Below are positions 1 to 64,000 of a stretch of 64,000 nucleotides of DNA, one piece after another; the first letter of the stretch is position 1; each line of letters begins with the position of its first letter. The notes beneath the pieces were generated by a model. It did no database searches and had not been told where the DNA came from. It saw nothing but the letters and a program-made list of their open reading frames with translations. The position numbers and the translations under genes are program-made. The DNA is from Syntrophales bacterium (lineage in GTDB: Bacteria > Desulfobacterota > Syntrophia > Syntrophales > PHBD01), in the NCBI GenBank assembly GCA_963668175.1, contig OY764159.1, positions 416,001-480,000 of the forward strand. The letters run 5' to 3'.

Positions 1-2224
1 TCTTCCGAACCGCCCTGTAGATACCGAGGCTTTTCGCATTGCCGTAGTCGCGGGTCGCATCCAGCGACAGCAGGTAGGCATTCTGCGACCCGGTACCGAC
101 CGTATCGGCCAGGCCGATCATCAAGACAGTCAGAAAAGCGGCGAGGACACTTCCCTGCCAGGAAAAGATGAATAGCCCGCCGACACACAAGATACCGCCG
201 GCAAACACCACAAGGTATGTCCGCCGGATTTTGGGAAGCATCCGGCTGAACAGCGGCTGCAGCAATACGAAGCAGACCGCATATATCATGAAGGCCCGGC
301 CGATGTTGGCCGTGGACAAGCCCTGGCCGCTGCCGAAGAGGGGAAAGTAATAATAGATAAATCCGATCCGGCAAAGCATGGCGGGAATGGCAATCATAAG
401 GAGAAAGACGGCCACTTCGCGGCCTCCCAGATAATGCTTGAGCGTCGCTTTCTCCGGACGGGATGTCTGCGTAACGCCATTCTGTGCCGACGACGTGCCG
501 CCGTCATCCTTGCCCAGATAGAACACAAAAAGGAAAGGAACGATCATGCCTGAACCGGCAATCAGAAAAGTCGTCGCGAATCCAATATGATCGGCAATCA
601 TGGCCCCCAAGGCCACACCGCAGGCGCTGCCGGCGAACATGCCGGCGAAAAACTGCGGAAATCTAGACACTTTAGGGGTATCCGGCAAACTGACTGCTAT
701 GTAGGATTCGATGGCCGTCAGGCAAATACCGAAACCGATGCCGACAACGGCCCGGGAGGCGATGAAGGAGAGCGGTCCCTGCGCCAGTCCGGAGAAGAGG
801 GAACCGACCAAAACGGTCAGCAGGGCGGCCAAAAGAGGAGAACGCCAGCCCCGGCGATCGATATAAAAGCCGGAGGCAAAGGCGGCGATGCCGACACAAA
901 ACACCTCCACGGAAACAGGCAGTCCCAGGACGAGTTTTTCCGGAAAATCCAAAAGGGGCTGATAAATCTTTTGCATCTGGATGGGAATGAAGGAAATCGT
1001 CATATGATAGAAGAAGTAGCAGAGAAAAATGGTCGGACGGGCAATATCGATGTCGAAGTGTCGCACTGCTTCGTGCGCCCATCGGGCGAATTTCTCCGAA
1101 CCGGCGACCGACCGGCTGAAAATAAGATAGAATCCCAAGAGTTCTATGGCAAAGAATATTGAGGTGATGAGCGCCGTCAGAAGGTCCAGGGCAACATCTC
1201 TTATCCGCGCGGCGATCCTCCCCTCTGCCAGGACGATATTCAGATATCCACCCCGCCCGTCACCGTCGCGGCTCAGAGGCGTCGAATAAACGGCATGTAG
1301 GCCGCTTCTGCCGGGACTGCTGTCGTAAAGGATCTTCCCCTTATCGTCGCTTATGAACAGGGTTTCGACTTCGGGAATCGATTTTACAACCCGGCCCATC
1401 CATGCATCCACGCGATACAACTCGTCGTAACGAACCCCTTTCTGCAATACGCCGCTGATTTCTCGTTTAACGATGTCTGCAACTGTGATGCTGTTCTCTT
1501 TGACGATATCGCGGTACGCCTGCTGAAAAAGGTTCAGATTGATCAACAGATATGCGGCTTGCGACACGATAATGAGGCCGAGCACTATGCCCAGGAGCCA
1601 TTTCATCTTCATGGGCCGCTCGCGCCGAATCCGTACGCGAATGAAGAGCAGCGTCAGAACGAACACGGCGCAGCACAGGACGACCAAAAAATATCGCAGG
1701 GACTGTCGGGCAAAACCTTCGACCTTCCTGTCGACGACAAAACTGCTGAAGGTCAGATTCATGAAACCCACCGTATGGCCATCCCGGTCGTGCATGGGCA
1801 AGAAGAGATGGTAATGGTTTCCGGTACGCACCAAATGGTTTTTTTGAAAAGCGATTTCGGAAAAAAGATCGGACCCGAGCCGCTCGTCGGCGACCCTGCC
1901 CTGCAGATTGTACAGGACTTTCCCTTCAATATTCACGATCCTCACATCGGCCAGGGACGGCGCATTTTTAATGACCTTATCCATGATTTCGGACATGCCG
2001 TAAAATTGGTTCAAGCGCTTCCCGTACTTCAAGGCATATTCGATTTCTATTCCCGGTTCGCTGCCGGCGGCGGTATAACCGGTCACCAGGGTATTGACGT
2101 AAGCTTTCTTGAGGGCGGCCGAACTCAGCCAGGCATTGAAGATCAACGCTGACACCAGGAGTACGAGGCAGACAAGAAGGGTGAGTATCTGTATCTTCTG
2201 GGCGGCAAAAGGACGCTGGGTCAT
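1..2224 (-). CDS. MFS transporter with a large N-terminal extension (two membrane-bounded periplasmic domains); 3' end runs off the window
   Basis: Not in the ORF track because there is no stop codon inside the window. Manual translation from ATG 2224 (ATGA overlap with the upstream gene) gives MTQRPFAAQKIQILTLLVCLVLLVSAL..., then MFS-like motifs SGFYIDRRGWR, RAVVGIGFG and GAMIADHIG. Confidence 0.8.
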   Translation of the reverse strand, partial: MTQRPFAAQKIQILTLLVCLVLLVSALIFNAWLSSAALKKAYVNTLVTGYTAAGSEPGIEIEYALKYGKRLNQFYGMSEIMDKVIKNAPSLADVRIVNIEGKVLYNLQGRVADERLGSDLFSEIAFQKNHLVRTGNHYHLFLPMHDRDGHTVGFMNLTFSSFVVDRKVEGFARQSLRYFLVVLCCAVFVLTLLFIRVRIRRERPMKMKWLLGIVLGLIIVSQAAYLLINLNLFQQAYRDIVKENSITVADIVKREISGVLQKGVRYDELYRVDAWMGRVVKSIPEVETLFISDDKGKILYDSSPGRSGLHAVYSTPLSRDGDGRGGYLNIVLAEGRIAARIRDVALDLLTALITSIFFAIELLGFYLIFSRSVAGSEKFARWAHEAVRHFDIDIARPTIFLCYFFYHMTISFIPIQMQKIYQPLLDFPEKLVLGLPVSVEVFCVGIAAFASGFYIDRRGWRSPLLAALLTVLVGSLFSGLAQGPLSFIASRAVVGIGFGICLTAIESYIAVSLPDTPKVSRFPQFFAGMFAGSACGVALGAMIADHIGFATTFLIAGSGMIVPFLFVFYLGKDDGGTSSAQNGVTQTSRPEKATLKHYLGGREVAVFLLMIAIPAMLCRIGFIYYYFPLFGSGQGLSTANIGRAFMIYAVCFVLLQPLFSRMLPKIRRTYLVVFAGGILCVGGLFIFSWQGSVLAAFLTVLMIGLADTVGTGSQNAYLLSLDATRDYGNAKSLGIYRAVRK

Positions 2225-3450
2225 CGCGCCTCACCTTTTGCACTGTAAATATCGTCGGCAACCAACAGGATATCGAACGGCGGGCGGTATCCTATTTTTC
2301 TTCCTACATCCATATTCAGCATTATCCTCGGCGGGTGCTCGTAAATGCAGGGAATACGGCGCGGTTTATCGCCGTGAAAGACCTTCGCGACAGACTCGGC
2401 TGCGAAGCGTCCGAAACCTTTCAGATCGGTCCCGTCGGATACGCTCATCAGGGCACCGTATTTAACCTCAATTCCCATCTGGGTAAAGATCGGGATGTTG
2501 CGCTCATAGAAAGGTTTCAATAAATAGGGCAGCCGTTCGTATTTACGGGCGGCATATATCGTCATATAGAAGGCGTCGATCTGACCGGCTAGTTCGGTAT
2601 AGAGCCTGAGCAATTCTTTTTCGAATATTGCCTGGTTGTCTCTATTTTCCGCCATGTTGCGGGCAATAATTTCAAAATTCCGTTCCTTCGCAACTTCGCG
2701 GACCTGTTCGAGCCCGGCAAAAGAGCGTCCCAGAATCGTATCTTCGTAAACCATACCGAGTTTCTTGAAACGGAAAATATCGTGAAAGACTTCGATATGT
2801 CTACGCTGCCGGGTGGGATAGAGATGCGCCCATACGTGGTCCCGGCCCGAATCGTCGACGGATTTTATGACCCCGGCGGCAATGGGGTCGGTGGTGGAAA
2901 AGATCATGATGGGAGTGCGATGTCGATCGTTGGCCAGGCTCTGGGCGGCTTTGGTGCCCATCGTGATGATCATATCGATATCTTTGCGTTTATTGGCGCG
3001 TTCGATGATCTGGTCGGCTTTCTTCTGGCACTCCTTGGCATTGCTCCCGTCCGTATAGTAATAGCCGTCGGCGAGGAATTCGATATAGGGACTGTTTTCT
3101 GGATGGGCCGCAAGCCATTTCCACATGGGTCCGGTATCCGTCTGGTCGGCTTTGGGCCAGGGAAAGGAGTAGTCCAGCCGTATCCAGCCGAGTTCCTGCA
3201 ACCCGTATACGATCGACTGGAAATTCCAGGGATGGTTAACCGATTTTCTCATCCCGCAGTATGCCATGCGCCATTTTTTCCCGTTGTGTAAAACAGGCAG
3301 CAGGGACTGGTCCTGGCTTGTTGCCCAAACCCATCCCGGACATAAAGTGAGTAAAAAAGCCGTCAGAATAACGGCTGCACATTGTCTGATGAAGGTGACG
3401 TTCATCATCCGCATTAAAACGATGAACTGAATGGCGACATGTTTCCTCAT
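2221..3450 (-). CDS. ABC-type substrate-binding protein (ABC_sub_bind-like, periplasmic)
   Basis: N-terminal signal-like stretch; motifs MGTKAAQ, FSTTDPIAAGVI and VKYGALMS typical of this family. True start may be one of the downstream Met codons. Confidence 0.75.
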   Translation of the reverse strand: MRKHVAIQFIVLMRMMNVTFIRQCAAVILTAFLLTLCPGWVWATSQDQSLLPVLHNGKKWRMAYCGMRKSVNHPWNFQSIVYGLQELGWIRLDYSFPWPKADQTDTGPMWKWLAAHPENSPYIEFLADGYYYTDGSNAKECQKKADQIIERANKRKDIDMIITMGTKAAQSLANDRHRTPIMIFSTTDPIAAGVIKSVDDSGRDHVWAHLYPTRQRRHIEVFHDIFRFKKLGMVYEDTILGRSFAGLEQVREVAKERNFEIIARNMAENRDNQAIFEKELLRLYTELAGQIDAFYMTIYAARKYERLPYLLKPFYERNIPIFTQMGIEVKYGALMSVSDGTDLKGFGRFAAESVAKVFHGDKPRRIPCIYEHPPRIMLNMDVGRKIGYRPPFDILLVADDIYSAKGEAR

Positions 3451-4859
3451 GGTCGGATACCGGAACCGTGATATTTCAGTACCAGCATCGTTATATCATC
3501 GGCCTGGTAAGCGCCGTCAGCAAAGATATCGACCTCGGACTTTACGGCGCTCATGACATTTTCAGCCTTTTCGCCCGCAGAGCGGGCAAGCACGCCCTCG
3601 AGTCTGGCTTCTCCAAAGAGTTCGTTGCTGCGGTTCATGGCTTCCGTGACACCGTCCGTATAGAGGACCACCGTCTCGCCGGGTCGAATCGTCAAGGAAT
3701 CCGATATATAAGGTGCATCTTCCATTATGCCCAACGCCAAGCCGTTCCCTCCCGAGATGGGTTCCAGAACGCCCCCGCTCCGGCAAAGATAGGGGAGATT
3801 GTGTCCTGCGTTTGTATACCGCAACTCGCCGCTGCGGATGTTCAGAATACCGAGAAAGAGCGTAACAAACATGGATGCTTCGTTTTCCTGAGCCAATTCT
3901 TTGTTGACGCGTTCCAGAATGCGCTCCGGGCTCAGCTCGGAACCGGCATGGGTTCTGAGCAGCATCCTGGTGCTGGCCATGAACATGGCCGCGGGTGCAC
4001 CCTTTCCGGCGACGTCACCAATGACGATATAGAATTGATCCGGACCGACGAAGAAGAAGTCATAGAGATCGCCGCCTACTTCCCGCGCCGGTTGCAGCAT
4101 CGCCCAGACATCGAATTCCTTGATGTCCGGAAACGGCGGGAAGGTCCTGGGAATCAGGGAAAGCTGGATATCCCGTGCGAGATTCAACTCCCCCTCCATC
4201 CGCTCCTTCTCGGCCTGGTTTCGCTGTTCTTCGACCAGCTTGTTGATTAGAAAAATGAAAAGGCCGACGGCTATACCATGACCGATGACGGTGGGCAGCG
4301 CCACCGATTTCTGGATGGCAAGGGCCTTTTCGAAATCCGGAGACGTGGCAAGAGAAATGCCGCGAGCGGCTATTTCATAAATAACGGTAAAAATGACAGC
4401 TTCCGGCGTTCGCGGCGCCCTGCCCCGTTGATACATGTAATAAAGGCCCGCCAGAAGTCCGGGCAAGAAGGTGATGATCGTCGAAGGAATGACCTGTTGC
4501 CCGCCGATGCAGTACCGATAAATGCCCATGACGATTCCGGTCCCGATGCCGACGACCGGTCCGGCCACCAATCCCCCTACAATCTGCCCCGTATGGGTTA
4601 AAGCCAGGAGACCTCCGGCGACCGGGACGCGGTTCATGATGCCGTATATCGAGAAGGAGGAGAAGATGGCGATGAGAAGCAGATTGATCGAGAATCGCCT
4701 TTTCGTGTTCAGTATATGCGTATAAAAAGGAGAGTATACAAGGATAAAGGCCACAACGGCGGTGACGCAGGCGACGTTTAAGACATTGATGAGCAACTCA
4801 TCCACGGTAATCCACTCCTCGAAGTCATTGCTTGCAGGCCTTGCCAATGCCTGGGACAT
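3447..4859 (-). CDS. LytS/YhcK-type 5TM sensor fused to a SpoIIE/RsbU PP2C phosphatase
   Basis: Hydrophobic N-terminus with GLVAGPVVG; C-terminal VGGDLYD, IGDVAGKG, YTDGVTEA and DDIT motifs. Confidence 0.88.
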   Translation of the reverse strand: MSQALARPASNDFEEWITVDELLINVLNVACVTAVVAFILVYSPFYTHILNTKRRFSINLLLIAIFSSFSIYGIMNRVPVAGGLLALTHTGQIVGGLVAGPVVGIGTGIVMGIYRYCIGGQQVIPSTIITFLPGLLAGLYYMYQRGRAPRTPEAVIFTVIYEIAARGISLATSPDFEKALAIQKSVALPTVIGHGIAVGLFIFLINKLVEEQRNQAEKERMEGELNLARDIQLSLIPRTFPPFPDIKEFDVWAMLQPAREVGGDLYDFFFVGPDQFYIVIGDVAGKGAPAAMFMASTRMLLRTHAGSELSPERILERVNKELAQENEASMFVTLFLGILNIRSGELRYTNAGHNLPYLCRSGGVLEPISGGNGLALGIMEDAPYISDSLTIRPGETVVLYTDGVTEAMNRSNELFGEARLEGVLARSAGEKAENVMSAVKSEVDIFADGAYQADDITMLVLKYHGSGIRP

Positions 4860-5163
4860 AGCAAATGCATGATGTTATGTCCATATAAACCATGCTGATT
4901 GATGAACTTTTCGCTGAACGAATCATATCGTCGTCGCACCAGTCGCAGGCGCTTTCGCCGCTTCGAACGAGTCAAATTCCCAAATGACAAAAGACGCATG
5001 TACTCCGGCGAATGACGGATATTATCTTTAAGACTTCAAAAAGACAAATATTCCTTTCTTTCCAGGCTGTACATTCTGGTGAATATAATGTGATTATGCT
5101 AGATATTACGATGATGGAAAGTTAGCGTCACAATATCTGTATGTATGACCATGAGGCATCATC

Positions 5164-7758
5164 ATGAAAGAAGACGCCCTGACCACTGTTCAATGTGGGT
5201 CTGAAACGAATAAGCTGAATGAGGAGATCGCCCGGCTAAAAAGATCGGAAGCCGATCTCAGGCAATCCGTAACGGCTTTAAAAAGAAGCGAGCAATACTT
5301 TCGGGCGATTACGCAGAATGCCTCCGATATCATCATCATTGTCGACAGAAAAGCCGCTATCACCTACGTCAATCCTTCCATAGAACGCCAACTCGGCTAC
5401 AAGCCGGACGAACTGATCGGACGGAGCGGATTCGATTTCATCTCGCTGGCTGATATCCCCAGGGCCATCTACGATTTTGGACGAGCCATTCTGACAAGGG
5501 AGACGGTTATACCCAATGCCTTTGCGGTCAAACACCGGGACGGATCGGAACGCATTTTGGAGGGCGTGGGGACCAATCTGCTTCGCGATCCCGTGGTTAA
5601 GGGATTTGTTATGAACGTCCGGGATGTAACGGAAAGAAAGAAGGCAGAGGACGAACTGCGCTTATACCGTAAACACCTGGAAGCGGTCGTCGAAGAGAGG
5701 ACGTCCGAACTGGCCCAAACCAATTCGCAGTTGGTTGCTGAACTGGGCGAGCGGCGCAGCATGGCAGAGGCCTTAAAGGAAAGCCAAGAAAAATACAGGA
5801 ATTTGCTGGAGGATGCACCTATCGGCTTCTGTATCGTTGATCCGTTGGGTTACATTCAATACGTTAATCGGCGATTGGAGGAAGAGACTGGCTGGCTGAG
5901 GGGGGAACTGATCGGCAGGAGCTGTTTTTCCCTCGGACTCTTTGACGAAGCAACCGGGCGCAGACTTTTGGAACGCCTGACAGCCCGTCTGAAGGGCGAT
6001 GCCCACCAGAACACGGAGATACCCGTTGTTTCCAGAAAAGGGAAAAAGTTATGGGTCGAAGTGAAAGGTACGATGCTGAGAAAAGACGGCATGATCTCCG
6101 GCATTCAGCTTGCCTTCACCGATGTTACGGAACAGCGATTGGCCGCCGAAGCTCTAAGACGGAGCGAAGAGAAATACCGCAACATCTTCGTGAACGCCGT
6201 CGAAGGCATCTATCAATGCAATCCTGAAGGACTTTTCATAACCGTCAATCCCGCCATGGCCAGAATCTGCGGGTATGACAGTCCGAAGGAAATGATCGAA
6301 GGCATACAAGATATCTCAACGCAGTTCTGCATAAAACCTGAAGATTGGAAAGGGTTTAAACGGACCATTGAGAAAAATGGACGTGCCGAGAACTCCGAAT
6401 ACCAGATCCGGAAGAAAGATGGGGGTGCCTTATGGGTATCCGTCAACGGCCGTTGCATCCGGGATGATGCGGGCGGTATCCTCTATTATGAAGGAAGCAT
6501 AGACGACATCAGCAAACGCAAAGAAGCGGAAGCGGCACTCAGGACGGCGGAGGAAAACTATCGGAATATTTTTGAGAACGCGTCGGAAGGCATCTATCAG
6601 AGCACACCGGAAGGCCGATACATTGAAGCTAATCCCGCTTTCGCCCGGATGCTCGGTTACGATTCACCGGCGGATCTCAAAACGTCGATCACGGATATTG
6701 CCAAACAGGTTTACGAAAATCCGCAAAAACGCGAAGAGAGTATGCTCGTGTTCACGGATAGGGACACGGCGAATTTCGAAATCAGAATACGGAGAAGAGA
6801 CGGCTATTTTGCCTGGATTCTCAACAGCGTCCGAGCCATTCGAGACGACAGGGGAGTCATAAGTCGGTTCGAGGGCGTGGTACAGGATATTACCGGGCGA
6901 AAAAAAATCGAAGCCGCACTTCGGGAAAGCGAGAAGAAATACAGAGACCTTGCAGAAATGCTCCCTCAGACCGTCATTGAGACAGACGAAACGCTACTGG
7001 TCACTTTTGCCAACAATTTTGCAATGACTGCCACCGGCTATACCGAGGAGGATATCAAACAAGGGATTAATTTATTTGATATTATCCGTGAGAAGGATCA
7101 GTCGAAGATCATGGAAAGCATAGACGAGTCCCCCGATTATGAGGGACATCCGTTCGGTGCTGAATGCACAGCCCTGAGAAAGGATGGCAGCACTTTTCCG
7201 ATGATCGCTTATACGAGCCCGATCACCCGGGACGGGAGATTTGCGGGACTGCGGGGTATTTTCATCGACATCACGGAACGGAAACGAATCGAAACGGCAT
7301 TACGGAAACGGGAACGGGAGTTCAAGAACCAATCCGGACGGCTTACGGAAATGAATATGGCGCTAAAAGTCTTGCTCAAGAATCAGGATGCGGAGAAGAA
7401 GGAGCATGAAGAGAAGATATTGACCAACGTCAGGGAATTGGTCGTGCCTTACATAGATAAATTGAAGAATTCGCGTTTAAACGCTCAACAGTCGACCTAT
7501 ATCGATATTGTGGAAGCCAACCTCAACACCATCATATCCTCTTTTTTACGCAACCTCACATCGAGATATTTGAATTTAACGCGTCGGGAAATCGAGTTGG
7601 CCTATCTGATCAAAGAGGGAAAAACAACCAAAGAGATATCGGAATTATTAAACTTATCGTCAAGAACGATCGACAGCCACAGAAATCGAATCAGGAAAAA
7701 ACTGGGATTATCCAATAGAAAGATCAACCTTAAGTCCTACCTACTATCTCTCATTTAA
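5164..7758 (+). CDS. Multi-PAS (about 5 PAS/PAC) LuxR-family transcriptional regulator
   Basis: Repeated PAS/PAC signatures (..DVTERK, ..DITGRK, ..DITERK); C-terminal LTRREIE...GKTTKEISELLNLSSRTIDSHRNRIRKKLG HTH. Confidence 0.9.
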   Translation: MKEDALTTVQCGSETNKLNEEIARLKRSEADLRQSVTALKRSEQYFRAITQNASDIIIIVDRKAAITYVNPSIERQLGYKPDELIGRSGFDFISLADIPRAIYDFGRAILTRETVIPNAFAVKHRDGSERILEGVGTNLLRDPVVKGFVMNVRDVTERKKAEDELRLYRKHLEAVVEERTSELAQTNSQLVAELGERRSMAEALKESQEKYRNLLEDAPIGFCIVDPLGYIQYVNRRLEEETGWLRGELIGRSCFSLGLFDEATGRRLLERLTARLKGDAHQNTEIPVVSRKGKKLWVEVKGTMLRKDGMISGIQLAFTDVTEQRLAAEALRRSEEKYRNIFVNAVEGIYQCNPEGLFITVNPAMARICGYDSPKEMIEGIQDISTQFCIKPEDWKGFKRTIEKNGRAENSEYQIRKKDGGALWVSVNGRCIRDDAGGILYYEGSIDDISKRKEAEAALRTAEENYRNIFENASEGIYQSTPEGRYIEANPAFARMLGYDSPADLKTSITDIAKQVYENPQKREESMLVFTDRDTANFEIRIRRRDGYFAWILNSVRAIRDDRGVISRFEGVVQDITGRKKIEAALRESEKKYRDLAEMLPQTVIETDETLLVTFANNFAMTATGYTEEDIKQGINLFDIIREKDQSKIMESIDESPDYEGHPFGAECTALRKDGSTFPMIAYTSPITRDGRFAGLRGIFIDITERKRIETALRKREREFKNQSGRLTEMNMALKVLLKNQDAEKKEHEEKILTNVRELVVPYIDKLKNSRLNAQQSTYIDIVEANLNTIISSFLRNLTSRYLNLTRREIELAYLIKEGKTTKEISELLNLSSRTIDSHRNRIRKKLGLSNRKINLKSYLLSLI

Positions 7759-7759
7759 C

Positions 7760-7828
7760 ACCTAATTATTCTAGGTATTAAAGAAGCATTTTATCAGTAT
7801 TGAAATAGGCGCCCGCCACGTGTAAAGA
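7760..7828 (+). promoter_or_regulatory. Palindrome ACCTA-N7-TAGGT followed by a candidate sigma70 promoter TTGAAA-N17-TAAAGA
   Basis: Inverted repeat at 7760-7776; -35 at 7800-7805 and -10 at 7823-7828, upstream of the HD-GYP gene. Confidence 0.45.
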
Positions 7829-7905
7829 ATAATCGCCTATATGACAATGTATTAACAAGACACTGCGGACGTTTTTTTCATCGAATTTAAGGAAGATCCG
7901 ATTAT

Positions 7906-7934
7906 CAGTCTCATGTAGGGGGGGCATGAGACTG
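7906..7934. other. Perfect 10-bp hairpin with a G-rich loop
   Basis: CAGTCTCATG / CATGAGACTG stem around a TA-poly(G) loop; no U-tract follows. Confidence 0.6.
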
Positions 7935-8081
7935 TAAGAATCGCCGTTCGGCCCTCCTCATGAAATCAATATTTCCTCCTTAATATTATTGTGGAAATCA
8001 TTACGCCTCGTCGTTTTAATCATATCTCTATATCTCACGCCTGAAATTTCGGGCCGTGGATTTTATTGTGTGTAATACACG

Positions 8082-10295
8082 ATGAAAGAAGATTTTGACA
8101 TGGTTTGTCTGAAAAATTCGATGGCTGCGGGGAAGCAGGATTCCTTTTTGGAGAATCTGTTTGAATCTCTGCACGACGCCGTTTTATTCGTCGAGGAAGA
8201 TCGGATATTTACCTGTAATTCCAAAGCACTGGACATGTGGGGTTGTGCTACCAAGGAAGAACTTCTCGGAAATTCGCTCAGTCAATTGTCGCCGACACTG
8301 CAGCCCGATGGGCAAAATTCCAAAGTGAAGATTCTGAAAAAGAGCGATAGCCTCACCATCGGGCAGACGATAAAATTCGAATGGCAGTTTCTTCGTCGTG
8401 ATTGTTCACGATGGGATGCCGAAGTGCATCTTCGCGCCTTTCAATTTGACGATCGTTGCCTCACGCAGGCCGTTGTGCATGATTTAACCGACCAAAGGGC
8501 ATTGGCCTGGGAACGGCGGGAAGGTCGTCAAAGACTGTACGGCATCATTCAGAGCCTCCCCACACCGGCCTTCGTCATCGACAAGGATCATATCACCGTC
8601 TTCTGGAACAAAGCCCTGGAGCAGTTAAGCGGTATACGTGCCTTTGACGTCCTGGGTACATCCAATCACTGGCGAGCCTTTCATGACATTGAGGGTCCCT
8701 GCCTGGCGGATATGCTGGTCGATGAGGCTTACGACCGCATTTCCGAAAGGTATGGCGGCAAGTGTACTCCGTCAGAGTATATCAAGGGAGCTTATGAAGT
8801 TACGGATCTCTCTCCGCAGATAAACGGGAAAAGCAGATGGCTCCACCATACCTGTTCCATTCTTCGGGACACAGAAGGACGAACGATAGGAGCAATCGAG
8901 GTACTCGAAGACCGCACCGAGTGGCGAAAAACGGAAGCATCCCTTCAAAAGACGGAAGAAAGATACCGCGATTTATTCAATAATGTCCGGGACGGCATCT
9001 ATCGCATCACGCCGGACGGGCACGATGCGGAAGCCAATGACGCCTTTGCCCGGATGCTGGGCCTTGAATCCCTGGAAGAAGCGAAAGAGGCCCTGACAAA
9101 CATCATCCCCAAGGACTGCTATGATCCGGAATACCGTTGGGATGTTTACGGTATGCACGATGAACCTGGTACGGAAGATTTTGAAGTGGAAATCCGGAGA
9201 AAGGATGGAGGTCTTTCATCGATACTCAATCGTATCAGGATTATCCGGGATGAAAAAGGCCGTTTTATCCGTTGCGAAGGCGTGGCCCGGGATGTCACGG
9301 AACAGAGAAGCTTGGAAAAGGCCCTCGGTAAAGCGGAACGGGAAAAAGCGACGCTTGTCGATGCTTTGTCCGAGCTTGTCGTTCTGCTGGATAAGAATAT
9401 GAGAATCGTGTGGTCCAATCGCGCCTTGTTCCGTCATTTCCGGTTAAAGCCGGGCGAAGTCCGCGGAACGCGATGTTATGAATCGATTCATCAATTAAAG
9501 AGGCCGTGTAAAATCTGTCCGGCCGTAAAGGCCATGGAGTCGGGCCGCCCTCAGATTGTGGAGAATGTCAACGCCGGAGGTAAAAGGTGGATATTGAAAG
9601 CTTATCCGCTTAGGGATGAACGGGGAAACCTGGATGGCGTGATTGAGATCGCCACGGATATCACGCAACAGAAACAGACCAGGGAAGAACTGACCCATAC
9701 CACGGAACTCTTGAGGCATACGCTTGAAGGGACAATCCAAGCCATGTCCGTAGCCGTGGAAACAAGGGACCCCTATACGGCGGGCCATCAAAAGAGAGTG
9801 GCCGATCTTGCGTATGCCATCGCTCTGGAAATGGGATTGTCTCACAAACAAATCAACGGAATACGCATGGCGGCTGCGATTCATGATATCGGGAAGATAT
9901 GCGTTCCCGCCGAAATATTGACCAGGCCGACAAGTCTGTCCGCAATCGAATTCGACCTGGTAAAAGTTCATTCCCGGGCCGGCTACGAAATTCTCAAAGA
10001 TATTGAATTCCCCTGGCCCATCGCGAGAATGATCCTCGAGCATCACGAAAAAATCGACGGTTCCGGTTACCCGAATGGCCTTTCCGGTGATAACATCCTC
10101 ATCGAATCCCGCGTGCTGGCCGTGGCCGATGTCGTGGAAGCCATCAATTCCCATCGACCCTATCGGCCGGCCCTGGGCGTCGAATCGGCACTGGCTGAGA
10201 TTCATCAAAACATGGGTACATATTACGATCCAGACGTGGTCAAGGCCTGCCTGAAGCTCTTCCGGGAAAAGAGTTACATACTGAAGACTTTTTAG
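8082..10295 (+). CDS. Multi-PAS HD-GYP cyclic-dinucleotide phosphodiesterase
   Basis: Four PAS-like repeats; intact RDPYTAGHQ, HDIGK and HHEKIDGSGYP motifs. Confidence 0.92.
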   Translation: MKEDFDMVCLKNSMAAGKQDSFLENLFESLHDAVLFVEEDRIFTCNSKALDMWGCATKEELLGNSLSQLSPTLQPDGQNSKVKILKKSDSLTIGQTIKFEWQFLRRDCSRWDAEVHLRAFQFDDRCLTQAVVHDLTDQRALAWERREGRQRLYGIIQSLPTPAFVIDKDHITVFWNKALEQLSGIRAFDVLGTSNHWRAFHDIEGPCLADMLVDEAYDRISERYGGKCTPSEYIKGAYEVTDLSPQINGKSRWLHHTCSILRDTEGRTIGAIEVLEDRTEWRKTEASLQKTEERYRDLFNNVRDGIYRITPDGHDAEANDAFARMLGLESLEEAKEALTNIIPKDCYDPEYRWDVYGMHDEPGTEDFEVEIRRKDGGLSSILNRIRIIRDEKGRFIRCEGVARDVTEQRSLEKALGKAEREKATLVDALSELVVLLDKNMRIVWSNRALFRHFRLKPGEVRGTRCYESIHQLKRPCKICPAVKAMESGRPQIVENVNAGGKRWILKAYPLRDERGNLDGVIEIATDITQQKQTREELTHTTELLRHTLEGTIQAMSVAVETRDPYTAGHQKRVADLAYAIALEMGLSHKQINGIRMAAAIHDIGKICVPAEILTRPTSLSAIEFDLVKVHSRAGYEILKDIEFPWPIARMILEHHEKIDGSGYPNGLSGDNILIESRVLAVADVVEAINSHRPYRPALGVESALAEIHQNMGTYYDPDVVKACLKLFREKSYILKTF

Positions 10296-10629
10296 CCGTC
10301 CGCAGACGTTCTGTCTCGCCTTCCTTTTTCCCGAATCATGTGGAAGCATCGATAATGCGGCTATTTCTTCATCCTTCACGACTTGTTCGATCTCGATTTC
10401 ATGACATGCGGAAGACGCCGGCCTTTCAGAAAGGAGGCTTGATGTGATTTTGCTGCATTATATTTATCAAAATAACTTGATAAAATATGATAACTGTGAA
10501 AAGTGAAAGCGTTACCATGAAAGTGCGCCGTAACCGCCGGTTCATCGGTGATGGCCGTGTCGCGGCGGCACAGGGGCCCGCTGAGCGAGGAGTCTATAAT
10601 TCAAAACTATTGCCGAGAGAAGAACGATT

Positions 10630-10905
10630 ATGCCAGACTACAGAATTAAAATCACAGAGACTGAAGATGAGGAACTCACCCATCATCATTATCTGATTAC
10701 GGCCAAGGATGCAGACGAAGCCAAACGCATCGCCATGAAATACATGAAGCATTTCATCGATGACGATGAACATCCGGAAATCATTGAGGGTGGTTACTCT
10801 TTTTACAATGGCGCCTACTTGGTTAAATTAACCGACATCAAACCTACAACGAAAGAGCAGTTCAAGGATTTCCTGCTTAAAATTCATACAATCAATTTAA
10901 CCTGA
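10630..10905 (+). CDS. Small acidic hypothetical protein
   Basis: 91-aa ORF with protein-like composition filling an intergenic gap; purine-rich sequence upstream. Confidence 0.7.
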   Translation: MPDYRIKITETEDEELTHHHYLITAKDADEAKRIAMKYMKHFIDDDEHPEIIEGGYSFYNGAYLVKLTDIKPTTKEQFKDFLLKIHTINLT

Positions 10906-11113
10906 ACGTCCGGCTTCAAGAAATTTATGATGGTTGCACCCTGGACCGTTTTGAATAGTGTGTTTCGGAATGGAGGGCAAGTTTCACATTCCGGAACCGA
11001 TGAAACAACCCGGTGTATGATTTTGTCCTGACTCTCTCGTAACGATCTTTCTATCCGGGGGTCAAAGGACCGTCGAGTTGCGGTCATCACGTTGCTTCGG
11101 GGAGATCAAAGGC

Positions 11114-11788
11114 ATGGATAATAAGATACGCAGAAATTTCGGCAGAAAGGATAGTGTTCTTTATCATGACAGCGGACGCTCGTCCGTTATCAGGAAAACC
11201 GTTTGTTCCATCCCGGCGGTCGTTGCGTTGATGGTTTTCCTGTCCGTGACCTCTTTCGCCGTAGCGGAACAATCCCTGGTACCCTCATATGGCGCGGGGA
11301 AATATGAATTGTTCGTCTTCACGGATTACTTCTGCCCGCCTTGCCAAGAGCTGGAAGCGGACATGGAGCCGGCCTTAAGACGTTTGCTTGCGACGGGCGG
11401 TGTCAGGGTTACATTCGTTGACGTGCCGCTGCATCAGTATTCATTGTTATATATCAAATACTTTCTCTATGCGGCCAACGGAGGCGCCAAGAACAAAGAT
11501 ATCCTCCGCGCTCGCAACATTCTCTTCAGCCTTGCCAAAAGCAACACTGTAACGACTGAAGATGATCTGGCAAACGCTCTCCGCAAACAGCGTGTCGCCT
11601 TCAAACCCTACGATCTCAAGAATGTCTTTGCAGCATTAACCGAAATCGTCCGTAAGCACAACATCCGGTCCACACCGACGTGCATCGTGAAATATTCCGA
11701 TACCGACGTACGCAAATATATCGGCGGCGATGAGATAAAGAAGGGGCTGTCGCTCCTCCAGACACATCTGAAGAATCCACAGCGCTAG
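11114..11788 (+). CDS. DsbA-like thioredoxin-fold protein
   Basis: FTDYFCPPC (CxxC) and cis-Pro STPT motifs; hydrophobic signal segment; GGGGAG RBS before ATG 11114. Start uncertain. Confidence 0.8.
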   Translation: MDNKIRRNFGRKDSVLYHDSGRSSVIRKTVCSIPAVVALMVFLSVTSFAVAEQSLVPSYGAGKYELFVFTDYFCPPCQELEADMEPALRRLLATGGVRVTFVDVPLHQYSLLYIKYFLYAANGGAKNKDILRARNILFSLAKSNTVTTEDDLANALRKQRVAFKPYDLKNVFAALTEIVRKHNIRSTPTCIVKYSDTDVRKYIGGDEIKKGLSLLQTHLKNPQR

Positions 11789-11868
11789 ATTTTCATGGAA
11801 CACATTTTCCGGAAAAGCGGGCCGCGCAGGACATCGCCGCTTTCCGACACGCCGGATCGTTAATCGTC

Positions 11869-13290
11869 ATGAAAAAAATGAAAAAGAAGACCAAGATCGT
11901 CGCAACGATCTCAGACCGGCGATGCGATGTGCCTTTTCTTGTAAAGCTTTTCCGCGCCGGGATGGATGTGGTCAGGCTCAACACGGCCTATCAATCTCTG
12001 GACCGGGCCATGCACATCATCGAAAACACGAGGAAAGTATCGGACGATATTGCGATTCTTATCGACACCAAAGGTCCGGAAATTCGTACGGGCCGCGTTG
12101 CGTCCGCGATAACCCTCGGTTGCGGAGACACGATTTCCGTCAAGGGTGCCCCTGGCGAAACGGGAAGCCGGGACTGCCTCTACGTGACCTATCCGGGATT
12201 TGTGCATGACGTCCCCGTACACAGCCATGTCCTGATCGATGACGGACAACTCGATCTCTACGTCAAGGAAAAAAAGGGAGGTGCCTTAATCTGCCAGTCC
12301 CTGAACGAAGGCGTTATAGAAGGGCACAAGAGCGTGAACGTGCCGAATGTCCGTTTCAATCTGCCGTCTTTAAGCAAGAAGGACCGGGATTTTATAGCCT
12401 TCGCCATGGACCAGGATATCGACTTCATCGCCCATTCTTTCGTCCGCTCCAAGGAAGACGTCCTGGCTGTTCAGGCCTTGCTGGACAAACGGCGAAGTCC
12501 CATCAAGATCATAGCCAAAATTGAAAACAGGGAAGGCGTCGAACACATCGACGAAATTCTGGACCATGCCTACGGCATTATGGTGGCCCGCGGAGATTTG
12601 GCGATAGAAATACCTTATGAAAAGATACCCGGCATCCAGAAGATGATCATCGAGAAGTGTATTGCCCGTCGAAAACCGGTTATCGTCGCCACCCAGATGC
12701 TCCACTCCATGATAGCCAATCCCCGCCCCACGAGAGCCGAGGTCAGCGATATCGCCAGCGCCATCTACGGTAAAGCGGATGCCATCATGCTGAGCGGCGA
12801 AACGGCCAGCGGCCGCTATCCCGTAGAAGCCGTGGTGACCATGGCGAAAGTCGCCGCCGAAGTCGAAAAATCCCAAAGCGACGTCCATGCCGTTCCGACC
12901 GTCGTCCTCACCAACGAGCGGTCGGCCTTCCTGACCAAGACGGCCGTGGAGGCAGCCATCCATCTCAAGGCCAAAGCCATCGTCGCCGATACGTCGTCGG
13001 GCAACTCGATACGCAATATGGCCGGCTTCAGGGGACAGACTCCCATATTCGCCCACTGTTACGACAGGCACGTCGTGAGGCAACTTACGCTCTCTTTCGG
13101 CGTACACCCCGAATACCTGAGCCGGACAAAGAACAGTCACGACTTCGTTCACAAAGCACTGCAAAGCCATCTTGAGGACGGAACGCTCAGGAGTAAGGAC
13201 CTTGTCATCATTATGGCCGGAAATTACGGGGACAGTTACGGGGCGTCCTTTATCGAGATCAGTCCCGTGGAACTTCTCATGAACAGATAG
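11869..13290 (+). CDS. pyk: Pyruvate kinase
   Basis: KTKIVATI, DTKGPEIRTG, IIAKIEN, MVARGDL, PTRAEVSD and MLSGETA motifs. Confidence 0.97.
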   Translation: MKKMKKKTKIVATISDRRCDVPFLVKLFRAGMDVVRLNTAYQSLDRAMHIIENTRKVSDDIAILIDTKGPEIRTGRVASAITLGCGDTISVKGAPGETGSRDCLYVTYPGFVHDVPVHSHVLIDDGQLDLYVKEKKGGALICQSLNEGVIEGHKSVNVPNVRFNLPSLSKKDRDFIAFAMDQDIDFIAHSFVRSKEDVLAVQALLDKRRSPIKIIAKIENREGVEHIDEILDHAYGIMVARGDLAIEIPYEKIPGIQKMIIEKCIARRKPVIVATQMLHSMIANPRPTRAEVSDIASAIYGKADAIMLSGETASGRYPVEAVVTMAKVAAEVEKSQSDVHAVPTVVLTNERSAFLTKTAVEAAIHLKAKAIVADTSSGNSIRNMAGFRGQTPIFAHCYDRHVVRQLTLSFGVHPEYLSRTKNSHDFVHKALQSHLEDGTLRSKDLVIIMAGNYGDSYGASFIEISPVELLMNR

Positions 13291-13293
13291 ATG

Positions 13294-15054
13294 TCAGGAC
13301 CGGTCCGACTCCGGAGTAAGGGGTATGAAAAGGGATACGGTCGTGCCTGCACCGGGTCTGCTTTCGATATCCATCCAGCCCTGGCTCACCTTAAGTAGGT
13401 GTTTCACGATTGACAACCCCAGGCCGGTACCGCCCATCTCACGCGACCTCGTCTTATCGACACGATAGAACCTCTCCCCCAGGCGGGATATTTCATCTTT
13501 GGGAATGCCGATTCCCGTGTCGCTTATTCTGATGTTCAGGACATCATCCTTGCCCACGGATACCGAGACGGTAATGCGTCCGCCGTGCGGCGTAAATTTG
13601 ACGGCATTGTCCAGGACGTTCAGCAGTATCTGCGAAATTTTATCCCGGTCGGCATTGAGAAGAGGGAGGGTCCCGGGAACGTCGCTCGCAATTTGCAGGC
13701 CCTTCTCCGCCGCTTTTGCATGAATGACGGCCAGAATATTCTCCAGCAGATGATCGAAGGCAAAAGGCTTTACTTCCAGCGCCGTCTCACCCAGTTCAAT
13801 CCTCGACAGCGTAAGGAGATCGTCGACGAGACGGTCCAGACGCAAGGCATGGTCGTGAATGATCTGGAGAAATTTGCGGGCCGTTGCGCCATCGTCAAGG
13901 GCGCCCTGTTGCAGGGTCTCGACGAATCCGATAATCGCCGTCAGCGGGGTTTTAATCTCGTGGGTCACGTTGGCCACAAAATCAGCGCGCACACATTCGA
14001 GCTGCTTCAATCGCGTCACGTCATGAAATACAAGCATCACTTTTTCGGGTTGCCCAGGCGGGGCCTTGATAACCGAGACGTTTACATCCAACAGCACCTT
14101 TCCCGTTTCACCTAGGGCTATTTCCTGGAGCTGCGCCTGCTTGGTCGCCCGGACCTGTTCCACGGCATCATGCAGTCTGGTGCTGTGAAAGGTTTCCAGG
14201 GTCGTTTTACCGATAATCTCCTCGGTCCTGGCATCAAGAATCTCTCGCATGCTCTTGTTTAAGGTTTCGATGCGGTTTTCGGCATCCAGAACCATGACAC
14301 CCTCCGACATGCTCGCAAATGCCGACTTTAATTTCTCCTGTTCCTCCAAGGCCGCAGTGATCTTCTCCTGCAGAGCCACAACCATCTCGTTGATATTCCC
14401 CGCGAGTTGTCCGATCTCATCCCTGGAATGCACCACGATCGATCCGGACACATCGCCCCTTTTAACTTTCTCTGTAAATTCAGCCATATCCGCAATGGGG
14501 GCGGTAACTTTTAGGGAAAAGGCAAGAGCGCCAAGCATAGACAGGATAATAATCATAAGGAAGACGTGGCTGATGATATAACGAAAGTGAGTAAGCGATT
14601 CGGAAACCTGATACAACGGCAGGGCCAGGCGTATGTACGCGCTGATCTTGCCAGCTTCATAAAGAGGCAATGCGACATAAAGCATATCCGTCCCCAGGGT
14701 GCGGCTGTACCGTATCGCAGACCCTTTCCCTTTGAGACGCGATTCCTGAATTTCAGGGCGATTCAGATGGTTGTCCATATCCCGGACGGCATCCGAATCG
14801 GAGATGACATTGCCCGAGGCGTCGATTAAAGTCAGCCGCGCATGGGAACTTGCGGACAGGTATTTGCTGCGCTTCACGATATCATCGGTCTGCATGGCAG
14901 CAATGATCCGGGCCTGGGCCAGCAGATTCTCCTCTATGACTTTCCTTAAATCCCCGGTAATCTGCTTCTCAATAAAGTACCCTGTGATCAGGAAAGCCAG
15001 AATCCCGACGGCTAAAAAGAGACCAAGCTGTTTAAAGAAGAGACGGTTTTTCAT
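13294..15054 (-). CDS. phoR: Phosphate regulon sensor histidine kinase (HAMP-PAS-HisKA-HATPase)
   Basis: FVANVTHEIKTPL H-box, NAVKF, ERFYRVDKTRSREMGGTGLGLSIVKH; sits in the pho operon. Confidence 0.92.
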   Translation of the reverse strand: MKNRLFFKQLGLFLAVGILAFLITGYFIEKQITGDLRKVIEENLLAQARIIAAMQTDDIVKRSKYLSASSHARLTLIDASGNVISDSDAVRDMDNHLNRPEIQESRLKGKGSAIRYSRTLGTDMLYVALPLYEAGKISAYIRLALPLYQVSESLTHFRYIISHVFLMIIILSMLGALAFSLKVTAPIADMAEFTEKVKRGDVSGSIVVHSRDEIGQLAGNINEMVVALQEKITAALEEQEKLKSAFASMSEGVMVLDAENRIETLNKSMREILDARTEEIIGKTTLETFHSTRLHDAVEQVRATKQAQLQEIALGETGKVLLDVNVSVIKAPPGQPEKVMLVFHDVTRLKQLECVRADFVANVTHEIKTPLTAIIGFVETLQQGALDDGATARKFLQIIHDHALRLDRLVDDLLTLSRIELGETALEVKPFAFDHLLENILAVIHAKAAEKGLQIASDVPGTLPLLNADRDKISQILLNVLDNAVKFTPHGGRITVSVSVGKDDVLNIRISDTGIGIPKDEISRLGERFYRVDKTRSREMGGTGLGLSIVKHLLKVSQGWMDIESRPGAGTTVSLFIPLTPESDRS

Positions 15055-15740
15055 TCCTCGTTCTCGGCGGATTCCTTGTGTCTGACACTGATACCTGTAA
15101 CCATATAGACGACCATGTCGGCAATGCCCTTGGCGTGATCGGAAATCCGTTCCAGATTTTTCGATATCTGCATGATGATGAGGGCCCGGTGGATCGTTCT
15201 CGGATCTTCCATCATGAAGGTGAGCAATTCGCGGAAGATCTGTTCATTGAGATGATCGACCATTTCGTCGTCCATCCGCACTTTATGAGCCAGATCGACG
15301 TCCTGATTCACCAGGGCGTCGAGGCTTTCCTTAATCATCCCCTGACCTATTTCCGCCATCCGGGGCAGATCGATGTATGGCTTCAATTGCACTTCGTTAT
15401 TAAGAAAAACGACTTTTTCCGCGATATTGACGGCCATGTCGCCGATCCTCTCCAGGTGGCCGTTGATTTTAATCGCCGTCGTGATGAAGCGCAGGTCCCG
15501 CGCTGCCGGCTGACGTAAAGCCAGTAGTCGGATACACCGGTCCTCGATTTCCACATCGAGCCGGTCTATCTGATCGTCCTCGGCGATGACCTGTCGGGCC
15601 AGCTCGGTATCGCGTGTTATTAATGCTTTCATGCCGTTGTTTATCGCGGACTGCGTCAGGGCGCCGAGATAAAGAAGGCCGTCCTTGATTTCCTGGAGTT
15701 CCCTTTCATATTCCCGACTTGTGTGTTTCTTTTCGTCCAT
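15051..15740 (-). CDS. phoU: Phosphate signalling protein PhoU
   Basis: Two PhoU repeats (QPAARDLR, LERIGD, LERISDHA). Start MDEKKH at 15740 after an AAGG RBS; the longer ORF in the track overlaps pstB. Confidence 0.95.
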   Translation of the reverse strand: MDEKKHTSREYERELQEIKDGLLYLGALTQSAINNGMKALITRDTELARQVIAEDDQIDRLDVEIEDRCIRLLALRQPAARDLRFITTAIKINGHLERIGDMAVNIAEKVVFLNNEVQLKPYIDLPRMAEIGQGMIKESLDALVNQDVDLAHKVRMDDEMVDHLNEQIFRELLTFMMEDPRTIHRALIIMQISKNLERISDHAKGIADMVVYMVTGISVRHKESAENEE

Positions 15741-15754
15741 AACATACCCTTTCC

Positions 15755-16525
15755 TTATCCAAATCGCCCCGTGATATAATCTTCCGTCTGTTTGATCTTC
15801 GGATTGGTGAATATGATCTCCGTCAGATCGTACTCTATGAGACGACCCATGTAAAAAAATCCGGTCTGCTCCGAAACGCGGGCTGCCTGCTGCATATTGT
15901 GGGTGACAATAATGATCGTATAGTGCCTTTTCAGTTCGTCGATCAGTTCTTCTATTTTCGCCGTTGAAATCGGATCCAGGGCCGACGTGGGTTCGTCCAT
16001 CAAGAGGACATCGGGCTTCATGGCCAGGGCCCTGGCGATGCAAAGACGCTGCTGCTGCCCGCCGGACAGCGCCATGGCGGATTTATCGAGGATGTCCTTG
16101 ACTTCCTCCCACAAAACGGCCTGTTTCAGGCTCTGCTCGACGAGCGCGTCCAGATCGCTCTTCTTGCTGACTCCCGATAAGCGGGGCCCGAAGGTGATGT
16201 TGTTCCATATCGTTTTCGGGAAAGGGTTCGGCTTTTGAAACACCATGCCGATACGCCTCCTGACTTCGACCGGATCCACATGGGGGGCATATATGTCCTC
16301 GTTTTCAAAAAGCACTTTGCCCGTCACCCTCGTATCGACGATCAGGTCGTTCATCCGGTTGAGAAGACGGAGCAGCGTCGATTTCCCGCAACCAGAGGGC
16401 CCGATCAGGGCGGTAACGCGGTTTTTCTGAAAAGACATGTTGATATCCATCAGGGCCTGAAAATTACCGTAATAGAAGTTAACATTTTCAACGTCGATAA
16501 TATGGTCTGTTTCCACGATTACCAC
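15755..16525 (-). CDS. pstB: Phosphate ABC transporter ATPase
   Basis: [33 protein letters not shown] and DEPTSALDP motifs; ends YITGRFG. Confidence 0.97.
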
Positions 16526-17403
16526 CTTTTATTTCGTCTCACGTATCCCCGGATGATGATGGCAATCAGATCGATGCCCAACACGATGGCCACCAGCACG
16601 AGAACCGTTCCGTATTGGATGGGGCGAGTCTCTTCGATATGGGTCCCGGCCGTCGCCAGAACATAAATATGATAAGGAAGCGCCATGACTTCGTCAAATA
16701 TGGAATGGGGGAGCTTGGCGGTGAAAAAAGCTGCGGCCGTAAACATGATGGGGGCCGTTTCTCCTGCCGCCCGGCCGATACCCAGGATGCAGCCCGTCAG
16801 AATTCCCGGCAGGGCCGTCGGCAAAACGATCTTCTGAATGGTCTGCCATTTCGAAACCCCCAGAGCGAGTGAAGCTTCCCTGAACGTCTGCGGCACGGAT
16901 TTCAATGCCTCTTCGGAGGCCCCAATGATGGTTGGCAGAATCAGAATGCCGAGCGTCAGGGCACCGGACAGGATGCTGGAACCGAAGTGAAAAAAAACGA
17001 CGAAGAGGCCCAGGCCGAAAAGGCCGAAAACGACCGAGGGAACGCCGGCAAGGCAATTGACGCCGATACGGATGACCCGTACCGTTCGTCCTTGCCTGGC
17101 ATATTCCGTCAGATAAATGGCGGAAACGACGCCGACAGGAAGAGAGACAATAACGGCCCCCAAAGTGAGGTAGAGGGTACCCACAATGGCGGGCATGACG
17201 CCTCCCTTGGTCATGGAGTCCATCGGCGGGAGGGTCAGGAAATCCCAGTTGATCGCCCCGATACCGTTGATAAAGATAAAGAACATGATGCCGCCAAGTG
17301 ACAGGAGGATAGTGAATACCGACAGGCGGACGATGAGGAAGAAGAGTTTTTGTTTTAAATGACGCCAGGCCATGGATTTAGTTCCCGTCACCGGCATGGG
17401 CAT
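16519..17403 (-). CDS. pstA: Phosphate ABC transporter permease
   Basis: [21 protein letters not shown] and RAAGETAP motifs. Confidence 0.95.
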
Positions 17404-17419
17404 ATCCTCTGTATGATAT

Positions 17420-18307
17420 TCATAATGTTGCCGAACCGACTTCCTTGAATTTTTCGGAGACGTAATCGGCGATCAGGTTGAATAGAAGCGTCATCATGAA
17501 AAGGACGATACCGGTCGCGAAGAGGGCATGATAATGGCCGCTGCGGAAAGGCGCTTCGCCCATTTCCGCGGCAATGGAGGCCGGCATGGGACGGACGGAA
17601 TCGAAAATACTTTCCGGGATAGCCGCCGCACCTCCTGCAACCATCAGGACCACCATGGTTTCGCCGACAGCCCTTGCCATGCCCAGAATCACTGCGGCGC
17701 ATATGCCTGAAAGCGCCGCAGGCATGACCACCTTGGTGATCGTTTCATGCTTCGTCGCACCAAGGGCGTAGGACGCCTCCTTGAATTCCTGCGACACGGC
17801 ATAGAGGGCGTCCTCCGAAATGCTGGAAATCGTGGGAATCGCCATAAGGGCCAGCACAAGAGAGGCACTGACAATATTCAACCCCGTCGGAAGGTTGAAG
17901 GTATCCTGCAGCCAGGGTGCCAGAACGACCATACCGAAGAATCCCAGCACGACGGACGGCAAACCGGCCAGCAGTTCGATGACGGACTTGAGAATCTCTT
18001 TGAGAAAAGGCGGTGCCAATTCGGATATATAGACCGCCGAAAGGATGCCCAGGGGGATGGCTATAAGAGACGAACAAAATGTCACGGCAAGCGTTCCGAC
18101 GATGAGCGGCCAGATACCGTACGAAGGAGGGTCATAGGTCGGATACCACTCCCGTCCGAAGAGAAAATTGCTGACGGACACTTTCTGGAATATGGGCAAC
18201 CCTTCCTTAAAGAGGAAGATCACGATAAGCCCGAGCAGTAAAAAGGATATCAGCGAGAAGAAAAAGAACAGCTGTTTGATGATGATTTCTTTTTGATGCC
18301 TGGTCAC
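17420..18307 (-). CDS. pstC: Phosphate ABC transporter permease
   Basis: ELLAGLPSVVLGFFG and RAVGETMVVLMVAG motifs; GTG start after GGAAGG. Confidence 0.95.
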   Translation of the reverse strand: MTRHQKEIIIKQLFFFFSLISFLLLGLIVIFLFKEGLPIFQKVSVSNFLFGREWYPTYDPPSYGIWPLIVGTLAVTFCSSLIAIPLGILSAVYISELAPPFLKEILKSVIELLAGLPSVVLGFFGMVVLAPWLQDTFNLPTGLNIVSASLVLALMAIPTISSISEDALYAVSQEFKEASYALGATKHETITKVVMPAALSGICAAVILGMARAVGETMVVLMVAGGAAAIPESIFDSVRPMPASIAAEMGEAPFRSGHYHALFATGIVLFMMTLLFNLIADYVSEKFKEVGSATL

Positions 18308-18417
18308 GGAAACAACCTTCCGAGGATTGATTTATTATCTGCTATCGTGCGGATAGATATCCAAACAAAAGCGTCAATATTTTATCTCCATTTCGAGGAG
18401 GACCCGGTCCTACTATA

Positions 18418-18522
18418 TCATACCCGTACTGCGCTGAAGAGCACAAAGCCGAGCGGCTCGCGGAGCAATACGCAGTGAAAAAAAACTGCGATATCTCTTA
18501 TTGCTTCTTCAACTGCCTTCAT
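18418..18522 (-). CDS. Candidate 34-aa small ORF (MKAVEEAIRDIAVFFHCVLLREPLGFVLFSAVRV)
   Basis: ATG lies 11 nt downstream of the -10 of the Pho-box promoter; below the ORF-track cutoff; no Shine-Dalgarno. Confidence 0.3.
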   Translation of the reverse strand: MKAVEEAIRDIAVFFHCVLLREPLGFVLFSAVRV

Positions 18523-18533
18523 ATTTCGCATTC

Positions 18534-18589
18534 ACGATACAGGGTATTTGTTGCAGTTTTATGAAGGAATGATGAAAAGACTGTTAAAG
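18534..18589 (-). promoter_or_regulatory. PhoB-dependent promoter: four Pho-box half-sites plus a -10
   Basis: Minus strand reads CTTTAAC-agtc-TTTTCAT-catt-CCTTCAT-aaaa-CTGCAAC (11-bp period), then a 10-nt spacer, then TATCGT; upstream of pstC. Confidence 0.8.
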
Positions 18590-18602
18590 GAACGGCCAAA
18601 GT

Positions 18603-19304
18603 TCAAATCCTGTCGGCAAATTTGTACCCAATGCCGCGGATTGTGAAGACATATTGAGGATTTTCCTTGTCCTTCTCGATTATTGAGCGCAAACGGCTGA
18701 TATGGACGTCGACGGTCCGGGGCTCGACGAAGGCCTCGTCCCCCCATATATAATCCAATAACTGATCGCGGCTGTAGACCCTGCCGGGATGCCGGCTCAG
18801 AAAGATGAGGAGCTTGATCTCGGTAGGCCCCAGGTCCACTTTCCGGTCATGAACATAGACCTCATAGGAATGGTAAAGGATGCGGAGTCCCTTGAACTCG
18901 AAAATTTCCTGCGCCTCTTCCGCATGACGGTTGTCCAGGCGCCTCAACACGGCCCGGATGCGGGCAATCAACTCCTTGACGTTGAACGGCTTCGTTACAT
19001 AGTCGTCGGCACCCATTTCGAGTCCCAGGATCTTGTCCAGATCGTCGTTGCGGGCTGTCAGCATAATGATGGGCAGCCGCTCCGTCTTTTTGTCGCGCCG
19101 AATCGCTTTGCAGACATCGAGTCCCCTGACGCCCGGCAGCATCAGATCCAGGATCACCATGTCCGGCGATTCCGTCCGAACGAGATTGAGGGCCTGTCCC
19201 CCATCGTAGGCTTTGACCGTCGTAAATCCTTCTTTCTCCAGATTATACGCAATAAGATCGACAATATCTTTTTCATCGTCGACAACAAGTATTTTTTTTG
19301 TCAT
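18603..19304 (-). CDS. phoB: OmpR/PhoB-family response regulator
   Basis: VVDDE, LDLMLP, GADDYVTKPF and RTVDVHISRLR motifs; adjacent to the pst genes. Confidence 0.92.
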   Translation of the reverse strand: MTKKILVVDDEKDIVDLIAYNLEKEGFTTVKAYDGGQALNLVRTESPDMVILDLMLPGVRGLDVCKAIRRDKKTERLPIIMLTARNDDLDKILGLEMGADDYVTKPFNVKELIARIRAVLRRLDNRHAEEAQEIFEFKGLRILYHSYEVYVHDRKVDLGPTEIKLLIFLSRHPGRVYSRDQLLDYIWGDEAFVEPRTVDVHISRLRSIIEKDKENPQYVFTIRGIGYKFADRI

Positions 19305-19385
19305 GATAGATGTTCAACCGGTTGTTTGAGATAAGTACCGTGTAATGCTCGCCATGCATCCACCCACAAAAGACACCCCGCATCT

Positions 19386-20057
19386 TCACGCGGGACGAGA
19401 TGACATCTCACTCACAATGCGGCTGGATGAAGACAGGATGATCCAGGAACGCATCATGTCCAGGGCCTGCTCATGAAGGTCCGGGCGCCAGGAGCCGACG
19501 GCGTCTTCAGGAACGATGACCCGGTATCCTGCATCGGCGGCACCGATACAGGTCGCCATCACGCAATGATTCGTATACATCCCGGCAACGACAAGGGTAT
19601 CGATTCCGTTCTGCCTCAAAATATGGTCAAGAGCCGATGCATGGAACGCCCCTTGAGCCGTTTTATTCACGACGGGTTCATTGGGCTCCGGCGCCAGTTC
19701 CGGCATCACAGCATAACCGGGGTCCCCGACGGGGACAATGGCGGGGATGCCTAATCTTTCGCGGCATTTTCGATTCCACAGCCGGACGTACGGAACAAGA
19801 TCGCGTCCGTCTTCCGCCAGGGAACCGAAGGCCGTAAAGACCACGAGCGCCCCGGCCGATCGGAAGGCTGCCAGCAACCTCCCAATGACCGCCGCCGCCT
19901 CTTTTCCCTTTCGCACGGCTCCCGCTTCAGCCTCCGGACCATGGATCACGCCGAAATAGCGTGGGAGATTGCCGCGTTCCCCCGCCTGATAGATCTGCAT
20001 ATCCACAACCAGCAGGGCTGTGGCTGCCTTGTTTCCGATCAGCGACTTGCGAGGCAT
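19386..20057 (-). CDS. Isochorismatase-family cysteine hydrolase
   Basis: ALLVVDMQ, NKTAQGAF and GMYTNHCV carry the D-K-C triad. Start taken at MPRKS (uncertain). Confidence 0.85.
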   Translation of the reverse strand: MPRKSLIGNKAATALLVVDMQIYQAGERGNLPRYFGVIHGPEAEAGAVRKGKEAAAVIGRLLAAFRSAGALVVFTAFGSLAEDGRDLVPYVRLWNRKCRERLGIPAIVPVGDPGYAVMPELAPEPNEPVVNKTAQGAFHASALDHILRQNGIDTLVVAGMYTNHCVMATCIGAADAGYRVIVPEDAVGSWRPDLHEQALDMMRSWIILSSSSRIVSEMSSRPA

Positions 20058-20232
20058 CTCTTCCTGAATCGCGGCGCACCTCCTTTCCCGTCGTCTATTG
20101 CCGTTTTGAATATAGATTTTTTTTTCACAATGCACAATATCAAATAAGGTGTTGCAGCTCTAGTCCCGCTTGATTATTTCCATGTTTCGTATATATTGAT
20201 TATTATTATCGTTGCAACCCCAGGAAGGCATA

Positions 20233-21393
20233 ATGAACACAGCCGGCCCTAAGAAGGACAAGCCGCTTGACGAATTGGAGGTGCTGATCAGGCGTACTAT
20301 CCACGCCGAAAAGGCAGAGATCGAACGCTTGCGGCTCGAGAATTATCTCAAGGAAAGCGAAGAACGGCTGAGAACCCAATATCGCTTTATTCCCATCCCG
20401 ACGGTGACCTGGCAGAAGAGAAAAGACGATTTTTACCTGGTGGATTACAATATCGCGGAGGAGGAATCGACCGACGGACTGGTTAAAAGCCTGGTCGGAA
20501 AGCCGGCCGCAGAGATTCATCATGATCGGCCCGACATCGTTGCCGATCTGGCCCGTTCTTATCATGAACGTACGGTTGTAAAGCGGGAGAGCCCATATCG
20601 TCTCGTGACGAAAGGATTGGACAAGTTCATTTCCTTCACTTTCGCCTATGCCCCCCCCGATCTCGTCCTCTGCCACATGGAAGACGTCACCCCGCGCAAG
20701 ACGGCCGAAGAAAAATTGCGTAAATCGGAACGGGAACTTAAAGCCCTTTCATCCAAGCTCATGAAGGTGGAAGAAAAAGAGCGGAAGCGGATCGCCAGGG
20801 AGCTCCACGACAGCATCGGACAGTATCTGACGGCCATCAAGTTCAACGCGGAAAATATTCTCACCCGGCTCAAGCTGAAAGACGAAACTACGGCCATCGA
20901 AACACTCACCGCAGGCATTCCGCTCATCCAGCAGACGATCGAAGAGGTCCGGCGGATCATGATGGACCTGCGGCCGACCATCCTGGACGACCTTGGCATC
21001 ATCGCTACGATCTCCTGGTTTTGCAGGGAGTTTCAGGCTGTCTATAATCATGTCCGCCTGGAAAAGCAGATACTGCTCGAAGAGACGCAGGTGCCCGAAC
21101 CGCTTAAAATTATTATATACAGAATCATGCAGGAGGCGATGAACAACGCGGCCAAATACAGCGGGGCCGGCCTGATCAGGATCAGGTTGAAACAGGAAAA
21201 ACTAAGGATAGAATTCGCCATCATGGACAACGGCATCGGCTTCAACGCCGGACGAAGGCATAAGGGGCTGGGCCTTATCAGCATGAGGGAACGCATCGAA
21301 GGATCCGGCGGCAGCATGACGGTTCGGACCAACGCCGGGAAGGGCACTGTCATCCGGGCATCCTGGCCGGCGAACGTCAGGTCCGATTCGTGA
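20233..21393 (+). CDS. Soluble PAS + HisKA_3 sensor histidine kinase
   Basis: ERKRIARELHDSIGQ, QEAMNNAAKYS, DNGIGF and GLGLISMRER motifs; no TM segment; RBS AGGAAGG before ATG 20233. Confidence 0.9.
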   Translation: MNTAGPKKDKPLDELEVLIRRTIHAEKAEIERLRLENYLKESEERLRTQYRFIPIPTVTWQKRKDDFYLVDYNIAEEESTDGLVKSLVGKPAAEIHHDRPDIVADLARSYHERTVVKRESPYRLVTKGLDKFISFTFAYAPPDLVLCHMEDVTPRKTAEEKLRKSERELKALSSKLMKVEEKERKRIARELHDSIGQYLTAIKFNAENILTRLKLKDETTAIETLTAGIPLIQQTIEEVRRIMMDLRPTILDDLGIIATISWFCREFQAVYNHVRLEKQILLEETQVPEPLKIIIYRIMQEAMNNAAKYSGAGLIRIRLKQEKLRIEFAIMDNGIGFNAGRRHKGLGLISMRERIEGSGGSMTVRTNAGKGTVIRASWPANVRSDS

Positions 21394-22054
21394 GGAGGCC
21401 CTTCTCCATGGCATAGGCGGTCAGGGCGGAAGCGCTGTGAAGATCCAGCTTCTTCATCAGATGGTCACGATGCTTCTCCACCGTTTTTAAACTGATGCAA
21501 AGATAGTCGGCAATTTCCCGATTTTTGTACCCTTCGGCCACCAATTTGAGAATCTCCCTTTCCCGACTAGTCAAAGAATCCCAGGAAGTTCCGGCCTTCA
21601 CGCCTTTCCTGCCGGCCAGATAACCCTCGATAACCTTTTCGGAAACGGCGGGGCTGAGATAACGTTTGCCAGCAAGGACGTTTTGCACGGCCAGAATGAG
21701 TTCCGCATGGGTGGCGTCCTTCAGGACATAGCCGTCGGCACCGGCTTCGAGGCTTGCGCGGACATATTCCTCCGTTTTGTGGACTGTGAGTACGAGTACT
21801 TTCGTGGCGGGAGACAGCCTCTTGACTTCCCTGATGGCTTCCATCCCGTTCATTCTGGGCATGGAAAGGTCCATCAACATGAGATCGGGGGTTAATTGCC
21901 GGGCATAGCGAATGGCCTCGCGGCCGTCTTCGGCCTCACCGACAACGAGCAGTTCCGGATGGGAAGAGAGCAGCGCCCGCAGGCCCTCCCGAACAATCGT
22001 GTGGTCTTCGACGATGACAATCCTTTTGGATGGATTCGAAGCCTGGTCGTCCAT
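21377..22054 (-). CDS. NarL/LuxR-family response regulator
   Basis: VEDH, MDLSMP, GYVLKDA and LTSREREILKLVAEGYKNREIA motifs. Confidence 0.93.
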   Translation of the reverse strand: MDDQASNPSKRIVIVEDHTIVREGLRALLSSHPELLVVGEAEDGREAIRYARQLTPDLMLMDLSMPRMNGMEAIREVKRLSPATKVLVLTVHKTEEYVRASLEAGADGYVLKDATHAELILAVQNVLAGKRYLSPAVSEKVIEGYLAGRKGVKAGTSWDSLTSREREILKLVAEGYKNREIADYLCISLKTVEKHRDHLMKKLDLHSASALTAYAMEKGLLTNRT

Positions 22055-22217
22055 AGTCCCTGCCGACGAATGATCAACCGTATCAAGCCAACCCGGTGAA
22101 CGCCCTATTGTCTATCACGCCTTGGCAGATGAGTAAAGGAAGATCCTCCGGCTGATCTGATCCAAAACTTTTATGACGAACGATCTTTCCGCCTTTTGAT
22201 CGCAGCAAATAAAAAGC

Positions 22218-22246
22218 TTGCTTTTTTCTTTTCATTCATATAGGCA
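22218..22246 (+). promoter_or_regulatory. Candidate sigma70 promoter of the leader-ior-TRAP transcript
   Basis: TTGCTT-N17-TAGGCA about 30 nt upstream of the leader ORF. Confidence 0.45.
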
Positions 22247-22276
22247 CAAGTTAAAATATAACTAACGGTATTCATC

Positions 22277-22363
22277 ATGTTTTTTAAGAACACGATAAAG
22301 ATGACAAGCTGGTGGTGGCGCAGCGTACATATGGGGAGGTGCGGACTGGACTGCTGCCGTTAA
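22277..22363 (+). CDS. Tryptophan leader peptide (MFFKNTIKMTSWWWRSVHMGRCGLDCCR; alternative start at 22301)
   Basis: Three tandem TGG codons at 22310-22318 (SWWWR) in a short ORF ending 23 nt before a terminator hairpin. Confidence 0.85.
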   Translation: MFFKNTIKMTSWWWRSVHMGRCGLDCCR

Positions 22364-22386
22364 ATACACGATAAAGAGACGCTTAG

Positions 22387-22423
22387 AAGCCGCGGGCAGT
22401 TAACAGCTCCCGCGGCTTTTTTT
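22387..22423 (+). terminator. Attenuator terminator (3:4 hairpin)
   Basis: Stem AAGCCGCGGG / CCCGCGGCTT followed by a T7 tract, ending 23 nt before the iorA ATG. Confidence 0.9.
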
Positions 22424-22446
22424 ATTCATCCAGGAGAATTGAGGTC

Positions 22447-24282
22447 ATGAACACAGAAGGAGAAAGAATTTTGATGGGCAATGAAGCCATTGGCCGGGGG
22501 CTTCTCGAAAACGGCTGCGGTCTTGTAGCCTCCTATCCGGGTACGCCGGCGTCGGAAATTCTGGCGTCGGCCGTCGACTTTGCCGGGGAGACCAAAACCC
22601 CGATCCATCTCGAATGGTCCGTCAACGAAAAGGTGGCCTTCGAAGTCGCTCTGGCATACAGCTATACGGGGAAACGAGCGGCCGTAGCCATGAAGCAGGT
22701 CGGATTGAATGTGGCATCCGATCCGGTCACGCGTGCCGCCTATCTGGGCACCAAAGGGGGGCTCGTGCTCGTTGTGGCGGACGATCCGGGCCCGCACAGC
22801 TCGCAGACCGAGCAGGACAGCCGCCTGTTTGCCCTTTTCGCGAAAATACCGGTTTTCGATCCCGCCAGTCCGAAAGAGGCAGGCGAGATGGTCAGGGAAG
22901 CCTTCGCCTTATCGGAACGATACGAGATACCCGTCATGCTCCGGCCGACGACACGGGTATGCCACGCCCGTCAAAACGTGCCCTGTACAGCGCCTGAGGC
23001 GTCCAAAAAGAGTGCACGATTCGAGAAAAATGTCAGCCGCTGGGTGGCCACGCCACAATTTCTCCAAACCCTCCATCGCGAACTGAACGAAAAACTCGAT
23101 GCCATCGGAGGCGATACCCTCTTTTATCCGCATCATATCCCGGGGGACGGAACATCGGCCAACGGCTGCATCGTGGCATCGGGCGTTGCCTACGCCCATG
23201 CATTCGATATTATGAATGATATGAGGTTAATCGGCAAGGTCGATCTCTATCAGGTCCGCATGCCCTATCCTCTAAATAAAGCGTTCATTGGCGACGTCCT
23301 GTCACGTTACGAAAAGGTTCTCGTCCTGGAAGAAACCGACGCGGTCATAGAGCTTCAACTGGGCGACCGCAGGATAACGGGCCGGCTATCGGGCCATGTT
23401 CCCCGCCAGGGCGAACTGACGCCGGACGTTGTCGAAGACATCCTGCGCGCTTTTCTTGAGATGCCCGCCGCCGCGGCAGCACCGCAGCCGAAGGCCAAGG
23501 GCAGACGGCCGTCGCTGTGCGCGGGCTGCGGCCATCGGGCGGCTTTCTATGCGATAAAGGAGACATTCCCCGACGGTATCTTCCCCAGCGACATCGGCTG
23601 TTACACCCTGGGCATGAATTTCGGAGCCGTCGATACGTGCCACTGCATGGGGGCCTGCATCAGCCAAGGCGCAGGATTTTATCGCGCTTTTGCACAGGAT
23701 GGCCTCACGATCCCCACGACCGTCGTCACGATCGGCGATTCTACATTCTTCCACGCCGGCATCCCCGGCCTGATCAACGCGGTCATTCAGAGGGCAAGAT
23801 TTATTCTGGTGATCCTCGATAATGGAACGACCGCCATGACGGGTCACCAGCCGACGCCGCAGTCCGGGCGGATGGCCGACGGCCGTCCCGGCAAGCAGGT
23901 CATGATCCCGGAACTGCTCAAGGCCTGCGGTATCGAATTCTTGAAGGAATGTGATGCTTACGATGTCGATCTCCTGAAGGAAAACCTTCGGGACGCCGAC
24001 CGGTTCACTCGCAGCGAGAAGGGCGGTGTCGCCGTCATCATCGCGCGGCATCCCTGTATCGTCGGCAAGGCCGCCAAGAAGGGCCAGCCGGTTTACACGA
24101 TGAGCATCACCGACGACTGTATGGCCTGCAGGGCCTGCATCGATCATTTTGAATGCCCGGCCATCGCCTTCGATGAAGAACAGGAGAAGGCGGTCATCGA
24201 TCAGAATTTCTGTATCGGCTGCGGCGTCTGCCGGCACGTCTGTCCGGTGGAGGCCATTGTGGCGGAAGGAGGAGTCCAGTGA
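22447..24282 (+). CDS. iorA: Indolepyruvate:ferredoxin oxidoreductase alpha subunit
   Basis: MGNEAIGRG, YPGTPASE, WSVNEKVAFE, MKQVGLNVASD, SSQTEQDSR, LCAGCGHR, DIGCYTLG; TPP motif GDSTFFHAG...DN; C-terminal 2x[4Fe-4S] ferredoxin domain. Confidence 0.95.
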   Translation: MNTEGERILMGNEAIGRGLLENGCGLVASYPGTPASEILASAVDFAGETKTPIHLEWSVNEKVAFEVALAYSYTGKRAAVAMKQVGLNVASDPVTRAAYLGTKGGLVLVVADDPGPHSSQTEQDSRLFALFAKIPVFDPASPKEAGEMVREAFALSERYEIPVMLRPTTRVCHARQNVPCTAPEASKKSARFEKNVSRWVATPQFLQTLHRELNEKLDAIGGDTLFYPHHIPGDGTSANGCIVASGVAYAHAFDIMNDMRLIGKVDLYQVRMPYPLNKAFIGDVLSRYEKVLVLEETDAVIELQLGDRRITGRLSGHVPRQGELTPDVVEDILRAFLEMPAAAAAPQPKAKGRRPSLCAGCGHRAAFYAIKETFPDGIFPSDIGCYTLGMNFGAVDTCHCMGACISQGAGFYRAFAQDGLTIPTTVVTIGDSTFFHAGIPGLINAVIQRARFILVILDNGTTAMTGHQPTPQSGRMADGRPGKQVMIPELLKACGIEFLKECDAYDVDLLKENLRDADRFTRSEKGGVAVIIARHPCIVGKAAKKGQPVYTMSITDDCMACRACIDHFECPAIAFDEEQEKAVIDQNFCIGCGVCRHVCPVEAIVAEGGVQ

Positions 24283-24791
24283 ATCAACAGATCGTTATCA
24301 GCGGTATCGGAGGCCAGGGTGTCCTTTTTCTGACCCGGATTATTGCGGAAGCAGCCATGGAAAAAGGGTTGCCCGTCCTGACGTCGGAAACGCACGGCAT
24401 GGCCATGCGAGGCGGCACGGTCATTTCACATGTAAAGATCGGTCCTTTTCACAGTCCTCTCATTCGCGCCGCCCAGGCTGATATCGGTTTCTTTCTCAAT
24501 GAAGCCAACCTGGACGTTCACCGGGGTTTCCTGAAGCCGGAAGGGCTGCTGTTCATCAATACACCGAAGCCGGGAGACTACCTGCACGTGGACGCCACGC
24601 GGATTGCCAAGGAAAACGGTTTCCTGGTCATCACGAATTTGGTCCTTCTCGGATTCGCCGTAAGCAGGGGCGGCCTCTTCTGCGATGCCGGCCTCGCGGA
24701 GAACGTTATCCGCAAGCTTTCTCCGGACAACCAGGTCGAATCCAACCTGCGGGGTTTTTCCCTGGGGGTTGCCGCAGGAAAAACCAATTAG
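24279..24791 (+). CDS. iorB: Indolepyruvate:ferredoxin oxidoreductase beta subunit
   Basis: GIGGQG and SETHGMAMRGG motifs; GTGA overlap with iorA. Confidence 0.92.
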   Translation: MNQQIVISGIGGQGVLFLTRIIAEAAMEKGLPVLTSETHGMAMRGGTVISHVKIGPFHSPLIRAAQADIGFFLNEANLDVHRGFLKPEGLLFINTPKPGDYLHVDATRIAKENGFLVITNLVLLGFAVSRGGLFCDAGLAENVIRKLSPDNQVESNLRGFSLGVAAGKTN

Positions 24792-24825
24792 AAATGGTCT
24801 ACGAAGAACCGACTGGAGGTCACAT

Positions 24826-25854
24826 ATGAAGGCATTGAGAATCATAAGCGGTATCTTGCTGGCCGTCATCTTTCTGTTTATCGCGGCTCCCTCTCCGTCG
24901 TCAGCCGCGGGCCCCATCAAGCTCACCTATGCAAACTTTCCCCCGGCACCGACGTTTCCCTGCGTCCAGATGGAACGCTGGGCCCGGGAAGCGGAAAAGC
25001 GCACGAACGGCCAGGTCAAGATCCAGACATTTCCGGGCGGGACGCTGCTGCCGGCCAAGAATATTTTTGACGGCGTCATTGCCGGCACCGCCGATATCGG
25101 CAACTTTGCCATGAGCTATCAGCCGGGACGTTTTCCCGTGTCGGAAGCCGTCGATCTGCCGCTCGGATTTGCAAGCGCCCGCGTAGCGAGTCTCGTTCTC
25201 TATGACATAATTGAAAAATACAGACCGAAGGAATTCGAAAAGGTCAAGGTCCTGACCGTCTTCACCTGCCCGCCGGCCGACCTGATGACAAGCAAACCGG
25301 TCAGAACCCTTGCAGATTTAAAGGGCATGGAACTTCGCTCGTCGGGCACCGGCGTCGAGGTGATCAAGGCCTTGGGCGGCATACCCATCGCCATGCCCCA
25401 GTCGGACACGCCTGAGGCGATCCAGAAGGGCATCGTCAAGGGCGTTGTTTCTTCCCTCGAAGTTTTGAAGGACCTGAATTACGCAGCTTACACCCCTTAT
25501 GCGACCGATGCCAACCTCTTCGTCGTCACCTTTGCGGTGGTCATGAACCGGGACAAATGGAATGCGCTGCCCGCCGACGTCAAAAAGACACTGGAGGCCC
25601 TGGGAAGGGAGCAGGCCGAATGGACGGGCAAATATGTCGACGGCCATGTCAAGGAAGCCCTCGCCTGGTCCAAACAGAAATACAACCACCAGCTCCTGCA
25701 GCTTTCAGCGAAAGACAAGGCGGAAATAGCTGCCCGTGTCAAGCCGATGATCGACGGCTACATCAAGAGGGTCAACGGCCAGGGGATACAAGGCGCACAA
25801 ATCATAGCCGATATCCAGTCTCTGAAACGCAAATACGAAAAAACGTCCCGATAG
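24826..25854 (+). CDS. dctP: TRAP transporter solute-binding protein (DctP family)
   Basis: Signal peptide; TNGQVKIQTFPGGTL, YQPGRFP and DLKGMELR (conserved carboxylate-binding Arg); GGAGGT RBS before ATG 24826. Confidence 0.92.
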   Translation: MKALRIISGILLAVIFLFIAAPSPSSAAGPIKLTYANFPPAPTFPCVQMERWAREAEKRTNGQVKIQTFPGGTLLPAKNIFDGVIAGTADIGNFAMSYQPGRFPVSEAVDLPLGFASARVASLVLYDIIEKYRPKEFEKVKVLTVFTCPPADLMTSKPVRTLADLKGMELRSSGTGVEVIKALGGIPIAMPQSDTPEAIQKGIVKGVVSSLEVLKDLNYAAYTPYATDANLFVVTFAVVMNRDKWNALPADVKKTLEALGREQAEWTGKYVDGHVKEALAWSKQKYNHQLLQLSAKDKAEIAARVKPMIDGYIKRVNGQGIQGAQIIADIQSLKRKYEKTSR

Positions 25855-25887
25855 CCAGCAAACGGAATCACCGGCAAGGAAAACATT

Positions 25888-26445
25888 ATGCATATTCTCG
25901 AAAGAATCAATTTGTACCTTAACCGTTATCTGCTCATGATCGGCGGCATCGCCGTCCTGGCCCTCATGGCCCTGGCCACGGGAAACGTCGTCCTTCGCCT
26001 TTTCCAAATGCCTTACGCGGGAACCTATGAATTCGTGTCGTTTCTCGGTGCGATCGTCACGGCTTCGGCCCTCGGCTATACGCAACTGAAAGGGGACCAC
26101 ATCATCGTCGATATCCTGTCGGATCACTTTCCCGGACCGCTGAAGAGCATCGCCGACGCCCTCTCCTCCTTTATCAGCGCCATTTTCTTCACCATCGTGT
26201 CCTGGCAGATGTTTGTCTGGGGCATGAAGCTCGCGGAATCGGGAGAGCTTTCCGAAACGCTCAAGGTGGTCTATCACCCCTATGTGTACTGCGTCGCGGT
26301 GGGTTTTGCCACACTGTCCCTAACTTGTGCGATCGACGTCATGGCCATATTGCGGAAACGCGCTCAGGTGCCCGCCGGTACAGAATCAGCGATACAGCAA
26401 TCCGGTTTGGGCTTCAGTGAAAGCCCCAGGGAGGAACGGTCATGA
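25888..26445 (+). CDS. dctQ: TRAP transporter small permease
   Basis: About 4 TM segments and the HIIVDI motif; lies between dctP and dctM. Confidence 0.9.
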   Translation: MHILERINLYLNRYLLMIGGIAVLALMALATGNVVLRLFQMPYAGTYEFVSFLGAIVTASALGYTQLKGDHIIVDILSDHFPGPLKSIADALSSFISAIFFTIVSWQMFVWGMKLAESGELSETLKVVYHPYVYCVAVGFATLSLTCAIDVMAILRKRAQVPAGTESAIQQSGLGFSESPREERS

Positions 26446-27749
26446 GCGAATCCATGGTAGGCGTTATCGGCATCCTGGTCATGTTTGCCACCTTGTTTTT
26501 CCTGAGGATACCGGCCGGCTTTACCATGGCCGTCGTCGGCTTTTTCGGAATTGCCTACGTGACATCCTTCCAGGCCGCCTTCGGCATGATCGGCTCCGAG
26601 ATGTGGAGTATCTTCTCCAACTACGGCCTGACGGTTATTCCGATGTTCATTCTGGTCGGCGAAATCGTGCATTACGCCGGCTACAATGACAGCCTCTATC
26701 ATGCCACCCACCGGTGGTTCGGACATTTCCGCGGGGGCCTGGCCATTACGACGATCATGGCTTCGGCGGCGTTTTCCGCCATCAGCGGCTCCAACACGGC
26801 CACGGCGGCAACCATGAGCAAAGTGGCCATCCCGGCCATGAAGAAATACAACTACCACCCCATCCTGAATGCAGGTTCCGTTGCTGCAGGAGCCACGCTG
26901 GGCGTTCTGATCCCGCCCAGTATCGTCCTCGTCGTTTACGGCCTCTATACGGGGCAGTCCATCGGCAAGCTATTCTTCGGCAACGTCATCCCCAGCGCAA
27001 TTCTCACCGTTTTGATTGCTGCGACCGTCTTTGCCATTTGCGCCCGTCATCCCGATTGGGGACCGGCAGCGGAGAAAAGCACCTGGAAGGAAAGGTTCAA
27101 GGCCCTCCCGGAAGCACTGGACATATTAGTCCTTTTTATCATTATCATGTATGCCCTCTTTACGGGCGTCGTTACGGCGACGGAAGCGGCAGCCCTCAGC
27201 TGCACCCTGGCGCTGATCATCAGCCTGGCCCGCCGGAAGCTCACCTGGGCGGCCTTTCTGTCGTCCATCGAAGATACACTTCGCATCTCCTGCCTGATCT
27301 TCATGATTATCGCCGGGGCCGTTATCTTCGGAAGATTTTTGACGATATCCCGTCTGCCTTATGAGGTCGCATCCTGGATCGGGTCCCTGGCCATGCCCAA
27401 CTGGCTGCTTCTGTCCGTCATCCTCTGCTGCTACATCGTCGGCGGCTGCATCATGGACGCCCTTGCTTTTCTCCTCATATCCCTGCCCATATTCTATCCG
27501 ATCGTGATCGGTATGGGGTACGACCCGATCTGGTTCGGACAGATCATCACGATTGTTACGACCATGGGCTCCATCATGCCGCCCATTGGAATATGCTGCT
27601 ATGTCGTCCACGGCATGGCAAAGGACATTCCCCTGGCCACCGTCTTTCGCGGCGGGTTCTACTACATCCCGTCCTACATCATCGCCATCATCCTGTTGAT
27701 GCTTTCGCCCTATTGGACGGTCTTGGTTTTGTCGGACCTGGTTAAATAG
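26442..27749 (+). CDS. dctM: TRAP transporter large permease
   Basis: IPMFIL, FSAISGS, LGVLIPPSI, DPIWFG and PPIG motifs. Confidence 0.93.
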   Translation: MSESMVGVIGILVMFATLFFLRIPAGFTMAVVGFFGIAYVTSFQAAFGMIGSEMWSIFSNYGLTVIPMFILVGEIVHYAGYNDSLYHATHRWFGHFRGGLAITTIMASAAFSAISGSNTATAATMSKVAIPAMKKYNYHPILNAGSVAAGATLGVLIPPSIVLVVYGLYTGQSIGKLFFGNVIPSAILTVLIAATVFAICARHPDWGPAAEKSTWKERFKALPEALDILVLFIIIMYALFTGVVTATEAAALSCTLALIISLARRKLTWAAFLSSIEDTLRISCLIFMIIAGAVIFGRFLTISRLPYEVASWIGSLAMPNWLLLSVILCCYIVGGCIMDALAFLLISLPIFYPIVIGMGYDPIWFGQIITIVTTMGSIMPPIGICCYVVHGMAKDIPLATVFRGGFYYIPSYIIAIILLMLSPYWTVLVLSDLVK

Positions 27750-27847
27750 ATCACGTGACGCGCCGACCGACATATAAGGGTTGATCCATTATCGCTTATT
27801 TGATACATGATTGTATCATTGAGTCATTTTCAACTCGAAGGACGGCC

Positions 27848-28192
27848 ATGAACGATCTACTGGAAAGCCGGGATGAAGAGATTGTGGGCGATATGCACCG
27901 GGCGGCGCAGACGATTGTGGAATTCACGGTAGGCGTCAGTTTCGAGCAGTTTATCAGCGACCGGAAACTGCAATTTGCCCTGGAGAGGTTGATCGACATC
28001 ATCGGGCAGGATGCCGTGAATGTATCGGAGGCTTTTCGCAGCCACTATGCCGATATATCCTGGCAGACGTTGATGACGCTCCGTCACGTTCTGGCCATGG
28101 AGGATGGGGCCAAGCAGGAACGCATGTGGGATCTCGTCTCCGTGCAGATACCGGAACTCGCGGCAGAACTGGAATCATTGGCGCCTTACTGA
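27848..28192 (+). CDS. DUF86/HepT-like HEPN protein with a degenerate active-site motif
   Basis: Family-like segments FALERLIDIIG and ISW...LR...MW..V...IPEL; the Rx4H motif reads RHVLAM. Confidence 0.7.
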   Translation: MNDLLESRDEEIVGDMHRAAQTIVEFTVGVSFEQFISDRKLQFALERLIDIIGQDAVNVSEAFRSHYADISWQTLMTLRHVLAMEDGAKQERMWDLVSVQIPELAAELESLAPY

Positions 28193-28249
28193 TCTTAAAC
28201 CCTAAAACGGCTGCACCCCATCCACCTGAATAACACCCTCGTCAGAATA

Positions 28250-29566
28250 TTATTTATCCGAAGATAAGGGGACGGAGGGTCTTACGGTCTTCATCGTCTC
28301 GTCCAGCCAATCAAGGATTCTTTCATTGGATAAGACGCCGGCACCGACCTGGCAGTGATCTTCAGCCGCATCCTCCGCGGTAAACATCAGGAACGTCTTG
28401 GGAGACGTCAATGCATTAAAAAATTGCTTTGACTGTCCCGGCATATCGGCATCCTTCTCGGAATCCACGACCAGGACGGGACAGCGGATCTTGCCGATGG
28501 CATCATTCATGTGATAGGAGCGCGTCATCCGGAGCCATTCGCTGGGTGTCCTGGCGCCGAAGGTGAACATGCCGTTGGCCATGGCCCAGCGCGCCGCCGG
28601 ATCCTTCTTCATCATGCCGTAGGCCACGCGGTCGAATACCTTGGCCATGGCGGAATCGTCCAGCATCTTTTCCGGTACCCCCTTGGCATTCTTCATGATG
28701 ACGGCATGGAAGTCGTATACGCCGCCGTTGACGATCAAGGCTTTGATCCGCGGCTCAAAGGCGGCAGCCCGCGGCGCCAGGTAGCCGCCGAAGCTGATGC
28801 CGTAAAGAGCGATCCTCTCCGCATCCACCTCGGGCAGTAGCCCGGCATAGTCGAGGACCGGTGTCAGAACTGTTTCCCAGTTGCTGCGAAAGGGGATTTT
28901 CTGTTCGCGGATGACCCTGCCCTGGCCTGGCCCTTCGAAGATCAGGCAGTTGTAGCCGCGTTCCAGGGCGGCAACCGCCGCCTGGAAATAGAGTTCCTCC
29001 GCCGTCCCGTCGAAACCCGTCTGAATCAACAGCAGAGGCCTTTTGATCCTCGAATCGTCCACCAGACAGAGGTATCCCGGCAGAGACTTCCCTTCGAAGG
29101 GAATCTCCACCGGCCGGATGGGGGTGACGGACAGTCTGGCTCCCTTGATGAAGCATTCCCGGCTCTTCCCCCAACTTCCCAGAATCCGCGGATCGCCGGG
29201 ATTCGTGTGGAGGAAGATTTCCGCCGTCCGGTAATAATTGGCGGCCCGGAAATATTCTTTCTTCGCGCTTAAGAGGCGGCCCTGCGAGAGGAAACGCTCA
29301 GCCGTCTTTTCCCGCAATTCCGCCGCGGCGTACCACTCCCGGTACCAGCTGTTGTCGTCGCCTTCCTTGATGCGATAAATGGTCTTCAAACATTCGCCGA
29401 TATCTGCTCCGCCGTAGACGGCCGAAGACATGGTTCGAAGGGCCTGATTGGCATACAGGGGCTCTTTGAAGTGAAACTTCACCGCCCCGGCTTCGTCACT
29501 TACAGCGAGCATGAAGACTAACACCCCGGTCATACAAATGTATCGAATCGCGCTATTTCCCATCAT
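28250..29566 (-). CDS. Alpha/beta hydrolase (FrsA/peptidase S9-like esterase) with a signal-like N-terminus
   Basis: TGFDGTAEE, FEGPGQG, nucleophile elbow GISFGG, and EDHCQ catalytic His; GGAAGGAG RBS. Confidence 0.85.
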   Translation of the reverse strand: MMGNSAIRYICMTGVLVFMLAVSDEAGAVKFHFKEPLYANQALRTMSSAVYGGADIGECLKTIYRIKEGDDNSWYREWYAAAELREKTAERFLSQGRLLSAKKEYFRAANYYRTAEIFLHTNPGDPRILGSWGKSRECFIKGARLSVTPIRPVEIPFEGKSLPGYLCLVDDSRIKRPLLLIQTGFDGTAEELYFQAAVAALERGYNCLIFEGPGQGRVIREQKIPFRSNWETVLTPVLDYAGLLPEVDAERIALYGISFGGYLAPRAAAFEPRIKALIVNGGVYDFHAVIMKNAKGVPEKMLDDSAMAKVFDRVAYGMMKKDPAARWAMANGMFTFGARTPSEWLRMTRSYHMNDAIGKIRCPVLVVDSEKDADMPGQSKQFFNALTSPKTFLMFTAEDAAEDHCQVGAGVLSNERILDWLDETMKTVRPSVPLSSDK

Positions 29567-29694
29567 ACTCCTTCCCTGTCCCATCATGGATGACACGGAC
29601 GCCTGCTGCAGATATCGGTCAACCCGTTCTTTTTGTGGAAATATCACACCGTAAGCATTTGACAAAGTGCTTTCTTTTTCCTATACACATATTC

Positions 29695-31278
29695 ATGAAA
29701 TCACGTGCCGTACCTGTTCTGGTCGGGGCAGCCCAATACACACAGCATAAAAACGATCGGGGACTTCTGGACCCCCTGGGTCTTATGGTGCAGGCAGGCA
29801 GGCAGGCCCTCGCAGACACCGGTGCAAGCGGGGTGAAATCCCTCATCGATACGGTCTGTGTGGTCAACAGCTTTTCCCGGGACGATGACCGGCTGCCTTC
29901 GTTGCTCGGCAAGGCTCTGGGCATCGAGGCCCGGGATCATATCTATTACCTGATCGGCGGCAATACGCCGCAGTTGCTCGTGAACCGATTCTCCCGCGAT
30001 ATTGCCGCCGGCCGCAGAAGCGGGGTACTGATCACCGGCGCGGAGGCCATCTACGCGATGTACAAAGCCTCCCGCAACGGCCTGGATGAGAATTGGGCGG
30101 ACAACCCGACCTTCAGGCAGGTTACGGCAAACGGACACCCGGTCAATTTCGATACCCTGCTGCACCTCGGCTGCGATCGGGAAAAGCAACTTCTGGGTGA
30201 TGATTACGATGAACCGAACAACAAGATCGAGACGGCCTATGATCTCTTTATGCCCCAGTACATGTACCCATTCTTCGAGACGGCCCTGCGCAATGCTTCC
30301 GGCCGCACCCCTGCGGAACATTTGGACCATTTAGGATGCTGTTACGAACGTATGTCCGCCGTCGCCGCCGGAAACCCGTATGCCTGGAGCCGACAGCGGC
30401 TGCACGGACAGGACATCGCCGTCGCAACGTCCGGAAATCGCTATGTGGTCTATCCCTATACGATCCGGATGGTCGCCAACATCAACGTCGACCAGGCAGC
30501 CGCCCTGATCATGACCGGTGAGCAGGACGCCCGGATCTCGGGGATCGAAGAGAATCGTCTGGTCTATCCCATGGGGGGTGCCGAGTTCAGCAATATCTGG
30601 CATGTATCACGCCGGTCCTGTCTTTACGATTCGCCGGCCATCACGGAGGCCGTTCGCCTATCGCTTAAACAGGCCGGGCTTTCGCTCTCCGATATCGATT
30701 TCTTCGATCTCTACAGTTGTTTCCCGTCGGCGGTGGAGATCGCCCGCCGGGCCGTTGGCATACCGGAAGGCGACCCCCGCGATCTATCCCTCACGGGAGG
30801 TCTCTCCTATTTTGGCGGGCCGGGCAATAACTATTCGCTCCATGCGATTGCCGCCGCCGTGGAGCGGGTCCGTCGGGACCGCCGTTTGAAGGCCATGATT
30901 ACCGCCAACGGCTGGTACAACTCGAAACATGCCGTCGGCATCTACGGCGCCGTCCCTCCCGACAATGCGTGGGAAGACGCCGATCATACCGCCATCCAGA
31001 AGTCCATCAGGGAAACGGCGCTACCGGAACCCGTTGAACGGGCGGACGGATCTCTGACGATCGAGGCCTTTTCGACGAGGTACGATACGGAAGGCCGACC
31101 GGAACGGACCACGGTGATCGGTAAATTGCGGAACGGCAGGAGGGCGTTGGCGGATATTCAGTCGAACGACGCGGAATTGGCAAGACTGATGGAGATCGAA
31201 TTGGTCGGAAAGACCGGAACGGTCCGGTACGATCCATTTTCAGGCCGCAACCGGCTCACCATTGCGCCGGCAAGTTAG
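29695..31278 (+). CDS. Thiolase-like protein (acetyl-CoA acetyltransferase-like, TLP1 type) with an extra C-terminal domain
   Basis: PVLVG, GGNTPQ, VDQAAA, DLYSCFPSAV and LTGGLSYFGGPGNNY motifs. Confidence 0.8.
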   Translation: MKSRAVPVLVGAAQYTQHKNDRGLLDPLGLMVQAGRQALADTGASGVKSLIDTVCVVNSFSRDDDRLPSLLGKALGIEARDHIYYLIGGNTPQLLVNRFSRDIAAGRRSGVLITGAEAIYAMYKASRNGLDENWADNPTFRQVTANGHPVNFDTLLHLGCDREKQLLGDDYDEPNNKIETAYDLFMPQYMYPFFETALRNASGRTPAEHLDHLGCCYERMSAVAAGNPYAWSRQRLHGQDIAVATSGNRYVVYPYTIRMVANINVDQAAALIMTGEQDARISGIEENRLVYPMGGAEFSNIWHVSRRSCLYDSPAITEAVRLSLKQAGLSLSDIDFFDLYSCFPSAVEIARRAVGIPEGDPRDLSLTGGLSYFGGPGNNYSLHAIAAAVERVRRDRRLKAMITANGWYNSKHAVGIYGAVPPDNAWEDADHTAIQKSIRETALPEPVERADGSLTIEAFSTRYDTEGRPERTTVIGKLRNGRRALADIQSNDAELARLMEIELVGKTGTVRYDPFSGRNRLTIAPAS

Positions 31279-31424
31279 TACGCGACCGGAACGCCGGCGC
31301 TGAAAAGCCTTGAGATATCCGACACCCGGAGCGGAAGCACGGCAATAACTTCTGAAATTCACGCCTTGCGATCGCTTTGCAGTTTTCCTTGACACCGGTA
31401 ATTTTTCCATCCTATACGGCGGCC

Positions 31425-31826
31425 ATGAAAAAATATGACGTTCCTCAGGATGAGATCCCCATCTTTCACGGCGAAAAGAAGGTGCTGTATGCCGTGGACG
31501 AAACCGGCCGTTACGCCGCAGTCCAAAGCAGCGGTTGGGACGTGGAGAGGGTAGTCCTGGAGCAGGCCCTGGACGACTACGAGCAAAAGGCGGAGGCGGC
31601 AAAGCGGCGAATCAAAGACGGCGAAAGTTCCCCTCTCGAATATTTCATGTACAAGCGCCGGATGGACAGCCGGGTCCTGGCCCAAGCGACGGGCTTTGCG
31701 GGCTGGCGGGTCAAAAGGCACTTAAAGCCTGAACATTTCAATAAACTTAAAGATTCTACCATGCAGGAATACGCCCGGGTCCTCCAGGTTAGTCCCGATG
31801 TCCTGAAGCGTTTTGACGGAGCTTGA
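31425..31826 (+). CDS. Conserved hypothetical protein with a C-terminal HTH-like region
   Basis: MKKYDVPQD...YAVDETG...SSGW...SPLEYFM...W.VKRHLKP; resembles the small gene usually found beside BtrH-like genes. Confidence 0.7.
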   Translation: MKKYDVPQDEIPIFHGEKKVLYAVDETGRYAAVQSSGWDVERVVLEQALDDYEQKAEAAKRRIKDGESSPLEYFMYKRRMDSRVLAQATGFAGWRVKRHLKPEHFNKLKDSTMQEYARVLQVSPDVLKRFDGA

Positions 31827-31829
31827 CCT

Positions 31830-32822
31830 TTGGACACGGAGCCCTCATTTGTACACAGACAGGCGGCCCACTGCGAAAGCGGCGTCGTCTCGTCCCTCCT
31901 CAGGAACCGCGGCCTGGACCTGTCGGAAGCCATGGTATTCGGGCTTTCGAGCGCCCTCATGTTTTCCTACCTGCCTTTCGTGAAAATCAACGGCATGCCC
32001 CTCGTCTCCTACCGCAATATTCCGCGGGGTATCATCAGAGGCATTCAGGGCAGGCTGGGCATCCGGTTCAAGACCGTCACCTACAGAGATCAGAGGCACG
32101 CCCATGAAGAACTCATGTCCTTCACGGACTGCGGCCATGCCGTCGGTCTCCAGACATCCGTCTATTGGCTTCCCTATTTTCCGCCGGAGATGCGCTTTCA
32201 GTTCAACGCCCACAATCTCATCGTTTACGGACGGCGGAACGGGGAGCTCCTCGTCAGCGATCCGGTCTTCGACCACGTTGTCCTGATCAGGCCCGAGGAC
32301 CTCCAGAATGCGCGTTTTACCAAAGGCATCCTGGCGCCCAGAGGTTACCTCTATTACCCCGAAGATATTCCCGTCGATATCGATATGGGTCAAGCCATCC
32401 GTCGGTCTATCAGGAAGACGGTCTTCATGATGCTCCCTTCCCCTCCACCGTTCGGCGTGCGGGGTATTCATTGCCTGGCCAACAAAATAGAACGCCTCGA
32501 AAAAAGCACGGACAAGCGCTACATCAAGCTCCTCCTCGGCCATATCGTCCGGATGCAGGAAGAAATCGGCACAGGAGGCGGAGGGTTCAGGTACTTGTAT
32601 GCGGCGTTCCTCGACGAGGCATCGCGGATATTGTCCCTGGCGGAACTGGCCGAGGCCTCGCGGAAAATGACGGAGGCGGGCGACTTGTGGCGCGCTTTTG
32701 CCTTGGCGGCCGTCGGCTACATCAAGGACAAGGGCATAACGCTTCCGGAAATCGCTGCTCAGATCAGGCGATGCGCCGAAGCGGAAAAAGACCTCTTCAC
32801 ATTCCTGAAAGCGGTCATATAA
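31830..32822 (+). CDS. BtrH N-terminal/DUF4872 protein (papain-like Cys/His fold)
   Basis: HCESG, FNAHN, SDP and QEEIGTGGGGFR motifs; TTG start 3 nt after the upstream stop. Confidence 0.8.
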   Translation: MDTEPSFVHRQAAHCESGVVSSLLRNRGLDLSEAMVFGLSSALMFSYLPFVKINGMPLVSYRNIPRGIIRGIQGRLGIRFKTVTYRDQRHAHEELMSFTDCGHAVGLQTSVYWLPYFPPEMRFQFNAHNLIVYGRRNGELLVSDPVFDHVVLIRPEDLQNARFTKGILAPRGYLYYPEDIPVDIDMGQAIRRSIRKTVFMMLPSPPPFGVRGIHCLANKIERLEKSTDKRYIKLLLGHIVRMQEEIGTGGGGFRYLYAAFLDEASRILSLAELAEASRKMTEAGDLWRAFALAAVGYIKDKGITLPEIAAQIRRCAEAEKDLFTFLKAVI

Positions 32823-32889
32823 AGCAGAGAGTTAAGGTAAGATCGACCGTTGTCAGTCCGACATACGGGGGGCAGACAACGGGAACGTC

Positions 32890-34788
32890 TCAGGCAGGTC
32901 CCTTGTCCTTCGCTTGAAATTCCAGTTCCTGTTTCTTCATCATGACCAGAATGGCCGATATGGCGGCTTGGGTCATACCGACGATCCGGCCGGCCTGGCC
33001 GATAGTGGCGGGCTCGACGCGTTTGAGCTTCATCCGGAGTTCGTTGGACAGCCCCGGGATGGCATCGTAATCGAGCCCCGGCGGTATCTTCTTTTTTTCC
33101 AGCGTTTTCAGCTTCTCGACCGCTTCGAGCTGGCGCTTGATATACCCCTCGTACTTCGCCTCGATTTCGATCTGCTTTTTGACCATCCTGTCGGGAACGG
33201 GCTCCCAGCCGTCGAAAACATTCAGGTCGTCGTAGGCCACTTCCTCCCTCTTGAGGAGCTGGTAAAGGGAAACGGGATTCTTGATCGGCGTCGTGCCCAT
33301 CCCGGCCAGGATCGTATTGACGTCGGCCACCGGAAAGATCCGGACCCCTGAAAGACGGGATATTCCGTCAGCTATCTTCTTGGTCTTCTCCTGGAGGAGA
33401 CGATAATGATCGTGTCCGATCAATCCCAGTTCGTGGCCCTTCCCCATCAAACGGATGACGGCATTGTCCTCCCTAAGGATCAAACGATACTCGGCGCGGG
33501 AGGTGAACATCCGGTAAGGTTCGTCGACCCCCTTGGTGACCAGGTCGTCGATCATCACCCCCATGTAGGCATCGGAGCGATCGAGGATAAACGGTTGCCG
33601 TCCCTGGACGGCGAGGGCCGCATTGATGCCCGCCCACAGGCCTTGCGCGGCCGCCTCCTCATAGCCGGACGTCCCGTTGATTTGGCCCGCGAGATACAGG
33701 CCGGACACGGATTTCGTCTCCAGGGTCCGCTTCAGCTGGGTCGGCTGAACGAAATCATATTCGATGGCGTAGGCGGACCGCATGATTTCCGCCTGTTCGA
33801 GACCGGGCACGCTGTGGACAATCTGTTCCTGCAGTTCCATCGGCATGCTGTTCCCCAGGCCCTTGGCATAGATCTCTTCCGTATCGATCCCTTCGTATTC
33901 GAGGACGACGGGATGCTGCCCCTTGTCGGTGAATCGCACGACCTTGTCCTCCAGGGAGGGGCAGTAACGGGCGCTGACGCCTTTGATCGTCCCGGAATAC
34001 AGAGGAGAAAGGAGAATGTTGTCACGGATGAGGCGATGGGTCTCAGGCGTCGTTCGGCTGAAGAAGGAAGGCAGACGCGTTTCGCCCAGTTTGTCCGTCG
34101 AAAAAGAAAAAGGCTCGGGATCGGGGTCACTGTCCTGCCGGGTGAGTACGGAAAAATCGACGGTGGACGCCCGCAGCCGGGGCGGCGTACCCGTCTTCAT
34201 GCGCCCCATCTCGAAACCGAGCGCCGCGAGCGATTTCGCGAGTTCCAAGGATGCGATTTCACCGGCGCGGCCCGCCGGATAGCTTACCGTCCCGATGTGG
34301 ATCAATCCGTTCAGAAAAGTGCCGGTCGTGATGACGACGGATTTCGCCCCGTAAAAAACACCGGTTTGATCCTGCACTCCGGCGATGCGCCCGTCTTCCA
34401 CGATCAGGCGTTCGACGAGGGTCTGACGCAGATGGAGACGGGGCTCCTTCTCGACGACAGCTTTCATGGCAAGCCGATAGCGCTGCTTGTCGCACTGAAA
34501 ACGGGACGATTGAACGGCGGGTCCTTTCGAGGCATTGAGCAGGCGGAAATGGACGGCCGTCTGATCGGCGATCTTCCCCATCTCGCCACCCAGAGCGTCT
34601 ATTTCCTTGACCAATTGCCCCTTGGCGAGGCCGCCAATGGCCGGATTGCAGGACATCAGGGCCATGGCATCGAGATTGATATTGAACATGAGGGTATCGC
34701 ATCCCATGCGGGCCGACGCCAACGCCGCTTCGCAACCGGCGTGACCGCCGCCTATGACGATTACCTCAAAATGTTTCTGCAGAGTCAT
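32890..34788 (-). CDS. mnmG: tRNA uridine-5-carboxymethylaminomethyl modification enzyme
   Basis: [51 protein letters not shown] and [12 protein letters not shown] motifs. Confidence 0.98.
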
Positions 34789-34830
34789 CGTTTTTCCAAA
34801 ATTACGCCGACATCTCCCTCCGGCCGCCCA

Positions 34831-36057
34831 TTATGCATTCAGGCGTTTCTCCTCCGTAACAAAGACACCGATGACGGCAACAGCCGTCACGGCCGTCAGA
34901 CCGCCGAATATAAAGGGCGCGGCGGGGGCCAGGGAGAAGAGAAAACCGGCAATGACACTCGCCGGAAGGAGTCCGATCCCGACGATCGTGTTGAAGAAGC
35001 CCAAAGCCGTCGCTTTCGATTCCGCGGGGGCCTTTTCCGCCACGAAGGCCTTTTCGACGCCCTCCGTCATGGCATAATACAAACCATAAACCGGCCAGAA
35101 AATCCAAAGAAGAAATCGGGATGAAGGATCGATAAATCCGAAGGCCATATAAACGACCGCATACAGGCCGTAGCCTGCAACCAGCAGTTTCTTCCGGCCG
35201 ATCCGGTCCGACAGACTACCGAAGGCCGTCGATGCCAAGGACGTGACCAGGTTAAAGATGATGTACATCACAATGACGGTGGAGAGGGCGTAACCAAGTC
35301 CCGTACTTCGCAACAACAGGAATTGATTGGAGGAATTGCCAAGCGTGAAGATGAACTGGGCAAGAAGGAATACCTGCAGGCTCTTGTTGTAATGCCTGAA
35401 ATTGAGCCGGGGTTTTGCCGCCGGACATTGAGCGCGCTCCCGCGTTTCCCTTTCCCGTATAAAAAACAGGCAGATGACGCCGATAAAAGCCGGAACCAGT
35501 GCAATCGCAAAGACGGGATAGAAGGCCTGCGGATCGTGCATTGTCTCCACGCCCGGAAAAACATAGCCGACCAGCAGATAACAGAAGACCGTGCCCAGCA
35601 TGGCGCCGGAGAAATCCATCGCCCGTTGAAAGCCGAAGGCCCGCCCCTGATGCTCCCTGGACGTGCTTTCCGCAATCAGGGCATCGCGGGGGGCTGTCCT
35701 GATTCCCTTGCCGACCCGGTCGAAAAAACGGGCCGTCAGCACAGTATACCAGAAGGGCAGGAAGAACAGGAACCGCGACAGGGACGATATCGCGTATCCC
35801 CAGATGGTCGGCATCTTGCGCTTTTCCTGACGGTCGGACCAGTAGCCGGAATAGACCTTGAGCAGGCTGGCCGTCGCTTCGGAGATTCCTTCGATGATGC
35901 CCAGGACCGGCCCCAGCAGGGCCGTCTGGGCCTTCAGGATGGCGCTGACAAAGGCCTGCAGCAGCGGATAGATCATCTCCGAGGAGATATCGGTGAAGAA
36001 TGAGGTCAAGCCGGTGATCAGAACGTTTCTGTCAAGCGGTTCGCGGTTTTGAGACAT
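34831..36057 (-). CDS. MFS transporter
   Basis: SFFTDISSEM, DRVGKGIRTAPRDAL and GSLSDRIGRK motifs; about 12 TM segments. Confidence 0.92.
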   Translation of the reverse strand: MSQNREPLDRNVLITGLTSFFTDISSEMIYPLLQAFVSAILKAQTALLGPVLGIIEGISEATASLLKVYSGYWSDRQEKRKMPTIWGYAISSLSRFLFFLPFWYTVLTARFFDRVGKGIRTAPRDALIAESTSREHQGRAFGFQRAMDFSGAMLGTVFCYLLVGYVFPGVETMHDPQAFYPVFAIALVPAFIGVICLFFIRERETRERAQCPAAKPRLNFRHYNKSLQVFLLAQFIFTLGNSSNQFLLLRSTGLGYALSTVIVMYIIFNLVTSLASTAFGSLSDRIGRKKLLVAGYGLYAVVYMAFGFIDPSSRFLLWIFWPVYGLYYAMTEGVEKAFVAEKAPAESKATALGFFNTIVGIGLLPASVIAGFLFSLAPAAPFIFGGLTAVTAVAVIGVFVTEEKRLNA

Positions 36058-36204
36058 TGAAAGGTATGTCCTCTGCTGATCTTCTTGTCACCGGCATACG
36101 GCCCGAGGTCGATTTCTATCGTGCCGGCCGGAACGTTCCGCACGTCTCCCAAGCGCAATGTGCACAAAATGTTCGAAAAGATTTCCTCTTGCCTCTGCGC
36201 GCGA

Positions 36205-38049
36205 TCAATACATGCTCTCTTCTTTACGTTTCGCCGACCTGCGGTTGGCGTCGAGTTCCATTTTCCGGAGCCGTATGTGCTGGGGCGTCACCTCAACCAG
36301 TTCGTCGGCGGCGATGAATTCGATCGACTGATCGAGGGAAAGAGGGCGCGGCGGCCGCAACGTTACGGTGGCTTCCGACGTCGAGCTCCTCATATTCGTC
36401 AACTTCTTTTCCTTCGTGATGTTGACGGTCATGTCGCCGGTTCGGTTGCGTTCGCCGATAATCATGCCGCCGTAGACCTCCGTGCCCACCTCGACGAAGA
36501 GTTCTCCCCGGTCCGCCATCGCCAGGCTGGCGTACGTCGTCACTTTGCCGTTTCTGTCGGCGAGCAAGGCGCCGCTCGAACGCTGCGGTATCGGACCGGC
36601 CCAGGGTTCATACCCTTCGAACAAGGTGTTCATCACACCCGAACCCTTGGTATTGGTCAGGAAATGGCTGCGGAACCCGATGAGGCCGCGCGACGGGACC
36701 AGGAACTCCAGATTGACCCGGCCGCTTCCCTTATTGACCAGATGCACCATCCGCCCTTTCCGCTGCGATAGTTTTTCCGTAACGATGCCCACGAATTCGT
36801 CGGGAACGTCTACAAAAACCCGCTCCACGGGTTCCAGTGTCCTGCCGTTTTCCTCCTTCGTGATCACGCGGGGGCGGGAGACCATGAATTCGTACCCCTC
36901 CCGGCGCATCGTCTCGATCAGGACGGCCATTTGCAGCTCGCCGCGGCCGCAGACTTCAAAGGCATCCTTTCTTTCCATGAGCTTGAGCTTGAGGGCCACA
37001 TTACGGTAATCCTCTTTTTCCAGGCGTTCCAGAAGATGGCGCGACGTCAGGAATTTCCCTTCCCGGCCGGCGAACGGGCTGTTGTTGACGTAAAAAATCA
37101 TCGAAACGGTCGGTTCGTCCACATTGATGCGGGGCAGCGGTAGGGGTGTTTCCAAGGCGCTGATGGTATCGCCGATGTTGATGGATTCCACCCCGGCCAC
37201 GGCGACGATATCACCTGCCTCAACGGCGTCAACCTGCTTCTTCATCAAGCCGTGATACGTATAAAGGACAGAGAATTTCACGCCCGGCGTCACCTGGTCT
37301 TCGCCGCACAATGCATAGAGCTGATTCATCATCAATTTCCCATGCATCAGACGGCCGATGCCGATCTGCCCGACGTAGGAATCGTAGTCGAGATTGGTAA
37401 TGAGAAACTGGGGTACTGCTTCGTCGTCGGCGTCCGGGCCGGGAATCGCCTCGCAGATGGCGTCAAACAGGGGACGGAGGTCCGCCGAGGAGTCTCCCGG
37501 CTTCAGATGGGCAATGCCCTTTTTGGCGTTGGTATAGAGAATAGGAAACTCGATCTGCTGCTCGCTGGCGTCAAGATCGATAAAGAGGTCGTACACCTCG
37601 CTGATCACTTCTTCGATACGGGCGTCGCCGCGGTCGATCTTGTTGATCACGACGATGACGGGCAACTGCCGGGCCAGGGCTTTTTTGACGACGAAACGGG
37701 TCTGGGGGAGCGGCCCTTCGCTGGCGTCGACCAGCAGGATGGCGCCGTCAACCATGTTGAGGCTCCGCTCCACCTCCCCGCCGAAATCGGCGTGACCGGG
37801 TGTGTCGACGATATTGATTTTAATGCCCCCGTACCATATGGCGGTGTTCTTCGCCATGATGGTGATTCCTCTCTCCTTTTCCAGATCCATGGAGTCCATG
37901 ACCCGTTCGGCGACTTCCTGGTTTTCGCGGAAGATCCCCGTCTGTTTGAGCATGGCGTCAACCAGGGTTGTTTTGCCGTGATCGACATGGGCTATGATGG
38001 CTATATTTCTGATATTATTCTTTCGCACGAAACAAATGTTCCTTTCCAT
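36205..38049 (-). CDS. typA: Translational GTPase TypA/BipA
   Basis: [39 protein letters not shown] and KKLTNMRS motifs. Start may be GTG 38028. Confidence 0.97.
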
Positions 38050-38253
38050 CGCGGTTAAGATGGTAACCGCCTGTACATTTTCGGCCTATATACCGGCTGT
38101 TTGCCGAGAACACAACGCCGAATATAAATTATATTGAAGTCTCCTCCCCGTTTCGTGTAATGATTCAGGGGTTTCTCGTCCGAGGACGGGATAAGGCGAA
38201 TCGGTGGAAGTATCCGCCGGGACAGAGATTAGAGCGGCTCATGGCAGGACACA

Positions 38254-39192
38254 TTGTCAAAACAATCATTCCCGGAAAATAGAAAAAGATACAGCGATCT
38301 GAAAAGCTTCTGGCGGGACCGGTTCGGCTGCACGGTGCACAAACTGCCCATCGATGCCGGGTTCACCTGCCCGAACCGGGACGGAACGGTCGCAACGGGC
38401 GGATGTCTGTATTGCGACGGAAGAGGATCGCGTCTGCGTCAGGCGGGCTCCTTACCTACCGTCGCCGAACAAATAGGCCTCGGCCAGGCGTACTATCGCG
38501 GCAAGCGCCGCGCCGGTAAATTTATTGCCTATTTTCAAACCTTCACCAACACGCACGCCCCTGTCGGCCGACTTAAAGCCCTGTACGACGAAGCCCTGGC
38601 CCAGCCGGATGTCATCGGCTTGTCCATCGGCACCCGACCCGACTGCGTGCCCGACGAAACCCTGGAACTCATCAATTCCTACGCCGAATCCTATCACGTT
38701 TGGCTCGAATTCGGCCTCCAATCCATCCACGACAGGTCCCTTGCCGCCATCAACCGGGGCCACGATGCGGCCGCGTTTTTCGACGCCGTGCAACGGGCCG
38801 CCGGCGGGAATATCTTGATCTGCACGCACATCATCCTGGGGCTGCCGGGCGAAACACGAGACGATATGATGGAAACGGCCCGGGTTCTTGCGAAGCTTCC
38901 CATTCATGGGATCAAGATCCACCTCCTGTTGGCACTTCGCGGTACCGCCGTCGGAAAATCCTACGAGGAAGGCCGGGTAAAGTTATTGACAAAGGCCGAA
39001 TATGTCGATACGGTTTGCGACATTCTGGAAGAACTGCCGCCGGAGATGGTCATTCAGCGCCTGACGGCGGACGGCTACCGGGATATCTACCTCGGACCCC
39101 AGTGGGCGATCAACAAAATGGATGTCTTGAACGCCATCGACCGGGAACTGACGGCAAGAGACAGTTGCCAGGGAAGCCGATTTCATTTATAA
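38254..39192 (+). CDS. TIGR01212/YhcC-family radical SAM protein
   Basis: GFTCPNRDG...GGCLYC, YFQTFTNT, IGTRPDC and RGHD motifs. Confidence 0.9.
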   Translation: MSKQSFPENRKRYSDLKSFWRDRFGCTVHKLPIDAGFTCPNRDGTVATGGCLYCDGRGSRLRQAGSLPTVAEQIGLGQAYYRGKRRAGKFIAYFQTFTNTHAPVGRLKALYDEALAQPDVIGLSIGTRPDCVPDETLELINSYAESYHVWLEFGLQSIHDRSLAAINRGHDAAAFFDAVQRAAGGNILICTHIILGLPGETRDDMMETARVLAKLPIHGIKIHLLLALRGTAVGKSYEEGRVKLLTKAEYVDTVCDILEELPPEMVIQRLTADGYRDIYLGPQWAINKMDVLNAIDRELTARDSCQGSRFHL

Positions 39193-39212
39193 CAGCTGGG
39201 AACGGATATTTT

Positions 39213-39851
39213 ATGATTGGTATCATTGACTATAAAGCCGGCAATTTGACCAGCGTGGCCCGGGCGCTTCAGTACCTCAACGAGCCCTGCACGATTACGG
39301 CCGATTTGCAGGCCCTGGAAAAAGCCGACCGCCTCATTTTCCCAGGCGTCGGCGCCGCCGGTGAGGCCATGGAGAATCTCCGCTTAAGCGGCCTCGACAA
39401 ACGGATTCGGGAGTGGGTTGCCGCCGGAAAACCGACCTTGGGAATCTGCCTCGGCACCCAGGTTATTTTTGAATACAGCGAGGAAGACCATCGAACCGAG
39501 TGTCTGGGCATCGTACCGGGCGCCGTCAAGCTGTTCCCCAAGGACCTGGCCCAGGACGGCCGCCGTCTGAAGATCCCCCACATGGGATGGAACCAGGTCG
39601 CTTTTCCGAACGATCACCCGGTCTTCCGGGACTTGCCTGCCGGGGCGGAATTCTATTTCGTCCACTCCTATTATCCCGAACCGGCGGATGAGCGTTGGGT
39701 TGCGGGCTGGACGGACTACGGCATTCGTTTCTGCGCGGCAATCGCCTCGAAAAATCTTGTCGCCGTTCAGTTCCACCCGGAAAAGAGCGGCCGGCCGGGA
39801 CTCAAGATTCTGCAGAATTTCTGCGCATGGGGAGGCCGCTATGCTGAGTAA
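39213..39851 (+). CDS. hisH: Imidazole glycerol phosphate synthase glutaminase subunit
   Basis: [33 protein letters not shown] and QFHPEKSG motifs. Confidence 0.95.
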
Positions 39852-40620
39852 GCGCCTCATCCCCTGCCTCGACGTCCGTAACGGGCTGCTGACGAAGGGC
39901 ATCAAATTTCAGAACAACGTCGACATCGGCGATCCCGTCGAGGCCGCCAGGGAGTACTACGAACAGGGAGCTGATGAAATCGTCTTTTACGATATCACCG
40001 CCTCCGCCGAAGGCCGCAAGATCATGATCGACGTGGTCAGGCGTGTGGCCGAAACGATCTTCATTCCCTTTTCCGTCGGCGGCGGCATCGGTTCACTCGA
40101 CGACATGCGCCAGGCCATCCTGGCTGGTGCAGAGAAGATCAGCGTCAATACGGAAGCCATCAAAAACCCGCCGATCATCACGGAGGGCGCCCGGGCCTTC
40201 GGCAGCCAGTGCATTGTCCTGGGGATGGATGTGAAAAAAGTGGGCGTAAATAAAAAGACACCCAGCGGGTATGAAATGGTCATCCACGGCGGGCGCACCT
40301 ATACGGGCATAGACGCCCTATGGTGGGCCCAGGAGGCGGAGCGGCTAGGCGCCGGAGAGATTTGCCTGAATTCCATCGACGCGGACGGCACCCAGGACGG
40401 TTACGAGATCGATCTTACGAGGATGATATCGACGAGCGTCCGCATTCCCGTCATCGCCTCCGGCGGGGCTGGCACTCCGGCCCACATCCGGGACGTTCTT
40501 ACCGAGGGGCATGCGGATGCGGCATTGATCGCCTCGATGGTCCATTACCGGACCTACACGATAGAGGCCATCAAATCGTATCTGCAAAGCGAGGGCGTCA
40601 AGACCAGAATGGAGTGGTGA
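39841..40620 (+). CDS. hisF: Imidazole glycerol phosphate synthase cyclase subunit
   Basis: [27 protein letters not shown] and VIASGGAG motifs. Confidence 0.96.
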
Positions 40621-40682
40621 CGCGGGCCGAGACCCTGTATTCGTCAGCAAAAGCCGCCCCGGGGAAACATGGCCGCATGAGG

Positions 40683-40710
40683 TTGACAATTCCGGAAATC
40701 ATTGTAAGAT
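40683..40710 (+). promoter_or_regulatory. Sigma70-type promoter
   Basis: TTGACA-N16-TAAGAT upstream of the gene at 40798. Confidence 0.55.
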
Positions 40711-40797
40711 AGCTTCCTATATCAAGATTTTGAATACGGGGTGCAAGGCGTCCCGGGCAGTACATAACGATCACTTGGATTCAATAAGGAGATCCAT

Positions 40798-41664
40798 ATG
40801 AAAAGGGTAATGGGGTTAATCCTGATCATGGTGCTCTTCGCCAGCCCGAATCTCTATGCCGAACAGCTCAGATCCATCGTGACGGAAGTGGAAGGTCTGG
40901 CCTGCATGGGACGGGACAAGTCCATTTCGCAGACGGAAACGATGGCCATGCAGGAGGCCAAAAGGAAGGCGGCGGAATATGCGTCGTCCTACATCAAGAG
41001 CGAAACCCAGATGCAAGATTTTGTTCTGGAAAAAGACCTGGTCAGCGCCTATACCAAGGCCATGATCAAGATCATCCAGGAAATGGATAAGTCCTGGTAC
41101 ACCGACTCGGCTTCCGGCCAATGCTACAAGATCAAGATCAAGGCCGAGGTCGTGCCCGATGAAAAGGCCATGAAGAAAATCGAAAGCAAGGACTTTTCCG
41201 ACGATCCCGCCGCTCCCCTGACAGTGAAGGTGTACACCGACCGCGAATCGTATAAAAGGGGAGAGAAAATCAAGATATTCCTCAAGGGTAACCGGCCTTT
41301 TTTCGCCAACATCATTTATAAGAACGCCGAAGGGCAGGCCCTGCAGCTTCTCCCCAACCCGTACCGCCAGAAGAATTATTTCCAGGGAGGCGCCGTCTTC
41401 GAGATTCCCTCCGGCGACGATCAGTTCGAACTGGAAGTGACGGAACCTTTCGGGCGGGAAACGATCACCGTCTACGCCAGCACCGCCCAGATCGGCGATC
41501 TCAGCGTGAAGCCGCTGGGAGGGGTTTATGAAGTGAAGACCAAACCCAAGGATATCCCCGTCGGCACACGGGGTGTCAAACTCGTTTCCCCGAACCAGGG
41601 AAGCCAGACCAAAACCGCCGCTCAATTTATCGAATCCAGCGTATCGATCAAGACATCTAAATGA
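40798..41664 (+). CDS. Exported protein with a DUF4384-like C-terminal domain
   Basis: Signal peptide; VYTDRESYKRGEKI, QLLPN and FELEVTEPFGRE motifs; AGGAG RBS. Confidence 0.7.
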   Translation: MKRVMGLILIMVLFASPNLYAEQLRSIVTEVEGLACMGRDKSISQTETMAMQEAKRKAAEYASSYIKSETQMQDFVLEKDLVSAYTKAMIKIIQEMDKSWYTDSASGQCYKIKIKAEVVPDEKAMKKIESKDFSDDPAAPLTVKVYTDRESYKRGEKIKIFLKGNRPFFANIIYKNAEGQALQLLPNPYRQKNYFQGGAVFEIPSGDDQFELEVTEPFGRETITVYASTAQIGDLSVKPLGGVYEVKTKPKDIPVGTRGVKLVSPNQGSQTKTAAQFIESSVSIKTSK

Positions 41665-42755
41665 AGACGGGCTTTAATCGTGCGGCAGGAACAGCCCGTC
41701 CCTGGAACGGCGCAACGGCGGAGGATTGGCGCAACTGGAAGTGGCAATTCGCCCATCGTATATGCACCCTTCCTAAGTTGGCAACGCTATCGGACCGGGT
41801 ATTATCGTTCGACGGTAAGCAGCGAGACGTCGTCCGTAAATACCCCGTGGCGATCACTCCGTACTATTTTTCGTTGATGGATGCTGGCGATCCGAACGAT
41901 CCAATCTGCCTCCAGTCTGTCCCCGATTCCCGGGAAATGGATTACTCGCTGGGCGGCACGGCCGATCCCCTGGCCGAAGAGCAGCATATGGACGTGCCGG
42001 GGCTGGTCCAGCGGTATCCGGACCGGTGCCTGGTTCTCGTGACCAACGTCTGCGCAACCTATTGCCGGCACTGCAACCGGAAACGGATATGGAAGCAGAA
42101 GCGGGCAAGCGACATTAAGGCCTATTTTCGACGTATTATCGACGCTATCGCGGCGAGACCCTCCGTCCGGGAAGTGATTCTCTCCGGCGGCGATCCCCTG
42201 ACCATGAGCGATGAGACGGTCGAATGGCTCCTTTCCGCATTGCGTTCCATTCCCCACGTGGAAGTGATCCGGATGGGGAGCAGAACGCCGGTGGTCATGC
42301 CCATGCGCATCACGAAAGATCTGTGCGGCATCCTGCGGAAGCACCGTCCCCTGTGGTTCAATACCCAGTTCAACCATTCCCGGGAGATCACCGGGGATTC
42401 CGCCAGGGCCTGTGAAATGCTTCTGGAAGCGGGAATCCCCGTCTCCAGCCAGACGGTCCTGCTGAGAAACGTCAATGACCGTTACGAGACCATGAAGGAT
42501 CTGCTCTACGGATTGCAGTGCATAGCCGTCCGGCCCTATTACCTCTTTCAATGCGATCCGGTTGCGGGTACCGATCATTTCCGGACGGATATCTGGACCG
42601 GCATGGAAATCATGGAGAAACTCTGGAGCAATGTTTCCGGACTGTGCCTGCCGAGGTATGTCCTGGATGTCCCGGGCGGCAAGGGCAAGATCCCCCTGCA
42701 GCCTTTTTCATTTCTTAAGCGGGAAAAGTCGTCTCCCGACGAAACATTCTTTTGA
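41661..42755 (+). CDS. epmB: KamA-family lysine 2,3-aminomutase, probable EF-P beta-lysylation enzyme
   Basis: RYPDR, CATYCRHC, SGGDPL and RPYYLFQCD motifs; adjacent to efp and epmA. Confidence 0.85.
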   Translation: MKTGFNRAAGTARPWNGATAEDWRNWKWQFAHRICTLPKLATLSDRVLSFDGKQRDVVRKYPVAITPYYFSLMDAGDPNDPICLQSVPDSREMDYSLGGTADPLAEEQHMDVPGLVQRYPDRCLVLVTNVCATYCRHCNRKRIWKQKRASDIKAYFRRIIDAIAARPSVREVILSGGDPLTMSDETVEWLLSALRSIPHVEVIRMGSRTPVVMPMRITKDLCGILRKHRPLWFNTQFNHSREITGDSARACEMLLEAGIPVSSQTVLLRNVNDRYETMKDLLYGLQCIAVRPYYLFQCDPVAGTDHFRTDIWTGMEIMEKLWSNVSGLCLPRYVLDVPGGKGKIPLQPFSFLKREKSSPDETFF

Positions 42756-42850
42756 CAAGAATCCATAAATCATTTAAAAGACTCGGCACATAAATTAAGG
42801 ATACAAAACAGACATTTCCAGGATACAGACCAGAGAAGGAGCAATGCCAT

Positions 42851-43414
42851 ATGTATACTGCCAGCGATTTAAGAAAAGGGCTGCGGATCAAGATCGACGG
42901 CGACCCCCATATCATCACGGAGTTCAACTTCGTCAAGCCCGGCAAGGGCCAGGCACTATACCGCTGCAAACTGATCAACATGATAACGGAAAGTCAGTTT
43001 GAAAGGACGTTTCGTTCCGTCGATACCTTCGAACCGGCCGACCTTCAGGAAAAGAAGATGCAGTATCTCTATATGGAGGACGACAAGTACTGCTTTATGG
43101 ACAGCGCCACCTTCGAGCAGGTCTTTCTCTCGGCCGATCAGGTAGGCGAGGCGAAGAATTTTATGATCGACAACCTGGAAGTCCAGGTCCTTCTGTTTGA
43201 AGATCGTCCCCTGGGCGTAACCCTGCCCAACACGGTGGATCTCGTTGTTACGAAAGCGGAGCCCTGGGCCAAGGGCGACACGGTATCGGGCAAGACGAAA
43301 CCCGTTACCGTACAGACAGGCTTTCTGCTTCAGGTCCCGCCATTTATCGAAGAAGGGGAAAAGATCCGTATCGATACCCGGACCGGAGAATACCTGACCC
43401 GTGTCAAGGGCTGA
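42851..43414 (+). CDS. efp: Elongation factor P
   Basis: FVKPGKGQA loop, KGDTVSG and DTRTGEY motifs. Confidence 0.97.
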   Translation: MYTASDLRKGLRIKIDGDPHIITEFNFVKPGKGQALYRCKLINMITESQFERTFRSVDTFEPADLQEKKMQYLYMEDDKYCFMDSATFEQVFLSADQVGEAKNFMIDNLEVQVLLFEDRPLGVTLPNTVDLVVTKAEPWAKGDTVSGKTKPVTVQTGFLLQVPPFIEEGEKIRIDTRTGEYLTRVKG

Positions 43415-43420
43415 TCTGCA

Positions 43421-44344
43421 ATGAAACAACCCCGGCCCCAAGCCGAAAGAACGGAAGCCCTGTGGATCCGCGCGAGAATGATCCAGGCCATCCGTTCTTT
43501 TTTTATTGGCGGCGGCTACCTCGAAGTGGAGACGCCGCATCGGATTCCCGCACCGATCCCGGAAGAACATATCGACGTCTTCCGCAGCGAAGACTGGTTT
43601 TTGCACCCCTCCCCCGAGTTATGCATGAAGCGGCTCCTGGCGGCCGGCTATCCCCGGATATTTCAAATATGCCGCTGTTTTCGCGGCGGCGAGCGGGGAG
43701 CCCGCCATCTCCCCGAATTCACCATGCTGGAATGGTATCGCCGGGACGCGGACTACCGCGATCTCATGGAAGAGTGCGAATCGATGATCTCAGACGTCGC
43801 CGGACATTTGAACGGGCGGCCGTCCCTGCGCTACCGGAACAGAGAAATATCCCTGAATCCCCCGTGGGAGAGATTGACCGTCGAGGAAGCCTTCCGGCGC
43901 TTTGCTCCTTTATCTGTAAACGAGGCCCTTCGAGTCGATCGTTTTGACGAACTTCTCGCTATCCACATCGAGCCCTGTCTGGGAACGGAAAAACCAACCA
44001 TCCTTTACGACTACCCCGCCCCATTGGGATCGCTGGCCCGTCTGAAGAGGAAAGATCCGACACTGGCCGAACGGTTCGAAATCTATATAGGAGGACTGGA
44101 ACTGGCCAACGGCTTTACGGAGCTGAACGACGACGCCGAACAGAGACAGCGTTTTTTGAAAACCCAGGAAGTCCGTTCCCGGCTGGGTAAAGCGGCGCAC
44201 CCCCTTCCTGAAAAATTCTTGCAGGATCTCCAGCACTTACCAGATTCGGCGGGCATCGCCTTCGGCATCGACCGTCTTGCGATGCTGTTTGCCGACGCCG
44301 CGGAGATCGACGCCGTCTCCGCATGGACGCCGGAGGAACTCTAG
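43421..44344 (+). CDS. epmA: EF-P lysine aminoacylase
   Basis: EVETP, SPELCMKRLL, HLPEFTMLEWY, ELANGFTEL and GIDRL motifs; no anticodon-binding domain. Confidence 0.95.
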   Translation: MKQPRPQAERTEALWIRARMIQAIRSFFIGGGYLEVETPHRIPAPIPEEHIDVFRSEDWFLHPSPELCMKRLLAAGYPRIFQICRCFRGGERGARHLPEFTMLEWYRRDADYRDLMEECESMISDVAGHLNGRPSLRYRNREISLNPPWERLTVEEAFRRFAPLSVNEALRVDRFDELLAIHIEPCLGTEKPTILYDYPAPLGSLARLKRKDPTLAERFEIYIGGLELANGFTELNDDAEQRQRFLKTQEVRSRLGKAAHPLPEKFLQDLQHLPDSAGIAFGIDRLAMLFADAAEIDAVSAWTPEEL

Positions 44345-44431
44345 CCTGTCTTTTAACACTTTATCCTATTGACAGGGCGAGGTTTATCCTTTAAATGTGT
44401 AACCCACATTAAGATTAGCAAGGAGATTCTA

Positions 44432-45175
44432 ATGACTTCAACGATTGCTGCAGATCTGGGGGGGCATTTCCATGGAAGCCTCCTGAGCATGATCCTCGGC
44501 GCCGGCGCCATGGTACAACTCGTTTTGTTCCTGCTCCTGCTGTTTTCAGTCATTTCCTGGGCTATCATTCTGATGAAGTACCGAAGTCTCAACAGGGTAG
44601 CCAAAGAAAATGCCGCATTTTTAAACATTTATATGAAAAGCGGCAAGTTATCGGACATCTTGGCCGAAACGCGGAACATCAAGCAATCCTCGCTTGCGGA
44701 GATATTCCGTGCCGGTTATGCCGAACTTGTTAAAATTACTAAGGTTGCAAAAGAACCATCCCCGTCCCGACGGGACGCCGAAGACGGCGGGTCGGCTATG
44801 GAAAAACAGGCCATCGACAACGTCGAACGGGCCCTCAACATGGCGTGCAGCACCGAGGCGGCAAAACTGGACAACTCCCTCGGATTCCTCGCAACGACGG
44901 GAAGCGCAAGTCCTTTTATCGGTCTCTTCGGAACCGTCTGGGGCATCATGGATACGTTTAAGGGCATCGGCGCCCGGGGCTCGGCGACCCTGGCCGTCGT
45001 GGCGCCGGGCATTTCCGAAGCCCTGATCGCCACCGCCGCCGGCCTGGCTGCCGCGATACCTGCCGTCATCTTCTACAACTACTACCTGAACCGGGTTCGC
45101 AGCATGACGACCGAGATGGATAATTTCGCGGCGGAAATGCTCAATATCATCGAACGGTATTACGTAAAGCGGTAA
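44432..45175 (+). CDS. tolQ: Tol-Pal system protein TolQ
   Basis: SPFIGLFGTVWGIM and VAPGISEALIATAAGL motifs; AGGAG RBS before ATG 44432. Confidence 0.92.
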   Translation: MTSTIAADLGGHFHGSLLSMILGAGAMVQLVLFLLLLFSVISWAIILMKYRSLNRVAKENAAFLNIYMKSGKLSDILAETRNIKQSSLAEIFRAGYAELVKITKVAKEPSPSRRDAEDGGSAMEKQAIDNVERALNMACSTEAAKLDNSLGFLATTGSASPFIGLFGTVWGIMDTFKGIGARGSATLAVVAPGISEALIATAAGLAAAIPAVIFYNYYLNRVRSMTTEMDNFAAEMLNIIERYYVKR

Positions 45176-45217
45176 ATTCCTTCAGGCGAACTTTCTAAAC
45201 AGGTCGAAGATCAGACT

Positions 45218-45640
45218 ATGAAATCGAGACGACACAACGATACATCCCATAAGCCCATGGCGGAAATCAATGTGACACCTCTCGTGGATGTCATGTTGGT
45301 TCTGCTCATCATTTTTATGGTTACGGCACCGATGCTGCAAATGGGAATAGACGTCAATCTCCCCAAGGTCAAATCGAAAAGCGTTGATGTCACGGAAGAG
45401 AAACTCATCCTGACCATAAAAAGCAACGAGGAAATCTACATCAACAAGTCCAAGGCCTCCATAACCGATCTCGGAACCAAGCTGGAAGGCATCTTTGCCA
45501 GCCGGATCGATCGGGAGATCTATATGCGGGCCGACAAGACGGTGCCTTACGGTTTTGTTGTCCAGGTTATGTCCGAAGTACGAAAGGCCGGCGTAGACAA
45601 ACTGGGTATGATCACTGAACCGCCGGAGGAATCAAAATGA
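45218..45640 (+). CDS. tolR: Tol-Pal system protein TolR
   Basis: EINVTPLVDVMLVLLIIFMVTAP and RADK motifs. Confidence 0.92.
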   Translation: MKSRRHNDTSHKPMAEINVTPLVDVMLVLLIIFMVTAPMLQMGIDVNLPKVKSKSVDVTEEKLILTIKSNEEIYINKSKASITDLGTKLEGIFASRIDREIYMRADKTVPYGFVVQVMSEVRKAGVDKLGMITEPPEESK

Positions 45641-46386
45641 CAGCATCGCAAGGGCTGATTGCGGGGAATAGTGCTTCCGGAATCAGCCCGGGGATGATCC
45701 TGATATCTCTTTTTCTCCATATCTTCGTTTTAGCGATCGTATTCTTCGTTTCACCATCCCTGTCCTCTCCGAAATTGACTTTCGGGCCCGTCTATTCCGT
45801 GCAGATGGTCAGCCTCCCCGCCAATCTCCTTACGCAGCCTCCAAAGCAGGAGGCGGCCGCCGAGGAATCATTGGCCACAGCCTTGGACCGCCAACCGATC
45901 GTCCTTAAAAAGCAAATCGACGCCATCGCGACGCTCCCCAAGAAAAAAGAAGAAAAGAAGATCGATCGCGATACGCAGAAGGCCCTGGACGAAATCAGGA
46001 AGAGACTGGCCACTTCCGCCAAATCGCCTAATAAAGCACAGGCCAAGAGTAACAGTCTCGGGGCTTTGTCCCAGGTCGGCAACCAGGAAGTCATCGACAG
46101 GATGCAGCTCTATTATGCCCTGATCTGGTCCAGGATTAAGAGCCAGTGGGCCCTGCCACAGAGCATCCTGCGCGGGGAAACCCGGGAGGCTGTTATCAAC
46201 GTGCATATTCTGCGGAACGGCATGATCGCCGATATCGGTTTTGAAAAACGTTCAGGAAACAGCTATTTCGACGACTCCGCCCTGAAAGCCATTAAAAAGG
46301 CGACCCCGCTGCCTCCGCTACCTGAATGGATACGGGACAGCAGCATCGAGATCGGTATACGCTTCCACTCTTCGGACTTGAAATAG
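45637..46386 (+). CDS. tolA: TolA/TonB C-terminal domain protein
   Basis: N-terminal TM helix with SLFLH, charged linker, and SGNSYFDDSALKAI; sits between tolR and tolB. Confidence 0.8.
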   Translation: MTASQGLIAGNSASGISPGMILISLFLHIFVLAIVFFVSPSLSSPKLTFGPVYSVQMVSLPANLLTQPPKQEAAAEESLATALDRQPIVLKKQIDAIATLPKKKEEKKIDRDTQKALDEIRKRLATSAKSPNKAQAKSNSLGALSQVGNQEVIDRMQLYYALIWSRIKSQWALPQSILRGETREAVINVHILRNGMIADIGFEKRSGNSYFDDSALKAIKKATPLPPLPEWIRDSSIEIGIRFHSSDLK

Positions 46387-46444
46387 GAATGGGCATGATA
46401 ACCGGGGCATCGCCCTCAAACAGAACGAAAGATTGAGTATTTCC

Positions 46445-47758
46445 ATGCAACTTCTTAAAAAATGCGTGACAGCGGCGGCCGTCTTGATCGCGATACTTGC
46501 GGCCGGGAGTCCTTCCTTCGCCAAGGTTTATATCGACATCGATTCGCCGGCATTTCGAAAATTCCCCATCGCCATCGTCGATTTCCAAAAATTAAAACCC
46601 CTTGTCCAAAGGCAGGAAGACCTGTCGGTCTGGTTTGCCGACGGCCTTGCCAAACCGCTTGATATGACGGGATACTTTAACATCATCAACAAAAAAGCCT
46701 TCCTCGAAGATCCGACGACGGCAGGCATCAATGTCGACAGAATCCATTTCTCCGACTGGTCGACCATCGGCGCCGAATATCTCGTCAAGGGCGGTTTTTC
46801 ATATAACGGCCAGCAATTGGTCGTGGAGATGAGGCTCTTCGACGTCATTAAAGAGGAGATTCTCGTTTCCAAGCGTTACAGCGGCACCAGGGAAACGGCA
46901 CCCGACATGATCAAACAATTTGCGGCGGAAATCCTCCTGGCATTAACGGGCGACAGGGGCGTCTTTGACACCAAAATCGCCTTTATTACGAAACACAGAA
47001 CTTCCTCGGATATCTATACGATAGACTTCGACGGAACGGGATTGAGCAAAATGACGAGCAACCGTTCCATCAGCCTGGCCCTCCGCTGGTCCCCCGACGG
47101 CCGCATGCTTTCGTTCACCTCATACCGGGAGGGCAACCCAGATCTTTACACCTTCGACCTGTCGCGCCGGACGACCCGGAAGATAGCTTCTTTCGACGGC
47201 ATTAACCTGGGAGGCGGGTGGTCGCCCGACAGCCGGAAGCTATTGCTGGCGCTGAGCAAGGACGGCAACGAAGAGATTTACGTAATGGATGTAGGAAACC
47301 GGCTGATGACGCGCCTTACATATAACTTCGCCATCGATGTCTCCGGCACCTGGTCCCCGGACGGTCAGAAGATCGCCTTTGTATCGGACCGGGCCGGATC
47401 GCCCCAGATTTACGTCATGGATGCCGACGGAAACAACGTCCGGCGGCTCACCCTTGAAGGCCGCTACAATACCTCCCCGGCCTGGTCGCCGAGAGGGAAG
47501 ACCATCGCCTTCGAAGGTATGGTCGGCGGCCGATACCAGATCTTTACGATCGACGACAGCGGTAGCAATTTGAAGCAACTGACCTCAGAAAAGAGCGATA
47601 ACGAATCTCCCTCCTGGTCTCCCGACGGCCGGTTTATCGTCTTCAGTTCACGCGGCCGCGGCATTTTTATTATGAATGCCGACGGGACCAATATCCGTTC
47701 CCTATACTCGGCCGGCACCAGCGCCTCGCCCTGCTGGTCGCCCCATCTGATGAAATGA
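46445..47758 (+). CDS. tolB: Tol-Pal beta-propeller protein TolB
   Basis: Signal peptide, N-terminal PIAI domain and repeated WSPDG motifs. Confidence 0.93.
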   Translation: MQLLKKCVTAAAVLIAILAAGSPSFAKVYIDIDSPAFRKFPIAIVDFQKLKPLVQRQEDLSVWFADGLAKPLDMTGYFNIINKKAFLEDPTTAGINVDRIHFSDWSTIGAEYLVKGGFSYNGQQLVVEMRLFDVIKEEILVSKRYSGTRETAPDMIKQFAAEILLALTGDRGVFDTKIAFITKHRTSSDIYTIDFDGTGLSKMTSNRSISLALRWSPDGRMLSFTSYREGNPDLYTFDLSRRTTRKIASFDGINLGGGWSPDSRKLLLALSKDGNEEIYVMDVGNRLMTRLTYNFAIDVSGTWSPDGQKIAFVSDRAGSPQIYVMDADGNNVRRLTLEGRYNTSPAWSPRGKTIAFEGMVGGRYQIFTIDDSGSNLKQLTSEKSDNESPSWSPDGRFIVFSSRGRGIFIMNADGTNIRSLYSAGTSASPCWSPHLMK

Positions 47759-48025
47759 CAAACGCGGGCAAGTCTCGTCTGTTTTGCGGCATGGTTGCAG
47801 GATCGACATGCCCATATTGCGCGTATCCTATATACCCATATTACTATTTCCTTTCCAGGTGAATGGTGCTATAGTACGTTCACAACTTACCAATTATCCA
47901 TTACCCAGAACTACTTTACAGTTAGCGATTACCAGTAACAGCTTTCACCTTGTTAAAATGCCGGGATACGATTTAGCGTCGTACTCTGGCAAAAATACAA
48001 AGACTTGTAGAAAGGAGGCTGAGAC

Positions 48026-49444
48026 ATGGTAGAAGAAAAGGGTAAAGTGGCAGAAGTGTCAAAGGAAACGACTCTCGAGCGGTTTGGACTTGGACTTGCC
48101 AACTGGAGTGAAAAATGGTTTCCCGATGCTTGGGTGTTCGCTCTTCTTGGTATCGTTATTGTTTTCGTTTTCGGTCTATTAATTGGTGAAAGCCCCGACA
48201 AGTTGGCGATTGAGGGAGGCAAGTCTTTCTGGGTCTTAATCCCGTTCACGATGCAGATGGCCCTGATCATCATCGGCGGCTATGTGGTGGCGACGACACC
48301 GGCCGTATACGCCGTGATCAAGAAAGTGGCCGGTATTACAACCAACCCACGGGCGGCTATCGCCTGGATTGCATTTTTTTCCATGGTTACGTCCCTCATA
48401 TCCTGGGGACTCAGTCTGATTTTCAGCGGCCTTCTCGTTCGTGAGATGTCAAGAAGAATCAAGGGTATGGATTATCGGGCCGCAGGCGCCGCCGCCTACC
48501 TTGGGTTGGGCGCAGTCTGGGCCCTCGGCTTTTCATCTTCCGCCGCCCTCATGATGGCCACCAAAGGAGCCATACCGCCGAAACTTTACGCCATCAGCGG
48601 CGTTATTCCCCTGACACAGACCTTGATCATCTGGCCGAATTTGTGGACTATCCTCGCCTTATTGGCCGTTTCGATCGTCATTGCCTATTTTTCCGCTCCG
48701 GCTCCCGAACGGGCCAAGACCGTTGACGATTTCGGCCTCCAGTTCGAACCGATCGATACCAGCCTGGAACCCCGGCAGAAACCGGGCGAGTGGCTCGAAT
48801 ACAGTCCGATGCTCATCATCCTGGTAGGCGCCCTGCTTGTCTGGTACCTGATTGATCTCTTCCAGAAATCGCCGACGGGACCACTTGCCGCCCTGGATTT
48901 GAACAACTACAACCTGATCTTTATCACGGTGGGCATGATCCTTCACTGGCGTCCCAAACGTTTCCTCAAGGCCGTCGCCCAGTCCGTTCCGGCCACCGGA
49001 GGCGTCCTCATCCAGTTCCCCTTCTATGCCGTTATCTTCGGCATGATCGTCGGTACGGGCATCAATAAGTGGCTGGCCGATCTCTTTGTCGCTATTACTA
49101 CCAAGGAAACCTACTCGCTTCTTGTCGCCGTCTATTCGGCCGTGCTCGGCGTTTTCATCCCGTCGGGAGGCAGCAAGTGGGTCATCGAAGCACCCTATGT
49201 CCTGCAGGCGGCCATCCAGCATCAGGTCAACCTGGGCTGGGTCGTTCAGATTTACAACGCCGCCGAAGCCGTCCCGAATCTGTTGAACCCCTTCTGGATG
49301 CTGCCTCTGTTGGGTCTGCTGCACGTCAGAGCCAGGGATCTCGTCGGTTACTCGGTCCTCCAAATGGTCATTCATATCCCGCTCGTCTTCTTCCTCTGCT
49401 GGCTCTTCGGTCTGCTCATCCCCTTCGTACCGCCCATGAAGTGA
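48026..49444 (+). CDS. atoE: Short-chain fatty acid transporter (AtoE/TIGR00366 family)
   Basis: WFPDA, FTMQM, QFPFYA, FIPSGGSKW and NPFWMLPLLG motifs. Confidence 0.85.
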   Translation: MVEEKGKVAEVSKETTLERFGLGLANWSEKWFPDAWVFALLGIVIVFVFGLLIGESPDKLAIEGGKSFWVLIPFTMQMALIIIGGYVVATTPAVYAVIKKVAGITTNPRAAIAWIAFFSMVTSLISWGLSLIFSGLLVREMSRRIKGMDYRAAGAAAYLGLGAVWALGFSSSAALMMATKGAIPPKLYAISGVIPLTQTLIIWPNLWTILALLAVSIVIAYFSAPAPERAKTVDDFGLQFEPIDTSLEPRQKPGEWLEYSPMLIILVGALLVWYLIDLFQKSPTGPLAALDLNNYNLIFITVGMILHWRPKRFLKAVAQSVPATGGVLIQFPFYAVIFGMIVGTGINKWLADLFVAITTKETYSLLVAVYSAVLGVFIPSGGSKWVIEAPYVLQAAIQHQVNLGWVVQIYNAAEAVPNLLNPFWMLPLLGLLHVRARDLVGYSVLQMVIHIPLVFFLCWLFGLLIPFVPPMK

Positions 49445-49463
49445 CGCTCCTTGCATGAAAAGG

Positions 49464-49496
49464 AAGGGTGCCGCAGTCATACGGCACCCTTTTTTT
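49464..49496 (+). terminator. Rho-independent terminator after atoE
   Basis: Stem AAGGGTGCCG / CGGCACCCTT followed by a T tract. Confidence 0.88.
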
Positions 49497-49685
49497 ATTC
49501 ATTACGCTATTCTCCGCCGCATATTTCCCGCACAGCACCTTTACTGGGCGCGTTCCGGCCGGCCCGGTTCCGGGGTCGATATCCAACGGCAAATACACGA
49601 CCGCAGAGGGCCTAACAAAAAAGATGTAGCATTTTTTGGCGACATTTAATAAATTGTCTTGTTCAATAAATTTGAGGAGAAAGAT

Positions 49686-50537
49686 ATGAATCAAAACGCT
49701 GATCCCACGAGCTTCCATGGGGGATCGAAATATGTCCTGGACGACGAACTGGCGAAAATCGTGAACATCTCCATGGCCTTGGAAATGCCGTTGCTTCTCA
49801 AGGGGGAGCCCGGCACGGGAAAAACCATGCTCGCCCATGCCATCTCGGAAAGTCTCGACCTGCCGCTCATCGTCCTGAACGTCAAATCGAGCATGAAGCT
49901 CATCGACGCCCTGTACCAGTACGACACGTTAACGCGCTTAAACGACAGCCGTTTCGGCGATTCCAAGCGCGACGTGAGTAACATCGAGGAATACATCAAG
50001 ATGGGAAAAATCGGTCAGGCTTTCGTCGCCGAACAACGTACCGTGCTTCTCATCGACGAGATCGACAAGGCCGATACGGATTTTCAGGACGACATGCTCG
50101 ATGTCCTGGACCAGATGCAATTCGATATCATAGAGATCGACAAAACCATTTCGGCGAAACACCGGCCCGTCATTATTATTACGTCCAATGCCAAGAAGGA
50201 TCTTTCCGATCCTTTCCTGGGCCGCTGCAATTTTCACCATATCGCCTTTCCCGATCCCGATATGATGCGCCAGATTATCCATGTCCACTTTCCCAAGGGC
50301 AATAAGGACCTGATCGAGGCCTGCATCAGCGCATTCTATAAAATACGCGATCTGACCGGGATGGAAAAGAAGCCGGCCACCAGGGAGCTGATCAACTGGA
50401 TACGGGCCATCAAAGCCGACCCGGACTTCAAAGTGAAATCGCTTCAGCAGGGTACGATTCCTTACCTGGGTATCCTGTTCAAGAAAAGCGGCGATCTGGT
50501 CAACGCCGGCAGGCAGTTGGCGCGCATGCGTCTCTGA
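49686..50537 (+). CDS. MoxR-family AAA+ ATPase
   Basis: Walker A GEPGTGKT, Walker B LLIDEIDKAD, and ITSN; GAGGAG RBS. Confidence 0.9.
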   Translation: MNQNADPTSFHGGSKYVLDDELAKIVNISMALEMPLLLKGEPGTGKTMLAHAISESLDLPLIVLNVKSSMKLIDALYQYDTLTRLNDSRFGDSKRDVSNIEEYIKMGKIGQAFVAEQRTVLLIDEIDKADTDFQDDMLDVLDQMQFDIIEIDKTISAKHRPVIIITSNAKKDLSDPFLGRCNFHHIAFPDPDMMRQIIHVHFPKGNKDLIEACISAFYKIRDLTGMEKKPATRELINWIRAIKADPDFKVKSLQQGTIPYLGILFKKSGDLVNAGRQLARMRL

Positions 50538-50548
50538 GGATTTCCGTC

Positions 50549-51742
50549 ATGTTTGTCAATTTCTTCTACACTCTCAAGGACCAGGGCATACCCGTAACCT
50601 TGACGTCGTTTTTACGTCTGCAGAAGGCATTGGGAATGGGTATGATACAGTCCGTGGAGGATTTCTATACGGCCGCCCGGGCGATCCTGGTTAAAAGTGA
50701 ACGGTATTTCGATACCTACGACCAGGTGTTCGCTCATTATTTCAGAGGCGTCGATCTTCAAGACCCGACCGACCAGGAAATCACCGAGATAGCTAAAGCA
50801 CTGTTGGACGAATGGCTGCGGAACCCGGCCCAGATAGCCGAAGCCCTCGGGGTGGACGTTGCTAAACTGCAGCAACTCTCTCCGGAAGAGTTGATTAAAT
50901 ACTTCTTCGATCGCCTGAAAGATCAGACCGAGGCGCACCACGGAGGCAACCGCTGGATCGGGACGGGCGGTACGTCCCCGGTGGGCCACTCCGGACGTCA
51001 TCCCGGCGGAATGCGTGTCGGGGGGACATCGCGGAACAAATCGGCCATCAAGGTGGCCATGGAGAGACGCTACCGGGACTATTCCCTCGACGGTCCCCTA
51101 ACCGAAGTCCAGATGGGCGAGGCCTTGAAGCGTTTGCGCCGGATGGTGCCCCACGGGCCCAAAGACGTCGTGAACGTGGACAAGACCATCTACGAGACCA
51201 TGCGCAACGGCGGCGAAATCAATATCGTTTTTGACCGGCGTCTTACCGACCGGCTGAAGATCATCCTGATGATCGACAATGGGGGCTGGTCGATGGACCC
51301 CTATATCGCCGTCGTGCAGACGCTGTTCAATTACGCCCGGTCGCAGTTCAAGGACCTAAAGATCTTCTTCTTCCACAATACGGTCTATTCCCGTATCTGG
51401 CAGGACCCCCAGCGATACCTGAAGCCGCTTCCCGTCGGCGATTTTGCCCGCATGGATCCCGATACGCGCCTGATCATCATCGGCGACGCGAGCATGGCGC
51501 CCTACGAGCTTATGCATTCCAACGGCTCGATACATTTGGAAGAGCAAGAAAACAAGCCTAGCCTGGAGCGGCTCAAGACGCTCGCCAGGACGTTCCGCCA
51601 CGCCGTCTGGCTCAACCCCCAATCCGAAGCGGAATGGTCATATACCTGGACGGTCGGCATCGTCCGGCAGGTCTTCCCGATGTACGAACTCACATTGGAC
51701 GGATTGGAAAAAGCGGTTCAGCGTCTCATGGCGAAACACTGA
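50549..51742 (+). CDS. VWA-domain (CoxE-like) partner of MoxR
   Basis: HHGGNRWIGTGGTSP, MIDAS-like DNGGWSM, FFHN, GDASMAPYE and WLNP motifs. Confidence 0.85.
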   Translation: MFVNFFYTLKDQGIPVTLTSFLRLQKALGMGMIQSVEDFYTAARAILVKSERYFDTYDQVFAHYFRGVDLQDPTDQEITEIAKALLDEWLRNPAQIAEALGVDVAKLQQLSPEELIKYFFDRLKDQTEAHHGGNRWIGTGGTSPVGHSGRHPGGMRVGGTSRNKSAIKVAMERRYRDYSLDGPLTEVQMGEALKRLRRMVPHGPKDVVNVDKTIYETMRNGGEINIVFDRRLTDRLKIILMIDNGGWSMDPYIAVVQTLFNYARSQFKDLKIFFFHNTVYSRIWQDPQRYLKPLPVGDFARMDPDTRLIIIGDASMAPYELMHSNGSIHLEEQENKPSLERLKTLARTFRHAVWLNPQSEAEWSYTWTVGIVRQVFPMYELTLDGLEKAVQRLMAKH

Positions 51743-51748
51743 CGCCGG

Positions 51749-52288
51749 TTATCGAACGATTTTAAAGATATCCTTGAATTTCTCGTTTTCCGCCGTCTGG
51801 AGCAATTCAAAAAGGACCATCTCCGCGCTGACGATGGCCGCACCGGCATCCCGCATGCGGGCCATGCCGATTTCCCGGTTCCTGGCCGTCCGGGAAGAGA
51901 CGGCATCGGCGACCACGTGGACCCGATAGCCTTCGCCCAGCAGATCCATAACCGTTTGATAGACGCAGACGTGGGCCTCAATTCCCGCCACCAGAATGTC
52001 TTCCCGTTCATACGATTTTACCGCACGCACGAAGTCCGGATTGTTCCAGCAACTAAAACTGGCCTTGGCGATGAGCGAGGCGCCGCTGAAGAGTTCACTG
52101 ATTTCGGGAATGGTCGGTCCCAGCTTATGCGGCGTCTGTTCGGTCACGACGAGGGGGATGTCAAACACGGATACGCCCCGGATGATTTTACGATTGCTTT
52201 CCAGCAAGAAGAGCTTATCGTCCATCGATTGGTATAGGTTGCCTTGAATGTCAATGACGACCAGAACGGTATTGGCAGCGGTCAACAT
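51749..52288 (-). CDS. Isochorismatase-family hydrolase (YcaC-like)
   Basis: VIDIQ, TEQ, KASFSC and GIEAHVCVYQT motifs. Confidence 0.9.
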   Translation of the reverse strand: MLTAANTVLVVIDIQGNLYQSMDDKLFLLESNRKIIRGVSVFDIPLVVTEQTPHKLGPTIPEISELFSGASLIAKASFSCWNNPDFVRAVKSYEREDILVAGIEAHVCVYQTVMDLLGEGYRVHVVADAVSSRTARNREIGMARMRDAGAAIVSAEMVLFELLQTAENEKFKDIFKIVR

Positions 52289-53244
52289 GATGTAATTTCT
52301 CCTCTTTCTGTCTGATTTGGAACTTCTCGATATTCATAGAGTCGCGGCAGGCCGGCATGGAACAAAGCACTTGTAATCGGTACCCGGGGGATGACGCTGT
52401 GGAGATAACGCGTAGCCTCAAGCAGCGCCTCCATGTCTATGCCCGTTTCTTCTCCCATCTCGTTGAACAGGAAGGCCACGTCTTCCGTCGCGACGTTTCC
52501 GGACGCCCCGGGGGCAAAGGGGCACCCGCCGAGACCGCCTATAGAGCTGTCGAAGGCACGGACCCCTTCATCATATGCCCTGAGCACGTTGGCCAAACCA
52601 AGACCTCGCGTATCGTGAAAATGGGCGCCGAAAGCGACGGCAGGAAAGGCGCCCCGGCAATGCCTGATCACATCGGCGACCTGTTTCGGATTGCCGACAC
52701 CCACCGTATCGCAGAGGGTTATCTCTCGGATGCCCATAGCGGCCACGGCGCCGACACATTTCAAGATGGCGTCCAACGTCATGAAGCCCTCGAAAGGACA
52801 GCCGAATACCGTGGCCAGATCGACCCTGACGACGACATCGGACCCCGCAACGACTTTGTCCATGATGTCCTCCAAGGCTTGCAGCGATTCCTCCGGGGTC
52901 TGGCGGACATTGTTCATGTTGTGGGAACGGCTGACCGAAAAAAAGAAGACGATCTTCCTGATACTGCAGGCGACGGCATCCCTTGCACCCTTAAGATTCG
53001 GAACCATGACGTTCAAGGTCACATCTTCGAGATCGGCAAGGCCGGCAATCACCGCTTCCATATCACGGAACTGGGGTATGGCCCGGGGGTTCACAAATCC
53101 GCCGGCTTGTATCTCCCGAATCCCGCTGGCCGCCAGACGCCTGATCAGGGCAATCTTATGCTCCGTGCTCACGAAGGCTTGCAGGTTCTGTAACCCGTCC
53201 CGGGGACCGACCTCAACGATATGAATCCGTCTTTCCTGCTCCAT
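52282..53244 (-). CDS. Hydroxymethylglutaryl-CoA lyase
   Basis: EVGPRDGLQN, HFHDTRG and GGLGGCPFAPGASGNVATED motifs; start at MEQERR. Confidence 0.92.
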   Translation of the reverse strand: MEQERRIHIVEVGPRDGLQNLQAFVSTEHKIALIRRLAASGIREIQAGGFVNPRAIPQFRDMEAVIAGLADLEDVTLNVMVPNLKGARDAVACSIRKIVFFFSVSRSHNMNNVRQTPEESLQALEDIMDKVVAGSDVVVRVDLATVFGCPFEGFMTLDAILKCVGAVAAMGIREITLCDTVGVGNPKQVADVIRHCRGAFPAVAFGAHFHDTRGLGLANVLRAYDEGVRAFDSSIGGLGGCPFAPGASGNVATEDVAFLFNEMGEETGIDMEALLEATRYLHSVIPRVPITSALFHAGLPRLYEYREVPNQTERGEITSC

Positions 53245-53429
53245 CGACTTCCCGCAATTCCTTCGATTTTTGTCCGTTTCCTTCCTGCGATGCATATTAT
53301 GGGCAGCGGACGGAAATGTCAACGCGGAAACGGAACGGGCCTATTATAGATCGCCTAACACTGCCGAAAGGAAAAAACGGCCAAGAATAACCTCTTGACA
53401 AGGGGCAAAATTTGCACTAGGGCAATGCG

Positions 53430-55196
53430 ATGAAGTGCCAAAGAATAAGAATGATTTTTGCTTTTTTATCCGCTGGTTGCATCCTCCTGGCCGGTATTGC
53501 CGAAGCATCGGACACACCGCCGGCAATCGACGTGATCATAGGCAAGCTTCAGGAAAGACTAAGGAGTACCGGCGATTCGGGTAAAGTAGTCTGTCGCAAA
53601 ACGCTGGTCTGCGAATCCCAGAATATCAGCCACTTTTACATGAAGCGGGGTTACGTCCCAGCCTGGAGCAAGGACGGTATTCCGCTCTCCGAAGTTGAAT
53701 CCATGCTGAAGATCATCCGCAATGCCCACCTGCAGGGTCTGCAGCCTCAGGATTATCACCTCGGCGCCATAGAAACGGCCCTGGCCGACCTGCGTCCGAC
53801 ATTGCAACAAAATGACGCCCTCGCTGCCGATCGCATCGTCGACCTCGATTTTCTTCTGACGGATGCTTTTCTGCTCTACGGTTCCCATATGCTGGAAGGA
53901 CGCGTCAATCCCAACAGGCTGCTTCCGTCGACATGGGTGGCCAACCAACGATCGGCCGATATGACGGAAGCCCTGGAAGAGGCCTTGAATACGCATCGGA
54001 TCGAAAGAACGCTGGCCGGCTTTGAACCCCAGTATGTGGGCTACGAAAGGCTGAAGCAGGCGCTCGCTCAATACCGGGCGGTCGCCGCGAAAGGCGGGTG
54101 GCCGACGATTCCCGGCGGCAATCAGGTCCGTCTGAAAAAGGGGGACCGCAACAGGCTGGTTGCCCTGTTGAGTTTGCGCTTGATGCTGTCGGGTGATCTC
54201 GATGTTATCAACGGCGGCGACGGCGGCCGCTTTGACCACACCCTGGAAGAAGCCGTGATTGCCTTTCAGCGGAGACACGGGCTTAAGGCCGACGGCGTGG
54301 TCCGCCAAGAAACCCTGAAGGCCCTCAATGTTCCTGTGGAAAAACGCATCCGCCAGATCGAACTGAACCTGGAGCGATGGCGCTGGTTCCCCCAGGACTT
54401 GGGAACGCGGTATATCCTCGTGAACATCCCGGATTATACCCTGGAAGTCGTAAACGAGAACCGGATTGTGATGGACATGAGGATCATCGTCGGTCAAAGG
54501 ACGATTCGAAACAAAGTGGACCCCCATACCCCCGTCTTTTCCGGCAGGATGACGCATCTGGAAATCAATCCCTATTGGAATGTCCCATACAGTATCGCGA
54601 CCAGGGAAATTCTTCCGGAACTCAAGAAAGACCCTCTGTATTTATCGAAAAAAAATATGTTCCTCTTCTCCGGCAAGGGAAAGGTCGATCCCACAACCGT
54701 GGACTGGACCAAGATTCATGAAAAGAATTTCAAATATCAAATCCGTCAGGACCCGGGTGCCTTTAATGCCTTGAGCAGGATAAAATTTCTCTTTCCAAAC
54801 CGGTTTGACGTTTATCTCCACGACACACCTACCCGGAATCTTTTCAAGAGATCGGAGAGGGATTTCAGCCACGGCTGTATGCGGATAGAGAAACCGGTCG
54901 ATCTGGCCGTGTACTTATTGAACGACCCCGCCGAGTGGTCCGAAAACAAGGTTTTGTCGACCATCAGAAAAGGCAGGAACCGCCCCGTTTATCTGCCGGA
55001 ACCGATCGACGTTCATGTCCAGTACTGGACGGCCTGGGTCGACGGCGAGGGGCAGGTGCAGTTCCGGGACGATGTCTACCGTTATGATCCGATGCTGGAA
55101 CTGGCCCTGAAAGAAAAGCTGTATCGGGTCGTACCGGGCGAACAGGTACAGAAGCCCGTCATGTCGACCACGCCATCCCTGACGGCGGTTTACTGA
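53430..55196 (+). CDS. L,D-transpeptidase (YcbB/LdtD type) with a peptidoglycan-binding domain
   Basis: FQRRHGLKADG, NLERWRW, VNIP, NPYWNVP and YLHDTP...SHGCMR motifs. Confidence 0.92.
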   Translation: MKCQRIRMIFAFLSAGCILLAGIAEASDTPPAIDVIIGKLQERLRSTGDSGKVVCRKTLVCESQNISHFYMKRGYVPAWSKDGIPLSEVESMLKIIRNAHLQGLQPQDYHLGAIETALADLRPTLQQNDALAADRIVDLDFLLTDAFLLYGSHMLEGRVNPNRLLPSTWVANQRSADMTEALEEALNTHRIERTLAGFEPQYVGYERLKQALAQYRAVAAKGGWPTIPGGNQVRLKKGDRNRLVALLSLRLMLSGDLDVINGGDGGRFDHTLEEAVIAFQRRHGLKADGVVRQETLKALNVPVEKRIRQIELNLERWRWFPQDLGTRYILVNIPDYTLEVVNENRIVMDMRIIVGQRTIRNKVDPHTPVFSGRMTHLEINPYWNVPYSIATREILPELKKDPLYLSKKNMFLFSGKGKVDPTTVDWTKIHEKNFKYQIRQDPGAFNALSRIKFLFPNRFDVYLHDTPTRNLFKRSERDFSHGCMRIEKPVDLAVYLLNDPAEWSENKVLSTIRKGRNRPVYLPEPIDVHVQYWTAWVDGEGQVQFRDDVYRYDPMLELALKEKLYRVVPGEQVQKPVMSTTPSLTAVY

Positions 55197-55369
55197 CGCG
55201 TGTATCCATGACGAACGGCATGCTGCTTTCAGATTCTTATTACGTCATATCGATATAGTATTCCCTATTTAGAAACGAACATATTACGACGGTATAAGAA
55301 ACAACATTATTTGATCTTTGATCCGTTTGGAGATATAATAAAAAGATAGATCAGGAGGGTGAAACGAAG

Positions 55370-56251
55370 GTGGACCAGAAGCGTTACGAGTTGAATGTCC
55401 AGTTGGCGCAGATGTTGAAGGGCGGCGTCATCATGGACGTTACCAATGTAGAGCAGGCCAGGATCGCCGAGGAGGCAGGGGCCGTGGCCGTTATGGCCCT
55501 GGAGCGCGTCCCCGCGGATATCCGCAAGGACGGCGGGGTCGCCAGAATGTCCGATCCGGCCATGATCGCCGAGATCAAAAAGGCCGTATCCATTCCGGTC
55601 ATGGCCAAGGCCCGGATCGGTCATTTCGTCGAAGCGCAGATCCTCGAAGCGCTGAAAATCGATTATATCGACGAGAGCGAAGTCCTCACACCGGCCGACG
55701 AAGAGTGCCACATCGACAAGACGCAATTCGCCATCCCCTTCGTATGCGGGGCGAGGAACCTCGGCGAGGCCCTACGGCGCATCGCCGAAGGGGCGGCCAT
55801 GATCCGCACCAAGGGCGAGGCGGGAACGGGCAATGTCGTCGAGGCCGTGAGGCACATGCGGACCATGAACCGGGAGATCCGGCAGCTGATACACATGCCG
55901 AAGGAAGAGGTGACGGGATTTGCCAAGGCCAACGGCATTCCTTACGAGCTGGCACTGAAGGTCCGCGACCTGGAGAGGCTTCCGGTGGTCAACTTTGCTG
56001 CGGGCGGCATCGCCACGCCGGCCGATGCGGCGCTCATGATGCAGCTGGGCTGCGACGGCATCTTCGTCGGCTCGGGAATATTCAAGTCGGCCGATCCTTC
56101 CGTCCGCGCCCGTGCAATCGTGAAGGCGACGGCTTACTACAACGATCCGGCGAAAGTCCTGGAGGCATCCATGAACCTCGGGCAGGCAATGCCCGGTCTG
56201 GAAATCTCCACTATCCCGGAAGGACAGCTCCTCGCCGGCCGGGGATGGTAG
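55370..56251 (+). CDS. pdxS: Pyridoxal 5'-phosphate synthase lyase subunit
   Basis: [27 protein letters not shown] and [13 protein letters not shown] motifs. Confidence 0.98.
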
Positions 56252-56255
56252 GAAT

Positions 56256-56894
56256 ATGATCGGGGTCCTCGACCTCCAGGGTGGGGTATTTGAACATCTC
56301 GATCATCTGGCCCGTATCGGTGTTCCCAGTCGTTCCGTTAAAGAACCTTCCGATGTCAAAGGATTGTCCGGTCTGATCATGCCCGGCGGGGAAAGCACCT
56401 GCCTGGCCCGCCTGATGAGCATCTTCGGCGTTGCGGACGCCGTCGTCCGCGAGCACCAAGCCGGAATGAAGATCTGGGGCACCTGCGCCGGGGCCATCCT
56501 CCTTGCCAAAGAAATCGTCGGAGAAAGCCCCCACCTGGGGTTGATCGATATCGAAATCGAAAGAAACAGTTTCGGAAGCCAGTTGGAGAGCTTTTCCGGC
56601 TTGGCTTCGATTCCGCGCATTGCCGATTCGCCCTTGCCCCTGACCTTTATCCGTGCTCCCAAGATCAGACGGGCGGGACCCGGCGTCGACATCCTTCTTA
56701 AGATGGATGACTATATTGCGGCTGCGGAGAACCCGTCGGTCCTCGTAACCGTTTTCCATCCGGAACTCACAGCCAGTCTAGCTTTTCACCTCTATTTCGC
56801 CCGCAAATGCGGCCTCAAAGTGCCCGAAACCGCACCGTCCCTCGATCCCGCCTGGCAACCCACGAGCTGGACGCGGTACAGGCGAACGGCCTGA
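56256..56894 (+). CDS. pdxT: PLP synthase glutaminase subunit
   Basis: GVLDLQG, PGGEST, GTCAG, FIRAP and FHPEL motifs. Confidence 0.96.
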   Translation: MIGVLDLQGGVFEHLDHLARIGVPSRSVKEPSDVKGLSGLIMPGGESTCLARLMSIFGVADAVVREHQAGMKIWGTCAGAILLAKEIVGESPHLGLIDIEIERNSFGSQLESFSGLASIPRIADSPLPLTFIRAPKIRRAGPGVDILLKMDDYIAAAENPSVLVTVFHPELTASLAFHLYFARKCGLKVPETAPSLDPAWQPTSWTRYRRTA

Positions 56895-56950
56895 AAACGG
56901 CGACGGCACAATCGCCGCCGCCGACACGACCGTCACGCTGGCGGGATTCC

Positions 56951-57385
56951 CTATTTTATCCGATACCAGAACTGATTGCGCCCCAGAAGGGAAATGCCTA
57001 TAAAACCCCGCACCCGGAGTTTATTGCCGTTTTCCTGGAGTTCCATTTTACATTTATAAATCTTACCGTCTTTCGGGTCCAGTATCGTGCCCCCGGAATA
57101 CTCGCTGCCGTCTTTCTGGAGCCCCTTCATGATCACCAGTCCGATCAGGGGCTTGTTCAGGTCGGCCCCGGTACACTTATCGCAGAGCTTGCCCTTGTCC
57201 TCCGGCTGCAGCAATTCCAGGATGCGGCCGTAGAATTTTCCGCCTGTTTCGTAAATCTCGATGATCGACTTTTCCTTCTTGGTGACGTCATCCACGGATT
57301 TCCACTTGCCGACCGGCGACTCCTGGGCCACCGCCGCCGCCGTCCATAACAGGATCAACATGCCGAACAAAAAAACTTTCTTCAT
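56951..57385 (-). CDS. DUF2147 family exported protein
   Basis: Signal peptide; GKWKS, GTILDPKDGKIY and LRVRGFIG...GRNQFW motifs. Confidence 0.88.
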   Translation of the reverse strand: MKKVFLFGMLILLWTAAAVAQESPVGKWKSVDDVTKKEKSIIEIYETGGKFYGRILELLQPEDKGKLCDKCTGADLNKPLIGLVIMKGLQKDGSEYSGGTILDPKDGKIYKCKMELQENGNKLRVRGFIGISLLGRNQFWYRIK

Positions 57386-57592
57386 CTTCTCCCCCCTGCA
57401 TCAGTCCTACGGATTCATGAACGTCTCTCGCGCCCCTAAGGTTATTCGGGACACCAAAGACACAACGATGCAACGATACTCATAGCCGCTTGATAAGCAA
57501 AATATATCGATAAAACGGCCTCTCGGCAAGCAAAAACCGGCGATATGCAGCAATACGCCGTACAAGATCTTAAGTTTCCGGAAGTGCCTTTG

Positions 57593-58774
57593 TTAATTGA
57601 AAAGCCCCGTTTTCTCAAAATCGTCGATGTCCGCATCCGGATAGCCGAGATGCCGGAGGACTTCCCGTGTATGGGCCCCGGGAGGCGCGCCGATGGATTT
57701 GTACTGCATTTCCGTTTCGGAGAATTTGATCGGACTGGCGATCTGACGGACGGTCCCTACGCCGGGAACAGCGAGTTCGACCACCATCTGCCTGCCTTCG
57801 ACCAAGGGATCGGCGAGTGCTTCAGCCAGCGTGAGCACCGGCTCCACGCAGGCGTCCACCTTTTCGAATATCGCCGTCCATTCGTCCCTCGTTTTCGTCT
57901 TGAAAATTTGCCGGACTTCGGCCTTCACCTTGTCGATGTGGGGGGGCGACACGGTCCCGGCGATCAAATCGGGACGGCCGATGCCTTCGCAGAAGACCTT
58001 GAAGAAATGGGGCTCCAGGGAGCCGACGCTCATATATTTACCGTCCTTCGTTTCATAGTAATCGTAAAAAGAGCCGCCGTTTAGGAGCCATTCGCACTGG
58101 CCGGGGTCCCTTCCACCAACCAGGAACGAGGCGCCGACCATGGCATTGAAGGCGATGGCGCCGTCCGTCATGGAAATATCGATATTTTGGCCTTCCCCCG
58201 TACTGGCGCGGTGGTTGGCCGCGGCGAGTATGCCGATGACCGCGTGATTCGATCCGGAAGCCACATCCGCGATCTGCATCCCCATCAGCATGGGGCCCGA
58301 TTCCTTGGTCCCCGAATAGGCGATCATACCGGAACGGGCCAGATAGTTGATATCATGCCCCGCTCTGTCCCGGAAGGGGCCGGTCTGCCCGTAACCGGAG
58401 ATGGAACAGTAGATAAGCGACGGATTGATTTTCCTGAGGCTTTCGTAATCGAGCCCCAGTTTGGCCATGACCCCGGGACGGAACTGTTCGATGACAATGT
58501 CGTAGTCGGCCAGCAGTTGATGAACGATGCGGATTCCCCTTGGATCTTTAAGGTTCAGGGCCATGCAGCGCTTGTTCCTCCCCAGAAATGCCGATATCGC
58601 GGCAATCTTCGTCTTGGGGAGAAACGGGGGAATGAAAGCCGTTAAATCGGGACGCGATCCGGAAACGACGCGCAAGACATCGGCCCCCATATCCGCCAGG
58701 AGCATTGTAGCGTAAGGACCGGGCAAAAGAGTTGTGAAATCCAAAACCTTCAAATTCTTCAGCGGACCTGCCAT
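57593..58774 (-). CDS. CaiB/BaiF class III CoA-transferase / alpha-methylacyl-CoA racemase-like protein
   Basis: LLPGPYAT, GRNKR, EQFRPGV, SGYGQTGP and AGHDINY motifs. Confidence 0.92.
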   Translation of the reverse strand: MAGPLKNLKVLDFTTLLPGPYATMLLADMGADVLRVVSGSRPDLTAFIPPFLPKTKIAAISAFLGRNKRCMALNLKDPRGIRIVHQLLADYDIVIEQFRPGVMAKLGLDYESLRKINPSLIYCSISGYGQTGPFRDRAGHDINYLARSGMIAYSGTKESGPMLMGMQIADVASGSNHAVIGILAAANHRASTGEGQNIDISMTDGAIAFNAMVGASFLVGGRDPGQCEWLLNGGSFYDYYETKDGKYMSVGSLEPHFFKVFCEGIGRPDLIAGTVSPPHIDKVKAEVRQIFKTKTRDEWTAIFEKVDACVEPVLTLAEALADPLVEGRQMVVELAVPGVGTVRQIASPIKFSETEMQYKSIGAPPGAHTREVLRHLGYPDADIDDFEKTGLFN

Positions 58775-58800
58775 TTTCCCCTCCTTTCGTTAAGAACAAG

Positions 58801-59943
58801 TCATAATCCCATGAATCTTGCGGCAACTCCTTTCATGATTTCGTTTGTGCCTGCGAATATGCGGGTTACGCGGATGTCCCGCCAGGCCCTGGCGATCGGA
58901 TACTCTTCGCAGTACCCGTAACCGCCGTGGAGCTGGACGCACCGGTCGGCCACCCGGAACGCCATCTCCGTTGTCCAGTATTTCGCCATGGAGACCTCCA
59001 CGACGATGTTCCTGCCTTCCATGTGATCCACAATCAGTTTGTCCAGAAACGTCCTCCCCAGCTTCACTTCCGTTGCCATCTCCACAAGTTCGTACTGCGT
59101 GTTCTGAAATTTGGAGAGGGGACGGCCGAAAGCGTGACGTTCCCGGCAGTAACGGATGGTCAACTCCAGCATGAATTCGGCGCTGGCGACGGCACCGATG
59201 GAACAAATGATCCGCTCCTGCTGCAGATTCTGCATAAGTTTCTTAAAGCCCGATCCTTTTTCGCCGAGACGGTTGATCGCAGGGATACGGCAATCGGAAA
59301 AAAATATCTCCGCCGTGTCCTGGCTGCGAAGACCGATTTTTTTCAACCGGCGTCCCTTGTCGAATCCGGGCGCGCCCGCTTCAACCAAGAAGAGGTCCAC
59401 CGCCTTATGAGGGTTTGCCTCGTCGGAGTTGCGGGCGGCCAGGAGCAGAAGCCCGCAGTTGATGCCGTTGCTGACGAAGGTCTTCTGTCCGTTGATGACG
59501 ATTTCGTCGCCCTCATCGCGGGCCGTCGTCTTGATGGCCGCCAGATCGCTGCCGGCATCGGGTTCGCTCATGGCGATGGCCGCAATCGTCTCGCCGGAGA
59601 TACAGCCGGGAAGGTACTTCTTCTTCTGCTCTTCCTTAGCGAAGGCAAGGATATATGGTACGACGACGTCGCTGTGGAGAGAAACGGCCAGTCCGTGCTG
59701 ATTGGTCTTCGCGATTTCCTCGGCGACAATCACCGAATAAAGAAAATCCGCCCCGAGCCCTCCATATTCTGCCGGAACCTGTGTACAGAGAAATCCCTGC
59801 TCCCCCATTTTCCGCCAGACGGACTTGGGGATAATGCCGGCCTCTTCCCATGCGTCGATAAACGGGACGACCTCTTTTTCAAAGAACTTCGCCAGGCTCG
59901 CGCGAAAGATTCTGTGTTCGTCCGAGTACTGAATGATGTCCAT
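58801..59943 (-). CDS. Acyl-CoA dehydrogenase (long-chain-type signature)
   Basis: AMSEPDAGSDL, NGQKTF, QER, QLHGGYGY and RIFAGTNEIMK motifs; GGAGG RBS before ATG 59943. Confidence 0.93.
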   Translation of the reverse strand: MDIIQYSDEHRIFRASLAKFFEKEVVPFIDAWEEAGIIPKSVWRKMGEQGFLCTQVPAEYGGLGADFLYSVIVAEEIAKTNQHGLAVSLHSDVVVPYILAFAKEEQKKKYLPGCISGETIAAIAMSEPDAGSDLAAIKTTARDEGDEIVINGQKTFVSNGINCGLLLLAARNSDEANPHKAVDLFLVEAGAPGFDKGRRLKKIGLRSQDTAEIFFSDCRIPAINRLGEKGSGFKKLMQNLQQERIICSIGAVASAEFMLELTIRYCRERHAFGRPLSKFQNTQYELVEMATEVKLGRTFLDKLIVDHMEGRNIVVEVSMAKYWTTEMAFRVADRCVQLHGGYGYCEEYPIARAWRDIRVTRIFAGTNEIMKGVAARFMGL

Positions 59944-60002
59944 GAGCACCTCCTGATACCTGCATAAAGATTCCTGCCTTCTCCACCGATCATGCTTCAA
60001 GG

Positions 60003-61220
60003 TCAAGAACTTTTCCGCCCATATTTCCCGATAATGGTCATGGCGCAGACATTCTGGTGGGGGAAGCCGCCGAGATTGTGCGTCAGGCCGTAACGGGGGC
60101 TTTCCAGCTGGCGCTCGCCGGCCCGGCCGAGCAGTTGCAGGTACATCTCATAAATCATCCTCAGACCGGAAGCGCCGATGGGGTGGCCGAAGCATTTCAA
60201 GCCGCCGTCGACCTGGGCGGGTATCGTACCGTCCCGGTCATAGAAGCCGTCCAGGGCATCGCGCCAGGCGCGGCCCGGTTCCGAGATATGGAGGTCTTCG
60301 TAAGTAACCAGTTCCGTTATGGAAAAGCAGTCATGAAGTTCCATCATGCCGATCTCCTCGCAGGGCCGGGTGATGCCTGCCTCCTGGTAAGCCCGGGTGC
60401 TGCACTTGCGCGTCGTGATGAAATGGTCGCCTTCCCATTCGTTAAATCCCGCTTCATAGCCGTTGCTCACGGCCAGCTCCACGGCCTTAACCGTGACGAT
60501 GTCCTTTTTTCCCATTGCCCTGGCGATCTCCGGCGTGGTCACAACGGCGCAGGCGCAGCCGTCGCTCACACCGCAGCAGTCAAAGAGTCCCAGGGGATGG
60601 GCAATGATCGGCGCCGAGAGGACCTGGTCCATCGTGACCGGTTTGCGCAGGTGCGCCTTGGGATTCAAGGCCCCGTTCGCGTGGCTTTTCACCGATACAT
60701 GGGCGATGGCGCGCTTCAAGTCCGCCTCCAATACGCCGTGCCTGCCGCCATAGGCGGTGGCGATCTGGGCAAAGAGACCCGGTGCCGTGAGATTGGGCAT
60801 CCATTGCCAGTAGAGCGATCCGAAACCGGAACCCGGATTCGGAAGTCCGCCGTATCCCGTATCCTTGAGTTTCTCGACACCGATGGCGAGACAAATATCG
60901 TAAGCACCGGATGCAACACCGTAAACGGCGCCGCGGAAGGCCTCCGTGCCGGTTGCACAGAAGTTTTCCACCCGGGTGATGGGGACGTTGGGCAGACGGA
61001 GGGCAACCCCGACGGGAGCTGCCGATTTGCCGATCCCGATCTCCTCCATGCACGTCCCGAACCATACCGCCTCAATCTGCCCGGGTTCGATGGCCGCATC
61101 CCGGATGCCTTCCACAAAGGCTTCCACCATGAGCCCTTCGATGCCCACATCCCACCGCTCCCCGAACCGGGTACACCCCATGCCGATAACGGCCACCCTG
61201 TCTCTGATGCCCGAGCCCAT
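60003..61220 (-). CDS. SCP2-type thiolase / acetyl-CoA acetyltransferase
   Basis: VENFCATG (catalytic Cys), HDCF, GHPIGASG and HNLGG motifs; GGGAGGT RBS before ATG 61220. Confidence 0.9.
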   Translation of the reverse strand: MGSGIRDRVAVIGMGCTRFGERWDVGIEGLMVEAFVEGIRDAAIEPGQIEAVWFGTCMEEIGIGKSAAPVGVALRLPNVPITRVENFCATGTEAFRGAVYGVASGAYDICLAIGVEKLKDTGYGGLPNPGSGFGSLYWQWMPNLTAPGLFAQIATAYGGRHGVLEADLKRAIAHVSVKSHANGALNPKAHLRKPVTMDQVLSAPIIAHPLGLFDCCGVSDGCACAVVTTPEIARAMGKKDIVTVKAVELAVSNGYEAGFNEWEGDHFITTRKCSTRAYQEAGITRPCEEIGMMELHDCFSITELVTYEDLHISEPGRAWRDALDGFYDRDGTIPAQVDGGLKCFGHPIGASGLRMIYEMYLQLLGRAGERQLESPRYGLTHNLGGFPHQNVCAMTIIGKYGRKSS

Positions 61221-61264
61221 ACCGAACCTCCCGTTATTACCGTCAGACAACGATATCCCGCCCC

Positions 61265-62740
61265 TTATTCCGTATCGCCCCGTTGCTCGGCGGCGTCATG
61301 AGGAACGGCCTTCCAGAAATAGCCGGAGAAACCGCGCTCGTCGTCGCAGAGCCTTTTCCGGAATGCCATGCGCACCCGCATTCCGACCCGGATGTCGTCA
61401 AGTTCGCAGTCGGTGAAATCGGCCATGAAACGGCCGCCCCCTTCAAACTGGATCATGCCGTAAATGGCCGGCGGATCGACCGACACGGCGAGACGATCCC
61501 CCGTAAAGGTCATGACATGGGCCGGCACGTCGGCAAACGGATAATCCTCCTGCGTATCGACTTTGCCGCATGCCGGATTGACGCAGATATCCATCCTGGG
61601 GAACTGAGGCGTTCCGCAAGCCTTACATTTTCCGCCTACGAGGCCCGTCAGCATCTTCCTGTTCCGCCACAGGGCTGTCATGGCGGTCTGGTTGGGGGCT
61701 TCCGCCCGGATGCCCATCTCCGGCCGGATCAAATCACGAAACTTGAGAAATTTCATATAATTGTCGCTTGCTTTCCGGCCGACCAGGGCCCCCTGGACAC
61801 CGGAACGCTTCTTCAAATCGGCGACGGCTTCCGTCACCCTGAAGTAGAGGGCGTCGCATCCCTGGCCGAAACCGGCCAGCAGAATGGTGTCGCCGGGGCG
61901 GGACCGTTCCAGAGCAGCGACAAACATCAGCAAGGCGTGGGCCGCCCCTGTTTCGCCGCACACATCCAACATGTTATCGACAAGCTGTTCCGGCGTTGCA
62001 CCAAGCTTCTTGCCGATGGCCTTGTGTTCCGCCTTGAAAAGACAAGGGAAAACCAGCTTGCCGACGTCTTTCATACGAAGATTGTATTTGGCGAAGAGCC
62101 CGTTAACGGCCTCCGGGATGAATTTGGCATATCCTTCCTCGCGCAGCCATCGTTCCTCCCACATGTAATCGTACTTTCGCTGCGCGCCCCGGTAATGGTC
62201 CACAAAATCGTACGAGACGGAATAGGACCCCTGAAATTCCGCGATCACGCGATTGTCGCCGACAAGCAGTGCGGCGGCGCCGTCCCCGAACCACATCTCG
62301 TGAAAGCTGGCTGGTCTTGTCTCCCGCTTATCCGAAGCCGCAACCAGGACATTGCGCCGACTGCCGGCCATGACGGCGTCGAGCGCCGCCAGCAGTCCGG
62401 TCGTTCCCGCCCGCAGGGAGGAGGCAAAGTCGGCGGTGATGATGTTCTCTCTTAAATTCAATGCCGTGGCCAGAATGCCGGCATTCTGGCGATCCGCAAA
62501 CGGCAGGGTCGTTGAACAGAGGTACACGCCGTCGATCGCCTCCCTGTCCTGACCGGTCAGGCAATCCCTGGAAGCGGCGACCGCCATGGTCAGGCTGTCT
62601 TCGTCGTGGTTGCACATGGACCGCTCTCCCTGGGCCGCCATGATAAGGGCCGGGGCAAACCAACCCATCGCCCGGTAAATGGCCGTGCGGTCCAATCGCA
62701 GTCTGGGGACATAGGCGCCGAACGCGGTAATACCTGCCAT
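61265..62740 (-). CDS. HMG-CoA-synthase-fold domain fused to a DUF35 (Zn-ribbon + OB-fold) domain
   Basis: GAYVPR, DEDSLTMAV, GDGAAA and GETGAA motifs; C-terminal CKACG...CVNPAC Zn ribbon and GMRVRMAFR...YFWKA. Confidence 0.85.
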   Translation of the reverse strand: MAGITAFGAYVPRLRLDRTAIYRAMGWFAPALIMAAQGERSMCNHDEDSLTMAVAASRDCLTGQDREAIDGVYLCSTTLPFADRQNAGILATALNLRENIITADFASSLRAGTTGLLAALDAVMAGSRRNVLVAASDKRETRPASFHEMWFGDGAAALLVGDNRVIAEFQGSYSVSYDFVDHYRGAQRKYDYMWEERWLREEGYAKFIPEAVNGLFAKYNLRMKDVGKLVFPCLFKAEHKAIGKKLGATPEQLVDNMLDVCGETGAAHALLMFVAALERSRPGDTILLAGFGQGCDALYFRVTEAVADLKKRSGVQGALVGRKASDNYMKFLKFRDLIRPEMGIRAEAPNQTAMTALWRNRKMLTGLVGGKCKACGTPQFPRMDICVNPACGKVDTQEDYPFADVPAHVMTFTGDRLAVSVDPPAIYGMIQFEGGGRFMADFTDCELDDIRVGMRVRMAFRKRLCDDERGFSGYFWKAVPHDAAEQRGDTE

Positions 62741-62851
62741 ACGGAAACCTCCTGTCTTATCGATTGCTGTTGTTGCTTGCACGTCAAGCCGGATCGACGC
62801 TCCGCCGCGGGAGCATCGCCGGTCGGGAATTCCCGGAATCTCTTCCGGAAT

Positions 62852-64000
62852 TCAAAAGGAGAAGAGTTTATCGATGAGCTGGGCTTTCATGAGATCCCCT
62901 TCAATCTTCAATTTGCCCGACGTAAAGGCTTTCATGGCGGAAAGTTTCTTATTCATGAGATCGAGGAAATCGGCCGATTCCATCTTCAGCGTACAGGAAG
63001 GTTTGGCATGGAGACCCGCGTTTACACTGCACTTGCCCTCCTGGACTTCGGCATACCATTCGCCGCCGCCTGCTCCGAAGACAACATACTGAAAGACGGC
63101 CTCCACGCCGGCCGCCGCTTCGGGCTTGAAGACTTTGGGCATCCGGTCGAACACCGTCTTGACATCGCTTATGCCTCCCCGCCCCAGTTCCACCTTGTCC
63201 GCCGCACCCCCGGTCTGCAGGGTCTCCATCAAATCGTTGACCATGAGGGTCAGGTGTTCGTATTCCCTGGCGCCTTTCATATTAACAATCTCTTCCCAGT
63301 GGGAGGCGATGTCCTCAACGGCCGGGACATCCTTGCCGGTGCCGAGGACGATGCCTGGCCCGGTGACGACGGCAGCGCGGTTATAGTAACCCATGCCGGC
63401 GTTATAGATATTCCCCGTGACCTGGCAACGGTCCGAGCAGAGATAGAGGACCAGCGGAGAGACGTATTCCGGCTTCATCTTCTCAAGCAGATCGGGAGGC
63501 AGGATATCCTCCGTCAGCCGGGAAGCGGCGATCGGGGCCACGGTATTCACCTTGATGCCGTATTTGCCGCCTTCCAGTTTGAGGGCATGCATGAAACCGA
63601 CCAGCCCCAACTTGGCCGAACTGTAATTGGTCTGGCCGAAATTGCCGTACAGGCCTGCCGCCGACGTGGTCATGACGATGCGTCCGTAACCCTGGTCCCG
63701 CATGGCCGCAAACGCCGGCCGGGTGACGTGGTAGGCGCCGTTAAGATGGACATCAACGACGGCCCGCCAATGCTCCGGCTCCATCTTGGCGATGCTTTTG
63801 TCCCTCAGGATACCGGCGTTGTTGATGAGGATGTCCAGCCGTCCGAAAGCATTGAGGGCCGTTTTGACGATCCCGTCGCCGCCTTCCGGCGTCGCCACCG
63901 AGTTATAGTCGGCCACGGCCTCACCGCCGGCGGCGCGAATCTCCGCCACGACCATGTCTGCCGGGGAACTGGAGCCGTCTCCCGCCCCGTCGCGGGCTCC
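62852..64000 (-). CDS. SDR (3-hydroxyacyl-CoA dehydrogenase, MFE-2-like) fused to a C-terminal SCP2 domain; 5' end outside the window
   Basis: [23 protein letters not shown] (YxxxK) and C-terminal [16 protein letters not shown]. Confidence 0.88.

Follow-up and report, generated by a model that had tools for sequence, protein, structure and literature searches.

A conserved Trp-codon leader with attenuator anatomy precedes an iorAB-TRAP operon in Syntrophales and suggests recycling of indole acids into Trp

Ior enzymes generally accept a broad range of arylpyruvates, and oxidative decarboxylation is their textbook direction in fermenters. Passages in two reports on Methanococcus maripaludis describe an IOR that makes aromatic amino acids from aryl acids (PMC4162585, PMC3462420), which documents the anabolic role in methanogens invoked in the preliminary description of the locus studied here. 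A literature search returned no description of ior, or of this TRAP system, under attenuator control, in agreement with that description, which knew of none for an ior-TRAP operon. In DctP, the solute-binding protein of TRAP transporters, a conserved Arg binds the ligand carboxylate. The structures of Dde_0634, a DctP of Desulfovibrio alaskensis, reportedly originate from Vetting et al. 2015. The ligands in Dde_0634 crystals are indole-3-acetate, indole-3-pyruvate, and D-Trp (PMC10443332 Table S1), and a review names indole acids among TRAP ligands (PMC5812351).

The DNA analysed here, termed the window, is a 64-kb stretch from a Syntrophales bacterium. Pfam and NCBIfam models identify an operon with the order iorA-iorB-dctP-dctQ-dctM, in which the P, Q, and M components of the TRAP transporter are encoded together:

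22447-24282, + strand: iorA, indolepyruvate:ferredoxin oxidoreductase alpha-like subunit, 611 aa, with POR_N, TPP_enzyme_C, and Fer4 (2x4Fe-4S)
24279-24791, + strand: iorB, beta-like subunit, 170 aa, PF01558 POR
24826-25854, + strand: dctP, TRAP solute-binding protein of the Dde_0634 (indole-acid) type, PF03480, with a signal peptide after the ATG
25888-26445, + strand: dctQ, TRAP small permease, PF04290
26442-27749, + strand: dctM, TRAP large permease, PF06808, with TIGR00786 at 276.9 bits, above its cut-off

The gene junctions are tight: iorA overlaps iorB, and dctQ overlaps dctM, by 4 nt, and at the other junctions the genes are about 33-34 nt apart; dctP likely starts at the ATG at 24826 behind a GGAGG rather than at 24685. 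No trp biosynthesis gene is present in the operon or in the whole 64-kb window, no CoA ligase or aminotransferase is encoded in the operon, and no AMP-binding ligase is encoded anywhere in the window. The family models, the junctions, and the window-wide gene check confirm the earlier account of a tight five-gene operon that lacks a trp gene. The best model for IorA is TIGR03336 IOR_alpha with 629.1 bits, just under the 650.9 cut-off, and the best model for IorB is NF004916 with 184.8 bits, below the 227 cut-off. The Ior family is clear and the equivalog assignment is not, because these best-scoring models fall below the NCBIfam curated equivalog cut-offs, and therefore substrate specificity is not assured.

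The window DctP aligns with Dde_0634 (4pgn) at E = 6e-96 over residues 76-384, which is the whole mature protein, and with 4n6d at E = 1e-114. The Arg in GMELRSSG is positioned opposite GMEIRGAG in the alignment. This close similarity suggests that the TRAP system may import indole-3-acetate or indole-3-pyruvate. Dde_0634 also binds D-Trp, and therefore the window transporter might carry Trp itself. A single-sequence AlphaFold2 model of DctP had a pLDDT of 37 and was too poor for use.

The preliminary description placed a leader ORF with three TGG codons and a GC-rich terminator with a T7 run ahead of iorA. Both were located, and the region contains the following features:

22210-22257, + strand: putative promoter-like region, an A-tract followed by TTGCTT at 22218-22223
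22229-22257, + strand: alternative consensus promoter site TTTTCA-17-TAAAAT from a consensus scan
22277-22363, + strand: leader peptide ORF of 28 codons, MFFKNTIKMTSWWWRSVHMGRCGLDCCR, with translation ending at the stop (*)
22310-22359, + strand: 1:2 hairpin (anti-antiterminator), Trp-codon segment 22310-22327 with region 2 at 22340-22359, -18.2 kcal/mol
22344-22401, + strand: candidate antiterminator (2:3), 22344-22357 with the terminator 5' arm and loop at 22389-22401, -11.8 kcal/mol
22385-22423, + strand: intrinsic terminator (3:4), GC-rich hairpin 22385-22420 and T7 run 22417-22423, -24.3 kcal/mol

The three tandem Trp codons occupy 22310-22318 and constitute the one occurrence of TGGTGGTGG in the 64-kb window. 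The single site is not significant alone, with 0.35 sites expected by chance in 64 kb and at least one in 25 of 100 shuffles; the Trp leader stands above chance because leader and terminator are conserved in orthologous loci. The Shine-Dalgarno sequence of the window leader is weak, with none that is clear, and AAGGA or GAGGA is found at other loci. Trp is the sole run of regulatory codons across all 10 leaders, present as WWW or WWWW in nine and as W-C-W-Q-W in L003. The run lies 10-11 codons past the ATG in nine leaders and 16 codons past it in L003. Each leader in the related loci is preceded, at the same place, by an A-rich tract and a TTGCAT, TTGATT, or TTGACT element, as read by eye.

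The leader region has the features of a classical attenuator: tandem Trp codons, an intrinsic terminator, a competing antiterminator, and a 1:2 pairing that a stalled ribosome would break. The terminator is seen in both the fold and the alignment, where 110 of 110 cells are paired and compensatory changes occur in 6 of 11 pairs. A consensus terminator scanner missed it, its loop and stem limits being exceeded; a consensus scan inside the operon gave 3 matches versus 6.3 in shuffles, which is below expectation. In all 10 leaders the antiterminator helix falls in identical columns of the alignment, and it has three compensatory pairs. Its cells are 86.4% paired versus 22-46% in slid controls, a score that is inflated because the structure was derived from the same sequences. 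Shuffle fractions for this helix range from 0.000 to 0.27, and Fisher combination gives 4e-7 for nine sequences and 5e-6 for the seven less-related ones. The window antiterminator is weak (-11.8 versus -24.3 kcal/mol for the terminator, shuffle fraction 0.27), and the terminator is retained in every equilibrium fold. In 10/10 leaders, region 2 can pair with a segment that coincides with the W codons or immediately precedes them (-11.2 to -27.9 kcal/mol), and the position of this 1:2 helix varies between subgroups. An Rfam scan of the leader region did not match Trp_leader RF00513 at E values up to 10. The sole Rfam leader match, Phe_leader, scored 18.4 bits versus a 55-bit gathering score and was set aside as a sub-threshold chance match.

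Leader and terminator are present in eight of eight related iorAB+TRAP loci with readable upstream DNA (L001, L002, L003, L004, L005, L016, L017, and L024; iorAB and then the same TRAP type), plus a second copy in L016, so the search for poly-Trp leaders at orthologous loci that had been proposed was positive. L015 was left out, its upstream DNA being only 28 nt. Each of the eight loci has a leader ORF of 20-35 codons, then a hairpin of -13.9 to -25.7 kcal/mol and a T6-T9 run. The 68 other readable iorAB loci contain no convincing leader, and none has an upstream small ORF with three consecutive W codons. IorA identities across the leader-bearing loci are 64-70%, and the leader sequences are related, belonging to three IorA subgroups within one clade. 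In L016, a Smithella MAG, ior and TRAP genes lie on opposite strands, each with its own WWWW leader and terminator; the dctPQM leader is MKLQNSISTNWWWWHKITGRGLFTA, with the terminator after it. These separate leaders independently tie the ior and TRAP gene sets to the same signal. The computations establish how the attenuator region is built, that it is conserved, and that it is linked to both ior and TRAP.

Candidates for further leaders were rejected. Other TGGTGGTGG(TGG) runs in 40 loci were examined at 16 sites and none is a leader; they are out of frame in longer coding regions or lie in GC-rich stretches that have no terminator after them. Examples are L-V-V-V stretches in permease-like genes. 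Upstream small ORFs with WW or at least three scattered W codons occur in 17 non-TRAP loci, and none has three consecutive W codons. The W-bearing small ORF of L022 lies inside a DUF559-like coding region. In L077, four scattered W codons and a hairpin with T6 at -155 were observed. The hairpin and T5 upstream of iorA in L012 and L028 are a poly-C/poly-G palindrome, found also in L007, L009, and L022, and not an attenuator. A covariance model of the leader (R1) retrieved only its 10 training copies, plus partial terminator-like matches, from 905,494 bases.

The conserved leaders and the compensatory changes in the terminator and antiterminator helices support the original reading of the region as a Trp attenuator. 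The leader is probably a classical ribosome-mediated attenuator that senses charged tRNA-Trp and drives indole-acid uptake and reductive Ior carboxylation toward Trp. When Trp is plentiful, the ribosome would pass the WWW codons and reach the leader stop codon, region 2 would be masked or would pair with region 1, and the 3:4 hairpin would form and end transcription before iorA. When Trp-tRNA is scarce, the ribosome would stall at the three TGG codons and cover region 1, region 2 would pair with the terminator 5' arm, and RNA polymerase would proceed into iorAB-dctPQM. The TRAP system would then import an indolic acid, most likely indole-3-acetate. CoA activation would be carried out by an enzyme encoded elsewhere, such as the PaaK-type ligase of some relatives. 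IorAB would act reductively to convert indoleacetyl-CoA, CO2, and reduced ferredoxin to indole-3-pyruvate, and a general aminotransferase would complete the last step to Trp.

In L016, PaaK-like ligase genes immediately precede the ior leader, and a further PaaK-like gene and an ACT-pair gene are located upstream of the TRAP leader. A ligase C-terminus is encoded upstream in L004 and L005, and a PaaK-like gene is nearby in L002. The direction of Ior in the window organism is read from its regulation, which points to reductive operation. Regulation shows when a gene product is wanted, and a Trp-codon attenuator on ior and TRAP points to Trp supply and not to catabolism.

An unlikely alternative that still carries some weight accepts a Trp-starvation attenuator and changes what it controls: the TRAP system would import Trp (L- or D-) or indole-3-pyruvate and Ior would not be the route, or the operon would be a general aryl-acid salvage system gated by Trp. 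Import of Trp or indole-3-pyruvate needs at most a transaminase or racemase, and the general version would extend to phenylacetate and 4-hydroxyphenylacetate. Breadth of substrate is in line with Ior enzymes acting widely on arylpyruvates and with IorA and IorB scores below the equivalog cut-offs, and the alternative fits an operon that has no ligase gene. Dde_0634 crystals hold D-Trp and indole-3-pyruvate besides indole-3-acetate (PMC10443332 Table S1), which also favors it. Against it, iorAB of L016 alone bears its own Trp leader, and therefore a shortage of Trp calls for Ior itself. Oxidative operation of Ior would also destroy imported indolepyruvate, and Trp forms the only regulatory codon run in 10/10 leaders.

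A tnaC-type catabolic logic, in which excess Trp would induce uptake and oxidation of indolic compounds for energy, is very improbable. The textbook oxidative direction of Ior in fermenters and the fermentation of organic acids by syntrophs are in its favor, but the three or four consecutive Trp codons, the intrinsic terminator, and the 1:2/2:3/3:4 layout are those of an attenuator built to sense starvation. If a ribosome were arrested at the leader stop codon, region 2 would be covered and termination would be favored over read-through, and tnaC itself has a single critical Trp and Rho-dependent termination. That the small ORF is a chance feature and the hairpin an ordinary terminator or a regulatory hairpin with no Trp link is scarcely credible: a lone TGGTGGTGG in 64 kb and a weak window Shine-Dalgarno would allow it, but the leader is kept in 8/8 testable loci and the second L016 copy at IorA identities of 64-70%, its W run is at a fixed distance from the ATG, and the 68 other readable iorAB loci lack the ORF.

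The conserved arrangement suggests that recycling of indole acids into Trp is switched on when Trp is short. With a Trp-codon attenuator on ior and TRAP, an enzyme family that is mostly annotated as catabolic gains a physiological direction that can be tested, and the indole-acid-binding TRAP proteins found by structural genomics gain a possible function. The attenuator further suggests cross-feeding from indole-3-acetate to Trp in methanogenic and sediment communities, where no amino acid costs more to make de novo than Trp, and it adds Syntrophales and a non-biosynthetic operon type to the range of leader-peptide attenuation. A wider proposal, held tentatively and with a little less than even confidence, is that a dedicated Trp-starvation-induced regulon exists in Syntrophales, in which leader copies on ior and TRAP would govern conversion of indole-3-acetate to Trp by ferredoxin-driven reductive carboxylation. 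If true, this regulon would provide, for the first time, regulatory proof of an anabolic bacterial Ior in vivo, and it would give the indole-acid TRAP family a physiological role. Indole-3-acetate is a fermentation end-product and an auxin; the regulon would return it to Trp and form a cross-feeding link from Trp fermenters to energy-limited syntrophs. Some lineages might depend on the salvage route instead of a full trp pathway.

The locus resembles tnaC-tnaAB in having a Trp-containing leader peptide upstream of genes for indole or Trp metabolism and transport. The tnaC system differs in its one critical Trp, its Rho-dependent termination, and its induction by excess Trp; the window has tandem Trp codons, a strong intrinsic terminator, and an antiterminator, which set it outside the tnaC type. 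The window DctP and Dde_0634 of Desulfovibrio alaskensis (PDB 4NAP, 4PGN, 4PGP) align over the mature protein; the ligands of Dde_0634 come from crystals, whereas the window protein is likened to it by sequence. The aryl-acid route of M. maripaludis is similar in using an IorAB-type enzyme, for which reductive operation from aryl-acetyl-CoA to arylpyruvate is proposed, and differs in being archaeal; the available portions of its reports do not describe a Trp-codon leader or a dedicated TRAP importer (PMC4162585, PMC3462420). Compared with Escherichia coli trpL (RF00513), the leaders described here do not match the RF00513 model, have three to four Trp codons where trpL has two, and belong to a Syntrophales-type Thermodesulfobacteriota lineage; the genes behind the window leader encode an oxidoreductase and a transporter instead of trp biosynthesis enzymes. 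The window leader and trpL are alike in the short ORF with tandem Trp codons, the 1:2, 2:3, and 3:4 pairings, and the intrinsic terminator before the first structural gene.

The operon and its leader region agree in every particular with the preliminary description, which had noted a Trp leader and a terminator preceding an ior-TRAP operon devoid of trp genes. The features, in window numbering, are as follows.

22277 to 22363 (+), leader ORF of 28 codons, translation MFFKNTIKMTSWWWRSVHMGRCGLDCCR
22310 to 22318, three consecutive TGG codons of the leader
22385 to 22420, GC-rich hairpin (-24.3 kcal/mol), starting 22 bases past the leader stop codon
22417 to 22423, T7 run closing the hairpin
22447 to 24282, iorA (POR_N, TPP_enzyme_C and 2x4Fe-4S domain)
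24279 to 24791, iorB
Between iorB and dctQ, dctP, its true start most likely ATG 24826 with GGAGG ahead and a signal peptide after
25888 to 26445, dctQ
26442 to 27749, dctM

The operon junctions are overlaps or gaps of ~33-34 nt, and no trp biosynthesis gene occurs in the operon or anywhere else in the 64-kb window. The top NCBIfam model for IorA is IOR_alpha, at 629.1 bits and below the 650.9 cut-off. The sequence TGGTGGTGG occurs once in the 64 kb (0.35 expected; at least one in 25 of 100 shuffles), which is not significant alone. A Shine-Dalgarno sequence is not clear for the window leader and reads AAGGA or GAGGA at the other leaders. Upstream, a HisKA_3 histidine kinase gene (20212-21393, +) converges with a 17-nt 3' overlap on a LuxR-type response regulator gene (21377-22054, -) oriented divergently to the leader promoter; since every related locus has a different upstream neighbor, this pair probably does not belong to the attenuator system. 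A HepT-like RNase ORF (27800-28192, +; PF01934, E 2e-11; the toxin of HepT/MNT pairs) lies 51 nt past dctM with no obvious MNT partner between them, and is not conserved in related loci.

An IorA search of genome contigs gave 80 loci, which were compared with the five window proteins by tblastn. The best IorA relatives are 70% identical and come mostly from Syntrophaceae, Syntrophales or Smithella MAGs. The iorAB genes are directly upstream of the same TRAP genes in loci L001, L002, L003, L004, L005, L015, L017 and L024 (DctP 56-83% identical); in L016 these TRAP genes are downstream of iorAB on the opposite strand, and in L020 and L021 the sole DctP-like match is unrelated (26-27% identity). 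The iorA N-terminus plus 120 nt or more of preceding DNA could be read in 76 of the 80 loci (L009, L015, L019 and L031 were excluded), and 8 of the 76 are TRAP-linked. The proposed survey of orthologous upstream regions for a poly-Trp leader and terminator found both in all eight. Each has an upstream ORF of 20-35 codons with WWW or WWWW (L003 has the variant W-C-W-Q-W) beginning 10-11 codons past the ATG (16 in L003), and then a hairpin whose energy lies between -13.9 and -25.7 kcal/mol, with T6-T9, 32-67 nt ahead of iorA (259 nt in L016). Three consecutive Trp codons or a convincing leader were found in none of the small ORFs upstream of the 68 other readable iorA genes, and WW or at least three scattered Trp codons occur in 17 of these loci. 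Searching 905,494 bases with a covariance model of the leaders gave the ten known copies and no others. On this comparison, the conservation of the leader excludes a chance ORF.

The other TGGTGGTGG runs in the loci, inspected at 16 sites, are out of frame within longer coding regions or GC-rich without a following terminator. L077 (Succinivibrio MAG) has an ORF of 34 codons, four of them scattered Trp codons, then a -17 kcal/mol hairpin and T6, at about -356 to -155 of iorA; this may be a leader or just the tail of the preceding gene. A poly-C/poly-G palindrome of the cccccctttagaaaagggggg type, shared by non-TRAP loci L007, L009, L012, L022 and L028 ~30-90 nt upstream of iorA, adjoins the 3' end of a DUF559-like ORF and resembles a repeated or mobile element more than a leader. 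Branched-chain-amino-acid-type ABC permease-like genes with hydrophobic L-V-V-V stretches lie ~0.9-1.5 kb 3' of iorB in L006, L010, L014, L019 and other non-TRAP relatives, which suggests a habitual link between iorAB and some sort of importer.

The ten leaders (the window, the eight TRAP-linked loci and a second L016 copy) were aligned. All 110 of 110 cells of the terminator helix pair, compared with 27-58% in slid controls, and 6 of its 11 pairs have compensatory changes. In every leader, and in the same alignment columns, the terminator 5' arm and loop have a possible pairing partner in region 2, whose end lies near the leader stop codon. This antiterminator, derived from the same sequences on which it was tested, pairs in 86.4% of cells versus 22-46% when slid, with both-sided changes in three pairs. 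Shuffling region 2 gave fractions of 0.000-0.27; the Fisher values of 4e-7 (nine sequences) and 5e-6 (seven less-related sequences) are generous because the leaders are related. The window antiterminator is only -11.8 kcal/mol (shuffle fraction 0.27), and equilibrium folds always keep the terminator. A region 1:2 alternative of -11.2 to -27.9 kcal/mol exists in all ten, with region 1 overlapping or lying just upstream of the Trp codons. By its predicted pairings, the leader is a classical 1:2 / 2:3 / 3:4 design. A ribosome stalled on the Trp codons would disrupt 1:2, releasing region 2, and a ribosome at the leader stop codon would cover region 2.

Three solved TRAP binding proteins are far closer to the window DctP than the rest: 4n6d at E 1e-114, and both 4pgn/4pgp and 4nap at E 6e-96, after which the best match drops to E 6e-33. 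In Supplementary Table S1 of PMC10443332, the ligands given for Desulfovibrio alaskensis Dde_0634 (4NAP, 4PGN, 4PGP) are D-Trp, 3-indole pyruvate and 3-indole acetate, and the sole entry for 4N6D is a phasing compound; indole acids also figure among the new TRAP ligands of a review (PMC5812351). By homology, this closeness and the Dde_0634 ligands place the window transporter in the only TRAP subfamily for which binding of indolic acids is known, and predict such a ligand for it.

The best-supported reading, which we consider reasonably probable, is that Trp starvation induces salvage of indole-3-acetate to Trp through Ior. Scarce Trp-tRNA would permit terminator read-through, and the induced cell would take up indole-3-acetate and convert it to the CoA thioester. 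Reductive carboxylation by Ior would then give indole-3-pyruvate, and transamination would yield Trp. In M. maripaludis, aryl acids are reported to be turned into aromatic amino acids by an IOR-dependent route (PMC4162585, PMC3462420). No CoA-activation enzyme is encoded in the window operon, and PaaK-type ligase genes cluster with leaders in several relatives. In L016 one such gene stops 74 nt short of the ior leader, and a second PaaK-like gene and an ACT-pair gene are ahead of the TRAP leader; L004 and L005 have the same ligase C-terminus upstream of their leader promoters, and a PaaK-like gene is nearby in L002. A family III CoA-transferase gene is the divergent neighbor of the leader in L017 (4493-5677, -) and a homologous family member is 30 kb away in the window (57593-58774, -); that such an enzyme could be an alternative to a PaaK ligase for indole-3-acetate activation is speculative. 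In a quick IQ-TREE run of 72 IorA rows (9 partial rows dropped; the careful search is unfinished), the TRAP-linked genes fall into three groups, all inside a single well-supported clade of 29 rows of Thermodesulfobacteriota-type IorA.

The split L016 locus (Smithella MAG) is the strongest single argument for a role of both ior and TRAP in Trp supply, with neither of them a passenger. Its dctPQM genes, on the opposite strand from 12674 down to 9835, have their own promoter-like box, leader MKLQNSISTNWWWWHKITGRGLFTA and terminator, and its iorAB genes have a separate leader copy, MKRQNRILTNWWWWCKIPGRGLFTA. From these two leaders, oxidoreductase and transporter each appear independently tied to the Trp signal. 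The ~260 nt from the ior terminator to iorA (L016 5734-5995; 30-70 nt elsewhere) contain a ccccctccaaaggggg palindrome and are possibly an insertion. The main rival keeps the attenuator and has the transporter import Trp or indolepyruvate, or the operon salvage aryl acids generally; we consider it unlikely, and the separate iorAB leader speaks against Ior being irrelevant. The tandem codons and the intrinsic terminator are both at odds with a tnaC-type scheme in which Trp induces catabolism.

Full-text literature searches turned up no paper that connects a Trp attenuator to ior or to this TRAP system. The leader element works similarly to trpL but is not a member of Rfam Trp_leader by sequence. 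The regulatory device is known and the class of target is new; the presence of this device on ior-TRAP would in turn give known proteins a direction and a purpose.
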